A program made the position numbers and the translations under genes. Under the pieces are notes generated by a model, which did not search any database, was not told the origin of the DNA, and saw only the letters and a program-made list of their open reading frames with translations. This document shows positions 1 through 64,000 of a stretch of 64,000 bases of DNA, piece by piece. Numbering within the stretch: position 1 is the stretch's first letter; each line of letters opens with the position of its first letter. The stretch comes from an uncultured delta proteobacterium (GTDB taxonomy: Bacteria; Desulfobacterota; Desulfomonilia; UBA1062), in contig CAWAUM010000001.1 of the NCBI GenBank assembly GCA_963785235.1, positions 320,001 to 384,000 on the forward strand, in the 5' to 3' direction.

Positions 1-81
1 AAGGGTTGAAGCCCCTGAGATCTCCCGGTCTTCACCCTGTAAGGCCCCCCCGAGAAGCTCTACAAGTCTGGACAGCAGCAT
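1..81 (-). CDS. lpxD: LpxD N-terminus (partial, runs off window)
   Basis: Manual translation MLLSRLVELLGGALQGEDREISGASTL; lies directly after skp in the conserved bamA-skp-lpxD order. Confidence 0.7.
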   Translation of the reverse strand, partial: MLLSRLVELLGGALQGEDREISGASTL

Positions 82-84
82 GGG

Positions 85-639
85 TTACTCTTTTTTCGCC
101 TTGTCCTTGCCCTTCTTTTCCTGGTTGTGCTTGTCGAATGCCGTTATAATCTGGCTCGTGATGTCGATCTTCGGGTTTGTATAGACAAGGGCAGGGTTCT
201 GTTTGTCAAGGACCATGTCAATGTTGTTCTTCTCGCTATAGGCCTTGATGATCACGTCAAGATCCTTGCTGAAGGGTTTTAAGAACTCCATCTCCTTACG
301 CCTGAGATCGTCCTGGGCGTCTTTTACGGAGCGGTTATAGTCCTTGAGCTCCTTGTCATATTTTGTCTCCAGATCTTCTCTGGCCGTGACTGTCATGGTG
401 GCTGATTTGGCCTGGAGCTGATCGGCCATGGTCTTGAGCTTGTTCTGTTTCTTCTCAAGATCAGATGCCTTCTGGTCTTTCAAGGTGTTCAGCTGCTTGT
501 ACGCATCCTTTCCCGCCAGTGATTCCATGAGGATCTTCTGCGAGTCGAGATAGACGATTTTCGTGTCCTGTGCGCTCAGAGTTCCTGATGTCGCACAGAT
601 AAGGCAGACTGCAAAAAAACTAACGATGATTCTTTTCAT
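85..639 (-). CDS. skp: Periplasmic chaperone Skp/OmpH
   Basis: Signal peptide, KIVYLDSQKIL strand, long coiled coil, C-terminal DITSQII; downstream of bamA. Confidence 0.92.
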   Translation of the reverse strand: MKRIIVSFFAVCLICATSGTLSAQDTKIVYLDSQKILMESLAGKDAYKQLNTLKDQKASDLEKKQNKLKTMADQLQAKSATMTVTAREDLETKYDKELKDYNRSVKDAQDDLRRKEMEFLKPFSKDLDVIIKAYSEKNNIDMVLDKQNPALVYTNPKIDITSQIITAFDKHNQEKKGKDKAKKE

Positions 640-672
640 ATGTGCTCCTCTCTCAGAATATGTTCTTTAATA

Positions 673-3108
673 CTAGAAGAAAGCCCCGACAGTGAAATCC
701 CAGCGCGATGGGGATTCATCAGGCTCAGGGTTGATGACCTTTGCGTACTCGATCCGTATCGGTCCCATGGGTGTCACCCACCTGATGCCCGCACCATACG
801 ACTTTTTCAGGTTTGTCAGGTCGATGCGATGCTCATAGCCATTCCCCTGGTCATGGAAGATAACTCCATAGAGCCCGGGAATCGGACCGAGAGGGAAGGT
901 GACCTCGATATTCATTACAACCATGCGTCTTCCCCCAAGCACATTGTCCAGGCTGTCTCTCGGCCCGATCTCGCCGTACTTGAAGCCTCGTATGCTGTTC
1001 AATCCGCCCAGCGTGAATCGCTCATACTCCGGGAGCTCATCGCCGTGGGCGGGGTTCACTGTACCCCATCTCCCCTTCAACATCAAGGCGAGTTTGTCGG
1101 TCCAGATGGGGAAGAACTTGGCCGCTGAAGCAGTGACCCTGGTGAAATGGAACGTACCTCCAAGCCCGGCATATTGAAGGGATACACCCATGTCGGAACC
1201 TTGTGTGGGGCGGAAGTAATCGTTGGTGGTATTCCGGTAAAGGCTGTTTGTAATGCTGCTTGTGATACCGCCCTCAATCTCTTCTTCGGTAAGGGAGGGC
1301 AGGTAGGATGCGTCGATATTCGTAAGCGGGGCGGTATCGTCAAGGGAGTATACGATACTGTGACGTATCTTCTCTATGACCGAGTAACTAAGCCGTATAT
1401 TTCCGCCCCTGCTCGACTTGGTGTAGTAAAGGTAGTCCTTTTCCGTATTATAAAGAAGGGCGCCAAGCGATACCGGATGGTCCAGGAGCCAGGGTTCCTC
1501 AACGTCCAAGGTATAGCTTTTCCTTTTCGGGCCGTATTCCAGGCCGGCCTTGCTCTTCAGCCCTTTGCCCAGAAGGTTTATCTCGCTCAACGCTATGGTC
1601 CCCATGGGGCCGTCTTCTGTGGAGTAGGCCATACCAAAGGAAAAGGAGCCTGTAGTGGTCTCTTCCACGTCCACGTTCAGCGACATGGTTTCTTCGTTTA
1701 TCGGTATAGGGTCAATGTCCGCGGATTTGAAATATCCCAGCCTGTTCAGGTTGTCTTTGCTGTCCTTGATGGCGGTTGAAGAGAACAGCTTCCCTTCTTC
1801 GAGCTCAAGCTCACGCCTGATGACCTTGTCCCTGGTCTTGTTGTTGCCCTTGATCCGGATCGTGTCAATGGTTACCGGCTTGCCCTGGGTAATGCGAAAG
1901 GTGAGACCGACTTTGGTTTCCGCCTCATCATTGGTTTCAGTTTTGATCTGGACATAGGCATACCCCTCGTCCATATACAGGTCACGCAGGCGTTCGATGT
2001 TCTCCTGGATCTTGCTCTTGCTCATGACATCACCTGGCTCGAGTTTGATCATGGCCAGGAGTTCTTCCTTGGGCAATATGAGATCACCTGATACATCGAT
2101 GGCGCCTATGGTGAAGACCGGCCCTTCAAAAATCGGTATGGTAATGTAGATGCCGTCATCTTCCCTGATGTCGATCTTCGGCCTGCCCACCCTGGTCTGC
2201 ATGTACCCGTTGTCTCCATAGAACTGTTCAATCCTTAAGAGGTCGGTATCAAGCACGCTGTCCTGATAGGTGCCCTCATGACTGAATATGCCCAGCGGCC
2301 ATCGTGTCGAGGTCTCCATTATGCCCTTGATCTGGCGGGAAGAGAGGTTTTCGTTGCCGTCGAAAGAGATCTTCTCAATGTAGAGCTGCTTGTTCTCCGT
2401 GACGTTAAAGGTGAGGTTGATCCCACCTTCGGTGGTGATTGTCTCGGATTTGACATCGACCTGATAATAGCCCCTTTCGCGATAAAGCCCCTTTATACGG
2501 TCGATGCTGGTTTTCAGCAGCCTGGTGTTCAAGATGTCGAACTTCTTCAGGCCGATGCCGTCAAGGATATCCTTCTCTTTGATCTCCGAGTTGCCCTTGG
2601 TCTCAATCTTGATGATGATGGGATATTCCTTTACCATAAAGACCACTGCGTTGTCCTCAAGGGTGGCATCACACTTCTCAAAATATCCCATGGAGTAGAT
2701 CTCTTCGATATCTTTTTTAATGGCGTTCTTATGGAGGATATCGCCCTTGGCGGTTTTTATACGGAAGCGGATGGCGTCAGTGCTTATGCGGGAATAGCCT
2801 TTGATGGTTACATCCTTGATGGTACAAACGCCCTTGAGCCTGAGGTAGCCGTCTGTGGCCTCGGTTATGCTCGCAGCGCTATATCCTGTCCCTGAGGGGT
2901 CTGTGACACGGTATACCCCCTCTTTGGATTCAAGGTACAGTTCTGTAGCAGACGGAGTGTCGGACAAGGTAATACAGGGGACGTCTAAAAGATAATCAGA
3001 TACGGCCTTGACAGCTGTCTTTACCATAAACTGCTCGGCAAAGGCTGCAGAAGGAAGGATCGTGAAGAGTATAAAGATAATCAGGCCGCTACTGCGCAGT
3101 TGGTTCAA
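673..3108 (-). CDS. bamA: Outer membrane protein assembly factor BamA
   Basis: POTRA repeats ([13 protein letters not shown]), IRGF loop motif, [18 protein letters not shown]-terminal Phe. Confidence 0.97.
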
Positions 3109-3778
3109 GATGTCCCCCTTTCAGTACAAGCACCTTGTCCATGGTGCGGGCAAGCTCCATATTGTGTGTGGCAATAATTAACGTCACACAAAGCGTAGTC
3201 CGAAGCCTGGTGAAGAGCTCAATGACCTTGTGGCCTGTTTCGCTGTCAAGGTCCCCGGTGGGCTCATCCGCCAGGATGATTCCGGGCGACATCATAAGGG
3301 CCCGCGCAATGGCGACCCGCTGTTGTTCCCCGCCCGAGAGCTCGCCGGGCTTATGGGTACTCCTGCCTTTGAGCCCTACCAGGTCCAGCAGCTCTTCAGC
3401 GCGCGCTGTGATGGGGCCGGACATATTCGAGGAGAGGAGCGCAGGGACCATCACATTCTCCAGGGCCGTGAACTCAGGGAGCAGATAGTGGAACTGAAAT
3501 ACAAACCCGATTTTCGTGTTCCTGAACCGGGCGATCTCGCGGTCCTTCATGGCGGAGATGTCGCTGGCACCGTAGATGATATTGCCTGAATCCGGTTTTT
3601 CCAATCCCCCGAGCAGGTGAAGCAACGTGCTCTTGCCTGATCCGGACGCCCCTACAATGGCAATGCCTTCAGACTTGTAGACATCAAGGTCAATGCCCTT
3701 GAGCACCTCAATGACCTCAGGCCCTTTACGGAATGACTTGTGGAGGCCTTCTATGGTGAGCACCAGCTCATCCTTCAT
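3089..3778 (-). CDS. lolD: Lipoprotein-releasing ABC ATPase LolD
   Basis: [36 protein letters not shown]. Confidence 0.93.
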
Positions 3779-5000
3779 ATCGGATTACCTCTACAGGGTC
3801 TTGCTTTGCAGCCTGTCTGGCAGGGTATATGGTTGCCAAGAAGGACAATAGGATAGAGGCCACCACGATCAATGTCACCTCTATGGCATCCACCTTTGTC
3901 GGCAGCCCGGTGATATAATACACATCCTTGGGCATGACCTGGATACCAAAGACGAACTCAACAGCAGCAACAACGGTATTCAGGTTGTTGGTGAGCAAAA
4001 GACCCAGCGCGAGCCCCCCAATGGTACCGGCAATGCCGATGGCCATTCCTACGGTAATGAAGATCTTCAGGATCTGCTCTGTTGTGGCCCCCATGGACTT
4101 TAAGATCGCGATCTCCTTGCGTTTCTCCATGACCATCATGATGAGTGTGCTTATGATGCTGAACGCGGCCACCAGGATGATGAACAGCAGGATGATGAAC
4201 ATGATGGTCTTTTCAAGCCGTAAGGCAGCGAAGAGGCTCTTGTTCATATCCTTCCAGGTCTTGGCCCAGAAACCTTCCTTCAGGTGTGAAAGGATAGACT
4301 TGGAGATGGCATCGGCCCGGTAGATATCATCCACCTTGACCTCAACTCCTGAGGCCATATCCAGCATGAACAGCTTTTTTGCCGCTTCAAGCGATATGTA
4401 GATCATGTTGCTGTCAAATTCGTACATGCCGGTGGAGAAGATGCCCCGGACAATAAAGGTCATGGACTTGGGTATCATGCCCAGCGGGGTAATGGTGCCG
4501 GTAGGTGATATCAGCGTCACGGCATCCCCCAGGCTGACACCCGAGGCGGCAGCCAGCTCGGAGCCGACCAGCACACCGGTGTTCCCCATGTTGCTGGTGC
4601 CCTGCGAGATGATCTCCTTTAAGCGGATAACCTTGGAGGCACTTTCAGGGACTATTCCCCTGATTACCGCCCCTGATATGCCTCCGGGGGCTGAAACCAG
4701 GCCCTGGGAGAGGATAAACGGCGTGGCGGCCACCACACCCTTTTCCTTGGCGACTACATCCATTACGGCCTTCGTGTCGCTGATGCCGCCCTTATAATGG
4801 GAGATGACGATGTGCGACTGGGTGCCCAGGAGCTTGGTCGTGATGTCGTCTTCAAAGCCGTTCATCACGGAGAGCACGACGATCAGCGCCATAACGCCTA
4901 TGGCTATGCCCATCACCGACAACCCGGAGGTAAAGCTTATGAAGCCCTGGCTCTTCTTGGCCCGCAGGTATTTTTTGGCAACAAGGAACTCGAATCTCAG
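3768..5000 (-). CDS. lolE: Lipoprotein-releasing ABC permease LolC/E; probable CTG start at 5000
   Basis: Reading frame extends past the ORF call to LRFEFLVAKKYLRAKK..GFIS; VLSVMNGF, EKRKEIAILKSMGA and YPARQAA motifs. Confidence 0.9.
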   Translation of the reverse strand: MRFEFLVAKKYLRAKKSQGFISFTSGLSVMGIAIGVMALIVVLSVMNGFEDDITTKLLGTQSHIVISHYKGGISDTKAVMDVVAKEKGVVAATPFILSQGLVSAPGGISGAVIRGIVPESASKVIRLKEIISQGTSNMGNTGVLVGSELAAASGVSLGDAVTLISPTGTITPLGMIPKSMTFIVRGIFSTGMYEFDSNMIYISLEAAKKLFMLDMASGVEVKVDDIYRADAISKSILSHLKEGFWAKTWKDMNKSLFAALRLEKTIMFIILLFIILVAAFSIISTLIMMVMEKRKEIAILKSMGATTEQILKIFITVGMAIGIAGTIGGLALGLLLTNNLNTVVAAVEFVFGIQVMPKDVYYITGLPTKVDAIEVTLIVVASILLSFLATIYPARQAAKQDPVEVIRYEG

Positions 5001-6478
5001 GATGTCTCTCCTTTGCGAAGCAGCGGGAACAGGATGACATCCCTGATGGAGGGGCTGTCGGTCAGCAGCATGACGAGCCGGTCGATGCCGATGCCTTCGC
5101 CGGCCGCCGGAGGCATACCATACTCAAGCGCCCTGATGTAGTCCTCATCCACCTCCGAGGAACCTTCTGCCTTATTGCGTACCTGTTCGACAAACCGTTC
5201 CTTCTGATCAAAGGGGTCATTCAGCTCGGAAAAGGCGTTCGCGATCTCGCGTCCGGTGATAAAGAGCTCGAAGCGGTCTACAATGCCTGGGTCGTCATTG
5301 TTTCTCCTGGAAAGCGGAGAGACCTCCGTGGGGTAGGAGGTGATAAAAGTGGGCTCCATGAGTTTTTCTTCAGCCGTCGTCTCGAAGATGATGAGCTGGA
5401 GATCGCCCAGGGATTCGTTTCCGGCCAGTTCCATGCCAGCATTCTTGCAGAAGGCCCTGGCCCTGTCCAGATCCTCCATGACCCCGGCTTCGACGCCTCC
5501 AACTTCATAGGCTGCTTCCTTGAGGGTATAACGCTTCCATGGCGGTGTCAGATCAATGGTGGCGCCCTGGTAGGGAACGATTGTTGTTCCAAGCACTTCT
5601 TTTGCCACCGTCGAGATCATGTCCTCGGTAAAGGCCATGAGATCGGTGTAGTCCGCATAGGCCATGTAGAATTCCATCATGGTGAATTCAGGGTTATGCC
5701 TGGTTGATATGCCCTCGTTGCGGAAATTCCGGTTGACCTCGTAAACCCTCTCGAAACCGCCGACTAAAAGCCTTTTGAGGTACAGTTCGGGCGCGATCCT
5801 CAAATAGAGGTCCATGTCCAGTGCATTATGGTGCGTGAGAAAGGGTTTTGCAGTTGCGCCGCCCGGGATGCTCTGCATCATGGGGGTCTCAACCTCGATG
5901 AACGAGTGGGAGTCCATATATCTTCTCAGTGCAGTGATGATCCTTGTCCGTTTCAGGAAGGTCTCCTTCACCGTCTCAGAGACAAAGAGATCAACGTAGC
6001 GCTGACGGTATCTGGTTTCTACATCCTTGAGCCCGTGCCATTTCTCCGGCATGGGCCTGAACGACTTGGTAAGCAGCTCGAACCCCGACACATAGACGGA
6101 GAGCTCGCCGGTCCTGGTTTTGACAGGTGTGCCCCACAAACCGATGATGTCGCCGATGTCGAGCTTTTTAAAGAGCTCGTAGGCATCTTTGCCGAGTTTT
6201 GCCTCCTCGAAGAAGGCCTGGAGCCTGCCGGTGTGGTCTAGAAAATGGATGAAGGATGCCTTGCCGAACTTGCGGGCCGCCATGATCCTGCCGGCAAGGT
6301 GGTGGATGGTTTTTATCTCATGAAGCTCCTCGGTGGAGCGTTCCTGGTATAGGGAGATAAAGGCGGATATATCCGTGTCCTTCCTGTAGGTGTTGGGGAA
6401 ATGCTTGACCCCGGATTCCTGTTTCAATTGCTCATACTTCTCTATCCGCTGGCGGATGAGGGGATTCAGATCTTCCAC
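4997..6478 (-). CDS. lysS: Lysine--tRNA ligase (class II)
   Basis: RYRQRYVDL, YLRIAPELYLKRL, FRNEGIS, GMPPAAGEGIGIDRL; GTG start at 6478 follows a GGAGA RBS. Confidence 0.97.
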   Translation of the reverse strand: MEDLNPLIRQRIEKYEQLKQESGVKHFPNTYRKDTDISAFISLYQERSTEELHEIKTIHHLAGRIMAARKFGKASFIHFLDHTGRLQAFFEEAKLGKDAYELFKKLDIGDIIGLWGTPVKTRTGELSVYVSGFELLTKSFRPMPEKWHGLKDVETRYRQRYVDLFVSETVKETFLKRTRIITALRRYMDSHSFIEVETPMMQSIPGGATAKPFLTHHNALDMDLYLRIAPELYLKRLLVGGFERVYEVNRNFRNEGISTRHNPEFTMMEFYMAYADYTDLMAFTEDMISTVAKEVLGTTIVPYQGATIDLTPPWKRYTLKEAAYEVGGVEAGVMEDLDRARAFCKNAGMELAGNESLGDLQLIIFETTAEEKLMEPTFITSYPTEVSPLSRRNNDDPGIVDRFELFITGREIANAFSELNDPFDQKERFVEQVRNKAEGSSEVDEDYIRALEYGMPPAAGEGIGIDRLVMLLTDSPSIRDVILFPLLRKGETS

Positions 6479-6629
6479 GTTCACATCTCCATATGCTTCA
6501 AATTGAGCGCATATATAGTTAATTTCCCGCACCGAGTCAATAAAACACCAATAAGCCCTGAAGAAGCAGCAGTTGAATCCCCTGGCGCGGCATATGCTCT
6601 TCCGGTAAGATCATATCACAGGTATAAGT

Positions 6630-7202
6630 ATGGGACTTTCATCATTGGAAAAAGGGGTGCTCATGGATCTGGCCCGAAGAGCGGCAACAGCCTTCACCCA
6701 AAAGGGTCTTGGTGTTGAACCTGCCGTTGATGAAAGCGGACTGCCGGACGCCCTCTTGGAAAAAAAGGGTCTCTTTGTGTCCGTCTATAAGCAAGGCGAG
6801 CTCAGGGGCTGCATGGGAACCATTCTCCCCGTGATGCCCATATGGCAGGCATGTATGGAAAACGCCCGTAGCGCCGCATACAAGGACCCCCGGTTTGTTC
6901 CCCTGGCCAATCATGAGCTGGATCATATCAGCTTCGAGATAACCATAGTAGACACCCCAAGACCATTCTCAGACGTCTCCCAGCTTAATAAAGGCATCCA
7001 TGGCCTCATTCTCACAAAGGGTTTCCGCAAGGAGGTATTTCTGCCGGGCTCCCTCAAAGATCTGCCTCAAAATACTGAAGAAATTTTCGCGAGGCTGCGG
7101 GACAAGGCGGACATGAATGATGATGATCATAACGCACCCGAGCAGTGGGAGTTCTTCCATGCGGAGGTGATATCAGAGAGAACAACGGATGATGGGTGCT
7201 AA
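6630..7202 (+). CDS. Stand-alone AMMECR1-domain protein (AmmeMemoRadiSam protein A-like)
   Basis: GLFVS..GELRGCMG, AAYKDPRF, HGLIL..FLP. Confidence 0.85.
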   Translation: MGLSSLEKGVLMDLARRAATAFTQKGLGVEPAVDESGLPDALLEKKGLFVSVYKQGELRGCMGTILPVMPIWQACMENARSAAYKDPRFVPLANHELDHISFEITIVDTPRPFSDVSQLNKGIHGLILTKGFRKEVFLPGSLKDLPQNTEEIFARLRDKADMNDDDHNAPEQWEFFHAEVISERTTDDGC

Positions 7203-7400
7203 GGAACCAGGTGTTCGATCATGAGATGGTTACTGGGTTTGCTGGGGATAACAGGTTTGCTCTAACCTTACAGATGGTGAGCCTTGAGATAGATTACATC
7301 TTGCCCTGGATCTACAGGTCGTTCCTCGGACAATTTTACAAGTGAAGCAAAATTGTAGTATAGTTAGGCGGCAGCACTAAATCAGATATAGGATACAAAC

Positions 7401-8234
7401 ATGACCGGTCTCTCTGTCGTTATTCCCGCTCACAATGAAGAAGCAACCATTGAAAGTGTCGTTGAAGAAATCGTCCCAGTAGTACAACAACTTTGCAAAG
7501 ACTACGAAATTATCTTGGTCAACGACGGCAGCACTGACCGAACAGGTGAGATTGGCCGATCCCTGGCTCAACGCATTCCAAACGTTCAACTCGTCGAGCA
7601 TTTTCCTAACCGTCACTATGGCGGAGCACTCAAAGCTGGATTCACCAAGGCTACGAAAGAACTCATTGCATTTTTTCCAGCCGATAAGCAATTTGTCTTT
7701 AGTGAGATTGACCGACTATTGGCTGAACTACCTTCAGCAGATATTATTTCAGGCTATCGTGCCCATCGCCAAGACAACTTGATCCGCCGATTCAATGGCT
7801 TTGGCTGGAACACCGTTGTACGGATGCTGTTTGGTTATCTCTGCCGAGACATTGATTGCGGATTCAAACTGTTCCGGCGCGAGATTCTGGAACATGTCAA
7901 GCTCGTGAGTGATGGCGCTCCCTTTGATACAGAACTCTTGGCAGGAGCAAAGGCGCGCGGCTACCGCATTGCCGAGGTAAAGGTAACCCATTTGCCTCGC
8001 TCGGCTGGTAAAGCCACGGGGGCTGATTTTATGGTGATTGCCAAGGCTTTTTGTGACTTGCCTCGCTTTAGGTTGCGCTTGAATCGAGAGTTGCGGGAAG
8101 AAAAGCAAGCACGTGCAAGGGAGGAGGCAAATAGAGTTAGCGTCATCAAGGTAAAGGTTTCGTGCATTCGAGAGAAAAAGGGTACGGATATACCTTATAA
8201 AAGCGCTAGAAAAAGGCTTCATACAGACCTCTAG
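7401..8234 (+). CDS. GT2 family glycosyltransferase (polyprenol-phosphate glycosyltransferase-like)
   Basis: SVVIPAHNEE, VNDGSTDRT, ADKQF, DIDCGFKLFRRE. Confidence 0.9.
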   Translation: MTGLSVVIPAHNEEATIESVVEEIVPVVQQLCKDYEIILVNDGSTDRTGEIGRSLAQRIPNVQLVEHFPNRHYGGALKAGFTKATKELIAFFPADKQFVFSEIDRLLAELPSADIISGYRAHRQDNLIRRFNGFGWNTVVRMLFGYLCRDIDCGFKLFRREILEHVKLVSDGAPFDTELLAGAKARGYRIAEVKVTHLPRSAGKATGADFMVIAKAFCDLPRFRLRLNRELREEKQARAREEANRVSVIKVKVSCIREKKGTDIPYKSARKRLHTDL

Positions 8235-8477
8235 ACCGTATGTTTGTGCTAAGTTAAACATACAATTGAATATGTCGGCCGGTGATCCGATGAATTATAG
8301 TATAAGAAATTTTTCGATTAATCGCTGATCCCCAAACACAGAGTATGAACCATTGATTTCTATGATACTCGTGAAAATAGTAATGTTATTCCATTACAGA
8401 GGAAGAATAGTCCTCATGTTATCAGAATGTTCCAGGGCATCCTTATTTAACCAATTGAAAAATCATTGATTGACGAA

Positions 8478-8493
8478 TGGCATTGTTATTGCT
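8478..8493 (+). promoter_or_regulatory. Putative sigma54 -24/-12 promoter
   Basis: TGGCATTGTTATTGCT (GG-N10-GC), about 120 bp upstream of the 8614 CDS. Confidence 0.6.
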
Positions 8494-8613
8494 TTAAATA
8501 TTAATAGGTTGCTCCATTATGATGTGCATCTGTCCAGATGGGGAAACCAAAAGCATCCACGATTCATTACAACCCCGATTATTGAATTTATTTTGTGAAA
8601 GAGGGACTCATAT

Positions 8614-9237
8614 ATGTTCACAGTTAGGTTCATGGTCATCTTTCGGATAAGCATTATTCTAACTATTGTTGCTCTCTTTGCTGGTTGTGGCGGAGGAGGT
8701 GGGGGTGGTAATGCATCAGCAGAATCTGTTCCCACATTTAATGTAACTGGTAAGGTAGTAAGTGATGATATTAAACAACGTATTTCTGTAACAGTATCTG
8801 GCCTGAACTCAGAAACCACAACAACAGATAGCGCCAGTGGAAAATATAGCTTTACCGGCCTTGTCAAGGGGACGTACACTATTACTCCATCCATGGCTTG
8901 GTATAGATTCACTCCACCTTGTCAAGCGGTTACGATAAACAGCGCAGATGTCAGTGAAATAAACTTCACTTTCACTGGAGCCAATGGTTATATTCATAAC
9001 ATCTCAGGATTCATAACAGTGGGCGGTGTGGTTAAGCAAGGTGTTATTGTAACATTATCTGGCCCTAACTCAGCTACTGCGGCAACAGACGGCAGCGGGT
9101 ATTATAGTTTTCCGGGCCTGGCGAATGGGAAATATACTCTTACACCATCCATTACTGAATATACATTCACACCAACTAGTCAAACGGTAACGATCAATGG
9201 AGGAGATGCCAGCGCAATCAACTTTGCAGCTCCATAA
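8614..9237 (+). CDS. Lipoprotein with two tandem carboxypeptidase-regulatory-like (Cna-B-type) beta domains
   Basis: Lipobox FAGC plus poly-Gly linker; repeated TTD..G.YSF.GL..G.YT.TPS...Y.FTP..Q.VTIN unit. Confidence 0.8.
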   Translation: MFTVRFMVIFRISIILTIVALFAGCGGGGGGGNASAESVPTFNVTGKVVSDDIKQRISVTVSGLNSETTTTDSASGKYSFTGLVKGTYTITPSMAWYRFTPPCQAVTINSADVSEINFTFTGANGYIHNISGFITVGGVVKQGVIVTLSGPNSATAATDGSGYYSFPGLANGKYTLTPSITEYTFTPTSQTVTINGGDASAINFAAP

Positions 9238-9325
9238 ACTGAATATAACCGCGATCATTTTTTTCATAGGACTATATAAAACCATCGGTCTCATGATAGA
9301 ACCTATGCCAGGTATAACCTACTTG

Positions 9326-10069
9326 TCATTGAATATCATCCAGGCTGTCAACAACCACATCCATATGTTCTTGAAGTTCTTCTTTAGGTACGATACCGGG
9401 CAGGCCGACAGTGAGCATGACGCCGGAGTTCTTCCCAAGCATTGCATCCATAACGGTATCGCCGATGAGAACTGCCGAGCGCGGATCAACCTGGAAGTGC
9501 TCGCAGATCTTTGTGACCATATCCGGGGCAGGCTTGGAGTTCTCGACACTATCGGCCCCCACTACGATGTCGATGTAGTAAGCGGCGCCTATTGCTATCA
9601 TGTCTGAGCTTGCATCAGCAGCCTTGTCGTTGGTGGCTATGGCGGTATGGATACCTTTGTCTTTCAGCCGGGACAAGAGAGAGATGGTTCCCTTTACAGG
9701 TCTTATACTTCTGTTTCTCGTATCAGATCGGAAGACCTCATCCCCGACCTTTCGCACAATGTCCTGGGCATTATTCCAGCTGATGCCTTCCCGGTAGAGG
9801 CAGTAGGCAAGCAGGGCGTCGCACTCGGTAAAGGTGCCCATGGCAAGGGGCCCTGAGCCGTCTATGGTGCCGTTATCTACAGAAATGCCCAGGGCTTCCT
9901 GGACCCTTAACCACAAGTTTTCATTCATTGGGACATGCTCCCCAAAAGTCTTTAAAAGATTGGCAATGATCTCTAACCATGTAAGCCTGAAGTCGATTAA
10001 GGTTCCATCCTTATCAAAGATGACAAGCCCTGTTGTATATTCTTTTCCCGCTATCCGAATGGTTGGCAC
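9326..10069 (-). CDS. HAD-superfamily hydrolase
   Basis: FDKDGTL, ATND, KPAPDM and IGDTVMD motifs. Confidence 0.9.
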   Translation of the reverse strand: MPTIRIAGKEYTTGLVIFDKDGTLIDFRLTWLEIIANLLKTFGEHVPMNENLWLRVQEALGISVDNGTIDGSGPLAMGTFTECDALLAYCLYREGISWNNAQDIVRKVGDEVFRSDTRNRSIRPVKGTISLLSRLKDKGIHTAIATNDKAADASSDMIAIGAAYYIDIVVGADSVENSKPAPDMVTKICEHFQVDPRSAVLIGDTVMDAMLGKNSGVMLTVGLPGIVPKEELQEHMDVVVDSLDDIQ

Positions 10070-10168
10070 CTGGATCCTCCTGAAGGTTATGCATAAAAGA
10101 ACTTTTGGGATTGATTGGTTACCATATTTCCGTGATATATACTACCGGCTTTGAAGGAAGGATAGATC

Positions 10169-11413
10169 ATGACAGCAGTGCGCCATGCAATGAAGACTAT
10201 GCGAACCTTTGCCTATTTCACCTTCATTCTTATTGTTGTTACCTGGATATCATTTTCATGCTGCCGCAGCATACAGGCTAAGAATAATGAGGTCCCCGGT
10301 TCCCAGCAGGCGGCCCCGGTAAAAATAGGTGTCTGCATGCCCATGGCGGGTCCATTGGCAGAGGTTGCAAGGGTCCAGTCCGAAGGTATCAGGATGGCCC
10401 ACGATATGGAAAAAGGCAAGCCGGGGATCCAGGTTGAACTCGTATTCAAGGATTCCGGTGCTTCATCACTGGCCCTTTCTCAAGCGCTTCAGAAGCTGTT
10501 GGTGGATGATAAGGTGTCAGGTATCATTTCGGGCGCACCCGCTGATGTAATTGCTAAAGCCGGGGGGGTTATGAAGCAAAGGCCAGTGCCAATTATAGCA
10601 ACAACTGCGATCAGGCTTGACTGGAAAACAAAAGAGGGTCCGCCGGTGATAAGGATATGTGCAAGCCTTGAGGATCAGGCCAATGCATGTGCCAGGTTCA
10701 TGAAGGATGTGATTCATGCCCGCAGGGTAGGGCTTATCATTAACGACCGTGACGAAAGCTGCGTCAGGCTTGCCAGCCTGTTCTCTGCGGAAGTGGTAAG
10801 GGCCGGAGGCAGGATTGAGGATATTGCTTATATAAAAGAGGGAGAAGACCCGTCATCTGCCATCACACACCTTATGGGCCGGAAGCCTGATGCTGTTTAT
10901 ATTCCTCTTTCCGGGGCGAACACAAAAGAAACTCTGAAGAAAATCCGCTCTATTGATGCATTAAAACCCATCTTGGTAGGCAGTATTCCCAATGAGGATT
11001 CATTCTTCACTGAGGTGGATAAGTATCTGGAAGGTGTTTATGTCCAGTCGAATTATATTCAAGAGAAAGCAACATCAGCAAAGGGCAAGGAATTTATTGA
11101 GTACTACTCAAAGCATGCCAGGAAAGGGGCTTATCTCGGATCAAACATTGCTACCGGAGTTGATGCCTATTATCTGATGCTTAATATGATATCGATGCAG
11201 CAAAAGGCTAAATCTCATGAGGTGATTGTAGCCCCCTCCTCATGGAAGCCCCTGCTCCTGGGGATAAACCTCATGACATCCACTGGCGATGCGCAGACAC
11301 AGCTGTCTTTCGGACAGATTAAGAGAAATTTTTTTGGTGGCGCCACGCTCAAGTACGTGGCATCAATTGTTGTTAGCCGCTCAGATCCTGTCGCTAATGT
11401 TAGGGCTCATTAG
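10169..11413 (+). CDS. Branched-chain amino acid (LivJ/K-type) periplasmic binding protein
   Basis: Signal region, VKIGVCMPMAGPLA, type I periplasmic-binding-protein pattern; no permease adjacent. Confidence 0.75.
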   Translation: MTAVRHAMKTMRTFAYFTFILIVVTWISFSCCRSIQAKNNEVPGSQQAAPVKIGVCMPMAGPLAEVARVQSEGIRMAHDMEKGKPGIQVELVFKDSGASSLALSQALQKLLVDDKVSGIISGAPADVIAKAGGVMKQRPVPIIATTAIRLDWKTKEGPPVIRICASLEDQANACARFMKDVIHARRVGLIINDRDESCVRLASLFSAEVVRAGGRIEDIAYIKEGEDPSSAITHLMGRKPDAVYIPLSGANTKETLKKIRSIDALKPILVGSIPNEDSFFTEVDKYLEGVYVQSNYIQEKATSAKGKEFIEYYSKHARKGAYLGSNIATGVDAYYLMLNMISMQQKAKSHEVIVAPSSWKPLLLGINLMTSTGDAQTQLSFGQIKRNFFGGATLKYVASIVVSRSDPVANVRAH

Positions 11414-11698
11414 CTTATCCGCCACTACAGTAAGATCAGGGTTGTAAGTGCCCTTTTCGATCTTTGTCTCGACGGCATTGACCTTTTCGGAACGGATATC
11501 AGGGGATTCGTTGACCGCAGCAAGTATGTCTTTCATAAGCCTTACGGTGCTTGATATGTTCACCCTGTCAGCAGTCGGGGCAGCATTCGGTTTTGCAGCA
11601 TTTGCAATTTCTTTGTCTTTATTGTTGAGTTGAACACCCTGAGCCGATTGAGCGACGTATGCCTTGAGGGCATCAGTGTTCGGAGTATTAATTTTCAT
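11381..11698 (-). CDS. flgM: Anti-sigma28 factor FlgM
   Basis: DRVNISS...PDIRSEKVNAVETKIEKGTY...VADKL; adjacent to the flg cluster. Confidence 0.9.
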   Translation of the reverse strand: MKINTPNTDALKAYVAQSAQGVQLNNKDKEIANAAKPNAAPTADRVNISSTVRLMKDILAAVNESPDIRSEKVNAVETKIEKGTYNPDLTVVADKLMSPNISDRI

Positions 11699-11903
11699 CT
11701 ATTAGCACCTCATTCAATCCTTTCTGTAAACTGCTTTCCATAATATCCCTGAAAAGTCTCTTGCTCGCGCGCTGGGATATGGTAACGGAATCTGCGCCAA
11801 GCTCGCTGCCGGACTTTTCCATATCAAGTTTCATGCCCGAAGACGCATTCTGTTTCTCATAGGTCCTCATGATGAGATTCATGAATAGGCTTTTGACCTC
11901 CAT
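11688..11903 (-). CDS. Small FlgM-associated protein (DVU0524-like)
   Basis: IMRTYEKQ and DSVTISQRA motifs, GGAG RBS, overlaps the flgM start. Confidence 0.65.
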   Translation of the reverse strand: MEVKSLFMNLIMRTYEKQNASSGMKLDMEKSGSELGADSVTISQRASKRLFRDIMESSLQKGLNEVLIDEN

Positions 11904-11941
11904 ACACACTCCTTGTGATTAATCAGCCATCCGTAAGTTAA

Positions 11942-11968
11942 TTATCGGATTCTCACCGGAATTCTTTA
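11942..11968 (-). promoter_or_regulatory. Sigma28 (FliA) promoter for the flgM operon
   Basis: Minus strand reads TAAA-N15-TCCGATAA. Confidence 0.8.
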
Positions 11969-12097
11969 ACGTTATTTCTCTACAGGTGTCCTGCATCAGG
12001 CGCAAGGATTGAATTGCCCAAATCAGTCCTGAAGCACCTGGAAAAAATTGCCTGTCTTATATGATAAGAAGTATGGACCAGAGCCATTTTTAAGGAT

Positions 12098-12113
12098 TGG
12101 CATTCCATTTGCT
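12098..12113 (+). promoter_or_regulatory. Sigma54 promoter for the flgF operon
   Basis: TGGCATTCCATTTGCT (GG-N10-GC), 25 bp before the flgF ATG. Confidence 0.8.
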
Positions 12114-12138
12114 CAAATGATCCCAGAAAGGAGCACAT

Positions 12139-12882
12139 ATGGATCAAGGGATATACACAGCGGCGGCAGGGGCGATTGCAATGGAGGACAGGCTCAATAT
12201 CATCTCCAACAACATTGCCAACCTGAACACTACCGGATTCAAGAAAGACCAGATGAGCTTTGAACAGTATATGAAGCAGCTGGACACCTCTTCACTGTAC
12301 CCCGGACAGTACCGTACAGTGCCTATTGATGTCGTCGCGGTCAGCAGTTCCATAGACCTTTCAGCAGGAGCCCCTGTGAAGACAGGCAACGTACTGGACA
12401 TAGCCGTGATGGGGGATGGGTTCTTTGTGGTCAATACCGATAAAGGCACCCGGTATACCAGGGCCGGTTCCTTCCAGCTAAGTACTGAAAACACAATAAT
12501 TACGCCGCAGGGATACCGTGTTCAGGGCAACGGCGGAGATATTACCATAGACCCAGATAAGAGCGATATAGTGATAGATTCCACGGGCAAGATTACCCAG
12601 GACCAAGACGAACTGAGTACGTTACAGATCGTGAAGATTCCCCCCGAGGCACTTGAGAGGCAGGGGAACAACCTGTTCTCGGTCAAGGAAGGGGTTATGC
12701 CCCAACCCGTGGAGACCGTATCCCTTATCCAGGGAAGCCTTGAGAAAGCCAACGTCGAGCCCATTTCAGAGATGGTGGAGATGATAGCAGCTTCACGGGC
12801 CTATGAATCCTTCCAGAAAGTGATAAGGGCAGCCAACGATGCCTATTCTTACTCGATGCGCAATGTCGGGACAGTCGTATAA
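12139..12882 (+). CDS. flgF: Flagellar basal-body rod protein FlgF
   Basis: SNNIANLNTTGFK, YTRAGSF, QGSLEKANV; precedes flgG. Confidence 0.9.
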   Translation: MDQGIYTAAAGAIAMEDRLNIISNNIANLNTTGFKKDQMSFEQYMKQLDTSSLYPGQYRTVPIDVVAVSSSIDLSAGAPVKTGNVLDIAVMGDGFFVVNTDKGTRYTRAGSFQLSTENTIITPQGYRVQGNGGDITIDPDKSDIVIDSTGKITQDQDELSTLQIVKIPPEALERQGNNLFSVKEGVMPQPVETVSLIQGSLEKANVEPISEMVEMIAASRAYESFQKVIRAANDAYSYSMRNVGTVV

Positions 12883-12894
12883 AAGGAGAGAACG

Positions 12895-13677
12895 ATGATC
12901 AGAGCAATGTGGACATCCGCCACTGGCATGAATGCACAGGAGTTGATGGTAAATACCATAGCCAACAATCTGGCGAACGTGAACACCACGAGCTTCAAGA
13001 AGGGCAGGGCCGAGTTCGAGGACCTGTTCTATGCGACATATAATCAGCCGGGCAGCGAAACGCCTGCCGGCGGGACGGTTCCCGTGGGCATCCAGGTGGG
13101 TATGGGTGTGAAGCCTGTTGCAATCCAGAAGATATTCTCCCAGGGCGACAACCTCGAAACCAAGAATCCTCTGGATGTTGCCATCGAAGGAAAGGGGTAT
13201 TTCCAGCTGATCTCGGACGGGGACGAGGTGTATACCCGGGACGGCGCATTCAAGACAGACAGCGAGGGCTATATCGTGAATGCCCGTGGCGAGAGACTCC
13301 AACCCGAGTTTGTTGTACCTGAGCAGACCGCGAACGTAACCATTTCCAATTCAGGAGTCATAACCTGTCTCTCCAGTTCCGGTACAACGCTGGCCACCGG
13401 GAATATCCCCCTGTACATCTTCGCCAATCCCGGTGGTCTGAACTCCATCGGCATGAATCAATATGTGGCCACACCGGCATCCGGAGATGCCATTGAAGGG
13501 GTTCCCGGCACGGATAATTTCGGCACCCTTTCATCCGGGTTCCTGGAAATGTCCAATGTGGACGCCGTGGAGGAGATGGTCAACATGATCGCGGCACAGA
13601 GGGCCTACGAGCTCAACTCCAAGTGCATAACCACCGCCGATCAGATGCTCCAGACAGTGAATTCGATGGTGAGGTAG
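12895..13677 (+). CDS. flgG: Distal rod protein FlgG
   Basis: ANNLANVNTTSFKK, GIQVGMGV, LEMSNV, AQRAYELNSK. Confidence 0.96.
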   Translation: MIRAMWTSATGMNAQELMVNTIANNLANVNTTSFKKGRAEFEDLFYATYNQPGSETPAGGTVPVGIQVGMGVKPVAIQKIFSQGDNLETKNPLDVAIEGKGYFQLISDGDEVYTRDGAFKTDSEGYIVNARGERLQPEFVVPEQTANVTISNSGVITCLSSSGTTLATGNIPLYIFANPGGLNSIGMNQYVATPASGDAIEGVPGTDNFGTLSSGFLEMSNVDAVEEMVNMIAAQRAYELNSKCITTADQMLQTVNSMVR

Positions 13678-13683
13678 CATAGG

Positions 13684-14631
13684 ATGCAGGTTCTTGTCCT
13701 GGTGATGTGTCTGATCTGCGGGATATTTATCCCCACCGGAGCCTTTGCGGTGACGACCGTCAACCTCAAGGCAGAGGCCACAATTGTCTCGAAGACCGTG
13801 ACGCTCTCAGATCTGGCTGATATCACCGGAGACGAGGCGGCTTTACTTTCGGGTATAGTCATTGCGAAGTCGCCTGACGGGACAACTGGCATGAACATTT
13901 CGGCACAGACCGTTGAGACCAGGATAAAGTCCCGTTACCTTGGGCCCATACTAATGACAGGCGCCCACAGGTGCAATGTCGTATCATCCAGGGTCGAGGT
14001 GAGCGAAGAAGTCATCAAGAAAGTCTTCACCCAGGAGATCCTCAGAAATAGTCCCTGGAAAGATACCGGCACCATCGAGGTTACAGATATACGGGTATCC
14101 AGGCTCCCCAAAGTACTTCAGGCAGATACCAACACCATACAGGCAAAATTTTCCTCCTTTGAAAAGTACCTTGGATTCACAAGCGCCACAATATTAATAG
14201 GCAGCGGACCGTATCCCGAAAGGGTGAATGTTACAGGAAAGGTCCGGCTTATTGCCGGAATCCCTGTTGCGAGGACAAAGGTTGCACAGGGAAGGGTTAT
14301 TGTCCTGGGAGATCTTTCCATGAAATCCTGTGATATTTCATCAAACCCTAACGCCTTTACCCGGTTCGAAGACTGTGTGGGAAAGCGCGCAAAGGTGACG
14401 TTGCGTGAAGGCTCTCACATTCTGCCGTCCCAGGTGGAGCGAAATCCTGATGTCCTCAAGGGTGAGACGGTCGTCATCGAGGTCCGCCTCGATAACCTCG
14501 TGGTGAGGGATAAAGGCATTGCCATGAAGGATGGATATCTCAGCGAAACCATCCACGTGAAGAATGCCTCCTCAGGCAGGCAGGTGGTTGGCACCATTAT
14601 TGCTCCATCACTGGTGCAGGTCGAGCTCTAG
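13684..14631 (+). CDS. flgA: P-ring formation chaperone FlgA
   Basis: Signal peptide, SAF domain, C-terminal DGYLSETIHVKNASSGR; position between flgG and flgH. Confidence 0.88.
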   Translation: MQVLVLVMCLICGIFIPTGAFAVTTVNLKAEATIVSKTVTLSDLADITGDEAALLSGIVIAKSPDGTTGMNISAQTVETRIKSRYLGPILMTGAHRCNVVSSRVEVSEEVIKKVFTQEILRNSPWKDTGTIEVTDIRVSRLPKVLQADTNTIQAKFSSFEKYLGFTSATILIGSGPYPERVNVTGKVRLIAGIPVARTKVAQGRVIVLGDLSMKSCDISSNPNAFTRFEDCVGKRAKVTLREGSHILPSQVERNPDVLKGETVVIEVRLDNLVVRDKGIAMKDGYLSETIHVKNASSGRQVVGTIIAPSLVQVEL

Positions 14632-14640
14632 GAGGCTGAA

Positions 14641-15336
14641 ATGAAGGCATACAGATATATGGTTTACCTCATGGTTATGGCGGCTCTGAGCGCATGTTCC
14701 CACGCAGAGAAGGAAGTCGATTTCACCGAAGACGAGCTGTCGCCTCCCATGATTGACCAGAGCGAGAATGTTCAAAGCCCGGGGTCTTTATGGACACCCG
14801 GCGCCAAATATTACGACATGTTCAGCGATCACAAGGCACGCCGAGTGGGAGATCTCATCATGATCCAGATCGTGGAAAACTCCTCTGCCGATAAAGAGGC
14901 CTCCACCGATGCATCCAAAGACAGCAGCACCGACAATTCGGTAACGAGCTTTTTAGGGCTGCCCATGGACCAGTCGTCCATCTTTGGCTACAAGATCAAG
15001 CCCGAAGTCCAGACAAATGGGTCTTCGACATTCAAAGGTGACGGAAAGACAACACGCAAGGGGACTCTGAGCGCCGTGGTTTCTGCGAGAATTATTCGGG
15101 TCCTGCCTTCCGGCAATTTTGCGGTCAAGGGGAAGAAGCAGATACGGGTCAATGATGAGGAACAGTATATAACTGTCTCCGGCATCATCAGACCGGAAGA
15201 CATCATGGGTAACAACTCCGTCTTATCGGCGAATGTCGCCGACCTGAGGGTCGACTATTACGGTTCAGGCATTATTGGTGACCAGCAGAGCAAAGGGTTC
15301 CTGGCAAGGGCTATTGATAAGATATGGCCATTCTGA
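14641..15336 (+). CDS. flgH: L-ring protein FlgH
   Basis: Lipobox LSAC, DHKARRVGDL, SGIIRPEDI, C-terminal WPF. Confidence 0.96.
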   Translation: MKAYRYMVYLMVMAALSACSHAEKEVDFTEDELSPPMIDQSENVQSPGSLWTPGAKYYDMFSDHKARRVGDLIMIQIVENSSADKEASTDASKDSSTDNSVTSFLGLPMDQSSIFGYKIKPEVQTNGSSTFKGDGKTTRKGTLSAVVSARIIRVLPSGNFAVKGKKQIRVNDEEQYITVSGIIRPEDIMGNNSVLSANVADLRVDYYGSGIIGDQQSKGFLARAIDKIWPF

Positions 15337-15344
15337 GGTGGACT

Positions 15345-16439
15345 ATGAAGAAGACGATCCTTGCAATTATCCTTCTAGTATTTCTTGCACAGCCCGTTAT
15401 GGCCATACGGGTGAAAGACCTCGTAACCATCCAGGGGGTAAGGGAAAACAGACTTTCGGGTTACGGGCTTGTGGTGGGTCTGAACGGAACAGGCGATAAG
15501 GCCGGGACCGGCAATGAATATATGATACGCTCTGTTTCAAACATGCTCCGTAACATGGGTATACTGGTGAGACCAGATGACCTGAAGATGAAAAATGTGG
15601 CTGCCGTTATCGTTACCGCATCGCTGCCGCCTTTTGCCAAGAGCAGCCAGAAGCTCGACTGCACGGTTTCCTCCCTGGGCGATGCCACTTCGCTTGCAGG
15701 CGGCACATTGGTCTCCACGCCGCTTTATGGTCCTGACGGGAAGGTGTATGCCCTTGGGCAGGGCCCTATATCGGTGGGCGGTTTTGCCGTGAGTGGGGCT
15801 TCCGGTTCCGGTGTAACCAAGAACTTCCCCACAGTGGGCATAGTACCAGCAGGGGCTATTGTCGAGAGATCATTGGACATGGCCATGGGTCCCCAGATGA
15901 CCCTCATTATGAATAACCCTGATTTCACCACTGCCAACAGGTTGGCCAAGTCCATCAACAACAAGCTGGGCTCCCCGGTGGCCAGTGCTGCCGACCTTTC
16001 CACCATAAAACTCGATGTCCCGGAGTCATACCAGAACAGCCTGGTTGATTTCGTGTCGATCATTGAGACCGTGGATGTGACCCCTGATAACCGGGCAAAG
16101 ATCATCGTGAATGAGAGGACAGGCACGGTCATCATGGGTAGCGATGTCAAGATCTCGACCGTTGCCATAGCGCATGGAAACCTGAGCATCAAGATCTCAG
16201 AGCAACCAAAGGTATCCCAGCCCCAGCCGTTTTCGCAAGGGTCCACCACCGTTGTTCCCCAGTCCGGGGTCCAGGTGGAGGAGGGCGGGAAACGCCTGAT
16301 CCTGTTGAAAAGCGGCGCAAGCATCGGTGACCTCGTGACCGCCATGAACGCCATAGGCGTCTCTCCGCGGGACCTGGTTGTAATCCTCCAGGCCATCAAG
16401 AGGGCAGGGGCCCTGTATGCTGATCTGGAGGTCATATGA
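15345..16439 (+). CDS. flgI: P-ring protein FlgI
   Basis: GYGLVVGLNGTGD, KNVAAV, NERTGTV, ILQAIKRAGAL; ATG at 15345 follows GAGGTG. Confidence 0.97.
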   Translation: MKKTILAIILLVFLAQPVMAIRVKDLVTIQGVRENRLSGYGLVVGLNGTGDKAGTGNEYMIRSVSNMLRNMGILVRPDDLKMKNVAAVIVTASLPPFAKSSQKLDCTVSSLGDATSLAGGTLVSTPLYGPDGKVYALGQGPISVGGFAVSGASGSGVTKNFPTVGIVPAGAIVERSLDMAMGPQMTLIMNNPDFTTANRLAKSINNKLGSPVASAADLSTIKLDVPESYQNSLVDFVSIIETVDVTPDNRAKIIVNERTGTVIMGSDVKISTVAIAHGNLSIKISEQPKVSQPQPFSQGSTTVVPQSGVQVEEGGKRLILLKSGASIGDLVTAMNAIGVSPRDLVVILQAIKRAGALYADLEVI

Positions 16440-16771
16440 TCCGCGACGTCGGCATGCTTGCGCACATGAACAGGACCGATCCGGTTAAGGCCCTCGACAA
16501 GGTCTGCAAGGAGTTCGAGACGCTGTTTGCCAACCAGCTCCTGAAGACCATGAAGGAATCCATGCCGGAAGGCTTCCTTGAAGAAACTATGGCCGATGAT
16601 ATCTACAAGGATATGTTCTATCAGGAGATTGCCAGGAGCATCGGGCAATCAGGGGCGTTGGGCATTGCCGATATCCTCAAGAGGCACATCCAACAGAATT
16701 TCGGTGAGGATGGGAAGACGAAACAGGATGGTGTTCACAAGGCACCCGATGGAACCGATAAAGATAACTAA
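16436..16771 (+). CDS. flgJ: Short FlgJ (rod-binding domain only)
   Basis: CKEFETLF..QLLKTM and GALGIAD; no muramidase domain. Confidence 0.85.
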   Translation: MIRDVGMLAHMNRTDPVKALDKVCKEFETLFANQLLKTMKESMPEGFLEETMADDIYKDMFYQEIARSIGQSGALGIADILKRHIQQNFGEDGKTKQDGVHKAPDGTDKDN

Positions 16772-16812
16772 AGCAGAGAGTTAACAACACTGGGCATGAC
16801 CAGGGGGTCGAC

Positions 16813-17235
16813 ATGACATATACGGACTTGATCCAAAGGCTTCAACAGGAAAAAGAGCTCGTGGAAAGGCTTATTGCACATTTGCACAGGGAGCTCGATC
16901 TCATAACGGAAGGTAATGTCCAGACACTCGAAGAATCCATGCCCGCCAAGCAGAAGCTCCTGATGGGCATAGCTGATAACCGCCAAGGCGACGAGCAACT
17001 GCAAGGAGATCCCCGGCCTGAGCAGGCACAAGTAATACGGACACTCCAGCAGGATCTGGTCGGGCTCTGGAAGAAGGCAAGTGGGCTTAACGAGATTTCC
17101 AAGAAGCTTGTCAACCAGAGACTCTTTGAGATTAATGACCAGCTAGAGATATTCTTTGCCGGCCTGAAGGACGGCTACACAAGGGATGGAAAGAAATCTG
17201 CCGTTTCTTTGCATACCATAAAGACAGGAGCATGA
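16813..17235 (+). CDS. flgN: Export chaperone FlgN
   Basis: Helical protein ending in YTRDGK, immediately upstream of flgK. Confidence 0.75.
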   Translation: MTYTDLIQRLQQEKELVERLIAHLHRELDLITEGNVQTLEESMPAKQKLLMGIADNRQGDEQLQGDPRPEQAQVIRTLQQDLVGLWKKASGLNEISKKLVNQRLFEINDQLEIFFAGLKDGYTRDGKKSAVSLHTIKTGA

Positions 17236-17236
17236 T

Positions 17237-19018
17237 ATGCCCGGTATAGGCGGCGCACTCGATATTGCACGGTGGTCCATGTATTCCTCTCAGCTTGCTA
17301 TTGAGATAGCATCTCACAACATCGCCAATGCGAATACGGAAGGATATTCCAAGCAGAATTTGCGCATTGAGGCGAATCAAGCCATCAACGTGGGTCCGGG
17401 ACAGATCGGAACAGGGGTTAAGGCGGTAGAGGTGACAAGGAACAATGATGCCTTTCTCTCCGCACAGGTTACACAGAAGAAATCCGATTATGCGTACTGG
17501 AAGGCCCAGAATAGCGCTATGGAAGAGATCGAGAGCATCTTCAATGAGACAGGCGATAATGGGCTGAATGCGTTAATGGGTCAATTCTGGGGTGCCTGGG
17601 GAGATCTTTCGAATAACCCCGAGGGACTCCCTGAGCGTCAGTCCCTGCTTGCAAAGACAGACAATCTTCTGTCAATGGTCCGCGAGGTCGATTACAACCT
17701 GAGAGTCTATCAGAGAAACCTTGATGCCAAGATCAGGGGCTCTGTGACCGAGGTGAACACGATCACGCAGCAGATTGCCGACCTGAACCTGAGCATATCC
17801 ACTGTGGAGGTAAAGGGGTCGGTCAATGCCAATGATCTCGGGACCAGAGAGACCTCCTTTTGGATAAGCTTGCAGAACATATGGACATCACCTACTACGA
17901 AGACGAGAGGTCCGGCCAGGTCATGGTATTCGTCCTTGGCGGGACGCCTCTGGTCATGGGAAAGGAAACGAATACCCTCAGCGCCGAGCGGGATGCCACC
18001 ACAGGCTTTTCGAGGGTTTTGTGGAATGATTCTTCAGGCAGGACCATCGATCTCACCCACAAGCTCAAGGGTGGTGACATAGCCGGGCTGGTAAATATCC
18101 GGGACTCAGGGGGTATCGATTCCTACCTGGATTCATTGAACACGCTTACCGGGGAACTCGTTTGGCAGGTGAACAGCCTGCATTCCGAAGGTGTAGGGCT
18201 CCAGGGTACACAGCAGATGACCGGAACGGTCCAGGTCTCGGCCCTTACCGACGACCTCTCATCAAGCTTTCTTTTCAGCGACCGGTATGCCCCTGGCGGT
18301 TCATTCGACATACAGGAATACGATGCAGATGGCCAGGTAGTAAACACGTATCATATCAGCCCTGCAGGGAATACGGTTGGGGACCTCATTACCGAGATCA
18401 ATACGGAATCAGCAGGCGCCATCACGGCCTCGCTCACAGGCGGTGCCAGCGGTGCATTGAGAATCAGCACCGCAGTAGGGACGAACACCTTTGCCATCAT
18501 AGCCGAGCACTACAGGATCATCCAGCAATGCACTGGCAATTCTCGGGGTCAATACGTTCTTTTCATGGACAGAAACAGTGGGTAACCCTGTCCATGACAT
18601 AACCGAGACAGTCGAAGTGAATGCGATGCTTAAGGCAAATCCCAATCTCATCTCATCGGGATATACTGACAATGATGGCAAGATAGCACCTGGTGCCAAT
18701 GATGTCGCTCGATCCATAGCCAATCTTCAGGACAAGGTTATCGCAAATATCGGGGGCACCGGGGTGGATACTACCATGGATTCCTACTATAGCTCGCTGG
18801 TGGCCCAGGTTGGGGTCGATGTCCAGAATGCCTCCAATAATGAAAAGTTCAATAATACAATACTAACCCAGTACACCCAGAGAAAGGAAAGTGTCTCGGG
18901 GGTAAGCCTTGACGAAGAGATGTCGGATCTCTTGAAGTTTCAGTATGCCTACCAGGCAGCTGCAAAGCTGATATCAATATGCGATGAGATGATGCAGACA
19001 TTGCTTTCAGTAAAATAA
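17237..19018 (+). CDS. flgK: Hook-associated protein FlgK, split by two frameshifts (~17845 and ~18515)
   Basis: SHNIANANTEGYSKQ at the N-terminus; SVSGVSLDEEM..FQYAYQAAAK at the C-terminus; three consecutive ORFs. Confidence 0.92.
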
Positions 19019-19060
19019 TCATGTAATACTTCCCCTAAAGTACACTCCCTGGGGGTTTTA

Positions 19061-19297
19061 TTGCTGATACTGACAAGGAAAGTCGGCGAATCTGTCGCCA
19101 TCGGCGATGACATCCAGGTATCCGTGGTAGAGATCAAGGGCACCCAGGTCAAGCTTGGTATACGAGCTCCCAAGGACGTTACGGTGCACCGTGAAGAGAT
19201 ATATCTGAAGATCCAGGAAGAGAACAAAAGGGCGTCCCAGGTGTCGACAGATACCTTGGGCTCAGTAGAAGATATGATCTTAAAGAAAGACGTATGA
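19061..19297 (+). CDS. csrA: Carbon storage regulator CsrA (TTG start)
   Basis: [11 protein letters not shown]...VKLGIRAP...VHREEIY. Confidence 0.97.
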
Positions 19298-19370
19298 ATA
19301 AAAAGTCGTTCTATGAATAAAAAGCCGTTCGAAGAGCCTTAATAAATTACCAAACAGGAGGTATGAGACC

Positions 19371-19622
19371 ATGCACTTTCTATTTAATCTCATAACATCG
19401 ATTATCCTGGCTCCCTTCAAGATAATCAAATTCATCGTGTCCGATGTCATCTTCTTCGGCATTATTGGAGGGATCGCCTCCATAATCAGATCGGTAGTCA
19501 AGACAATTTTCAGGCTTGTCTTAAGGCCTTTCACTCTTCTTCTGCTTGCAGGTGGAGCCGCAGCCTTCTATATTGCGACCGATGAACAGAAGAAGAAGGT
19601 CAAGGCCTTGATGGGGATGTAG
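19371..19622 (+). CDS. Small hypothetical membrane protein
   Basis: Strong GGAGG RBS; hydrophobic 83-aa ORF. Confidence 0.6.
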   Translation: MHFLFNLITSIILAPFKIIKFIVSDVIFFGIIGGIASIIRSVVKTIFRLVLRPFTLLLLAGGAAAFYIATDEQKKKVKALMGM

Positions 19623-19736
19623 GAAGACGCTTTAAGTCTGCCTACCCCTTTCTATTCTAAGGGCAGATAAAGACAGACCAGATTTCTTTTTTAGGATTGG
19701 GATGTACTGGCCTGGGCATCTCTTGTTGGATAATAT

Positions 19737-19774
19737 AAAAGAGAGGACACCCGTTTGAGTGCCCTCTCTTTTTT
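19737..19774. terminator. Bidirectional intrinsic terminator after atpE
   Basis: AAAAGAGAGGACAC-loop-GTGCCCTCTCTTTTTT between convergent genes. Confidence 0.7.
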
Positions 19775-19801
19775 CGTGCTTGGGTGGGTATCCGATAATT
19801 T

Positions 19802-20173
<372 letters not shown>

Positions 20174-20307
20174 TTATTGTAGTCATATTACCAAAGGCGG
20201 CTAGGATTGTATCCTACCCCGCTTTCATGGTAGCCGTCAACACTGTTGCCCGGCATACAAAATTAAAACAGGAGGGCTTCCGCAGGCCCGACTGTTTTGA
20301 TTTTCTC

Positions 20308-21015
20308 TTAGTGGCCCTCCTCCATTGCGCCGCTTATGTACATCATGGCTAAGAGCGTAAACACGAAGGCCTGCAGAATCGACGTGAACATCATGAGCAC
20401 AAGCATAGGCATGGGGAGGAGGAATGGCACCAGGGCCAGAAGGACCACGAGAACGAGGTCTTCTCCGAAGATGTTCCCAAAGAGACGCATGGTGAGCGAG
20501 AGCGGCCGAGCCAGATGTCCGATAAGTTCCACCGGAAGCATGATAGGTGCCATCCACCATACCGGTCCTAAAAAATGCTTGAGATATTTAAGCCCGTGGA
20601 TTTTTACCCCTACTATGTGCGTCAGTAAGAATACGGTGAGCGCAATGGACAGGTTGGTGTTGAGATTTGCCGTGGGTGAGTAGAAGCCCGGGATGACGCC
20701 GGCCATATTGCAGGTGAAGATGAACAGGGCAATGGTGGCTATGAGGGGGAAGAACCTCATCCCATGCTCTCCCATGGTGTCCACCAGCAGGGACTTCAGT
20801 CCGCCGATGATCACTTCCAGAAAGTTCTGAAGTCTGCCCGGGATCATCTTCAGGCTCCTGGATACGAGTAGCGACATAATGATGAGCACAATCATGAAGA
20901 GCCAGGTAAAGGTAACCTGATGGAAGTGATTCCCGTCTGTAAGGCCAAAGGTCTCATGAAGGAATTCATAAAGGGGATGGGTGATGAAATCTAAAATGAG
21001 GTACCCGTGATCCAT
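20308..21015 (-). CDS. atpB: ATP synthase Fo subunit a
   Basis: PTANLN, RPLSLTMRLFGN, LQAFVF. Confidence 0.97.
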   Translation of the reverse strand: MDHGYLILDFITHPLYEFLHETFGLTDGNHFHQVTFTWLFMIVLIIMSLLVSRSLKMIPGRLQNFLEVIIGGLKSLLVDTMGEHGMRFFPLIATIALFIFTCNMAGVIPGFYSPTANLNTNLSIALTVFLLTHIVGVKIHGLKYLKHFLGPVWWMAPIMLPVELIGHLARPLSLTMRLFGNIFGEDLVLVVLLALVPFLLPMPMLVLMMFTSILQAFVFTLLAMMYISGAMEEGH

Positions 21016-21016
21016 A

Positions 21017-21400
21017 CTAATCTCCTCCTGCACTGATGTAGGTGTAGCATGCGTAGCTCATGACGCCGAACATGATGACCGACAGGCCGAGAAGCAGCCC
21101 TAAGGTATCCACGTGCAGCAATGCGATGAGCACATAGAGTACGGCCCCTGTAAGGGTAAGCCTGAGTATATAACGTTTTATCATGAAGGCCTTACCCTGA
21201 TTTGCAGTAAGGGTGACCGATGACTTGGCGTGCCTCCAGAGCAGATGATAATTTGCCAGGCAGACCCCTCCGCCCAGGAGAACACCCAGGGCAAATTTAG
21301 GGCCCAACAGAGGCAGGCTGACAATACAGAAGCCAGCCCAGAGGGCCAGCGATATGAATTCTATCCTTTTCTGTACGGGGTCCTTACTTGTGTTTTTCAC
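21017..21400 (-). CDS. atpI: ATP synthase protein I
   Basis: Four hydrophobic helices directly upstream of atpB. Confidence 0.85.
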   Translation of the reverse strand: MKNTSKDPVQKRIEFISLALWAGFCIVSLPLLGPKFALGVLLGGGVCLANYHLLWRHAKSSVTLTANQGKAFMIKRYILRLTLTGAVLYVLIALLHVDTLGLLLGLSVIMFGVMSYACYTYISAGGD

Positions 21401-21632
21401 CTGACTTATCCTCGCTGAAAAACCGCATGTAGGTCTTGTACATCATTCTGAACCCTGCCATGATGCCGCCAAAGAGAAAGACAAAGGTAAAGATGGGCTC
21501 TGTGCCGAATTTGCCATCAAGGTAGAAGCCCGCAATAAGGCCGATGATTATTGACAGGACCATGGCAAACCCCATGGTGCTCAGATCAGCCACTGTGAGG
21601 TACATCTTCCTCTTTTCCTTGTCTTCCGCCAT
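21384..21632 (-). CDS. atpZ: AtpZ/AtpI-family protein
   Basis: GFYLDGKFGTEP...GIMAGF motif. Confidence 0.85.
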   Translation of the reverse strand: MAEDKEKRKMYLTVADLSTMGFAMVLSIIIGLIAGFYLDGKFGTEPIFTFVFLFGGIMAGFRMMYKTYMRFFSEDKSGEKHK

Positions 21633-21846
21633 CGTGGAGGCCTACCCCTTGAAATAGTCTCAAATCATATTACTGAATCACGGTTCATAATGCAAGGAAG
21701 TTTTTGGCCGAGGTGTTCCATGTGTAAAATGGCTTCTGATAAAGGTTTTAACTCTCTTGATCAAACAACATTTTTTTCTTGCTCTGTGAAAACATTTCAG
21801 GTAAAGATAACGAGTTTGAGCACATGACTACACTACAGAGTGAACT

Positions 21847-22671
21847 ATGGACAGTACACAAAGTAACAAGGGTCAGATGCGAAAACTCACGGTTGTTTCG
21901 GTGTGTTTTTTAGCTTCATTAATAGGGGCAGCCTTAATACCGACCAGTATGGTCACTGACAGGAGTACACCTCCTGCCATGCCCATACCGAGTCCGGCCA
22001 TCGAATATCAATACACCGCGAGTTTGCAGGACCGGCTTGCACAGATCGATGACGTGCAGGAAAGGAAGCAGTCTCTCATCAGGATTCTGCTGCCGCTGGT
22101 GCTCCATGCAAATGAAAGAGTCCTGCAGCAACGGATGATTATCGAGCAATTACAACAAAGACTGCCGTATCTGACTCCCCTTGAAAAACAGACGCTTATT
22201 ACGTTTGCCCGGATGTACCTGGTGGAGGGAGTTACCAGCGAGGAGATGGTTGCAGAACTCCTCAAGAGGGTGAATGTGCTCCCCGTCTCCCTGATCCTTG
22301 CCCAGGCGGCCATAGAGTCCGGGTGGGGAACCTCCCGGTTCAGCCTCAAGGGGAACAATATTTTCGGGCTGAGAAATTCCTCCGGATATGGCATGGTGCC
22401 GAGGGAACGCCCGAGCGAGGAGGAATTCACTGTCTCGGTATTCCGTGACCTCCAGTCGTGTATCGATTACTATATGTGGAATATTAATACGAATCCGCAG
22501 TATGAGCAGCTCAGGTATACACGGTCCCTCTCCGAGGCACCGTACGATTCCTATGCCCTGGCGCAGGGTCTGCGCAATTATTCCGAGATGGGGATCGAGT
22601 ACGTGCGAAGGGTGGAACTGCTCATCGGTTACAACTCACTGAAGAATTATGACGATTACCGGCTCCAGTAG
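21847..22671 (+). CDS. Bax-family glucosaminidase (GH73-like) with N-terminal membrane anchor
   Basis: LAQAAIESGWGTSRF..GNNIFG, YSE.G.EY. Confidence 0.88.
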   Translation: MDSTQSNKGQMRKLTVVSVCFLASLIGAALIPTSMVTDRSTPPAMPIPSPAIEYQYTASLQDRLAQIDDVQERKQSLIRILLPLVLHANERVLQQRMIIEQLQQRLPYLTPLEKQTLITFARMYLVEGVTSEEMVAELLKRVNVLPVSLILAQAAIESGWGTSRFSLKGNNIFGLRNSSGYGMVPRERPSEEEFTVSVFRDLQSCIDYYMWNINTNPQYEQLRYTRSLSEAPYDSYALAQGLRNYSEMGIEYVRRVELLIGYNSLKNYDDYRLQ

Positions 22672-23794
22672 TCCTTTGCAGGTATTTACAAAGCCCGGTA
22701 AAAGAAGGCTCCCTTGCAAAGGCTTTTTTCGATATTTCCTGCCCATGGTCATGGCAGCGTTTCTCTCACTGATGCCGATTCTTTCAACACAGGCATCCGC
22801 ATACATATCCGTTCTCCTCTACCACCGGTTCGATGAGGACCGCTTTCCCACCACCACGACATCGAGTGCCCAATTCGAGCAGCACATGGCATATCTTAAG
22901 TCTAAAGGGTACACTGTGCTCTCTTTAGACCAGCTTGCCGAATGTGTGGAGGGCCTAAGGCCCGTGCCTGAGAAAGGGGTCGTCATTACCATCGATGACG
23001 GGTTCATTTCCGAGTATGAGAAGGCTGTCCCGGTCCTGCGGAAATACAACTATCCATTCAGTATCTTTGTCTTCACCAATGCCATTGGCAAAAAGAACTA
23101 TCTGAGTTGGGAACAGCTGAAGCAGATGGAATCCTTAGGGGGTGAGGCGGGGTGCCATACGCAAACCCACCCGAGATTGATAAACCTTTCCGGAAGGCTT
23201 GTGGAGCAGGAGATCATGGGTTCCAAGGCGACCATGGAAAAGAACCTGGGGCGTAAGGTCAAGTATTTTGCCTATCCCTATGGACTTTACGATAATACGG
23301 TCAGGGCTGTTGCCAAGCGCGCTGGATTCCGGCTCATGTTCTCATCCGACCCGGGCAGCGTGGGGGCAGGAACAGAGTTTGACCGCATACCCCGCCAGGC
23401 CGTTGTGGGTGCTGAGATGAGCCTTAATGACTTTGCAAATAAGCTCATGAATCCACCTTTACAGATAACCGGCCGTATCCCCGGCAGCGGGACCCTGCCG
23501 TCCACTACCATACCTTTTGTGTCGGTTACCCTGAAGGATCCGGCTCTCTATGATCCGAATCAGATCAATGTGTTCCTCTCTGAGAAGAAAAGGCTCTACG
23601 CACATTTCAACCCCAAGACAGGGATTCTTGGCTGCAACGGTCCCTTCCACCTAACCAGGAAGACGAACCGTATCATCGTTTCTGCCAGGAGAAAGAGCGA
23701 CGGACTCTTTGCCATGGATTCCTGGCTGATCGTGCTCCCGGGTTCGTGGGACAAGATGAAGTATACCAAATTAGAAGATGGATTTGCCCCATGA
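22649..23794 (+). CDS. Polysaccharide deacetylase (CE4), probably exported; true start may be 22745
   Basis: LLYHRF, ITIDDG, HTQTH, FAYPYG. Confidence 0.88.
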   Translation: MTITGSSSPLQVFTKPGKRRLPCKGFFRYFLPMVMAAFLSLMPILSTQASAYISVLLYHRFDEDRFPTTTTSSAQFEQHMAYLKSKGYTVLSLDQLAECVEGLRPVPEKGVVITIDDGFISEYEKAVPVLRKYNYPFSIFVFTNAIGKKNYLSWEQLKQMESLGGEAGCHTQTHPRLINLSGRLVEQEIMGSKATMEKNLGRKVKYFAYPYGLYDNTVRAVAKRAGFRLMFSSDPGSVGAGTEFDRIPRQAVVGAEMSLNDFANKLMNPPLQITGRIPGSGTLPSTTIPFVSVTLKDPALYDPNQINVFLSEKKRLYAHFNPKTGILGCNGPFHLTRKTNRIIVSARRKSDGLFAMDSWLIVLPGSWDKMKYTKLEDGFAP

Positions 23795-25369
23795 AATCAA
23801 CACCACCTTCCACTGCGAATCAGAAGGGCAAGATAAAAAAAACCGTCTTGATCCCCTCCGTTGAAAAGCCCCGCAGGGAAGTAATTGTAGAGCTCACAAA
23901 GGCGGAAAAGGCCATTGAGAGATTACAAAGGGCCGAGTCCAAGAGGAAGAAGGAATGGGAAACCTATCAGGAGACCACCCATGCCCTCAAGGAACGGGTT
24001 AAAGAACTAAACTGCCTCTACAGCATATCGAACATCGTAGTAAAGTATGGTCTCAATATGGATGAGATTCTCAAGCGTACCATAGAGATCATCCCGGATG
24101 CCTGGCAATATCCGGAAATAACCAGCTGCCGGCTTCGACTTGGAGAGAAAACCGTCCAGAGCCGGGATTTCCAGGAGACCGCATGGAGGCAGTCTCAGGA
24201 TATCATTGTCAATGCCGTGAAATGTGGAACACTGGAGGTGTTTTACCGGGAACACAGGCCCGATATGGACGAGGGCCCGTTCCTGAGGGAGGAGAGGAGC
24301 CTCATCAAGGCGATAGCCGAGAGTATCGGCAAGATTGCGGAGCGGCACAATACAGAAGAGGCGCTCAAGCAGAGCGAACTGAAAACGACGGCGCTGCTGA
24401 CTGCCATACCTGACCTCATGTTCCAGATCGACAAAGACGGTACCCTTGTGGGTTTCCATGAGGGGACCTTTGTCATGCTGCGCGATCTGGGAAAGAGGAT
24501 GATCGGAAAGAACATCTATGCCCTTGCCGATCCCGATCAGCTCATTGGCCGCCGGTTGCTCGACCATGGGATGCTCTATGTGAGGCAGGCCATAGAAACG
24601 GGCAATCCGCAGATGTATGAACAGCATACCTCCATCAACGGCCATGGAATGGACTACGAGGTCCGCATGGTGTTGTGCAAGAAGGACGAGGTGCTGGGGA
24701 TCGTGCGTGATATCACCAAGAAAAAGCAGCTCGAGCGGGAGATCCTCGAGATAAGCAACCGGGAGCAGAGGAGGATCGGGCAGGATCTCCATGACAGCCT
24801 CTGCCAGCACCTGACCGGGATCGGATTCATGGGCAAGGTGCTGGAAAAGAAGGCGGCCTCGCAGGTTCCCCTGGAGACCTGCTGATATCAAGGAGATCGT
24901 CGATCTCATAGACCAGGCAATAACGCTGACCAGGGGATTCGCAAGCGGTCTGAATCCGGTGGAACTGCAGGCCGAAGGCCTCATGCATGCCCTGAACAAG
25001 CTTGCCTGGAATGTGAAGAAACTCTTCGGGGTCTCATGCACCTTTACGTGTTCCGACCCCATATATATCTTCGATAATGAGATGGCCACACACCTCTACC
25101 GCATTGTTCAGGAGGCTTTGAACAATGCCATCAAACACGGCAAGGCCAAGGATATCGTCATATCTCTGGAGAAGAAAGGGGCTGCATGCACCCTGAGGGT
25201 GAGCGACAATGGCGTCGGATTCGGCAAGATCTCAAGCCATGGAAGGGGTATGGGGCTGAGCATCATGCAGTACCGGGCATCCATGATTGAGGCATCTCTT
25301 GATTTCAAGGTCCACCCGCAGGGTGGTACGGATGTTGTGTGTTGCTTCCAGATCAGGGATGGGTTTTAA
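23791..25369 (+). CDS. Cytoplasmic PAS sensor kinase, HisKA_3 type, frameshifted near 24880
   Basis: EQRRIGQDLHDSLCQ H-box; QEALNNAIKHG, DNGVG and GMGL in the second frame. Confidence 0.88.
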
Positions 25370-25396
25370 TAGACGCCTTGCTGACGGAGGAACTTA

Positions 25397-26047
25397 ATGG
25401 AACGCTTTAAAATTCTGATTGTTGATGACCACCCGATCCTGCGCAAAGGCCTCGGTATGGTCATCGACCAGGAGCAGGATCTCGTTGTCATCGGCGAGGC
25501 TGAAGATGTCCAGGGCGCCCTGGAAATGATCGATACCCTGAGTCCGGATCTGGTCATTGTGGACCTGGCGTTACCCGGGGTGGACGGCATTGAGCTGATC
25601 AAGACCATGAAGCTGAAATATCGTGACCTGCCTGCTCTGGTAGTATCCATGCATGACGAATCCCTGTTTGCCGAGAGGGCTCTGAGGGCGGGCGCAAGGG
25701 GATACATCATGAAACAGGAGGCGGTGGAAAAGGTGCTCGTGGCCATCAGAAAGGTTCTCAAGGGCGAGATCTTCGTGAGCGACAAGACCACCACCAAGAT
25801 GATCGAGACACTCATCTCGGGTGATGCAAAAGGCCTGAGCACCCCCCTTGACCTCCTCAGCAACAGGGAGATGACCGTGTTCCGAATGATCGGCCAGGGA
25901 TTCAAGACAAGCCAGATTGCTGACAATCTTCATCTGAGCGTGAAGACCATCGAGTCTTACCGTTCTCATATCAAGGAAAAGCTCAAGCTTCCAACCGGGA
26001 CCGACCTCATGAAATGCGCCATACAATGGGTGCAGAACACCACCTAG
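25397..26047 (+). CDS. NarL/FixJ-family response regulator
   Basis: VDDHP receiver domain; LSNRE..IA..LHLSVKTIESYR LuxR-type HTH. Confidence 0.95.
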   Translation: MERFKILIVDDHPILRKGLGMVIDQEQDLVVIGEAEDVQGALEMIDTLSPDLVIVDLALPGVDGIELIKTMKLKYRDLPALVVSMHDESLFAERALRAGARGYIMKQEAVEKVLVAIRKVLKGEIFVSDKTTTKMIETLISGDAKGLSTPLDLLSNREMTVFRMIGQGFKTSQIADNLHLSVKTIESYRSHIKEKLKLPTGTDLMKCAIQWVQNTT

Positions 26048-26143
26048 GGGATTTTTTCCATAATACTATCCCTTGCCGGCCATTACAGATAAGATCATAA
26101 TGCCTTTACCGGTCTATCCATCCACATGCTGCACATCAGGACT

Positions 26144-26207
26144 ATAAGGATAACCCCCTTAGTCAGTATAAGGGAAACCCCTATAGCAAAATCAGCTGAA
26201 CCCTGAT
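26144..26207. promoter_or_regulatory. Three phased imperfect 17-bp palindromes upstream of gdhA (putative regulator sites)
   Basis: TAAGGATAACCCCCTTA / ATAAGGGAAACCCCTAT / ATCAGCTGAACCCTGAT, centres 23 bp apart. Confidence 0.55.
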
Positions 26208-26306
26208 TGTGGAATCTGCCTTTTTCGGGTTTGATAACATGATACTTTCAGGAGAAACATGCGTTGCATGAGAATTGACAGAAAATAAAAAAATGAACCA
26301 GACTAA

Positions 26307-27683
<1,377 letters not shown>

Positions 27684-27713
27684 CAGCGATACGCCTTTGA
27701 TTGAGAAAATCAG

Positions 27714-28772
27714 ATGACTCACAGGAGAACATATGTTGATAAGGGAGAGGATGTGAACAAAATCATGTTCACCATCCTCTCCATCCTCCATAAGCACCAG
27801 GGCCCTTTTCGTTCAGCGCAAATCGTATCTCACCTTGTCTCGCAGGGCATGAATATCTCCGATAGCACAGCCCGGTATTATCTGCAGAAACTAGATGAGA
27901 AGGGTTTCACCACCAATAGCAGCAAACTAGGCAGGATGATCACCGAGAAGGGGCAGGACGAGATACGTGCGCAATTTGTTTATAACCCTACAGAATCAAT
28001 TATAGAAAGGATCAACAGGCTCTCTCTCTTGACGGATTTCGATCCGGACACGGGAACAGGCAAGGTAATCCTCAATGTCAGCCATGTGCGGAAAGATGAT
28101 GTGGAGAAGGCACTCCATGTTCTGAATGCGGTATTCTCATCCCCCTATGCCTTATGCGATAAGGTGGTGCTGGCGGAAAATGGAAGGCATTTCCAAGACA
28201 TCGAGGTGTCTGACGGGTTTGTGGGGATAGGGACCGTATGCAGCATCACGGTGAACGGGATTTTTCTGCGTAGCGGCATACCCGTCCGCCCGAGGATGGG
28301 TGGGATTATCGAGATTACCGGGAGAAAACCGGTGGGCTTCCAGTCGTTCATCAGTTATGAAGATTCCACTGTTGCACCGCTCGAGGTTTTCATCACCAAC
28401 CAGAAGACAAGTGTTCTCCATACCCTGGCTTCCGGAGAAGGGAGCATACTGGGCAGCTTGAGGGAAATCCCTCAGGAACACCTGTTTGTGTCCAGAGCCC
28501 TGATGCAGAAACTCATTAAGTGCGGTTTCAGAAATACCACTCTGTACGGGTTCGCCTTTAGCCCGCTTCTCGGCATACCTATTACGGAAGGCATGGTAGG
28601 TCTTGTAGAGATCGGTGGGATCAACCCATGTGCAGCACTCAATGAGGCCGGGTTGAGCGTTCATACAAAGGCCATGGCAACCATGTATGAGTACTCGGAT
28701 ATGTTGCCCATACACAACTACCTCCATCATACCACCACAAACAAGGCTATCGAGGCAGGTTTTCAGGCATAA
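27714..28772 (+). CDS. nrpR: NrpR-family (DUF128) nitrogen regulator: wHTH plus one NrpR regulatory domain
   Basis: wHTH TARYYL..LDEKGFT..GRMITEKG; FDPDTGTGKVILN, GTVCSITVNG and GGINP motifs. Confidence 0.82.
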   Translation: MTHRRTYVDKGEDVNKIMFTILSILHKHQGPFRSAQIVSHLVSQGMNISDSTARYYLQKLDEKGFTTNSSKLGRMITEKGQDEIRAQFVYNPTESIIERINRLSLLTDFDPDTGTGKVILNVSHVRKDDVEKALHVLNAVFSSPYALCDKVVLAENGRHFQDIEVSDGFVGIGTVCSITVNGIFLRSGIPVRPRMGGIIEITGRKPVGFQSFISYEDSTVAPLEVFITNQKTSVLHTLASGEGSILGSLREIPQEHLFVSRALMQKLIKCGFRNTTLYGFAFSPLLGIPITEGMVGLVEIGGINPCAALNEAGLSVHTKAMATMYEYSDMLPIHNYLHHTTTNKAIEAGFQA

Positions 28773-29048
28773 AGATCCGGATAAGGGCCATCGTAGTGTT
28801 CAGGCTTTTTCCCTGCAGGCGAAATTATACCAGTTTTGTGATATGACATCAGCAAAGAGATAGTAACAACTGCATTTCATATCTCTGATAGATACTCAAA
28901 AAGATGATATCCATGCTCGACAAGTGATAAGGAATCAGAGATACGATATTGTTATCTAAGCACATTTTCTTTAGATTATCTGATGGGATACGTTAAGTGA
29001 AAGAAGAAGGTATGTTGTGAGATTCATTCGTTGGTAAAGGAGTTTTTT

Positions 29049-30225
29049 ATGAAAACATTCATGCGACCAAACCTGGTCGATTCTGACATGTCTTCTTTTT
29101 GTGATCTTTCTCCTATCCGGGTGCAATACCGGCAGCACGGATAAGGCATCTGAAACAGGAGAAACAGTAACACTTGATTCCCTAAGCGTAACGCCAGAAG
29201 ACCAGGATATTGCTCCAGGTGAAACCCTTCAGTTCAGCGCAGAAGGCTCCTATTCGGACGACACGACAAAGGATTTGACCTCATCAGTTGTATGGGAGTC
29301 AACAGATACGGATGTTGTAACAATAAACAATAAAGGGCTTGCAACAGCAGTCGCCCAAGGCACGGCAACAGTCACTGCAACATCAGATGATATTTCGGGG
29401 TCTGTAGAAATGACTGTCACAGCAACAGCAACACCCCCTACAAACACAGCTATCATCATTGACCATACCAGCACAAAGCTCGCCGACATCCCTGCAGAGT
29501 CCATCAATCAGGCAAAGACGAGCCTGCACATAGCCTATGGCCATACCTCCCACGGCAGCCAGCTTGTTGATGGTATGACCGGTCTGTATAACTGGAAAGG
29601 CAGTCTCTATGCATTCAACAATGGGGGCACAGGTGATGCGCTGGACCTGAGGGATACCCCTTTCTCCGGGGCATATGACCTGGGCAATCCGGATCGTACC
29701 TCATGGGCAAGTGCAACGCGTACATACCTCAATGCCAACCCGGACATCAATGTCGTTATCTGGTCGTGGTGCGGGCAGGTTTCTTCGTCTACCGTGGCTG
29801 ATATCAATACCTACCTGAGTCTCATGACAGATTTGGAAGCTGACTATCCGGGTGTGAAATTCGTATACATGACAGGCCACCTCGACGGCAGCGGGCTTAA
29901 CGAAAATCTGCACTTCAGGAATGAACAGATACGAAACTATTGCAGGGACAACAACAAGATACTCTATGACTTCGAAGACATCGAATCCTACAATCCTGAT
30001 GGTACCTATTTCGGGGACAAGATCCCGAACGATGCCTGCGATTATGACAGCAACGGTGACGGTGTTCAGGATGCAAACTGGGCTGACCAGTGGCAGAATG
30101 CGCATACCTTGGGTGTAGACTGGTTTGATTGTTCGGCCGCCCACTCGCAGCCGTTAAACGGCAATCTCAAGGCATATGCCGCCTGGTGGCTATGGGCGCG
30201 CCTTGCCGGATGGAGCGGCAATTAG
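29049..30225 (+). CDS. Lipoprotein with Big_2 Ig-like domain and uncharacterised C-terminal domain; frameshift in the signal peptide
   Basis: RBS plus ATG at 29049 is out of frame with the LSGC lipobox; Big_2 pattern (GETLQFSAEGSYSD..W.S); GHTSHG, WSWCG and MTGH motifs. Confidence 0.75.
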
Positions 30226-30325
30226 AGATTTTGTTTTGGGAAGTTATAATGATCACCCCCAAAAAAGCTTTTTGTTGAAATCATTTATAACCGATACAAT
30301 TCAACAAGAGGGATTGGGCATCACG

Positions 30326-31153
30326 ATGATACGGTTTAGCTACTTGTTTATGATATTTTGTTTTGGCATCTGTCCTGTGGTCCATGCGGGTAATGATGCT
30401 TCTCACAAAGCCCTTTGTTACATCAGGGCGTATCCCGATTTTTTTCTCGGATATAAAGACGGATTCCTCATGGCGAAAGACGGCCGCAAGATCCCTTTCG
30501 ATGACGGGATAGGCTCAAAAGACTACGACCAGATGATTGTAGATCGTCGTATAGGTGATAAAGCCTTTGACCCGGAAGACGCGTTTTACTGGGAATATCA
30601 TGCGGGGAGTGAGATCCCGACCGTTGATAGACCGCCGGTGGGTGATCCTGGCCGTATCCGGCCTGCTGAGATATTCAGCTACATGTACGGACCAACAAAA
30701 TCACTGCGCATGAAAAAAATGCGTCGAGTTCAGTGGATAGGCTCATCTGTCGGCAAGGACAATACCATCCTCGTCACCACGGTGAATGGGGTCGACAAGG
30801 CCCTTGAGAAGGTGGCTTGTGAACTCAGAGATCTCCCGGAAGAGAAGAAGCAGGAAGTGGAAGGGATAGTATTCGATGTAGATGCATACTCAGGATATTG
30901 CGACAGAACGGTTCGTGACTATCCGTATAGAACTTCAGGACATGCCTACGGCATTGCAGTGGATGTAAACTGGGATGACTCATACTTTATTGGCCGCCAC
31001 CAAGGTGAGCCATATCACTACAGGAACAACATGCCGCAATTCCTGGTAGAAATCTTTGAGAGGCATGGGTTCATCTGGGGCGGCCGTTGGCATAATTATG
31101 ATACCATGCACTTCGAGTATCGCCCTGAACTCTTGTTGAATGATCCCACATAA
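30326..31153 (+). CDS. M15 family zinc peptidase (peptidoglycan peptidase)
   Basis: Signal peptide, DPGRIR, SGHAYGIAVD, WGGRWHNYDTMHFEYRPE. Confidence 0.88.
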   Translation: MIRFSYLFMIFCFGICPVVHAGNDASHKALCYIRAYPDFFLGYKDGFLMAKDGRKIPFDDGIGSKDYDQMIVDRRIGDKAFDPEDAFYWEYHAGSEIPTVDRPPVGDPGRIRPAEIFSYMYGPTKSLRMKKMRRVQWIGSSVGKDNTILVTTVNGVDKALEKVACELRDLPEEKKQEVEGIVFDVDAYSGYCDRTVRDYPYRTSGHAYGIAVDVNWDDSYFIGRHQGEPYHYRNNMPQFLVEIFERHGFIWGGRWHNYDTMHFEYRPELLLNDPT

Positions 31154-31288
31154 ACCCGACAATGCGCCTTGAGGTAATGGAAATGTAAAGTTCTAATACT
31201 ATTGTTATTCCTATATCAATGAATCCAGGTCTTCAAACTTTGTTATCATGCATCTTAGAGAATACATTAAATCTATGAGGGGGTTCGT

Positions 31289-32227
31289 ATGGAGTTAAGC
31301 AAAAGGTGGTGTGTTGTTGTGCTTATGGCACTTTTGACCCTGTGTTTTTCATCAAACCTCTTTGCCGTTGATATCGGTGTGGCCTGGGAGGGAAAGTCCG
31401 GGATGGCAAACAATGTCATAAAGGGCTTTGCCGAAGGGATCAAGGGATCAGGCATCAATGTCGAGTACCAGAAAGACCTTGCTTCCGTGGATGAACTGGT
31501 AAAGGTCATGAGCCGCTTCCAGAAGGAAAAGGCAGGCATGGTGATCCTCAGGTCCACCGGGGCTGAATCGCTCATCAAGAATCAGCCCACTATCCCCACA
31601 TTCATCGGGGCCTGCAATAATCCTGCAAAGGTCGGGGTAGTGAAAAATATGAAGGCACCCGAAGGTAAGATCACTGGGGTCAGCTACTATATCCCGGGAC
31701 TCATCCATGTTAAGTTAATTAAAACCATTCTGCCGGAGGTGAAGTCCGTAATGCTCCTCTTGGATAAAGAACACCCTTCTGCCCCCATAGAAAATGAGGA
31801 AACAAAAGAAGGATGTGCTGCACTCAAAATAACCTACCATGGCAAGATGTGTTCATCTGTGGATGAAATCCTGACTGCAGTGAGGGACAATAAAGACAAG
31901 GTATCGGCCTTTATCATCGGTACGCAGGCACTTGTCTTTGATAATACGCCGAAGATAATAGAGGCGGCAGGGAAGACACCTGTCTTTGCCTATTCAGAAA
32001 AACCCATCAAGCAAGGGGCCCTGGGCGGATATGTTGCGGATGACGAGACCCTGGGCAAAATGCTCGCACAGTCCGTCATGGATGTTCTGTTAAAAGGCAA
32101 GGCCATAAAAGATGTCCCCATTAAATTTGATCCCCAGCCCATATTTTATCTGAACGGGAACACATACAAGAAGCTCGGCCTTCAGATACCGCCCAATGTC
32201 CTGGCTGCAGCAAAGATCATGCAGTAA
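31289..32227 (+). CDS. ABC-transporter substrate-binding protein (orphan)
   Basis: Signal peptide, NP..G.V....P..ITGV, C-terminal LN...KKLGLQIP. Confidence 0.8.
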   Translation: MELSKRWCVVVLMALLTLCFSSNLFAVDIGVAWEGKSGMANNVIKGFAEGIKGSGINVEYQKDLASVDELVKVMSRFQKEKAGMVILRSTGAESLIKNQPTIPTFIGACNNPAKVGVVKNMKAPEGKITGVSYYIPGLIHVKLIKTILPEVKSVMLLLDKEHPSAPIENEETKEGCAALKITYHGKMCSSVDEILTAVRDNKDKVSAFIIGTQALVFDNTPKIIEAAGKTPVFAYSEKPIKQGALGGYVADDETLGKMLAQSVMDVLLKGKAIKDVPIKFDPQPIFYLNGNTYKKLGLQIPPNVLAAAKIMQ

Positions 32228-32235
32228 AAAACATT

Positions 32236-32270
32236 ACCCTCTCTCCTCTTTCCCGGGAGAGAGGGTCTTT
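32236..32270 (+). terminator. Intrinsic terminator
   Basis: 11-bp stem ACCCTCTCTCC/GGAGAGAGGGT followed by CTTT, just after the stop codon. Confidence 0.65.
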
Positions 32271-32317
32271 CATATTCCCCATTGATTCATCCATAAAGCT
32301 GTGGTGAGATCACCCGT

Positions 32318-32803
32318 ATGAATCTAGACGATATCGACAAGGCCCTCCTTGCCCTGGCCGAGGGGGATCTGGATGTGTGCGAGAGGCCCTTTGATGCTTG
32401 GGCCGTCAAGATCGGCATCCCTGTGGAGGAGGTCGTCTTCAGGCTCCAGGCGCTCAAGGAAAGAGGCGTGATCAGGGAGATCAAGGCAGTCCTCAGGCAT
32501 ACACAGGCAGGCTTTACTGCCAATGCCATGGTGGCGTGGTCTGTACCGGATGCCCTGGTTGACGAGGTCGGAGAGAGAATCGCATCTTATCCTGCGGTGA
32601 GTCATTGCTATGAGCGGGGCGGCTTCGGCCGCTTCAATCTTTTCTCCATGATCCATGCGCGAACGGAAGGTGAGGTCATGGATAGGGTTAATGACATATC
32701 TCAAGCAACCGGCATCAGTGATTATCAGATATTCAGGAGCATCAAAGAGCTGAAAAAGACTTCCATGAGGTATTTCAGCCAGGAGGGTTCTTGTGACGAA
32801 TGA
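32318..32803 (+). CDS. ahbB: Siroheme decarboxylase subunit beta (AhbB/NirH, AsnC-like)
   Basis: GDL...RPF, GFTANAMVAW, VSHCYER, NLFSMIHA, ELKKTSMRYF; coupled to hemL. Confidence 0.88.
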   Translation: MNLDDIDKALLALAEGDLDVCERPFDAWAVKIGIPVEEVVFRLQALKERGVIREIKAVLRHTQAGFTANAMVAWSVPDALVDEVGERIASYPAVSHCYERGGFGRFNLFSMIHARTEGEVMDRVNDISQATGISDYQIFRSIKELKKTSMRYFSQEGSCDE

Positions 32804-34067
32804 GGATCTGTTCGCAGCTGCGCAAAAGGTGATCCCGGGTGGCGTAAATTCACCGGTGAGGGCATTCAAGAAGGTGGGGGGCATTCCCCTGTTCATGCAA
32901 AGTGGTGACGGTGCCTTCCTTACTGATGCCCAGGGAAAACGATATATCGATTTCGTGCTCTCCTGGGGGCCGCTTATCCTGGGTCACTGCCACCCCCGTG
33001 TTGTGGACGCCATCAGGCGCCAGGCAGGCCTCGGCATGAGCTATGGGGCGCCTACAATGCTGGAGACGAAGATGGCTGAGCTGGTATGCTCTGCCTTTCC
33101 CAGTATCGAGAAGGTCCGTTTTGTCAGCTCCGGCACCGAGGCTGCCATGAGCGCCATACGGGTCGCCCGGGCGGCTACGCTCAGGCAGCTCGTGGTCAAG
33201 TTCGAGGGGTGCTACCATGGCCATGCTGACAGCCTTCTGGTGAAAGCGGGATCTGGTTTGTTGACCCTTGGAGTCCCCGATTCCGCGGGTGTGCCCGAGG
33301 CGGTCGCTTCAACCACGGCAGTGTTGCCTTATAATGACACACCAGCCCTTGAGGAGTTTATGAAAATGCGCGGGGCAGAGGTGGCTGCGGTCATCGTGGA
33401 GCCCGTGGCGGGGAATATGGGCATGGTGCTGCCTAAGAAGGGTTTCCTGGAATCAATGAGAAGGTTAACCAGTTCCTGCGGGGCCCTCCTTGTCTTTGAC
33501 GAGGTGATCACAGGCTTCAGGTTCTGTTTTGGCGGCTATCAGAAACTTGCAGGCATAACGCCTGACCTTACCTGCCTTGGCAAGATCATCGGCGGCGGCA
33601 TGCCGGCCGCTGCCTTTGGAGGCAGGGCCGACGTCATGGACCTGCTGGCCCCCATGGGCCCGGTTTACCAGGCAGGGACGCTCTCGGGAAACCCACTGGC
33701 AATGGCGGCAGGCCTTGCGACACTTGCGACACTCCAAGAGCTCGACCCCTATGAGAAACTCGGACGGACCATGGCTGTTTTCACCTCAGGGCTTGAGGCT
33801 CAGGCAGGCAACGCCGGCATCCCGCTGGCCATCAACCGGTTCGGCTCCATGGCCGGGATGTTTTTCCATGAAGGGCCTGTGGAGACCCTTGAAGACGTCA
33901 TGGCATCCGATGCAGCAAGGTATGCGAAGTTCTTCCATGCCATGCTCGATGGGGGTGTTTATCTGGCGCCGTCTGCCTATGAGTCGCTTTTTGTCAGCAT
34001 CAGCCACACCGCTGAGGTTATAGAACAGGCCTTGACGGCTTCAGAAAAGGCGTTTGCCGGTCTCTAG
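32793..34067 (+). CDS. hemL: Glutamate-1-semialdehyde 2,1-aminomutase
   Basis: PGGVNSPVRAF, SGTEA, FDEVITGFR, GKIIGGGMP, YQAGTLSGNP. Confidence 0.97.
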   Translation: MTNEDLFAAAQKVIPGGVNSPVRAFKKVGGIPLFMQSGDGAFLTDAQGKRYIDFVLSWGPLILGHCHPRVVDAIRRQAGLGMSYGAPTMLETKMAELVCSAFPSIEKVRFVSSGTEAAMSAIRVARAATLRQLVVKFEGCYHGHADSLLVKAGSGLLTLGVPDSAGVPEAVASTTAVLPYNDTPALEEFMKMRGAEVAAVIVEPVAGNMGMVLPKKGFLESMRRLTSSCGALLVFDEVITGFRFCFGGYQKLAGITPDLTCLGKIIGGGMPAAAFGGRADVMDLLAPMGPVYQAGTLSGNPLAMAAGLATLATLQELDPYEKLGRTMAVFTSGLEAQAGNAGIPLAINRFGSMAGMFFHEGPVETLEDVMASDAARYAKFFHAMLDGGVYLAPSAYESLFVSISHTAEVIEQALTASEKAFAGL

Positions 34068-34100
34068 TCTGATGTTCAGGTTAATGTTAGGATAGTAGAC

Positions 34101-34303
34101 CAGATTACGTTATTGAATGTAACCATAAACATTAGTGGCTTAAGCACAAGAATCATGGTGATCTAAAAATGTTTTAAACAGGTCCGTTCAAATCAGTCAT
34201 CTTGCAGCCTTAGGGGAATGCTAATTTTCCCGGCCCTTAAAGGCTGCAAGATGACTGATTTGAACGGATCAGGTTTTTACGTTTCTTAAACGCAAGCCCT
34301 GAT
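34101..34303 (+). repeat. Dispersed palindromic element, copy 1 (perfect 29-bp inverted repeat at 34183-34211/34240-34268, 28-nt loop)
   Basis: Arm TCCGTTCAAATCAGTCATCTTGCAGCCTT; flanks homologous to the reverse complement of 58890-59115. Confidence 0.9.
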
Positions 34304-34305
34304 AT

Positions 34306-36745
34306 TCAGATGCCGGCAGGCCTCGGTCTATCTACGGCGTCTTCTTGGGCCGCCGGGTGGGAGAAGGCGGCAAAGATGCCCTCAGGGCCTTCGGGGAAGG
34401 CTATTGCGATAACTTCCTCTATGGTTTCAACAAAATGGATGGTGAGGTCATTGGTCACATAGGGCTCCATGTCGCTGAGGTCCTTTTCGTTCATTCTGGG
34501 CATGATGATGGTGGTGAACCCGGCCCTGCGTGCAGCAAGCACCTTCTCTTTTATGCCGCCCACCGGCAGGACTACACCGCGCAGAGTAATCTCGCCGGTC
34601 ATGGCAAGGTCTTCACGCACTACCTTGTTGGTAAGGAGCGAGATGATGGAGGTGACCAGGGTTACCCCGGCGGACGGCCCGTCCTTTGGGATGGCCCCTG
34701 CCGGCACGTGGATATGGATGCAATGGTCCTTTTCAATGGTGCACCCCATGCCCTTGATGATGCTCAAACCAAGCCTGGCGGATTCCTTCATGACATCGCC
34801 CATCTGACCGGTTAGGATCATCTCTTCCTTTCCTTCCACCAGGGCCGATTCCACGAACAGTATCTCGCCTCCGAAAGGCGTCCAGGCAAGCCCCGTAGCG
34901 ATGCCGGGGATGCGTATGCGCTGCTTGGCTTCGGGTAAAAAGCGCACCGGACCCAGGGCCTTTTCAATGAAGGCGCAGTCTATGATAAAATCTTCGCAGG
35001 AGCCTTTTGCCACCTGGAATGCGATCATCCGCAAGGCGCGATGCTATCTCGCGCTGGAGGTTCCTCACGCCCGATTCCCTTGTGTAGTGGCGGATAATAT
35101 GTCCCAGCGCCTCGTCATGGAAATCGATACGCCTGCCGGTAAGTCCGTTGGCCTCTATCTCCCGGGGGAGGAGGTAATTCTTTGCAATGGCGATCTTGTC
35201 CTCATGGGTGTATCCCTCTATCTCCACGATCTCCATGCGGTCCTTCAGGGCAGCTGGTATGGTGTCGATCACGTTGGCCGTGGTGATGAAGAACACCTTG
35301 GAGAGGTCGTAGGGGACGTTCAGGTAGTGGTCTACAAAGTGGTTGTTCTGCTCGGGGTCCAGGGCCTCAAGGAGTGCGGATGCCGGGTCGCCGTGGATGT
35401 CGCGGGTGAGCTTGTCGATCTCGTCAAGCATGAACACCGGGTTTACGGTGCCTGCAGTCTTGATGCCGTTGATGATGCGGCCGGGTAAAGCGCCGATATA
35501 GGTCCTCCGGTGGCCCCTGATCTCGGCCTCGTCACGTACGCCCCCCAATGAGATGCGTACGAACTTTCTGCCCATGGCCCTGGCGATGGACTTGCCAAGC
35601 GAGGTCTTGCCCACACCCGGAGGCCCCACGAAGCACAGGATCGGGCCCTTGAGGTCGTTCTTCAGTTTCTTGACCGAAAGGTACTCCACGATCCTCTTCT
35701 TGGGCTTCTTCAGATCGAAATGGTCTTCGTCCAGTATCTGCTCCACATTGCCGATTTCCAGGTTGTCTTGTGACCCTTCATGCCAGGGCAGGTCCAGTAT
35801 CCAGTCAAGGTATGTGCGGATAGTGACGTATTCCGAAGATGAGGGCTGCATCCGGGAGATGCGCTTGAGGTCTTTGTCCACCTCGGTCTTGACCTCTTCG
35901 GGCAGGGCCTTGGCCTCGATCTCACCCCGAAGCTCCTCCATTTCATCCTCGACGTCGGTACCTGCTTCTCCCAGCTCCTTCTTGATGGCCTTGAGCTGCT
36001 GCCGGAGATAGTATTCCCTCTGGGCATTGTTGATCTCGCCCTTGGCCTTTTCCGTGATCTTTGAGGAGATCTCCAGGATGTTAAGCTCTTCCCTCAGGCT
36101 CTCATAAAGAAGCGCAAATTTTTTCTCGAAACCATCTTCTTCAAGGATCTTCTGCTTGTTGGCAATAGGGATGGGCAGGTTTGTGGCCGTAGTGGAGAGC
36201 AGCATGAGCGGGTCTTTGATCTTGGCGAGGTTGGTGAGCACAGAGTCCATATTCTGGTAGGACATGCGTGCGAGCTGGGTCAGGATCTCTCTGGTGGACA
36301 GGGCCATGGCATAGACCTGCGTGCCCGGCGTGTCGTCTTCTGTGAGGTGGGTGACGCGGACCTTCATGTAGGGGTTGTCCGCAATTTTTTCCTCAAGGAA
36401 TACCTTCTGGATGCCCCTGATCATGATGGAGAGCTCGCCTGCCTTGACCGAGGTAACCTTGGTTATCTTTGCCACGCAACCGATCCGGTAGAGGTTTTCC
36501 CACACCGCCGGAATGGGCTCGTGGGGCTTGCGCATGCCCACGGCCACGATGGAGCTGTTCGTGCTGTGAAATTCCTTGATGAGTGCTGCCGAGGAAGGAT
36601 TCGTTACAATGAGCGGGAGCACGGCGCCCGGAAGCAGGATTGCATCCTTGAGCGGGAGCACGGGCATGATCTCATGGATTTCCTCCACCTGCAAGTCATC
36701 GGACTCATCGATGTTGTTCCTGAAGATATTCTTGAGCCAGTCCAT
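34306..36745 (-). CDS. lon: Lon protease, frameshifted near 35035
   Basis: GPPGVGKTS, RGHRRTYIGALPG, DEIDK; PKDGPSAG and IKEKVLAA in the second frame. Confidence 0.95.
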
Positions 36746-36801
36746 GTCCTTTATGTAGGCGCGCCCTGAAAGAAAGTCAATTGGATGCTTGCGAAGCCTG
36801 A

Positions 36802-37797
36802 TCAGCGGATCTGTGAGTATGGGGAAATGATGCTGCCGGCTTTAATCTTTTTACCCTCAATCATGCTGCCCATGCCTATGGTTGTTCTCTCTGCGATGGT
36901 GCTGTCCTTTATCCAGGTGCCCGGCATGATCTTCACGCCTTCGCCGATCCTGCATTTCCCCATGATATGGCAATTAGGCCAGATCTCCACATCATGCGCC
37001 ATCTTTACCGCCGGGCTGATCCATATGGTTGACGGGTCCTGGAGGGTCACCCCTGATTCCATGAGTGCGGTGTTGATGCGCTGCTGCATGCGTTCCTGGG
37101 CAAAGGTCAGCTGGCCCCTGGAGTTGATCCCATGTGCCTCGTCCGGGTCAGTTGCCGTGAAGGACACCGCCTTAGGGGCCATGGCCACTACGTCTGTCAG
37201 ATAAAACTCGCCCTTGGTGTTGTCCGGGCAGATCTTTTTCACCGACGAGAGCAGGAATTCCTTGTTGATGACGTATACTCCGGTGTTGATTTCATCGATC
37301 TTGAGCTGTTTTTCCGTTGCATCGTTATGCTCCACAATGCGTTTGAGAGTTCCTCTCCTGTCGCGGACGATCCTGCCGTAGCCAGTCGGGTCTGCGATTC
37401 TCGCCGTGAGGACGCCCATGTCTGCACCGGCGCTGTGGTAGGCATCAACGAGACCTTTCAGGGATTCGTTGCGGATGAGCGGCATGTCGCCCGGCAGGAT
37501 GAGGATATGAGTGGCATGCGCCTGTTGCAGGGCATCTTTTGCCATGAGGATGGCGTGGCCGGTTCCCAGCTGGGGTTCCTGGACGACGGTTTTGACATGG
37601 AAGGACTCAAGGTAGCGTATGACCATGTCCCTTCCATGGCCCACCACCGCGATCACACTCGTGGAGATGCCTTCTGCCAGGCTAAGGGAATAGTAGATCA
37701 GGGGATATCCGAGGACCTCGTGCAGGACCTTGGGATATTCGGATTTCAATCTCGTACCTTTCCCGGCTGCAAGGATTATGCTACAAGTGGTTTCCAT
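36802..37797 (-). CDS. glmU: Short GlmU (uridyltransferase plus partial beta-helix, 331 aa)
   Basis: ILAAGKGTRLKS..PKVLH, QLGTGHA, GYGRIVR, EINTG, EFYLTD, GINSR; ends at SPYSQIR. Confidence 0.85.
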   Translation of the reverse strand: METTCSIILAAGKGTRLKSEYPKVLHEVLGYPLIYYSLSLAEGISTSVIAVVGHGRDMVIRYLESFHVKTVVQEPQLGTGHAILMAKDALQQAHATHILILPGDMPLIRNESLKGLVDAYHSAGADMGVLTARIADPTGYGRIVRDRRGTLKRIVEHNDATEKQLKIDEINTGVYVINKEFLLSSVKKICPDNTKGEFYLTDVVAMAPKAVSFTATDPDEAHGINSRGQLTFAQERMQQRINTALMESGVTLQDPSTIWISPAVKMAHDVEIWPNCHIMGKCRIGEGVKIMPGTWIKDSTIAERTTIGMGSMIEGKKIKAGSIISPYSQIR

Positions 37798-37900
37798 TGA
37801 GGTGCTTTGCTACCACAAAGATGGGGTTTTCGCAACCGTAGCGGTCCTCATGAGGGGAAGTTTCAGCGGTTCGGGGGAAGGTGAAGATATTTTTTATTGG

Positions 37901-37948
37901 CCCGTAGAATCTGATGAGTTCCCATTGGAACTCATCAGATTCTACGGG
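37901..37948. repeat. Perfect 22-bp inverted repeat with 4-nt loop
   Basis: CCCGTAGAATCTGATGAGTTCC-CATT-GGAACTCATCAGATTCTACGGG. Confidence 0.95.
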
Positions 37949-38066
37949 TAAAGGTTGTCTCATCCTACCATATCCCTGCGAAGAGTGATTTTTTCCCCGC
38001 CAGAAGCCCTTGTAAAAGGCAGTCGCTTTTGTTAAGAGGGCGTGTGCAACCGATCCTCATGTGTGA

Positions 38067-39118
<1,052 letters not shown>

Positions 39119-39119
<1 letters not shown>

Positions 39120-39940
39120 TGGGACAGGGCAACACGAGCAAAATAATACTCACCTCCATTGCAGCAGTGGTGGTGATCGTGTTGCTTTCTCTGGGCCAGT
39201 ACCGATCCATCTCGTCGGGCTTGAGTCCCATACGCGAGGCATTCTTTATCTTCGAGAAGGTTGTCACTGCGCCGTTTCACTTCGCACAAAACCTCTGGAG
39301 TGACTATATATTCCTGGTGGGTATCCGCGCTGAGAACAAAGAGATAAAGAAGGCCCTTGATCAGGCCCGGGTGCAGTGCATGACCGTTCAGGAACTCAAG
39401 AGCGAGAATGAGCGTCTACGGGCCATGCTTGATTTCAAAGGCGAGCATTCCGATTTCCAGTTGTTCCCGGCACGGCTCCTCTCCCAGGACATTACAAACG
39501 TGTTCAAGACCGTAGTGATCGACCGGGGCAGAACCAGGGGCTTTTTTATGGACATGCCGGTGGTGTCACCCCAGGGTCTCATGGGCAGGGTGATCTCGGT
39601 CTCCCCCCACACAAGCCAGGTGCTGCTTATCACCGACCCCATCAGCGCTGTGCCTGTCATTATCGAGGAGAGCCGCGTAAAGGGCATTGTAAAGGGTATG
39701 GGCGCCAATATGCTCAGCCTGGAATATGTGCGAAATACCGAGCTTGTGCAGGTAGGAAACATGGTGGTCACCTCCGGAATGGAAGGCATTTTCCCCAAGG
39801 GCTTAAAAGTCGGCCGTATTGCCGGGATCAGGCGCGAACCCAACAAGATCTTTATCAGGATCATGGTCAAACCTTCCGTGGAGATGTCCAAGATCGAAGG
39901 CCTGTTCGGAGTAGGATTCCATGCTGCGAACGCACATTAG
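39119..39940 (+). CDS. mreC: Rod shape-determining protein MreC
   Basis: TM plus coiled coil ENERLRAML, VTSG..GIFPKG; operon position. Confidence 0.95.
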
Positions 39941-40394
39941 TCTGGCCGGCATAATCTTTCTGGCCGTTTTTTTCGAGACCGTCTTTGTCCCGGGAATATG
40001 GAACTCTCTGCGCGTGGATCTCTTCATAGGCATGATAATCGGTGTCATGATCCATCTGGGCTTTTCCCAGGGGCTGACCTTTGTCCTGGTAACATCGCTG
40101 TTTCTCCAGGCCTTTTCAGGGGCCAGGCCGGGTTTGATTCCCATGATATATCTGGGCATCTTCTTGGTGGTCTGCCTGCTCAAAGGTATTATCTACATGG
40201 AGAATATCCTTACCCAGCTTATCCTTGCCGGTGTCCTGTCTATCCTGGTAGCCACTGGGCTGGCTATCTCTTTCGATCTGAGCCTGAGCCAGGCCGAGCT
40301 TGTCTCGATGGCGGTAGGCGGGGTGCTTACAGGCATGGTAAGTCCATTTATGGTTGCCCTTGTAGGTAGTTTGAAGAAGGCATATGAAGCCTAA
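39921..40394 (+). CDS. mreD: Rod shape-determining protein MreD
   Basis: Polytopic 157-aa protein between mreC and mrdA. Confidence 0.8.
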   Translation: MLRTHISLAGIIFLAVFFETVFVPGIWNSLRVDLFIGMIIGVMIHLGFSQGLTFVLVTSLFLQAFSGARPGLIPMIYLGIFLVVCLLKGIIYMENILTQLILAGVLSILVATGLAISFDLSLSQAELVSMAVGGVLTGMVSPFMVALVGSLKKAYEA

Positions 40395-42210
40395 CATCAC
40401 GAGCCCTCATCTGGAAGAGGATCTCAAGAAGAGCTCTTTGTACCTGTTGATCTTCGTGTTCACCCTGCTCGGCATCCTGATCATACGGCTGTTTGTCATG
40501 CAGATCATTAATGGAACGTATTATAAGGGTCTCTCGGAGAATAACCGTGTCCGCATCATTGCGGTATCAGCCCCGAGGGGAAAGATCATGGACAGGGCAG
40601 GGGCCGTACTTGCCGACAACAGGCCTGCATTTAATGTTATGGTGCTGCCCGAGGACATCGCCAATCCACAGGATATTTCCGTGCGTCTTGCCCCGTTCCT
40701 GAACAAGGCGCCCCTTGAGATCCAGCAGCTTATCCGGCAAGGCAAGAAGGGGAAACCCTATGACCCTTTAATAGTGGCCAGGGACATCACCTTCGAACAG
40801 GTAGCCAAGATAGAGACGCAGATAATAAGCCTGCCGGGTGTATCCATTGAGGCCATCCCGGAGCGGGAATATCTCTATGGGGCGCTTGGATGTCATGTGC
40901 TGGGGTTTATCGGAGAGGTCTCCAAGCGAAAGCTTGAGGAACAAGGAGAGGAAGGGGACTACTCATCCGGAGACCTCATCGGCAAGAGCGGGGTTGAGCT
41001 TGTCTATGAGAATACCCTTAAGGGAGTCAAGGGCAAGAAGGTGTTCGAGGTGGATGCAACGGGCCACAGGGTAAAGGTGCTCGGCGAGCACGAGCCGGTT
41101 CCGGGTAAGGATGTGAAGCTTGCCGTTGATCAGGGCCTTCAGGCCATAGCGGCACAGGCCCTGGGTGAGAAGGCAGGCGCGGTAGTGGCCATGGTGCCTT
41201 CTACCGGCGAGGTCCTTGTCATGGAGAGCACCCCCGGATATGATCCTGCCATCTTTGCCTCATCCATGACAGCCCTGCAGTGGAAGCAGATCATCAATAA
41301 CCCCATGCACCCCCTGGAGAACAGATCCATGCGGGGGGCTTATCCTCCCGGGTCCATCATGAAGATCGTGGTTGCCCTGGCAGGCTTCCAGGCCGGTGTT
41401 CTCGACCCCACTGCCCGGGTGTACTGTCCCGGAAGTTTCAAGATCGGCAATGTAGTTTTCAGGTGCTGGCAGGCAAGAGGGCATGGCAGCCTTGACCTGG
41501 TGGGCGCCATCACCCAGTCCTGCGATGTATACTTCTATACGCTGGGAAGGGCAATGGGTATTGATAATATCGCAGCAACGGGATCTCTGCTGGGCCTGGG
41601 TAATAAGACCGGTATCGCGTTGCCTGATGAGCTGCCCGGGCTTATGCCTACGAAGAAATGGAAACGGAAAAGATTCGGCCAGCCCTGGCACCCGGGTGAA
41701 GACGTCATTGCCGCCATCGGCCAGGGTTTTACCATGGTCACTCCGCTTCAGGTCGCCAAGGTCATGAGTGCGATTCTCAACGGAGGAAAGGTTTATACGC
41801 CCAAGATCCTTGCATCAGGTGATCCTGTGCTGGAAAAGGACATTGCCATCCCAAGGTCTCAGCTCGAATACCTTAAGGCCGGAATGAAGGGGGCGGTTGA
41901 GAATGCGCGTGGAACAGCCCATGGGATATATGAACAGGGATTATCCATCGGAGGAAAGACCGGTACGGCACAGGTGGCCAGGGGATATGTGTCCAAAAGG
42001 CCCGATGAATCGGATATCCCGTATCATTTGCGTGACCATGCCTGGTTTTTCGGATTCTCTCCTGTTGAGAATCCCGAGATCATTGTCGTGGCGCTGCTGG
42101 AGCACGGCGGGCATGGAGGTTCCGTATGCGCACCCATTGTTAAAGCCGTTATCGAAGGGTATTACCTGAAGAAAGAGGCCTCGCGTGAGCAGATACGCAA
42201 AACTGACTGA
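40384..42210 (+). CDS. mrdA: Penicillin-binding protein 2
   Basis: APRGKIMDR, PGSIMK (SxxK), SCD, KTGTAQ. Confidence 0.96.
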   Translation: MKPNITSPHLEEDLKKSSLYLLIFVFTLLGILIIRLFVMQIINGTYYKGLSENNRVRIIAVSAPRGKIMDRAGAVLADNRPAFNVMVLPEDIANPQDISVRLAPFLNKAPLEIQQLIRQGKKGKPYDPLIVARDITFEQVAKIETQIISLPGVSIEAIPEREYLYGALGCHVLGFIGEVSKRKLEEQGEEGDYSSGDLIGKSGVELVYENTLKGVKGKKVFEVDATGHRVKVLGEHEPVPGKDVKLAVDQGLQAIAAQALGEKAGAVVAMVPSTGEVLVMESTPGYDPAIFASSMTALQWKQIINNPMHPLENRSMRGAYPPGSIMKIVVALAGFQAGVLDPTARVYCPGSFKIGNVVFRCWQARGHGSLDLVGAITQSCDVYFYTLGRAMGIDNIAATGSLLGLGNKTGIALPDELPGLMPTKKWKRKRFGQPWHPGEDVIAAIGQGFTMVTPLQVAKVMSAILNGGKVYTPKILASGDPVLEKDIAIPRSQLEYLKAGMKGAVENARGTAHGIYEQGLSIGGKTGTAQVARGYVSKRPDESDIPYHLRDHAWFFGFSPVENPEIIVVALLEHGGHGGSVCAPIVKAVIEGYYLKKEASREQIRKTD

Positions 42211-43276
42211 GATTCTTGACTGGGGCATCCTTCTGACAGTAGTCTGCCTCATGGCCATTGGGCTGCTGTGCGTCTACAGCTCTACAACGGCCGTGGGCAG
42301 CGCTATCCTTGCCAGGCAGATGCTGTGGATCTGTATCGGAATGGTCTTTCTGGCAATCGCCTTTCTGGTGGATTACCGGACACTCATGTATTCGGCCTGG
42401 CCCTTTTACGCCTTGGTGGTGACAACGCTGTTGCTTGTATTCGTGATAGGCAGGGAGATTTCCGGCGCCAGGCGCTGGATTGTCATGGGGCCGCTGCGCA
42501 TGCAGCCGTCCGAGATCGCCAAGATCTTTGTGATAATCTGGATGGCATACTGGGCTGAGAAGAATAAGCATATCCTGCTTCACGGCATCCGGGAACTTTT
42601 TTTTCCGGCAATTGTCATCTGCATACCGGTCGTGCTGATCCTCCTGGAGCCTGACCTGGGAACGGCAGCGATTGTCGCATTCATCGCCATAGCCATGTTC
42701 CTCATGCTGGGGATCAGGCGTTCCACAATACTCACCCTGGGCGGGCTCTTTTGTGCTGCATTGCCTTTTCTGTGGTTTTCTCTGAAAGACTACCAGAGGC
42801 AGCGGATATTCACATTCCTTGACCCCTCGCGCGACCCTTTGGGCAGCGGCTACCATGCCATCCAGTCGAAGATCGCCGTGGGGTCGGGAGGGCTTCTCGG
42901 CAAGGGGTTCCTCCATGGCACCCAGACCCAGCTGAAGTTCCTGCCCGAGCATCACACCGACTTCATCTTCTCCGTGGTCGCCGAGGAGTGGGGGTTTCTG
43001 GGTTCCGGGGTGCTCATAGTCCTTTACATGTTGCTCATCACAAAGATCATAAACGTGGGGTTCAAGGCCAAGGACCGTTTCGGGGCGCTGTTGTGCTTCG
43101 GCATCGCCACCTATTTCACCTTGCATGTGTTCATCAACATTTCCATGGCCATCGGCATCTTCCCCGTAGTTGGTGTGCCGCTCCCCTTCATCAGCTATGG
43201 CGGGTCTTTCATGATAATCAACATGATCTGCATCGGGATCGTGCTGAATGTTGCGTGGAGGCGATTTATATTTTAG
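42185..43276 (+). CDS. rodA: Rod shape-determining protein RodA
   Basis: QPSEIAK, EPDLGT, LPEHHTDFIF, GVPLPFISYGGS. Confidence 0.96.
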   Translation: MSRYAKLTEILDWGILLTVVCLMAIGLLCVYSSTTAVGSAILARQMLWICIGMVFLAIAFLVDYRTLMYSAWPFYALVVTTLLLVFVIGREISGARRWIVMGPLRMQPSEIAKIFVIIWMAYWAEKNKHILLHGIRELFFPAIVICIPVVLILLEPDLGTAAIVAFIAIAMFLMLGIRRSTILTLGGLFCAALPFLWFSLKDYQRQRIFTFLDPSRDPLGSGYHAIQSKIAVGSGGLLGKGFLHGTQTQLKFLPEHHTDFIFSVVAEEWGFLGSGVLIVLYMLLITKIINVGFKAKDRFGALLCFGIATYFTLHVFINISMAIGIFPVVGVPLPFISYGGSFMIINMICIGIVLNVAWRRFIF

Positions 43277-43331
43277 GGTACTTCTCGCAACGGATATTCT
43301 TGAAAGAGAATGACGGATTCCACCCCCTGAT

Positions 43332-43401
43332 GTCATTCCCGCGGAAGCGGGAATCCATTCTTTTCAAAGCCTTCTGGCCCGCCGCTTTAGCGGGGGGTGA
43401 C
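43332..43401. repeat. Degenerate GTCATTCCCGC-type REP/RPE (dRS3-like) palindromic element
   Basis: GTCATTCCCGCGGAAGCGGGAATCCA...TGGCCCGCCGCTTTAGCGGGGGGTGAC; contains ATTCCC-N8-GGGAAT. Confidence 0.7.
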
Positions 43402-43464
43402 ACTCATACTAATATGCTCGATTACTTGAAATAATAGAGGTGCCCTTCAGTGACTGGTTACTGA

Positions 43465-44406
43465 TCATTTGTCACTGAGACGATAGCATTCACCTTCTTG
43501 GACCACCAACTCTTTCTCCATAAGCCCTTCCAGGTGCTTGAGGATCATCTGCCCTTCCCCGAACCACAGGAGCTCGTCCGAGACCGAGGCATGGTCGGCA
43601 TCGTAGAAGGGTGAGAGCCTTGTGAGATCTTCTATGCCCATGAGGGGCGATTCTGAAAGGAGGCCCAGGATCTGGCGGTCGCGCTCCTCGAAGAATGCTT
43701 GAAAGGCGTGGAGCCGCTTCTTGATGTACGGGTTCTTGAGCGGCCGTGCATGGGATGAGAGGTAGATCTCTGCGGGTATCTCCATGGTCTGGGCAATGGA
43801 ATTCTTGAACAATGCTATGTCGCACTCCGGGTTGCCGTACCACGGCCCGAAGGGACTCAGGTCAATGTCGAATCCCATGAGGATCTTTTCATCCGGCGAC
43901 CAGAAACAATAGTGGTCATTCAGATGCCCCGGGGTGTACAGGGCTATGAAGCTCATGGACCCGCTTGAGAATTCATATTCATGGCTGAAGGTCGACGTGA
44001 CGGTGAAGTCCTGAAAGCCGGTTAGTGCAGGGTAGGTCTCCATCCAGGTGGTGAAGAGCTGTTCGTCCACAAACCGCATGGCCAGGAGCTCTGCTGTTGC
44101 AATGGTATCGCTGTCCTCCCCGGGCACCATGATCTCGGACCCGGAGGTCTTTTGCAGAAGCCAGCATCCCGAGGTATGGTCCAGGTGGGAGTGCGACACG
44201 AAAACCCGGTCTATCCTGACCTCGGAGCAGATCTTCTCGATGATGTCCAAGCCGCACCCCGTATCGAAAAGCACGTTCACTGTGTCCAGGACTAGGAAGG
44301 CGTTGCAGAAAGGCGACCGGCCCCGGTTGTTTCCATGGATCACATGGAGAGAGTCCGTAACGCTGGTGATACGTATGCCTTGTGCAGTGAGTTTGTCTAA
44401 AATCAT
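43465..44406 (-). CDS. Metallo-beta-lactamase-fold hydrolase
   Basis: SHSHLDH (HxHxDH), TPGH, SSH. Confidence 0.88.
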   Translation of the reverse strand: MILDKLTAQGIRITSVTDSLHVIHGNNRGRSPFCNAFLVLDTVNVLFDTGCGLDIIEKICSEVRIDRVFVSHSHLDHTSGCWLLQKTSGSEIMVPGEDSDTIATAELLAMRFVDEQLFTTWMETYPALTGFQDFTVTSTFSHEYEFSSGSMSFIALYTPGHLNDHYCFWSPDEKILMGFDIDLSPFGPWYGNPECDIALFKNSIAQTMEIPAEIYLSSHARPLKNPYIKKRLHAFQAFFEERDRQILGLLSESPLMGIEDLTRLSPFYDADHASVSDELLWFGEGQMILKHLEGLMEKELVVQEGECYRLSDK

Positions 44407-44591
44407 AGGATAGTGCAGGACTCTATACCCGATCTGCACGGACGGTCAAGGGGGTCTAAGGTAATAGTAAGGTGAATAGTGAAAATGGCCTGTAAAGCCC
44501 CATGTCGCCCTGAAGCCGGACATCGTCTCTCATCATTACAACCTCTATATTTGGACCCCCAGTTCTTTTGTGAATATCCGGATTGACAGTC

Positions 44592-47352
44592 TCATGGTGT
44601 TTTTCCTTTCTTTCGCCGGGACCGGGTTGCTCCGGTAACCGGTTTATCTTGTCCGTGTTTTTGCGTCTGGAACCGCTTTTCCGACCGCTCCAGTTCTTCC
44701 TTCTGTTCTCCGATCCGATTTTCCATGGCGGACTGGGTTGTGCGCAACTCGGCCTCCAGTTTTTTGGAAACGGTGACATCCGTAAAGGTGATCACCACGC
44801 CGTCAATCCGGTTGTCCAGGGTGCGGTAGGGGATGATGCGCACCATGAACCAGCGGCCGTCGCTGGCAGCGACCGGCTTCTGGATGGAGATCAGGGTCCG
44901 CAGGACTTCCTGCGCATCATCGGCCAGTCCGGGATAGACCATATTCGAGGCGATGTCGGTGATGGGCCTGCCCATATCGCCGGGGATCAGCTTGATGATC
45001 TGGGACGTCTTGGTGGTGAAACGCCGCACATTGAGCGACGCATCCAGAAACAAAATGGCAATGTCCGTGCTGTCGAGGAGGTTTTTCATGTCGTTTGCGG
45101 TCCGGGAAAGCTCGTCCACCTTGGACTGCAACTCATTATTGACCGTCTGCAGCTCCTCGTTCATGGACTGCATCTCTTCCTTGGAGGTGGTCAGCTCCTC
45201 ATTGGTGCTCTGCAATTCCTCATTGGTGGACTGCATTTCCTCGTTGCTGGATTTGAGTTCTTCCTGGGAGGTCTGCATCTCTTCACGGGTGATATGCAGC
45301 TCATTGCGTGCCCGTTCAAGTTCCCGCTCCAGAGTCGCCGACCGGGCGCTGTGGCCGGTATCCTTTTTGCCCGGACCCGCCTTTTCGGCGGGCTTGGCCG
45401 CTTCTTTAAAGACAATCATGACCATGCCCCGCAGGGTCTCCGGTTCAGCAATGGATTGGAGCGAGACGTCCACTTCCTGAACCCCTGCCTCGTTTTTCAC
45501 CTGCAGGCCCTTGAGAATGACAGGGTCCTTCTGTCGGTACGCCTTGTAGAAGGCAACCAACAGCTCGGAGTGCAGTCCTTCGCGGGCCATGGCAAAGATG
45601 TTCAAGTTGGCCTTGCCGGCCGCCGGTTCCAGGTACTTGCCGGTTCGCCCGTTGATGTAGATGATGTCGCCCTTGTCGTTCGTCAGTACGGCCGCCGGTG
45701 CATAGTGCGTGAGGAGCAGTTGATCCGCCAGCGTCTGGAGGTTGAGGACAGGCTTGTGCTCAACGGGAAAGACGGGTGTCTCCTGCAAGGCGGGGAAAAA
45801 GGAGACGGGAAACTCAACAGGCCCGGCACTCAGTGGGTTGAATGATCTTCCTGTAGAGCCTTGTCTTGGCGTCCAGCGGGGCGAAAAGATCGGTAAAGGT
45901 GCCGATGGTCTCCGCGCTCCCCAGAAACAGTACACCGCCTTTATTCAGAGAGTAGTGAAACATGGGGAAGAGCTTTTTCTGGATTTCCGGCTCCAGATAG
46001 ATGAGGAGGTTCCGGCAGATCAGGATGTCGAGCTTGGTAAAGGGTGGGTCCATGATGACGTTCTGCGTGGCGAAGATCACCATTTCCCGGATCTCCTTTT
46101 TCACCCGGTAGCCCCGCTCTTCCTGGCGGGTGAAGAAACGTTGCAGGCGCTCCTTGGAGACGTCGGCGGTAATGTTGACCGGATAGGCTCCCGAGCGGGC
46201 CTTGTCGATGGCTTCCTTGTCCAGGTCGGTGGCAAAAACATGCAGCGAAAAGCTGCCGGAGGGCTTTATCTTTTCCAGTGCCTCATTGAAGACAATGGCC
46301 AGGGAATAAGCCTCCTCCCCGGTGGAGCAACCGGGCGTCCAGGCACGGATTACCCCACCGGCCGGCCTGGCCTTGAGAAGCGCCGGGATGATTTCGTCCC
46401 GTAATTGCGCCCAAGCCGCTTCATCGCGGAAGAAACTGGTGACGCCGATCAGGAGCTCCTTAAAGAGCAGTTCAACTTCCTGGGGGTTCTCCTGAAGATA
46501 TCTGACATAGTTCGCGATGCGGTCAATCTGGTGGATACTCATGCGCCGCTCGATCCGGCGGTAGACACTGCTTTTCTTGTACAGGGAAAAGTCATGGCCG
46601 GTCTTTGTTCGAAGCAAGATAAAGACCTTTGCCAGGGAACTCTGTGCCTTGTCCTCAAGGGAACGCTCAGGACGGATGATAAGGGGGGCGTGCTTGAGAT
46701 AGGTCATGATACTGCCGGGCAGATCCTCCACCTTTGCGACGATGTCGGCCAGTCCCGCGTCAATGGCGCTCCGGGGCATGCCGTCGAACTTGGCCGAGGT
46801 GGGCGCCTGGACAAAGGCCACTCCGGCCTTTTCTTTCATGGCCCTCAAGCCCAGCGTGCCGTCGGAGCCCATGCCCGAAAGAATGACACCGATGCTTTTA
46901 TCCTGCAGGTCATCCGCCAAGGAACGGAAAAAGGAATCAATGGGCAGGCGAAGCCCCCGGGGCACCATTGGATCGAGCAGGTGCAGGACCCTGTGCAGGA
47001 TGGACAGATCGCGGTTGGGAGGGATTACATAGACACAATCCGGCTCCACTTTCATCCGGTCCCTGATCTGGACTACCGGCATGGGGGTGGAGCGTTGGAG
47101 CAACTCCACCATGATTCCCTTGTGGGTCGGGTCCAGGTGCTGGACCACTACAAAGGCCATGCCGCTCTTTTCCGGCACGTTTTTCAGGAAAAGATCCAGG
47201 GCCTCCAGCCCGCCGGCAGATGCTCCGATGCCCACGATGGGGAAGGCTTGATCGGCAGTTCGCAGCTCAATTTTTTCCGGGGCCGCTGTATCCTTCGGGA
47301 CAGCTGTGCCGGACTTGATTTTTCTGCCTGTGGGCTTCACGTGTTTTTTCAT
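44592..47352 (-). CDS. CheB methylesterase-CheR methyltransferase-coiled coil-PAS fusion, frameshifted near 45850
   Basis: GASAGG, QHLDP, LSGMGSDG (CheB); TSFFRD, GCSTGEEAYS, CRNLLIY (CheR); EELQSTNEEL heptads; PAS domain. Confidence 0.92.
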
Positions 47353-47446
47353 CGTTTCATGCCATCCTTCGTTATATAACTTTATATAACCTTCTCTTGG
47401 TACAGTGATCTCGATAATATATTAATAGCGTTAATGAAATATATGC

Positions 47447-47476
47447 AAGAGACATCTTGGGAAGAGACATCTTGGG
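47447..47476 (+). repeat. 15-bp perfect tandem duplication
   Basis: AAGAGACATCTTGGG twice, in the intergenic region. Confidence 0.9.
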
Positions 47477-47530
47477 AAATATATCTGCCTGAGATTACAT
47501 CCACCTCATCTGATTATCGTAATGATAACG

Positions 47531-49303
47531 CTAACCCTGCTTATCAGGAAAGCTCAGTACCCGCTCCAGTTCTTTTCTCAATTGCTGGTACCTGTAGGGC
47601 TTCTGGATGAAACCGGCCAGACCCTTGCCGGTAAAACGCTCAGCGACCTCCTTCTTGCTGTAACCGCTTGAGAGAATAATCTTTACATCAGGGCGTATCT
47701 GTTTCAGGGCCTTGAATGTTGCAATTCCATCCATCCGGGGCATGGTCAGGTCAAGGATTACGCAGTCAATCTCATCGGCATGCTTCTGGAAGGCTTCAAC
47801 GGCTTCCTTTCCATCTAGAGCCGTCCGTACTGTGTAACCCGAACGGGTCACCATCTCCTTGCTGAAGTTTATCATTTCGTCCTGGTCATCCACAATGAGT
47901 ATTGTCCCTCTGACGGATAAAGGCCCCGGGGGGGCCGGCAGCATTATCCCCGTCGATTCCGGTTTCACTGATTCGGGTAGTGCCGCTTCGGATACAGGAA
48001 AGATTGTACGAACCGTTGTTCCCTTGTTCACCCTGCTGTCAACAAAGATGGCCCCTTTATGGCCCCGGATGATACCATAAACCGCTGACATGCCCAATCC
48101 CCGACCGGCAAATTTTGTGGTGAAAAAGGGTTCGAAGATTCGATTCAGTGCTTCCTCTTCCATCCCGCAGCCCGTATCGGCGACGTCGAGATAAACGAAC
48201 CTGCCCGGAGAGGGCTTTTCATCGATGCGGCTTTTCAGGAGATCGGTCTCTGTATAGAACTCAGTACCTGTTGAGATGGTTATAGTCCCGGGTGTTTCAC
48301 CCAGTGCTTCGGCAGCGTTGGTAATGAGGTTTATAACGACCTGCTGCAGCTGGCTTGCATCTGCCAGAATAAGAGGCACGTCAAGTTTCACAGGAAGGTT
48401 CAGGTTTGTTGTCTGAGGAATGGCCGCAATGAGGAGGTCGATGTTCTCCTGTAAGAGGATGCCGAGATTCACAATTTCCGGGGTGAACCCACCCTGCCCG
48501 GTGTAGGCAAGCATCTGCCTGACCAGATGGGCCGCACGCTCGGATGCCTGGACCGCTTTTTCAATGCGCGCCCTTGTGGATGAGTCTGGAGAGGGTTTGT
48601 CAAGTGCCAGCTCCAGGTTCCCCAGGATAACGGCCAGAAGGTTATTGAAATCGTGGGCGATGCCTCCTGAAAGGGTGATCATGCTCTCCAGTTTCTGCAG
48701 ATGGAGAAGACGGCGTTCCAATTCCAACCTTACCTGCTCCACCATCTTTTCCTCGGAGATATCGCTCATCACGACCTTGTACGCGATGGATTCGCTCTCT
48801 CCTGTCTGAACAGTGGTAGCCTCCACCCGCACCCAGAACATGGAGCCCTCCCGGCGAATCATCCTCAGTTCGAATGTCTGCGGCGTGCCCATTCCCATGA
48901 GCTGTTTGCGATTCATGTAATAGATGTCCTGGTCCTCTCTGAAGATAAAGCGGGTGATGGGCTTGTTAACCAGAGCGCTCCGATCTGCCCCGAGCAACTT
49001 TGAGGCAGTCAGGTTCGCCTCCAGGATCATCCCTTTCTCATTCAGGGTAAGATACCCCACCGGGGCGAGGTCAAAGAGGTCGAAATACTTGGCACGGGAG
49101 ATCTCCAGCTCCACCTGCATCCGTCGCAGTTCTTCGTTCTGCATCTCCAGCTCGATCTGGTGCACCTGTAATTCGTGGAGCAGGCCCTGGGAATGTTCCG
49201 GAGAGATGCCATCCTGGCCGGCAGAGGGATTCTTCAGTCGTTTTTCTGCTCGCTGGCGCAGATCCTCAGCGTGCCTTTTGATTCTATCATCTCCGGCCAT
49301 CAC
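47531..49303 (-). CDS. Hybrid PAS histidine kinase/receiver
   Basis: GGIAHDFNNLL, NLITNA, DTGCGM, FEPFFTTK, GRGLG, C-terminal receiver domain. Confidence 0.95.
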   Translation of the reverse strand: MMAGDDRIKRHAEDLRQRAEKRLKNPSAGQDGISPEHSQGLLHELQVHQIELEMQNEELRRMQVELEISRAKYFDLFDLAPVGYLTLNEKGMILEANLTASKLLGADRSALVNKPITRFIFREDQDIYYMNRKQLMGMGTPQTFELRMIRREGSMFWVRVEATTVQTGESESIAYKVVMSDISEEKMVEQVRLELERRLLHLQKLESMITLSGGIAHDFNNLLAVILGNLELALDKPSPDSSTRARIEKAVQASERAAHLVRQMLAYTGQGGFTPEIVNLGILLQENIDLLIAAIPQTTNLNLPVKLDVPLILADASQLQQVVINLITNAAEALGETPGTITISTGTEFYTETDLLKSRIDEKPSPGRFVYLDVADTGCGMEEEALNRIFEPFFTTKFAGRGLGMSAVYGIIRGHKGAIFVDSRVNKGTTVRTIFPVSEAALPESVKPESTGIMLPAPPGPLSVRGTILIVDDQDEMINFSKEMVTRSGYTVRTALDGKEAVEAFQKHADEIDCVILDLTMPRMDGIATFKALKQIRPDVKIILSSGYSKKEVAERFTGKGLAGFIQKPYRYQQLRKELERVLSFPDKQG

Positions 49304-49504
49304 TCACCTCCCGGGTAGTGCAAAGGTAAGAGCAAATGGCCTGCCATTCATCGATGGAAGATCATGCGGTTGGAATCGCCATTTAATAAAATGGGGTTAG
49401 ATGAACAGGGGTGAACAACGGGAAAGTATGAAATGATCCGATTAGCCTCAATATTTGGTGGTGCCTCAATATGCTGAGGGATACGTTGAAGGGAGGTGGA
49501 CAGT

Positions 49505-51166
49505 CTAATTTGAGTATTTTCTCTTCGGTCGGACTATCCCGAGCTTATGCATCCTCGCCCGTAAGGTACTCGGGTGCATGCCCAGGATCGCCGCGGCCTT
49601 GTCCTTTCCCTCGATTCGCCACCTCGTTTCAGAAAGGATTTTAAGAATATGGTTTCGCTCCACCTCTTCTAAGGTCCTCAACGTGGATGAACGTGTGGTG
49701 GATGAAATATCCAGCTTGTCCGTCAGTTGCAGAACCGGCCCGGGGCACAAGATCACGGCCCGTTCAATGATGCTTTCCAGCTCCCGGACGTTCCCTGGCC
49801 ATGGGTATTCCTGCAATGCCTTCATCGTTTCCTTCTGGATGGACGTGATCTGTTTGCCCAATTTCCTGGCATACCTCTCTACGAAGGCTTGGACCATGGG
49901 CGGGATATCTTCTTTGCGGTGCCTAAGTGGCGGGATCGAGATGGAAAAGACGTTGAGCCGGTAGTAAAGGTCCTGCCGGAACCGACCCTTGCGGATCTCT
50001 TCCTCAAGGTCTCGATTGGTCGTTGCAATGATCCGCACATCGACCTTGATGGTATGGGACGAGCCCAGGCGCTCAAACTCGTTATGCTGAATCACCCGGA
50101 GCAGCTTTGACTGCAACTCAAGGGGCAGCTCCCCGATCTCGTCCAGGCAAATGGTGGAGCCATTGGCCACCTCGAACCGGCCTACCCGCCGGGCATCGGC
50201 CCCGGTAAATGCCCCCTTCTCCCGGCCGAACAATTCGCTCTCTATTAAATTGGCCGGCAGGGCGGCACAGTTGACCGTTATCAATGGCCGTTCCTTGCGG
50301 GGACTCATGTTATGGATGGCGGCAGCGATCAGCTCTTTTCCCGTACCGGTTTCACCAAGGATGAGGATCGTTGTGTTGGCAGGGGCAACTTGTTCCGCCC
50401 GGTAGAGAACATACTTGAGCCCGTCGCTTTTCCCGATAATATTCTCAAATTGATGCTTCTTTTTATTCTCGTTGCGGAAGTAAATGTTCTCGGCCTCGAG
50501 CTGTTCTTTCAATGTGTTGATTTCAGAAAGGGCTGTCCTGAGTTCAATTGTCCGCTCCTCTACACGTTGTTCCAGTTCGTTGTGAGCTTCTTGTAAAGCC
50601 TCTCCTAAACGTTTCTGTATGGAGATATCGCTCATGACAACCTTGTACATGAACAAACCGCTGTCACTTGAGAGTTTGGCGCTCGTCTCCATGAGTATCC
50701 AGAGGGTGGAACCGTCTTGGCGCATCATCCTCAATTCGAACGTCTGCGGCATGCCCGTTTCGAGAAGTAGCTTGTTCTGCAGGCAGTAACCGGCCTGGTC
50801 CTCACTGATGATAAATCGTATAAGGGGCTGTTTGACCAGAGAACTTCGTTCTATCCCGAGTAACCGTGAGGCTGTCAGGTTCGCCTCCAGGATGAGCCCT
50901 TTCTCATCCAGGGTAAGATACCCCACCGGGGCGAGGTCAAAGAGGTCAAAATACTTGGTCCGGGAGATTTCCAGCTCCTCCTGCGACCGGTGCAGTTCTT
51001 TGTTCTGCATTTCCAGCTCGATCTGGTGCACCTCTAGTTCGTGGAGCAGGCGCTGGGTTTTTTCCAGTGAGATGTCGCCCTGGCCGGCAGGGCGATCCTT
51101 CAATTCTGCCTCTGCGCGACTGCGCAGGTTTGTTGAGCTAGTCTTTATTGCATCTTTTTTAGTCAT
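49505..51166 (-). CDS. PAS-domain sigma54-dependent activator (FhlA/NtrC-type)
   Basis: [29 protein letters not shown], Fis-type HTH. Confidence 0.95.
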
Positions 51167-51384
51167 TACTAATCTCTAAGATGGTAGTGTTTACAAATAC
51201 CTATTATAGAATATCGCTGGATTACATGCAATGGCAGCTCTTGTGATCATAACTTTCAGATACCAGAATTAGTATATAAAAGAACTGAATAATCTTCGAT
51301 ACATATTTTCTATTTAGTAACCAGGACTGCATGAATGGATTGTAGGTTACGTCGTGAAGATTTTTTAGGACAATACCTGCGAAA

Positions 51385-51412
51385 GGCCGGCCTAGACGTA
51401 TCTGGGCCGGCC
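51385..51412 (-). terminator. GC-rich hairpin, possible terminator after the patatin gene
   Basis: GGCCGGCCTAGA-CGTA-TCTGGGCCGGCC; short U tract on the minus strand. Confidence 0.4.
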
Positions 51413-51542
51413 CTCAATAAGGGGTAGGAAAGTCTGACTATAGTAGGACTGAGTCTGGTCAAGTCAAGGCCCTGTCTTTTGTCCCGACTCTTTGATATTG
51501 TCCCCACGCGAGTAAGTTGATGGCCTCATGGACGGGTAGTCC

Positions 51543-52952
51543 TTATAGCCCTTCCATAAGCCTTTGAAAATCCCCCGAATCTTCGAGTATCTCGGGTCCT
51601 ATTGTGCGCAAATCGTCAACCTCTTTCTTTTTCAGGCTGAAGGCCGTTGGCATGTTCAGGAAGTATTCCCGCTTTTTGTGATCCTTGATCTGATCAAAAC
51701 CGATATAAATCCCATAGGTATCCACAGGCTCCGGCGGTTTGGCCGGCATACTGGTCCCAGGGCAGTTTTTATCAAGAACATCCCTGCAGTCATCGTAGTT
51801 CTGAGAGTCTCTGCGCCATTCATCGAAGGTGTTAAAGAGCTCCTGCACGGTTTCGAACGAGTAGTTGCTCATGGGCACGGATGCGATAGTATCTACTATC
51901 GCGAACAGCCCAGGGCTGCGCGGTGTCTTGTCAATCTGTGTCTTGGGCTCTGTGCGCGCATCAACGACAATGACCACGATCTTTTTGATTTTTCCCTGGT
52001 TCATTTTATTCGGCAGGTTCCACGCCAGGTCGTTCGATCCCAGGGCCACAAATACGCTGCGAAGTCCGATGTTGTCTGCCACCCCGCCGTCGAGCAGGTG
52101 GATGTATGTGCGCTCATCCTTATTCAGATAGGAGCGTGCAATGCGCGCGCGGTTGAAGCGCGGCGGGTTGTCGAGCAGATCCTTTGACGCCTCCTCCATC
52201 CAGGACGGTTCCTGATAACCGCACGTACCGGCATAATTGTTTACTATCATGGGGGTGAACGCGATGGGGAAGTTCGATGACGCCGCAACGGCACGTGCCA
52301 CGTGAACGCCGTTCAAGTCCGAGCACAGCAGGTCGAACTGATCCTGGGTGAAGGTGAACGGCGAGCCGAAAGTCATATCCGTGGCATTGATCATGATGAA
52401 GGGCCGGCGGGACCGGCTGGTCAGGTCGCCGAAGTCCTTCTGCCGGAAGATCTCCTGGTCATAGATCTCCTCGGCAAGGTCGATCCGGCCGAAGTAGGGA
52501 GAGGCAAGCCGGAACCAGTTTATGGGGTTGAACATGGAGACTATGAGGTCCGACTGGATGTTCCGGTACAAGAACACCTTCTGATATTTTTCCGGATCAA
52601 ACAGCTCGTCACCGAACAGGCCGTAGTAGGCTGCAGTGAAGCTTCCCCCGGAGATGCTGGAGATGACATCCACCTCATCGAGAAGACGTCTCTCCTTGCC
52701 TTCCCACCGGATCTTCGTATCACGCAGTTTCTCCAGCACGCCGTAAGAAAGCGCTGCGGCCCTTGTCCCTCCCCCGGAGAAGGTCAGGATGACGAAGAGG
52801 CTGTCGGAAATTTCCCGTGTGGCGAGGTTCTCAAAGCGGTATCCGGCCTGCGGGTCGTATTGGGCAAGGGGAGGGTTGACCGGATACGTGGCGCAGCCTG
52901 TCAGGATAAGGATGATGACTGCGGCCAGGGCCGTTTGGAGACGGGTTTTCAT
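51543..52952 (-). CDS. Patatin-like phospholipase lipoprotein
   Basis: Lipobox LTGC, SGGGTRA, SISGGS, DGG. Confidence 0.9.
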   Translation of the reverse strand: MKTRLQTALAAVIILILTGCATYPVNPPLAQYDPQAGYRFENLATREISDSLFVILTFSGGGTRAAALSYGVLEKLRDTKIRWEGKERRLLDEVDVISSISGGSFTAAYYGLFGDELFDPEKYQKVFLYRNIQSDLIVSMFNPINWFRLASPYFGRIDLAEEIYDQEIFRQKDFGDLTSRSRRPFIMINATDMTFGSPFTFTQDQFDLLCSDLNGVHVARAVAASSNFPIAFTPMIVNNYAGTCGYQEPSWMEEASKDLLDNPPRFNRARIARSYLNKDERTYIHLLDGGVADNIGLRSVFVALGSNDLAWNLPNKMNQGKIKKIVVIVVDARTEPKTQIDKTPRSPGLFAIVDTIASVPMSNYSFETVQELFNTFDEWRRDSQNYDDCRDVLDKNCPGTSMPAKPPEPVDTYGIYIGFDQIKDHKKREYFLNMPTAFSLKKKEVDDLRTIGPEILEDSGDFQRLMEGL

Positions 52953-53182
52953 CGATCACCTCCCAAGGGCCGGAAATCTTCGATGCGCATAGGTTTGATG
53001 GAAGTCGTATTCCGGATACTTTTCTCGATGGATGCGGGCTGATAATCCTGCGGGTCTCCCAGGTCGAACGTATGGTGTCCCCGTTCCACCCTGAGCGTAT
53101 CGTTGGTCTTTCCCGCAATCTGCCCATCGATACGAACATCCCGGGCCGTGGGATAGGAAACCACTACATATTCCATTCTCAT
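52949..53182 (-). CDS. Small PEGA-like beta protein
   Basis: GGAGGAG RBS; VRIDGQIAGKTN..L.V..G.H pattern; overlaps the patatin start. Confidence 0.6.
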   Translation of the reverse strand: MRMEYVVVSYPTARDVRIDGQIAGKTNDTLRVERGHHTFDLGDPQDYQPASIEKSIRNTTSIKPMRIEDFRPLGGDR

Positions 53183-53517
53183 GATTCTCCTCCTCCATTA
53201 CAAGGGTGCTGCCAATAAACCTCGATGTCAACTAATTACAGTCTACATTATAGGGCGAAGTCAATCAAGGTCTTAAAAAAAGGTCAACCCTCAGTAGCTC
53301 CTAGTTTTGTTAATGCCAGCATAAATCCTTCGACATCCGGGGCCGGTGCTTAATATGAACCCGTCCCCAGTTTCTCCAGTTTCCGCAAATCAGCGTATCG
53401 CCCCATTTATTGCCAATAAAATGACACATCGCAAATAAACCTGTTGATAATACGACGGTTATCCGGGTACCAAGCTATAACATAATGATTTTATGAATTA
53501 ATAAACACTGCCAATTC

Positions 53518-53533
53518 TGGCACCATTCGTGCA
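53518..53533 (+). promoter_or_regulatory. Putative sigma54 promoter
   Basis: TGGCACCATTCGTGCA (GG-N10-GC) after an AT-rich tract, about 105 bp before the receiver gene. Confidence 0.55.
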
Positions 53534-53639
53534 ATTCCGATGGCATGGGAAATAAGTTACTTGGGGGCCTGCTCACAAGTGATGCATGCAATGAAGGCCG
53601 AGATCAGGGATAGATCAATGACATAAGGGAGTTAAGGGC

Positions 53640-54038
53640 ATGAAGAGAATACTGCTTGTGGAAGATGATGAGCATATCCAATTCCTCATCAGGGAAGAAC
53701 TAATGGAAAACGGCTATGAGGTCGCCATAGCATCCGACGGGGTTGAGGCCATGAAGATGCTCCAGGCCGAAGGGGCGTTAAGCCCAGACCTTATCATTCT
53801 GGACATTCGCATGCCCAAGATGGACGGGTTCGAGACCATGGGACACATCCTGAAGTCCAAGATCGACTCTCCCATTATCATCCACTCGGCATACTCGGGC
53901 TACAAGAACCACCCGCTCACCATGGCCGCAGATGCCTATGTGGTCAAGTCGCATAATTTTACCCAGCTCAATGAGACCATAAGCGGTCTGCTGGGGATGA
54001 AAGATCCCATTGCCGTTGTGGCAGGAACTGCTGCATAG
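53640..54038 (+). CDS. Single-domain response regulator
   Basis: LLVEDD, PDLIILDIRMPKMDG, YVVK. Confidence 0.92.
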   Translation: MKRILLVEDDEHIQFLIREELMENGYEVAIASDGVEAMKMLQAEGALSPDLIILDIRMPKMDGFETMGHILKSKIDSPIIIHSAYSGYKNHPLTMAADAYVVKSHNFTQLNETISGLLGMKDPIAVVAGTAA

Positions 54039-54124
54039 TAACCGGGTTCTTTTTTTAAGACCTTTTCCTTCTTGAACATCGCGTGCAAGAGGTGCATGCT
54101 TAAGGTCCAAGGAGGTGGGTCAGT

Positions 54125-55597
54125 ATGAAGCGCCAATCTCTTCTGCGTTCCCTCATCTTCCTGGTCGTCTGCATCCTGGCAGCATCGGATTACACCCAGG
54201 CATACGCTTATTCGGTCCGCAAGGCAGCCTATGCAGGCAGGTTCTACCCGGCATCGAGCGAAGAGCTCACAAAGACCATTGCACAGTTCACCCGGGCTGC
54301 CCAGTCGTCCCCGGTCAGGTTTCCCAAAGACAAACAGCTCAGGGCCCTCATACTCCCCCACGCAGGGTATGTCTATTCGGGGCAGACAGCCGCTTATTCG
54401 GCACCGGTCCTTTCAGGCAGGCATTTTTCCAAGGTGATTGTCATGGGTCCGGACCACAGGGTCGGCTTCCCCGGCGCATCCGTGAGCACTGCCGACGCGT
54501 ATGAGACCCCGCTCGGCACCATCAGGCTCTCCGAAGATGCCTCACGGCTCAGAAAGACCGGCTGGCCGTTCACCTGCAATGCCGCATCCGATGAGGCCGA
54601 GCATTCCGTGGAGGTGGTCCTGCCGTTTCTCCAGACCTATATCAAGGAATTCTCACTAATCCCCGTGGTCATGGGCCCGGGTGATATCAATGTATATGTA
54701 AAGGCCTTTCTGCCCCTCGTGGATGACAACACCCTGCTGGTGGCAAGCTCCGACCTTTCGCACTACCTGCCCCAGGATGCTGCAAAGGTGAGGGACACTT
54801 CTACCATCGACATGATACGGCAGCTCAAGGGCGAGGGACTCACATCTGAGAGCAACAGGGCATGCGGTGCCATACCCATACGGGTGATCCTGGAGTTTGC
54901 CCGCAAAAACAAGTGGGAACCTGTTCTGCTTCATTATGCAACGAGCGGCGATGCGGTCGGTGAGTATGGCAGGGTGGTGGGGTATGCAGCAATCGCCTTT
55001 TTTGGAGGACAAGCCATGGACAAGCACTTTACCAAGGAACAGGGCATGGCCCTGGTGGCACTTGCACGCAGGACCATACAGGAGAACCTGGGTGAGCAGG
55101 CCCCGGCAAACCCGAAGCTTGCCGAGGCCCTTGCTGATGAGGCGCTCAAGGTCAAGGCCGGGACCTTTGTGACGCTGACCATGAAAGGCCAGCTCAGGGG
55201 GTGCATCGGCAGCCTTGAGGCCAGGGAACCCCTGGTGGAAGGCGTCAAGCACAATGCCCTCAATGCTGCCTTCAGGGACCCGCGGTTTTCAGCCCTGACA
55301 AAAAAGGAGCTGGCGAACGTCCATGTGGAGGTGAGCATCCTCACCGAGGCGAAACCCCTGGCCTATACCGATTCCAAAGACCTGCTGAAAAAGCTCAGGC
55401 CGGGCGTCGACGGGCTTATCATCAGACAGGGTTTAGCCGGGGCCACCTTCCTGCCCCAGGTGTGGGAGCAGCTCCCGGACAAGGAGGAGTTCCTGGCCCA
55501 TTTGTGCATGAAGGCGGGCTTGAGCCCTGATGAATGGAAGAAAGGCAAACTCGAGGTCCAGACCTACCAGGTTCAGTATTTTGAAGAGGGGAAATAA
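54125..55597 (+). CDS. AmmeMemoRadiSam protein B (MEMO1) fused to protein A (AMMECR1), with N-terminal signal peptide
   Basis: AGRFYP, PHAGY, GPDH, EHSVE, SSDLSHY, CG, VVGY (MEMO1); GTFVTL..LRGCIG, DPRF, FLPQVWEQ, CMKAG (AMMECR1). Confidence 0.93.
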   Translation: MKRQSLLRSLIFLVVCILAASDYTQAYAYSVRKAAYAGRFYPASSEELTKTIAQFTRAAQSSPVRFPKDKQLRALILPHAGYVYSGQTAAYSAPVLSGRHFSKVIVMGPDHRVGFPGASVSTADAYETPLGTIRLSEDASRLRKTGWPFTCNAASDEAEHSVEVVLPFLQTYIKEFSLIPVVMGPGDINVYVKAFLPLVDDNTLLVASSDLSHYLPQDAAKVRDTSTIDMIRQLKGEGLTSESNRACGAIPIRVILEFARKNKWEPVLLHYATSGDAVGEYGRVVGYAAIAFFGGQAMDKHFTKEQGMALVALARRTIQENLGEQAPANPKLAEALADEALKVKAGTFVTLTMKGQLRGCIGSLEAREPLVEGVKHNALNAAFRDPRFSALTKKELANVHVEVSILTEAKPLAYTDSKDLLKKLRPGVDGLIIRQGLAGATFLPQVWEQLPDKEEFLAHLCMKAGLSPDEWKKGKLEVQTYQVQYFEEGK

Positions 55598-57713
55598 TCG
55601 CCCAGTCCTGTTCAGCGTCTTAGCAGCCGGCATTTCCTCGGTTGTGGCGCAACTCATATTCATCCGGGAATTCCTGGCCGGTTTCGAAGGAAACGAGTTC
55701 GTCATCGCCCTGATCCTCCTCACCTGGCTGATGTCGACCGGCATGGGCTCGCTCATGGCGCTGTATCTCCAAAGGAGCGCCGGCGGGGCGTCTGTAAAGG
55801 CCCTGGGCCTGATGGCAATAGTACTCGCCGTGCTTCCCACCGTGCTGATCCTCATGGAGAGATTTATACGGAACACCCTTTGGGTTCAGGGTGCTTCCGT
55901 GGGGTTTTACCCGACCCTGGCCTTTGTCTTCGGAACCATCGCGCCTTATGCCCTCCTCATAGGAATCTTCTTTCCCTACAGTCTCTTCGTCCTCAGGTCG
56001 GTCTTACAGACATACCCGGCATCAATGGTTTATGCCATGGACTCTCTCGGGGCTGCAGCCGGTGGGGCGGCCTTCTCCCTTGCACTGGTCCATCTCCTCA
56101 CGCCCTTTGGGACGCTTCTGGCAGTGAACATCATCCTCATTGCAGCCTCGTGCCTCCTCCTGGTCTTTGCCGGGATGAACAGGGAGCTCATTGCAGCCCT
56201 GGTGGTTGCGGCAGCAGCCGTTCATGGGGCGGGTATGGCTCTGGAGAAGGACTCGCTGGGGCCAATGTCAGGCAAGCTCATCTCATACCGGGAATCCTTT
56301 TTCGGGAGGATAACCATCACCAGGGATCAGGAACTCTATACGGTTTTTGTGGACGGGGTCCCGGCCCTTTCAGGTCAGAACGTGAATATTGCAGAGGAAG
56401 CCAGCCACTATGCCCTCAGCCAGCTCAAAAGCGTCAGAAAAGTGCTGCTTGTCTCTTCGGTACCCGGGATCGCTGGATGAGATTAGGAAGTACCGGCCTG
56501 AAGAAATCGACTATGCCCAGCTCGATCCCTATCTGAGCGAGGTCGAAATGAGGTTGGGACTTGTCAAACCCGTACAAGGACTCCGGGTTATCGCCGAAGA
56601 CGGCCGGGCATACCTGAAGCGTACGGACAAGAAGTATGACGCCATCCTCGTGAACTACCCCGAGCCCAAGACCTTCCAGACAAACAGATATTTCACCGAA
56701 GAATTCATGCGGCTGGCCAAGGCCCACCTGAACCAGGGAGGCGTGCTGAGTTTCTCGGTGGAAGGCTACGAGAGTTATCTGTCCGCCACGGCGCGCTCTC
56801 AGGCGTCTTCGCTGTACAATACTGCTTCGGCAGTGTTTTCCCACGTGCTTATCCTTCCGGGACAGAGGATATATTTTATCACAAGCGATAGCCCATTAAG
56901 CAAGGATATCCCCGGACTCCTTGCAGGCAAGGGAATCAAGACAGATTACATCGGGTATTACTTCTCGGGCGACGTCAGCCAGGACAGGATGAGCAGCCTC
57001 ATGAAACTCCTGGATCCCCATGCACCCAGGAATACTGATCTGAAGCCCTATATCATGAGGGTTGCCCATGAGGGATGGTTTGCAAAGTACTCATCGTATC
57101 CTCTTGTTTTCTTTATAGCCCTGGCCTGCTTCTTTACCATGTACCTTACCCGTTTGCGGCAAGAGGAATTCGTCTTGTTCACCACGGGATTCGTAAACAT
57201 GGGCAGCGAGATTATCACCATCTTCAGCTTCCAGATCCTCTTGGGTTTCCTCTATATGAAGATCAGCCTTATCATAACGGTCTTCCTGGCCGGTCTCATC
57301 CCGGGAATACTCTTTGGCCGGCGCTATAAAGGGAGCATCAGGCAAAGTCTTATCATTTCCGATGGCCTTTTGGTGCTGCTCCTGATCATGTTCTTAGGCC
57401 TTCTCATTACATTCTCCCAGGGATTGAACGGGTTGTTCTTCTATTCCTTTGCCTTTCTCATTTCCGGTCTGTGCGGGTTCCAGTTTCCCCTGGTGGCAGG
57501 GGCTCACGGCGGACGGCAACACCGTTGCTGCCCGGGCATTTTCCGTGGACCTTGTGGGGGCGGCCCTGGGCATTATCCTGCTGAGCGCCCTGATCATCCC
57601 TGTCTTCGGAATTATTGTTGCCTGCACGGTCTTGATCGCAATCAAGCTTGCGAGTATTATTATCCAAATAAGCCATGGCAAAGATCACTCGGAGGAGCAT
57701 TCCTTCGTTCTAG
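55581..57713 (+). CDS. Polytopic membrane protein with central spermidine-synthase-like domain (frameshifts near 56470 and 57500)
   Basis: QLIFIREFL..FEGNE, YAMDSLGA, EEASHY, EDGR, YDAILVN, GFQFP, DLVGAALG; TM blocks on both sides. Confidence 0.85.
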
Positions 57714-58854
57714 TATGGCGCTTTGCATCGCCGGCACCACGCTGAATTGCTGGCCGGGATTTGTCCGGTGTGCCTTTGCGAACCCTTTGGCCGACATCAA
57801 GGGCAGTATCTTTAAAGGCGATGCCCCAAGCGGCTCTGGAGATATTCGAAAGAGGGGATGTTCTACCAGAAAAGTTATGGAAACAAGGTGGCCTGCCTGG
57901 TCTGCCCCAACCACTGCGAGCTCTCGGTAGGCGACAGGAGCGTATGCCGCTCCAAGGTGAACCTCGGAGGGAAACTTTACAGCATTGCCTATGGGAACCC
58001 CTGTTCCGCCACAATTGATCCTATCGAGAAAAAGCCGCTGTTCCACTTCAAACCACGAACAAGGGCCTTCTCCATTGCCACAGCCGGTTGCAATCTGAGG
58101 TGCCTTAACTGCCAGAACTGGGAGATCTCCCAATCCAGGCCCGAGGATATGAGCACGTCTGAGCTTTTCCCCCTGAAGTGATAAAGGCTGCCCGCGCATC
58201 CGGATCGGCCAGTATTGCCTACACCTATTCCGAGCCCATCTCTTTTTATGAATACATGTTCGACACTGCGCCTGGAAGCACGAAAAAACGGCATTGCAAA
58301 CCTCATGATCACCAACGGCTACATCAACACCGAGCCTCTGAACAAGCTCTGCACGGTTCTCGACGGGGCCAATGTCAACCTCAAGTCATTTTCCGACGAT
58401 ATCTACCGAAGGCTCAACGGCGGCAGGCTCGACCCGGTCCTGACAACCGTGAAGACGCTCCACGAGCGCGCCGTCCACATGGAGATCACGAACCTCCTGG
58501 TGCCCGGCTATACCGACAACGAGGACATGGTGAAACACATGTGCTCCTGGATCCTGAAGAACGTGGGGCCCGATCATCCGCTCCACTTCCTGCGGTTTTT
58601 CCCCAAATACAAGCTCGACCGGCTGGCGCCAACGCCCATCTCCACGCTGACCCGTTTCCGGGATGTCGCCATGAAGGAAGGCATCAGGTACGTATATGTG
58701 GGAAATGTCGCTGGGCACGAAGGGAACAACACCTACTGCCATTCCTGCGGCAAACTCCTCCTGGAGCGCAAGGGGTATTTCATCTCGACCTACAATCTTG
58801 ATGGGAGCAGGTGCAGATTCTGCAAGGACCGTAGTACCGGGGGTGTGGGGGTGA
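57675..58854 (+). CDS. AmmeMemoRadiSam radical SAM enzyme with Tat-like leader (several frameshifts)
   Basis: CLVCPNHC, DPIEKKPLFHF, GCNLRCLNCQNWEIS, AYTYSEP, NVNLKSF, YVYVGNV, TYCHSCG. Confidence 0.9.
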
Positions 58855-58889
58855 TGGTCGTTCATGAAACGACTGAATAGGCTGTTCTT

Positions 58890-59115
58890 TATCCCGGATT
58901 ATGCGTTTAAGATGAGTAAAAAAACTTGATCCGTTAAAAACACTCAATCTTGCAGCCTTTGCGGGATGCTGATTTTCTCGGTCCTTCAAGGCTGCAAGAT
59001 TGAGGTTTTTAACGGACCTATTTTAAAAACAATTCCATGGTCACTATGAGTGTTCATGCTTAAGGCCACCTGAAGTGCATAGAGTATGTATGGGTACATT
59101 CAATCGCAAAATCAG
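58890..59115 (-). repeat. Dispersed palindromic element, copy 2 (inverted repeat at 58930-58959/58988-59016, 28-nt loop)
   Basis: Arm TCCGTTAAAAACACTCAATCTTGCAGCCTT; flanks match copy 1 in reverse complement. Confidence 0.9.
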
Positions 59116-59118
59116 GAT

Positions 59119-62100
59119 TTATGCATGCACATGTCCGGCGAGGTATCCGCGTATCACCCTTTGAAGCTTGTCGAGATAGATGTAGGTCACAGGGGTGATG
59201 TAGAGCGTCACGATCTGGGAAAAGACAAGCCCGCCCACCACGGCAAGCCCCAGCGGGCGTCTGGATTCTCCGCCTGCACCCAGGCCGATGGCTATGGGGA
59301 GCGTGGCCATGAGGGCGGACATGGTGGTCATCATGATGGGCCGAAACGGATGAGTGCGCCCTGAAAGATCGCCTCCTCCGGGCTCTTCCCCTCCTTCCTC
59401 TCTGCATCCAGGGCAAAATCGATCATCATGATGGCATTTTTCTTCACGATCCCGATGAGCATGATGATCCCCACCAGGGCATACAGATTGAGATCAATCC
59501 GGAAGATGAGCAGGGTCACGAGCGCGCCGATGCCTGCCGAGGGCAGTCCTGAAAGGATGGTCAGCGGATGGATGAAGCTCTCGTAGAGGATGCCGAGAAC
59601 CACATAGATAACCAGTATGGCCACCAGGATCAGCACGCCCAGGCCCACCATGGATGATTCAAAGGCCTGTGCCGTACCCTGGAGGCTGCCGGTAACGGTG
59701 TCGGGCAGGATAGTGTTCGCGGCCTTTTCCACCTCATTCAGTGCGTCACCCAGTGCCTTGCCCGGGGCCAGGTTGAAGGACAGGGTTACGGCGGGGAGCT
59801 GTCCCAGGTGGTTGACGGACATGGGTCCCACGGTGCGATCCAGGTTCACTACCGTACTGAGAGGGACCAGGGTGCCGGTAGCGGACCGGATATAGAGCAG
59901 CGAGAGTGCCGATGGGTCTGCCTGATACTGCTGCTGCGAGCTCCATGATGACCTGGTAGTCGTTATTGGGGGCATAGATGGTGGATACCTGGCGGGAGGA
60001 GTACGCGCTCGCCGAGGGCCTGTTCTATCTGGAGCACGCTGAAGCCCAGGGCTGAGGCCTTGTCCCGGTTGATGCTGACGGTTATTTGCGGGTTCTTGAG
60101 CTGGAGATCGCTCGTCACATCCTGGAAGCCCGGCAGGTCCTTCAGCCTGGCCTCCAGCAGGGGCGCATACCGATACAGTTCGCTGATATCCGGGCCCTGG
60201 AGGGCGTACTGGTACTGGCTCTTGGTTTGATACCCGCCGATGCGTATGGGCGGCGGGTTCTGCAGATAGGTCTGGATGCCGGGTATGGTGGCGAGCTTGG
60301 GCCTGAGGCCCTGGATGATCTCGTCAGCGCTCTTGCTGCGCTCGCTGCGCGGTTTCAGCCGGAGCATCAAGCCGCCCGTGTTGGACGAACTGCTGCCGCC
60401 GCCCCCGCCCACGCGTGACATGACGATATCCACATTTTCGGTCCTGCTGCACAATGCGGGAAACCTTGTTCTGGTAGACCTTCATGGCCTCGAACGATGT
60501 GCCCTGGGCCGCTTCTGTTGATCCGGTGATCTGGCCTGTATCGGCGCTCGGGAGGAACCCCTTGGGCATGACCACATAGAGGTAGACGACCCCTGCCAGG
60601 AAAAGAAAGGATACCATAAGGGTTGAGCGCCGGTGATGCAGTACCCATTGAAGGCTTTTTTCATACATGCTGAGCATACCGCTGAAAAAACGCTCGGATA
60701 CCTGGTAGGCCTTGCCATGCTGCTCTAAGCCTGCAGGGTCGAAGCATGATGCTGCAGAGCATCGGCGTAAGGCTCAGGGACACGAACCCGGAGATCAGGA
60801 CGGCAACTACAATGGTTACGGCAAATTCATTGAGCAATCTGCCTATGATGCCGCCCATGAAGAGCACCGGGATAAAAACGGCCACCAGGGAGAGCGTCAT
60901 GGATATGATGGTGAAGCTGATCTCCTTTGACCCGTTTAAGGCTGCATCACGCGGGCTCTCGCCATGCTCCATGTGCCGTACGATATTTTCCAGCATGACA
61001 ATGGCATCGTCCACGACAAAACCTACGCACAACGTGAGCGCCATGAGGGAAAGGTTATCAAGGTTGTATCCTGCCAGGTACATGACCGAGAAGGTCCCCA
61101 CGATGCGACATGGGCAGCGCCAGGCTGGGGATAATGGTTGCAGAGAGGTTCCGCAGGAAGAGAAAGATGACCAGGACCACCAGAACCAGCGCGACGAGCA
61201 GCGTGATCTGGACATCGTGGATGGATTCCTTGATGGATGGCGGACCGGTCGTACATGATGTTCAGGCTCATGGATGCAGGGATCAGGGCCTTATAGCTCG
61301 GGAGGATATCTTTGATGGACTGTACTACCGCTACCGTGTTGGTGCCCGGCTGGCGCTGGATGGCAAGGACTATTGCCCGTTCGTTGTTGAGCCATGAGGC
61401 AGCCTTGTCATTTTCGACACTGTCGATTATCCGGCCCAGGTCGCCAAGCCGTACCGGCGATCCATTCCGGTAGGCGACGATCAGCGGCCGGTAGGCATCG
61501 GCGTTTTTGAGCTGTCCTTCACGTCTGGACCGTGAATGCCTTGTATTTGCCCCACAGCGTGCCTGTGGGAAGGTTGGCATTGCCGGATTCAATGGCGTCG
61601 GACACTTCATTGATCCCGACTGACCTGGTGGCAAGGGCCTTGGGGTCGAGCTGGACCCGGACGGCATATTTCTGTGACCCATATACCCCCACTTCCGCCA
61701 CGCCGTTGATCATGGAGATCCGTTTCGCAAGGAGATTTTCCGCATATTCGTCTACCGTGGTCAACGGCAGGGTCGAAGATGTCAGCGCAATAAAGAGGAT
61801 AGGTGACTCTGCCGGGTTCACCTTCCTGAAGCTCGGGGGCGACGGCATGTCCTCGGGCAGGTGACGCGTGGCCGACGAAATGGCTGTCTGGACGTCCTGG
61901 GCCGCTGCGTCTATGTTCCGGTTGAGATTGAACTGCAGGGTGATCTGGGTGCTCCCCTGTGAGCTCGATGAGGTCATGGAATCGATGCCGGCGATATTGG
62001 AAAACTCCTTTTCCAGCGGTGTTGCAACGGAGGAGGCCATGGTCTCCGGGCTTGCTCCCGGAAGGCTTGCAGATACACGGATGGTGGGGAAATCCACATT

Positions 62101-62214
62101 GGGGAGCTCGCTGACGGGCAGCGCCCTGTAGGCAACAATGCCGAAGATGAGAAACGACATCATGACAAGGGTGGTCATGATGGGGCGCTCTATGAAGATA
62201 CGTGAGATGTTCAT
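59119..62214 (-). CDS. RND efflux permease (MdtB/C-like), many frameshifts
   Basis: [60 protein letters not shown], spread over about 7 ORF pieces. Confidence 0.92.
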
Positions 62215-62234
62215 TCTCTTTCCCGGCTGCCTTG

Positions 62235-63347
62235 CTATTTCGAGGTTTTCATGATTACCTTGGCACCCGGGTTCAGCCGCATCTGACCGTCCGTAACGAT
62301 GCGCTCCCCTGGTTTAAGACCTTTTACGATCACGGTCTCGCCTTTGACTTCGCCTCCGATGGTAACCGGCCTCATTTCGGCCGCCAAATCAGGCCCGATG
62401 ACATAGACATATTGCCCTGTCTGCCCCTGCTCCACTGCCTGGGAGGGCACGAGTACCGCATCGCTCTGGACAGTGAGCGTCAATACGACATCGACAAACT
62501 GGCCCGGTACGAGGCGCTTCTCCTTGTTGGCAAAGGTCCCTTTGATGGTAATGGTCCCGGTGGTCCTGTCGATGGCATTGTCCACAAAGGTGAGTTCGCC
62601 GTTCTCGGGGCGTTCTTCTCCGGGGATGAAGGCTTCCACCGTGAGCGTTTTTTCCATGGAGTATTTCTTGACCCTTGGCAGGTCCTTTTCCACAACGGCA
62701 AAGGTGACGTATATCGGTTGGATCTGGTTGATGGTGAGGATTTCGGTGTCATCGGCCTTGACGATGTTCCCCTGATTCACCTTGAGCATGCCGGTCCGGC
62801 CGTCTATGGGGGAATAGATGGAACAGTACTGCATCAAGACGCGGTTGCTCTCTACAATGGCCTCGTCGGCCTTCAGCGTTGCCTTAAGGGCGTCGGCGTT
62901 TGCCTGGATCTGGTCGAATTGCTCTTTGGCCACATAGTCCTTCTTGATCAGGTCGGCATACCGGCGCACCTGTTCCTCGGCGTATCTCGCCTGGGCCTTG
63001 TCCCTTACAAGATTTGCCTGGGCCTGGGCGAGTGCGGCCTCATTCGTGCGGCAGTCCAGGGTGAGGAGAAGGTCCCCTTTTTTCACGTCCTGGCCTTCCT
63101 TGAAAAGGACCTTCGCGATCTGGGCCGTGATCTGGGTTCGCACCGAGATGGTCTGAAAGGCCTCCACCGAGCCAAAAGCATTCATCTGAATAGGTATGGT
63201 CTTCTGGACAGCAACGGCCACCACGACCGGCACGGATTTGTTTACGGGAGGTTTCTTCTTTGGCGAACAGGCATTCATAAAAACTGCTGTGATGCACAGC
63301 AAAAGCACACAGCAGACCATAATCCTTCTCATTATCTTATTCATCAT
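62235..63347 (-). CDS. RND periplasmic adaptor (MdtA-like membrane fusion protein)
   Basis: N-terminal lipobox-like MNAC, FKEGQDVKKGDLL, SPIDGRTG, DRTTGT, LVPGQFV. Confidence 0.93.
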   Translation of the reverse strand: MMNKIMRRIMVCCVLLLCITAVFMNACSPKKKPPVNKSVPVVVAVAVQKTIPIQMNAFGSVEAFQTISVRTQITAQIAKVLFKEGQDVKKGDLLLTLDCRTNEAALAQAQANLVRDKAQARYAEEQVRRYADLIKKDYVAKEQFDQIQANADALKATLKADEAIVESNRVLMQYCSIYSPIDGRTGMLKVNQGNIVKADDTEILTINQIQPIYVTFAVVEKDLPRVKKYSMEKTLTVEAFIPGEERPENGELTFVDNAIDRTTGTITIKGTFANKEKRLVPGQFVDVVLTLTVQSDAVLVPSQAVEQGQTGQYVYVIGPDLAAEMRPVTIGGEVKGETVIVKGLKPGERIVTDGQMRLNPGAKVIMKTSK

Positions 63348-63465
63348 AGTTAAATAATCTCACAAATGTTTTTTTAAAGAGCATGAATACATATTTTATT
63401 TTCCTAGTTAAACATGTTTCTTTACAGACGTATGAGGAAAATAATTTGTTTACCGTGTGTTCATG

Positions 63466-64000
63466 TCACTTTTTTTCACTGATCAAAGGGATCGAACAGG
63501 AAGTTATCTTCTCCTTGAGTTTTTCTGCGTCAAAGGGCTTGTGCATGAAATGATCCACACCTGCCTTACGGGCCAGATCTTCCTGAGAACGCTCGGATTC
63601 GGTGGTTATCATGATGATGGGAATGCCTGAAAAGACCGGGACGCTACGGACCTCTCTTGTAAATTCCACCCCATCCATAACCGGCATGTTCATATCGGTA
63701 ATAATCAGGTTGAAACGTTTGCCCGTTGCAATGATATCAAGGGCCTCCCGTCCGTTCAGTGCCGTGGTTATCTTCATGCCCAGGGATGCTGCCACGCTTT
63801 TATAGAAGTTAAGCATGGCCTTTGAATCATCCACGGCAAGGATAGTGATGCCTTCTCCTTCCACGCAGAGCCCCTGGAGGATATGCAGGTCGGCTTGCGC
63901 CCGGCCGGAATCCATTCCTGCTAATAGTTTTTTGTATTGTGCAAGATGCTCTCCATCTCCTGAGCCCTTGATCTCCTCGATCAGCATGGATGCAATGGCT
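63466..64000 (-). CDS. C-terminal receiver domain of a larger protein (partial)
   Basis: AVDDS, ITDMNMPVMDG, MITTE, KPF; frame open to the window edge. Confidence 0.8.
   Translation of the reverse strand, partial: AIASMLIEEIKGSGDGEHLAQYKKLLAGMDSGRAQADLHILQGLCVEGEGITILAVDDSKAMLNFYKSVAASLGMKITTALNGREALDIIATGKRFNLIITDMNMPVMDGVEFTREVRSVPVFSGIPIIMITTESERSQEDLARKAGVDHFMHKPFDAEKLKEKITSCSIPLISEKK

Follow-up and report, generated by a model that had tools for sequence, protein, structure and literature searches.

Can a radical SAM system of the AmmeMemoRadiSam type work outside the cytoplasm, when SAM itself is located in the cytoplasm? The question is raised by three overlapping forward-strand genes at 54125-58854 of the window (the whole stretch of DNA analyzed, 64,000 nucleotides). 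An earlier note on this DNA had described them as a MEMO1-AMMECR1 fusion starting with a signal-peptide-like segment, a polytopic membrane protein with a spermidine-synthase-like domain and a radical SAM enzyme with a twin-arginine leader. The gene arrangement was confirmed at these coordinates and the three assignments stood, that of the membrane protein being refined to an MFS transporter fold. Passages of Balaji and Aravind 2007 (PMC2034487) already note MEMO-AMMECR1 fusions and propose RNA base modification as the role of the canonical system, which is taken to be cytoplasmic; the terms "signal peptide", "secreted" and "membrane" have no occurrences in PMC2034487. No published description of an exported AmmeMemoRadiSam trio with a membrane partner was found.

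The three-gene locus and its frameshifts

The features of the locus are as follows.

53640..54038, + strand: receiver-only response regulator, 132 aa, just 5' of the fusion gene (ORF; a representative matches PF00072)
54125..55597, + strand: MEMO-AMMECR1 fusion (AmmeMemoRadiSam B and A in one chain), 490 aa, intact (TIGRFAM and Pfam matches)
54125..54208, + strand: Sec-type signal-peptide-like N-terminus, 28 aa, with basic start, hydrophobic core and A-x-A end (translation)
54218..55000, + strand: MEMO domain, residues 32-292 (TIGR04336 profile positions 1-270 of 270)
55049..55582, + strand: AMMECR1 domain, residues 309-486 (TIGR04335 alignment)
55530..57713, + strand: membrane protein gene, overlapping both neighbour genes and read in three frames in the assembly
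56274..57087 (approximate, indel at 56475), + strand: SpeE (spermidine synthase) fold domain, orthologue residues ~249-519 (PF01564, structure)
57675..58854, + strand: AmmeMemoRadiSam-type radical SAM gene (TIGR04337, 306.1 bits across breaks, cut-off 220)
57675..57780, + strand: twin-arginine-type leader with T-R-R, F-L-R, weakly hydrophobic core, basic residue and A-F-A
58089..58112, + strand: CxxxCxxC radical SAM cluster motif (motif location)

In profile searches the fusion protein scored 233.1 bits against TIGR04336 (MEMO; cut-off 26) and 215.5 bits against TIGR04335 (AMMECR1; cut-off 99), with Memo and AMMECR1 both matched in Pfam; the LRGCIG motif of the AMMECR1 domain starts at 55193. 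The radical SAM gene carries five single-base indels in the assembly, its corrected true stop being at 58852-58854, and the intact orthologue scored 357.5 bits against TIGR04337. As in canonical AmmeMemoRadiSam systems (TIGR04335/04336/04337), the three families thus score above curated cut-offs, the genes are co-located and the cysteine motifs are identical.

The frameshifts suspected in the earlier note proved real in the assembly. Comparison with a 96%-identical relative (G011) located seven single-base indels in the membrane protein and radical SAM genes, within 2.4 kb of the window. These are listed without strand, each relative to G011 and to contigs of the metagenome runs named.

56473..56475: indel 1, one extra base (run X3)
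57514: indel 2, one extra base (runs X1, X3)
57694..57697: indel 3, one extra base, where the membrane gene end and the radical SAM leader overlap (X1 and X3 at 57694, X5 at 57697)
57823: indel 4, one C missing in a C run (all four runs X1, X2, X3, X5)
58168: indel 5, one C missing in a C run (runs X2, X3)
58271..58272: indel 6, one extra base (run X3)
58824: indel 7, one extra base, giving a false C-terminal extension to 58880 (run X3)

The same seven sites are intact in contigs of the four metagenome runs, from three studies, some pieces being 99% alike, and other genes are also broken in the same assembly, namely an RND pump gene at 59119-62214 and, elsewhere, ilvD and a second radical SAM gene. 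Assembly error, and not gene decay, therefore accounts for the seven frameshifts. Seven relatives carry unbroken copies of the three genes, with products of 488-506, 702-726 and 392-405 aa respectively, apart from one radical SAM gene that is truncated where its contig ends. Seven frameshifts in so short an interval might suggest that the cluster is a decaying pseudogene remnant, or that its genes are adjacent by chance, but this is extremely unlikely given the intact sites in G011 and the four runs, the breakage of ilvD, an essential gene, in the same assembly and the conservation of the trio across phyla.

This conservation was established by scanning GTDB species genomes with the membrane protein; 158 relatives were confirmed and 80 loci retained. 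These belong to Desulfobacterota, Bacteroidota, Ignavibacteriota, Spirochaetota, Verrucomicrobiota, Planctomycetota and several archaeal groups, and include a radical SAM gene in 71, MEMO in 57 and AMMECR1 in 63. Where at least 3 kb was available on both sides of the membrane gene, radical SAM and MEMO/AMMECR1 were both present in 38 of 42 loci, so that the co-occurrence which the earlier note proposed to profile holds across bacterial and archaeal phyla. No conserved fourth gene was found among the 80 loci, the next neighbour clusters occurring in 9 and 8 loci. A receiver-domain cluster lies close to the membrane gene in 9 of the 80, chiefly in close relatives; the response regulator at 53640..54038 may belong to the same operon, outside the conserved core.

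Leaders of the two soluble proteins

The N-terminus of the fusion is exactly that quoted in the earlier note, and its leader ends in A-Y-A, three residues ahead of the start of the MEMO profile at residue 32. A hydrophobic N-terminal segment was found in 60 of 64 MEMO/AMMECR1 ORFs linked to the membrane gene, some of them lipobox-like. The leader of the radical SAM enzyme is split in the assembly by an extra base at ~57694, with MAKITRR (57675-57695) in one frame and AFLRSSMALCIAGTTLNCWPGFVRCAFA in the next to 57780, and is unbroken in relatives. Of the 69 radical SAM ORFs with a linked membrane gene, 66 carry a twin-basic motif followed by an uncharged hydrophobic stretch; two of the others are cut at a contig edge and one has a broken frame. 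The motif is RR in 37 leaders, KR in 24, RK in 4 and KK in 1, KR, RK or KK thus replacing RR in 29 of the 66. Both kinds of export signal therefore survive frameshift correction and are conserved.

Compared with canonical AmmeMemoRadiSam, the locus differs in having export-type leaders on both soluble proteins together with a conserved membrane protein gene, and in that the radical SAM sequences of such loci group separately in the tree. A single branch divides the 55 linked sequences from the rest (SH-aLRT 87, from a quick search only and under the 95 mark), and their mean column identity across phyla is 61%; the CxxxCxxC cysteines (C93, C97 and C100 of A3) and the SAM-binding motifs are invariant in all 55. 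Besides the putatively exported set, the window's genome holds unlinked MEMO, AMMECR1 and radical SAM paralogues, which have no leader. Twin-arginine-leader radical SAM genes were also observed at four loci (L146, L148, L151 and L152) with no membrane gene within 9 kb. By sequence, the nearest characterised radical SAM relatives are the glycyl-radical-enzyme activases (PflA family), of which the radical SAM protein is not a member since it scored 58.3 bits against TIGR02493 (cut-off 231.75); no glycyl radical enzyme was found in the neighbourhood of the trio.

Iron-sulfur proteins exported by Tat include hydrogenase small subunits, DmsB-type subunits and Rieske proteins with uncleaved Tat anchors. 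Their twin-arginine motif, weakly hydrophobic core and basic residue before the cleavage site are all seen here, and the loading of cofactor ahead of export that characterises them is proposed here too. We know of no radical SAM enzyme among them, and a phrase search of the literature did not find a published Tat-exported radical SAM enzyme; unlike the known examples, such an enzyme would depend on SAM and a low-potential reductant being available where it is delivered. A TatC gene was found in the window's genome and in five of five small archaeal genomes with the system; among 14 archaeal-labelled loci, 8 have TatC immediately next to the system.

The Tat model PF10518 (gathering score 22.7) gave sub-threshold matches to two of five leaders tested (E 0.042 and 0.07) and no match to the other three, the window's orthologue among them. 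Radical SAM leaders of the window's genus have an A-x-A cleavage site; elsewhere the leader resembles an uncleaved anchor, many lacking A-x-A and having ~20 hydrophobic residues with basic residues at both ends. Such leaders, like the low PF10518 scores, could mean that the N-terminal segments serve to anchor the proteins in the membrane or to bind a partner, and that the complex sits on the cytoplasmic face, with SAM and reductants at hand. When a single helix follows a basic N-terminus, however, the next domain is normally outside; linked MEMO-AMMECR1 leaders have an A-x-A or lipobox-like site at their end, immediately ahead of the domain; and the eight archaeal loci with adjoining TatC also speak against a cytoplasmic position. 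The leader sequences thus support the earlier proposal that both soluble enzymes are directed outside the cytoplasm. All of the earlier note's refuting conditions that computation can address turned out in favour of its reading.

Fold and orientation of the membrane protein

The intact orthologue in G011 has 726 aa. The AF2 model of the membrane protein (pLDDT 89.4, pTM 0.88) comprises seven helices, a SpeE fold and seven further helices, with TM1-6 and TM9-14 forming an MFS fold and TM7, the SpeE-like domain and TM8 inserted between its halves. Alignment by hhalign shows homology between the halves (97%, E 1.2e-10), which carry acidic residues at equivalent positions, in TM5 (64/65 sequences) and TM13 (65/65). 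The best structural matches of the helices are the amine/organic-cation antiporters VMAT2, VAChT, FLVCR, NorA and SotB; those of DHA1/SLC18 type (VMAT2, VAChT, SotB and NorA) gave Z scores that were, in descending order, 27.2, 26.5, 25.2 and 24.7 over 337-354 aligned residues, VMAT2 scoring 27.2 (rmsd 3.3, 337 aligned) and SotB 26.5 in VIA. The membrane protein shares with these antiporters a 12-helix fold, homologous halves and membrane-embedded acidic residues, but identity is only 9-12% and two extra central helices hold a 270-residue enzyme fold on the predicted outer face. No Pfam MFS family matched the membrane protein. As modelled, it combines a 12-helix MFS transporter fold with two additional helices; its closest likeness is to organic-cation antiporters, which is compatible with the supply of a SAM-like molecule.

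The middle frame piece of the membrane gene matched PF01564 (Spermine_synth, E 6e-9), and the SpeE-like domain matched Thermus SpeE 1uir_B in Foldseek (E 2.2e-10, TMt 0.67) and 1uir_A in VIA (Z 23.6). Residues E330 (59/65), D357 (65/65) and D370 (62/65) are conserved and, as judged from sequence, the nucleotide-binding motifs of SpeE are retained. The aspartate of the GGGDGG loop, which in SpeE is the cause of rejection of the carboxylate of SAM, occurs in 0 of 65 domains. A D/N-L-P-E/D-P motif retains the SpeE acidic residues in part; of the 65 domains, 31 have N and 23 have D at the position of the first catalytic aspartate, so transferase activity is doubtful. The polyamine aminopropyltransferase model NF002956 (PRK03612), with an N-terminal helical block and then a SpeE fold, aligns with residues 20-406. 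Scores below cut-off for NF002956 (68.8 vs 472 bits) and for NF037959, fused MFS/spermidine synthase (21.5 vs 40 bits), place the protein in neither family. It differs from such membrane-bound SpeE-type proteins in that its SpeE fold lies between MFS halves and is not terminal, it has no glycine-loop aspartate and its gene is tied to radical SAM and MEMO/AMMECR1.

Lysine plus arginine in short loops averages 14.9 on the termini side and 2.3 on the SpeE side, a bias in the same direction in 65 of 65 sequences, and the termini of full MFS transporters are cytoplasmic. In a sister family (f2) the membrane protein is fused to FMN_bind (PF04205) and Fer4_5 (PF12801) domains with CxxxCP helices between them, and eight helices separate its SpeE domain from FMN_bind, which is periplasmic in NqrC, RnfG and NosR. 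The charge bias, the MFS topology and the sister fusion all predict that the SpeE-like domain sits on the outer side of the membrane, away from the cytoplasm. In four of six f2 loci a signal-bearing MEMO-AMMECR1 and the long membrane protein accompany a leaderless radical SAM gene, and leaderless radical SAM genes lie next to membrane-anchored MEMO/AMMECR1 at loci L144 and L145; the three enzymes therefore need not share one side of the membrane, and the sister branch runs counter to a simple picture with all of them outside. A cytoplasmic radical SAM enzyme in this variant and the cytoplasmic location of SAM would suit a complex on the cytoplasmic face, but the charge bias puts the SpeE-like domain opposite the termini in every sequence, in agreement with both MFS topology and the FMN_bind fusion, and such a complex is quite unlikely.

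Predicted docking and a possible envelope pathway

The co-folding suggested in the earlier note gave a score of 0.75 (median of three runs) for the pair of SpeE-like domain and radical SAM core, the best of three docking controls scoring 0.02. At least 79% of contacts were common to the runs and partner pLDDT was at least 90. Of 80 solved complexes 58 attain the docking mark, as do 2 of 110 mismatched pairs; since the present model used our own alignments, these counts are only a rough guide to it. Conservation in the SpeE-like domain is no higher at the predicted interface (0.488) than elsewhere in the domain (0.519). As we know of no solved SpeE-radical SAM complex, the result is unlikely to arise from model memory. 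In the model the docking covers the active-site face of the radical SAM enzyme, which may be compared with the action of PflA-family activases on a docked protein partner.

All three proteins might be exported with a transporter that is not a SAM supplier. The MFS part would then export a polyamine or other organic cation, the SpeE-like domain would be a transferase, or a mere binding or scaffold domain, on an envelope component, and the exported radical SAM enzyme would use SAM bound before export, for a single turnover, or be an iron-sulfur redox or structural partner. The antiporter likeness and the partly retained acidic residues of the D/N-L-P-E/D-P motif fit such an arrangement. So does the sister family, in which the domain pair of NosR/NapH-type conduits, not present in the window's protein, accompanies a leaderless radical SAM enzyme; redox outside may therefore serve MEMO/AMMECR1 and not the radical SAM enzyme. 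The invariance of cysteines and SAM-binding motifs in 55 of 55 linked sequences nevertheless argues for continued catalytic use of SAM, and with the SAM-excluding aspartate missing in 65 of 65 SpeE-like domains and docking predicted over the active-site face, a transporter unconnected with SAM supply is unlikely.

In the preferred reading, with SAM supplied across the membrane, the radical SAM enzyme would be folded and loaded with its iron-sulfur clusters in the cytoplasm and then cross the membrane by its Tat-type leader, while the MEMO-AMMECR1 fusion would exit by a Sec-type or lipoprotein-type signal. The two extra helices would hold the complete spermidine-synthase fold over the outer mouth of the transporter, where it would cover the active-site face of the docked radical SAM enzyme. 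The transporter may export a cationic adenosyl compound, most simply SAM, which the SpeE-like domain may capture and pass to, or share with, the docked enzyme; MEMO and AMMECR1 may then finish the modification of an envelope or membrane target, possibly a lipid. We only infer the substrate, the SAM supply and the reductant: to our knowledge there is no known source of SAM or low-potential electrons outside the membrane, and no gene offering either was found among the conserved neighbours in the 80 loci. Taken together, the evidence, all of it computational, makes it fairly probable that this self-contained three-gene module represents a distinct branch of AmmeMemoRadiSam with its working parts apparently on the outer face of the cytoplasmic membrane. 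If these are indeed outside, SAM-dependent radical chemistry would take place in an unexpected location.

Three overlapping genes in an indel-rich assembly

Reading of ORFs and frames bore out the three overlapping forward-strand genes that the earlier note had placed at 54125-58854, with the following features.

54125-55597, + strand, MEMO-AMMECR1 fusion gene, 490 aa, intact
55530-57713, + strand, polytopic membrane protein gene with a PF01564 (Spermine_synth) match in mid-protein
57675-58854, + strand, AmmeMemoRadiSam-type radical SAM gene, TIGR04337 306.1 bits across frame breaks (cut-off 220)
58089-58112, + strand, CxxxCxxC motif of the radical SAM gene

Ahead of its domains the fusion protein has 28 residues that start basic, continue as a hydrophobic core and close with A-Y-A, the arrangement of a Sec signal in which A-x-A or a lipobox directly precedes the mature domain. 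A MEMO domain (residues 32-292, TIGR04336 233.1 bits, cut-off 26) and an AMMECR1 domain (residues 309-486, TIGR04335 215.5 bits, cut-off 99) follow. The radical SAM leader is read in two frames as T-R-R, a one-base slip, F-L-R, a weakly hydrophobic stretch and a basic residue (V-R-C-A-F-A), that is, a Tat motif of the S/T-R-R-x-F-L-K type which is present in unbroken form in relatives, and an intact orthologue of the enzyme scores 357.5 bits with TIGR04337. All components of the canonical AmmeMemoRadiSam system (A, B, radical SAM and their co-encoding) are found here; the trio is a known, uncharacterised system, of which the leader-bearing module with a membrane protein is a new variant.

The frameshifts suspected from the sequence are real in the assembly, and are assembly errors on the evidence of a same-genus relative (G011), four metagenome runs and other broken genes. 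Single-base indels distinguish the window from the G011 contig, to which it is 96% identical, at seven positions (56475, 57514, 57694, 57823, 58168, 58271 and 58824). The same seven indel sites were found in contigs of four short-read runs from three studies aligned to 56300-58900, all bins of which are covered in run X3 only, with parts uncovered in X1, X2 and X5; the indel at 57823 is common to all four runs, and some contig pieces are 99% alike. In seven relatives the trio is intact (488-506, 702-726 and 392-405 aa), with a contig end truncating one of the radical SAM genes. Further broken genes in the window's own genome (G000) are those for an RND pump, ilvD and a second radical SAM gene approximately 150 kb away. 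The RND efflux pump gene (window 59119-62214, - strand) lies in at least five ORFs, and the frameshifted ilvD and second radical SAM gene occupy about 529.6-532.4 kb of G000:C1 (locus L108). A pseudogene reading of the broken frames was rejected, as the sites are intact in G011 and in the run contigs and ilvD is broken too. Since the G000 assembly is rich in single-base indels, any gene model taken from it needs frame checking.

A promoter and terminator scan of 53000-59300 gave counts not above those of shuffled sequence (5 vs 4.1 and 8 vs 6.2, respectively). A terminator-like hairpin at 58947-58967 (+ strand), about 95 bases past the corrected radical SAM stop, is likewise of a kind not enriched relative to shuffled sequence, and a look-up of runs listed no RNA datasets containing the stretch. 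Upstream, a 469-aa ORF at 51543-52952 (- strand) has a lipoprotein-like start with a hydrophobic stretch ending in T-G-C, and by eye resembles a patatin-like lipase.

Recurrence of the module and of its export signals

The membrane protein alignment was used to scan one genome per GTDB species; 158 relatives were confirmed, and the best 80 loci were kept. By label these belong to Desulfomonilia and other Desulfobacterota, Bacteroidota, Ignavibacteriota, Spirochaetota, Verrucomicrobiota and Planctomycetota, and to Woese-, Aenigmat-, Alti- and Theionarchaea. Iterated profile searches, run over every ORF of these best 80 of 158 loci, identified a radical SAM partner in 71, MEMO in 57, AMMECR1 in 63 and all three domains in 55. 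Where at least 3 kb was available either side of the membrane gene, both the radical SAM gene and MEMO/AMMECR1 were present in 38 of 42 loci; two of the remainder had the radical SAM gene only (L093, L099) and two had neither (L071, L095). The proposed co-occurrence of the membrane protein with signal-bearing partners was thus upheld across phyla, and chance adjacency was rejected because the trio recurs across phyla in the 80-locus set. Clustering of all 852 ORFs of at least 90 aa in these loci revealed no conserved fourth gene (for instance, one for a precursor peptide, ferredoxin, cytochrome or SAM synthetase), the largest further clusters being response regulators (9 loci) and TatC (8 loci; representative PF00902, E 6.9e-55).

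Mean column identity among the linked radical SAM proteins is 61% across phyla, an unusually high value, and in a quick maximum-likelihood search of 85 sequences all 55 linked sequences fell on one side of one branch (SH-aLRT 87); the tree label 'RRlead' follows a loose rule and is wrong for L129 and L132. One locus, L036, lies on a 4984-base contig assigned by label to Promethearchaeota. Here the membrane protein shares 44% identity with the query, and the radical SAM sequence branches within Desulfobacterota, suggesting mis-binning of the contig or recent transfer.

To count as a leader, an N-terminus needed a twin-basic motif 1-40 residues from a start codon and, after it, 10 uncharged residues with a mean hydropathy of at least 0.9. 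This rule was passed by 66 of 69 linked radical SAM ORFs (RR 37, KR 24, RK 4, KK 1), the three failures being two contig-end cuts and one broken frame. The fuller motif [ST]-R-R-x-F-[LI]-[KR] occurs mostly in Desulfobacterota, Spirochaetota and archaea, whilst Bacteroidota have mostly K-R. When five leaders were compared with PF10518, a very short model, two gave sub-threshold matches (E 0.042 and 0.07, 13.6-14.3 bits vs 22.7) and three were unlisted. A strongly hydrophobic N-terminal segment was present in 60 of 64 MEMO/AMMECR1 ORFs by a simple hydropathy rule that is not a calibrated prediction, and many of these segments end in A-x-A or a lipobox-like L-x-G/A-C. Four ORFs failed: in two the segment can be seen by eye, another is the rear half of a split ORF, and L060 is without it. 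The export-type leaders expected by the earlier note are therefore present and conserved once frames are corrected.

The window's genome encodes TatC (248.3 bits). TatC also adjoins or sits between system genes in 8 of 14 archaeal-labelled loci (L060, L065, L072, L073, L076, L090, L092 and L093), in one case separating the membrane gene from the radical SAM gene; these are small genomes (0.6-1.5 Mb where sized), and TatC was found in all five small archaeal carrier genomes examined, among the carriers being the L072 genome, which is marked unpublished. In these tatC-adjacent archaea Tat may have this system as one of its main clients. Taken together, the leaders support assignment of the leader-bearing radical SAM protein as a Tat-type iron-sulfur enzyme that is predicted to be exported.

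Co-occurrence of Tat-bearing TIGR04337 members with the membrane gene, which the earlier note had suggested profiling, is seen among the linked genes, nearly all of which carry leaders. Less in keeping with the model, twin-arginine leaders are also common on TIGR04337 members without the membrane gene. The leader rule was passed by 12 of 30 TIGR04337 loci sampled from 151 genomes of the phylum, with L141 added by eye, and several such loci lack a membrane gene within 9 kb when wider flanks are considered. A second, more distant radical SAM family (approximately 350 aa, PF04055) is also twin-arginine-led. Its genes, listed here, are in divergent orientation to adjacent leader-bearing TIGR04337 genes, with no MEMO, AMMECR1 or membrane gene near.

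L149:7015-8085, PF04055 radical SAM gene with leader
L150:10911-11966, PF04055 radical SAM gene with leader
L154:7323-8423, PF04055 radical SAM gene with leader
L155:2369-3448, PF04055 radical SAM gene with leader

Judged from these leaders, export of radical SAM proteins may extend more widely in this phylum.

Leaderless counterparts occur in the same genome. The second radical SAM gene of G000 (G000:C1:531328-532357) is without a leader, as are a stand-alone second AMMECR1 (window 6660-7169, + strand, TIGR04335 124.8 bits) and two further MEMO genes on contigs 2 and 12, which lack a hydrophobic leader. These form a dispersed, ordinary set, of which the exported set is therefore a paralogue. 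At L144 and L145 leaderless radical SAM genes lie beside anchored MEMO/AMMECR1, and in four of six loci of a sister family (f2) of the same class the gene for a long membrane protein of 1192-1368 aa is adjoined by a radical SAM gene lacking a leader and by a MEMO-AMMECR1 gene with a signal.

L025:4746-8402, f2 long membrane protein gene
L026:5127-8783, f2 long membrane protein gene
L157:8570-12673, f2 long membrane protein gene
L158:9131-12706, f2 long membrane protein gene

The radical SAM step can thus be cytoplasmic in close relatives, at odds with a simple model in which all three proteins act outside. This favours a substrate located in, or moving across, the membrane and speaks against direct action of the radical SAM enzyme on MEMO/AMMECR1.

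The membrane protein and its predicted contact with the radical SAM enzyme

An AlphaFold2 model of the membrane protein from 65 sequences (pLDDT 89.4, pTM 0.88) consists of seven helices, a soluble domain (residues 249-519, numbered as in the intact 726-aa orthologue of G011) and seven further helices. The soluble domain is a complete SpeE fold by Foldseek (1uir_B, E 2.2e-10, TMt 0.67) and by the structure-comparison search VIA (1uir_A, Z 23.6, rmsd 3.4, 277 aligned), and the protein matches PF01564 with 36.6 bits (cut-off 22.9). The spermidine-synthase equivalog level is not reached (TIGR00417 26.7 vs 249.55; NF002010 37.0 vs 260), and none of the curated TIGR/NF-type family models matched the membrane protein at cut-off. 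Public relatives are named 'spermidine synthase' (JGI) or 'hypothetical protein' (NCBI), and the nearest ESM Atlas clusters are all 'hypothetical protein' with PF01564.

For the helices, the best VIA matches among 48,161 chains were VMAT2 (Z 27.2, rmsd 3.3, 337 aligned), SotB (26.5), VAChT (25.2), FLVCR2 (25.0) and NorA (24.7); about 45 of the 50 matches listed are MFS transporters (Z 27.2-19.5), compared with a level of about 13 expected for helical bundles. This fold was seen only in the wide VIA search, Foldseek with the whole model returning SpeE and methyltransferase chains only, and among sequence models no Pfam MFS family was matched at E up to 0.1 and NF037959 gave 21.5 vs 40. By hhalign, TM1-6 and TM9-14 are homologues of each other (97%, E 1.2e-10), so that TM7, the SpeE fold and TM8 represent an insertion in the central MFS loop. 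Acidic residues are conserved in TM5 (64/65) and TM13 (65/65). These models support an MFS fold like that of organic-cation antiporters, with a SAM-fold domain mounted at the outer mouth.

Three independent arguments support the predicted placement of the SpeE fold outside the cytoplasm. Short loops contain a mean of 14.9 K+R on the side of the termini vs 2.3 on the SpeE side, with the same sign in 65/65 sequences. The termini and central loop of MFS proteins are cytoplasmic, and hence one extra helix leads outward to the SpeE fold. In f2 the protein continues after TM14 with one helix, FMN_bind (PF04205, E 3.9e-11), a block of about five helices that bear CxxxCP motifs, and Fer4_5 (PF12801, E 9.6e-14), eight helices separating the SpeE fold from FMN_bind, a domain that is periplasmic in NqrC, RnfG and NosR. 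This extension, a feature of the f2 homologue, constitutes a NosR-like electron conduit across the membrane.

Within the SpeE-like domain E289 and H293 (65/65), E330 (59/65), D357 (65/65), D370 (62/65) and N385 and R386 (65/65) are conserved. The aspartate of the GGGDGG loop, which in SpeE selects dcSAM, is found in 0/65 sequences, column 312 being S 33, G 13, P 7, A 7, T 4 and F 1. The catalytic D-x-x-D-P motif of SpeE aligns to D/N-L-P-E/D-P, with N in 31 and D in 23 of 65 sequences at the first position (N in the window's genus) and E in 33 and D in 24 at the second acidic position.

The earlier note had suggested co-folding of the proteins, and a complex of the SpeE-like domain (residues 240-528, 65-row alignment) with the radical SAM core (55-row alignment) scored 0.75 (median of three runs) vs 0.02 for the best of three controls. 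It passes a mark reached by 58/80 solved complexes and 2/110 mismatched pairs, counts that hold only roughly here because own alignments were used. At least 79% of contacts agreed between runs and partner pLDDT was at least 90. In the model the radical SAM interface includes the stretch immediately following the cluster motif, along with further conserved motifs of the active face; contacts on the SpeE side include the N-terminal sheet (247-286) and two loops, 413-421 and 472-486. Conservation in the SpeE-like domain is no higher at the interface than elsewhere (0.488 vs 0.519). The modelled complex supports putative binding of the radical SAM enzyme by the SpeE-like domain.

A possible extracytoplasmic radical SAM pathway

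Leaders and models together support an arrangement in which the soluble parts of all three proteins are built to lie outside the cytoplasm. The MFS part would then export a cationic adenosyl compound, most simply SAM, to the SpeE-like domain, which is without the residue that would exclude the SAM carboxylate and could present the compound to the docked radical SAM enzyme. MEMO and AMMECR1 would share this enzyme's target, probably a molecule of the envelope or membrane. Memo gene contexts were reportedly linked by Burroughs and colleagues in 2019 to nucleotide-base and isoprenoid modification, and the isoprenoid context would fit a lipid target. We know of no bacterial SAM exporter and, to our knowledge, neither a reductant nor a source of SAM outside the cytoplasm has been described.

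The full reading is offered tentatively, as one judged somewhat likelier to fail than to hold in all its parts: this would be the first radical SAM pathway outside the cytoplasm, in which a Tat-exported enzyme docks on the outward SpeE-like domain, receiving SAM from the dedicated MFS exporter that bears this domain, and Sec-exported MEMO and AMMECR1 finish modification of an envelope molecule or membrane lipid, the module having spread between bacteria and small-genome archaea, some with an adjoining tatC.

Radical SAM enzymes, which depend on SAM, a strong reductant and iron-sulfur clusters, are regarded as strictly cytoplasmic. A subfamily that is conserved, widespread and equipped with export signals challenges this view, as does an outward SAM-fold domain on a transporter that is predicted to dock the radical SAM enzyme; the leaders and the transporter-borne domain point to a possible trans-membrane route for SAM or a relative. 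In the literature searched, outside Burroughs et al. 2019, no report was found of periplasmic, extracytoplasmic, exported, secreted or Tat-dependent radical SAM enzymes, nor anything linking a spermidine-synthase-like membrane protein with AMMECR1. The AMMECR1/MEMO/radical SAM trio has been predicted to modify RNA bases (PMC2034487), and by word count 'signal peptide', 'secreted' and 'membrane' are absent from that paper. This proposed role cannot apply to the exported form, for which a membrane or envelope substrate is the leading idea.

With three genes the system is small as well as self-contained, and it lends itself to testing in a laboratory host. Human homologues of MEMO and AMMECR1 are disease-linked and have no agreed function, and an extracytoplasmic pathway, if true, would give a first biochemical handle on both proteins.
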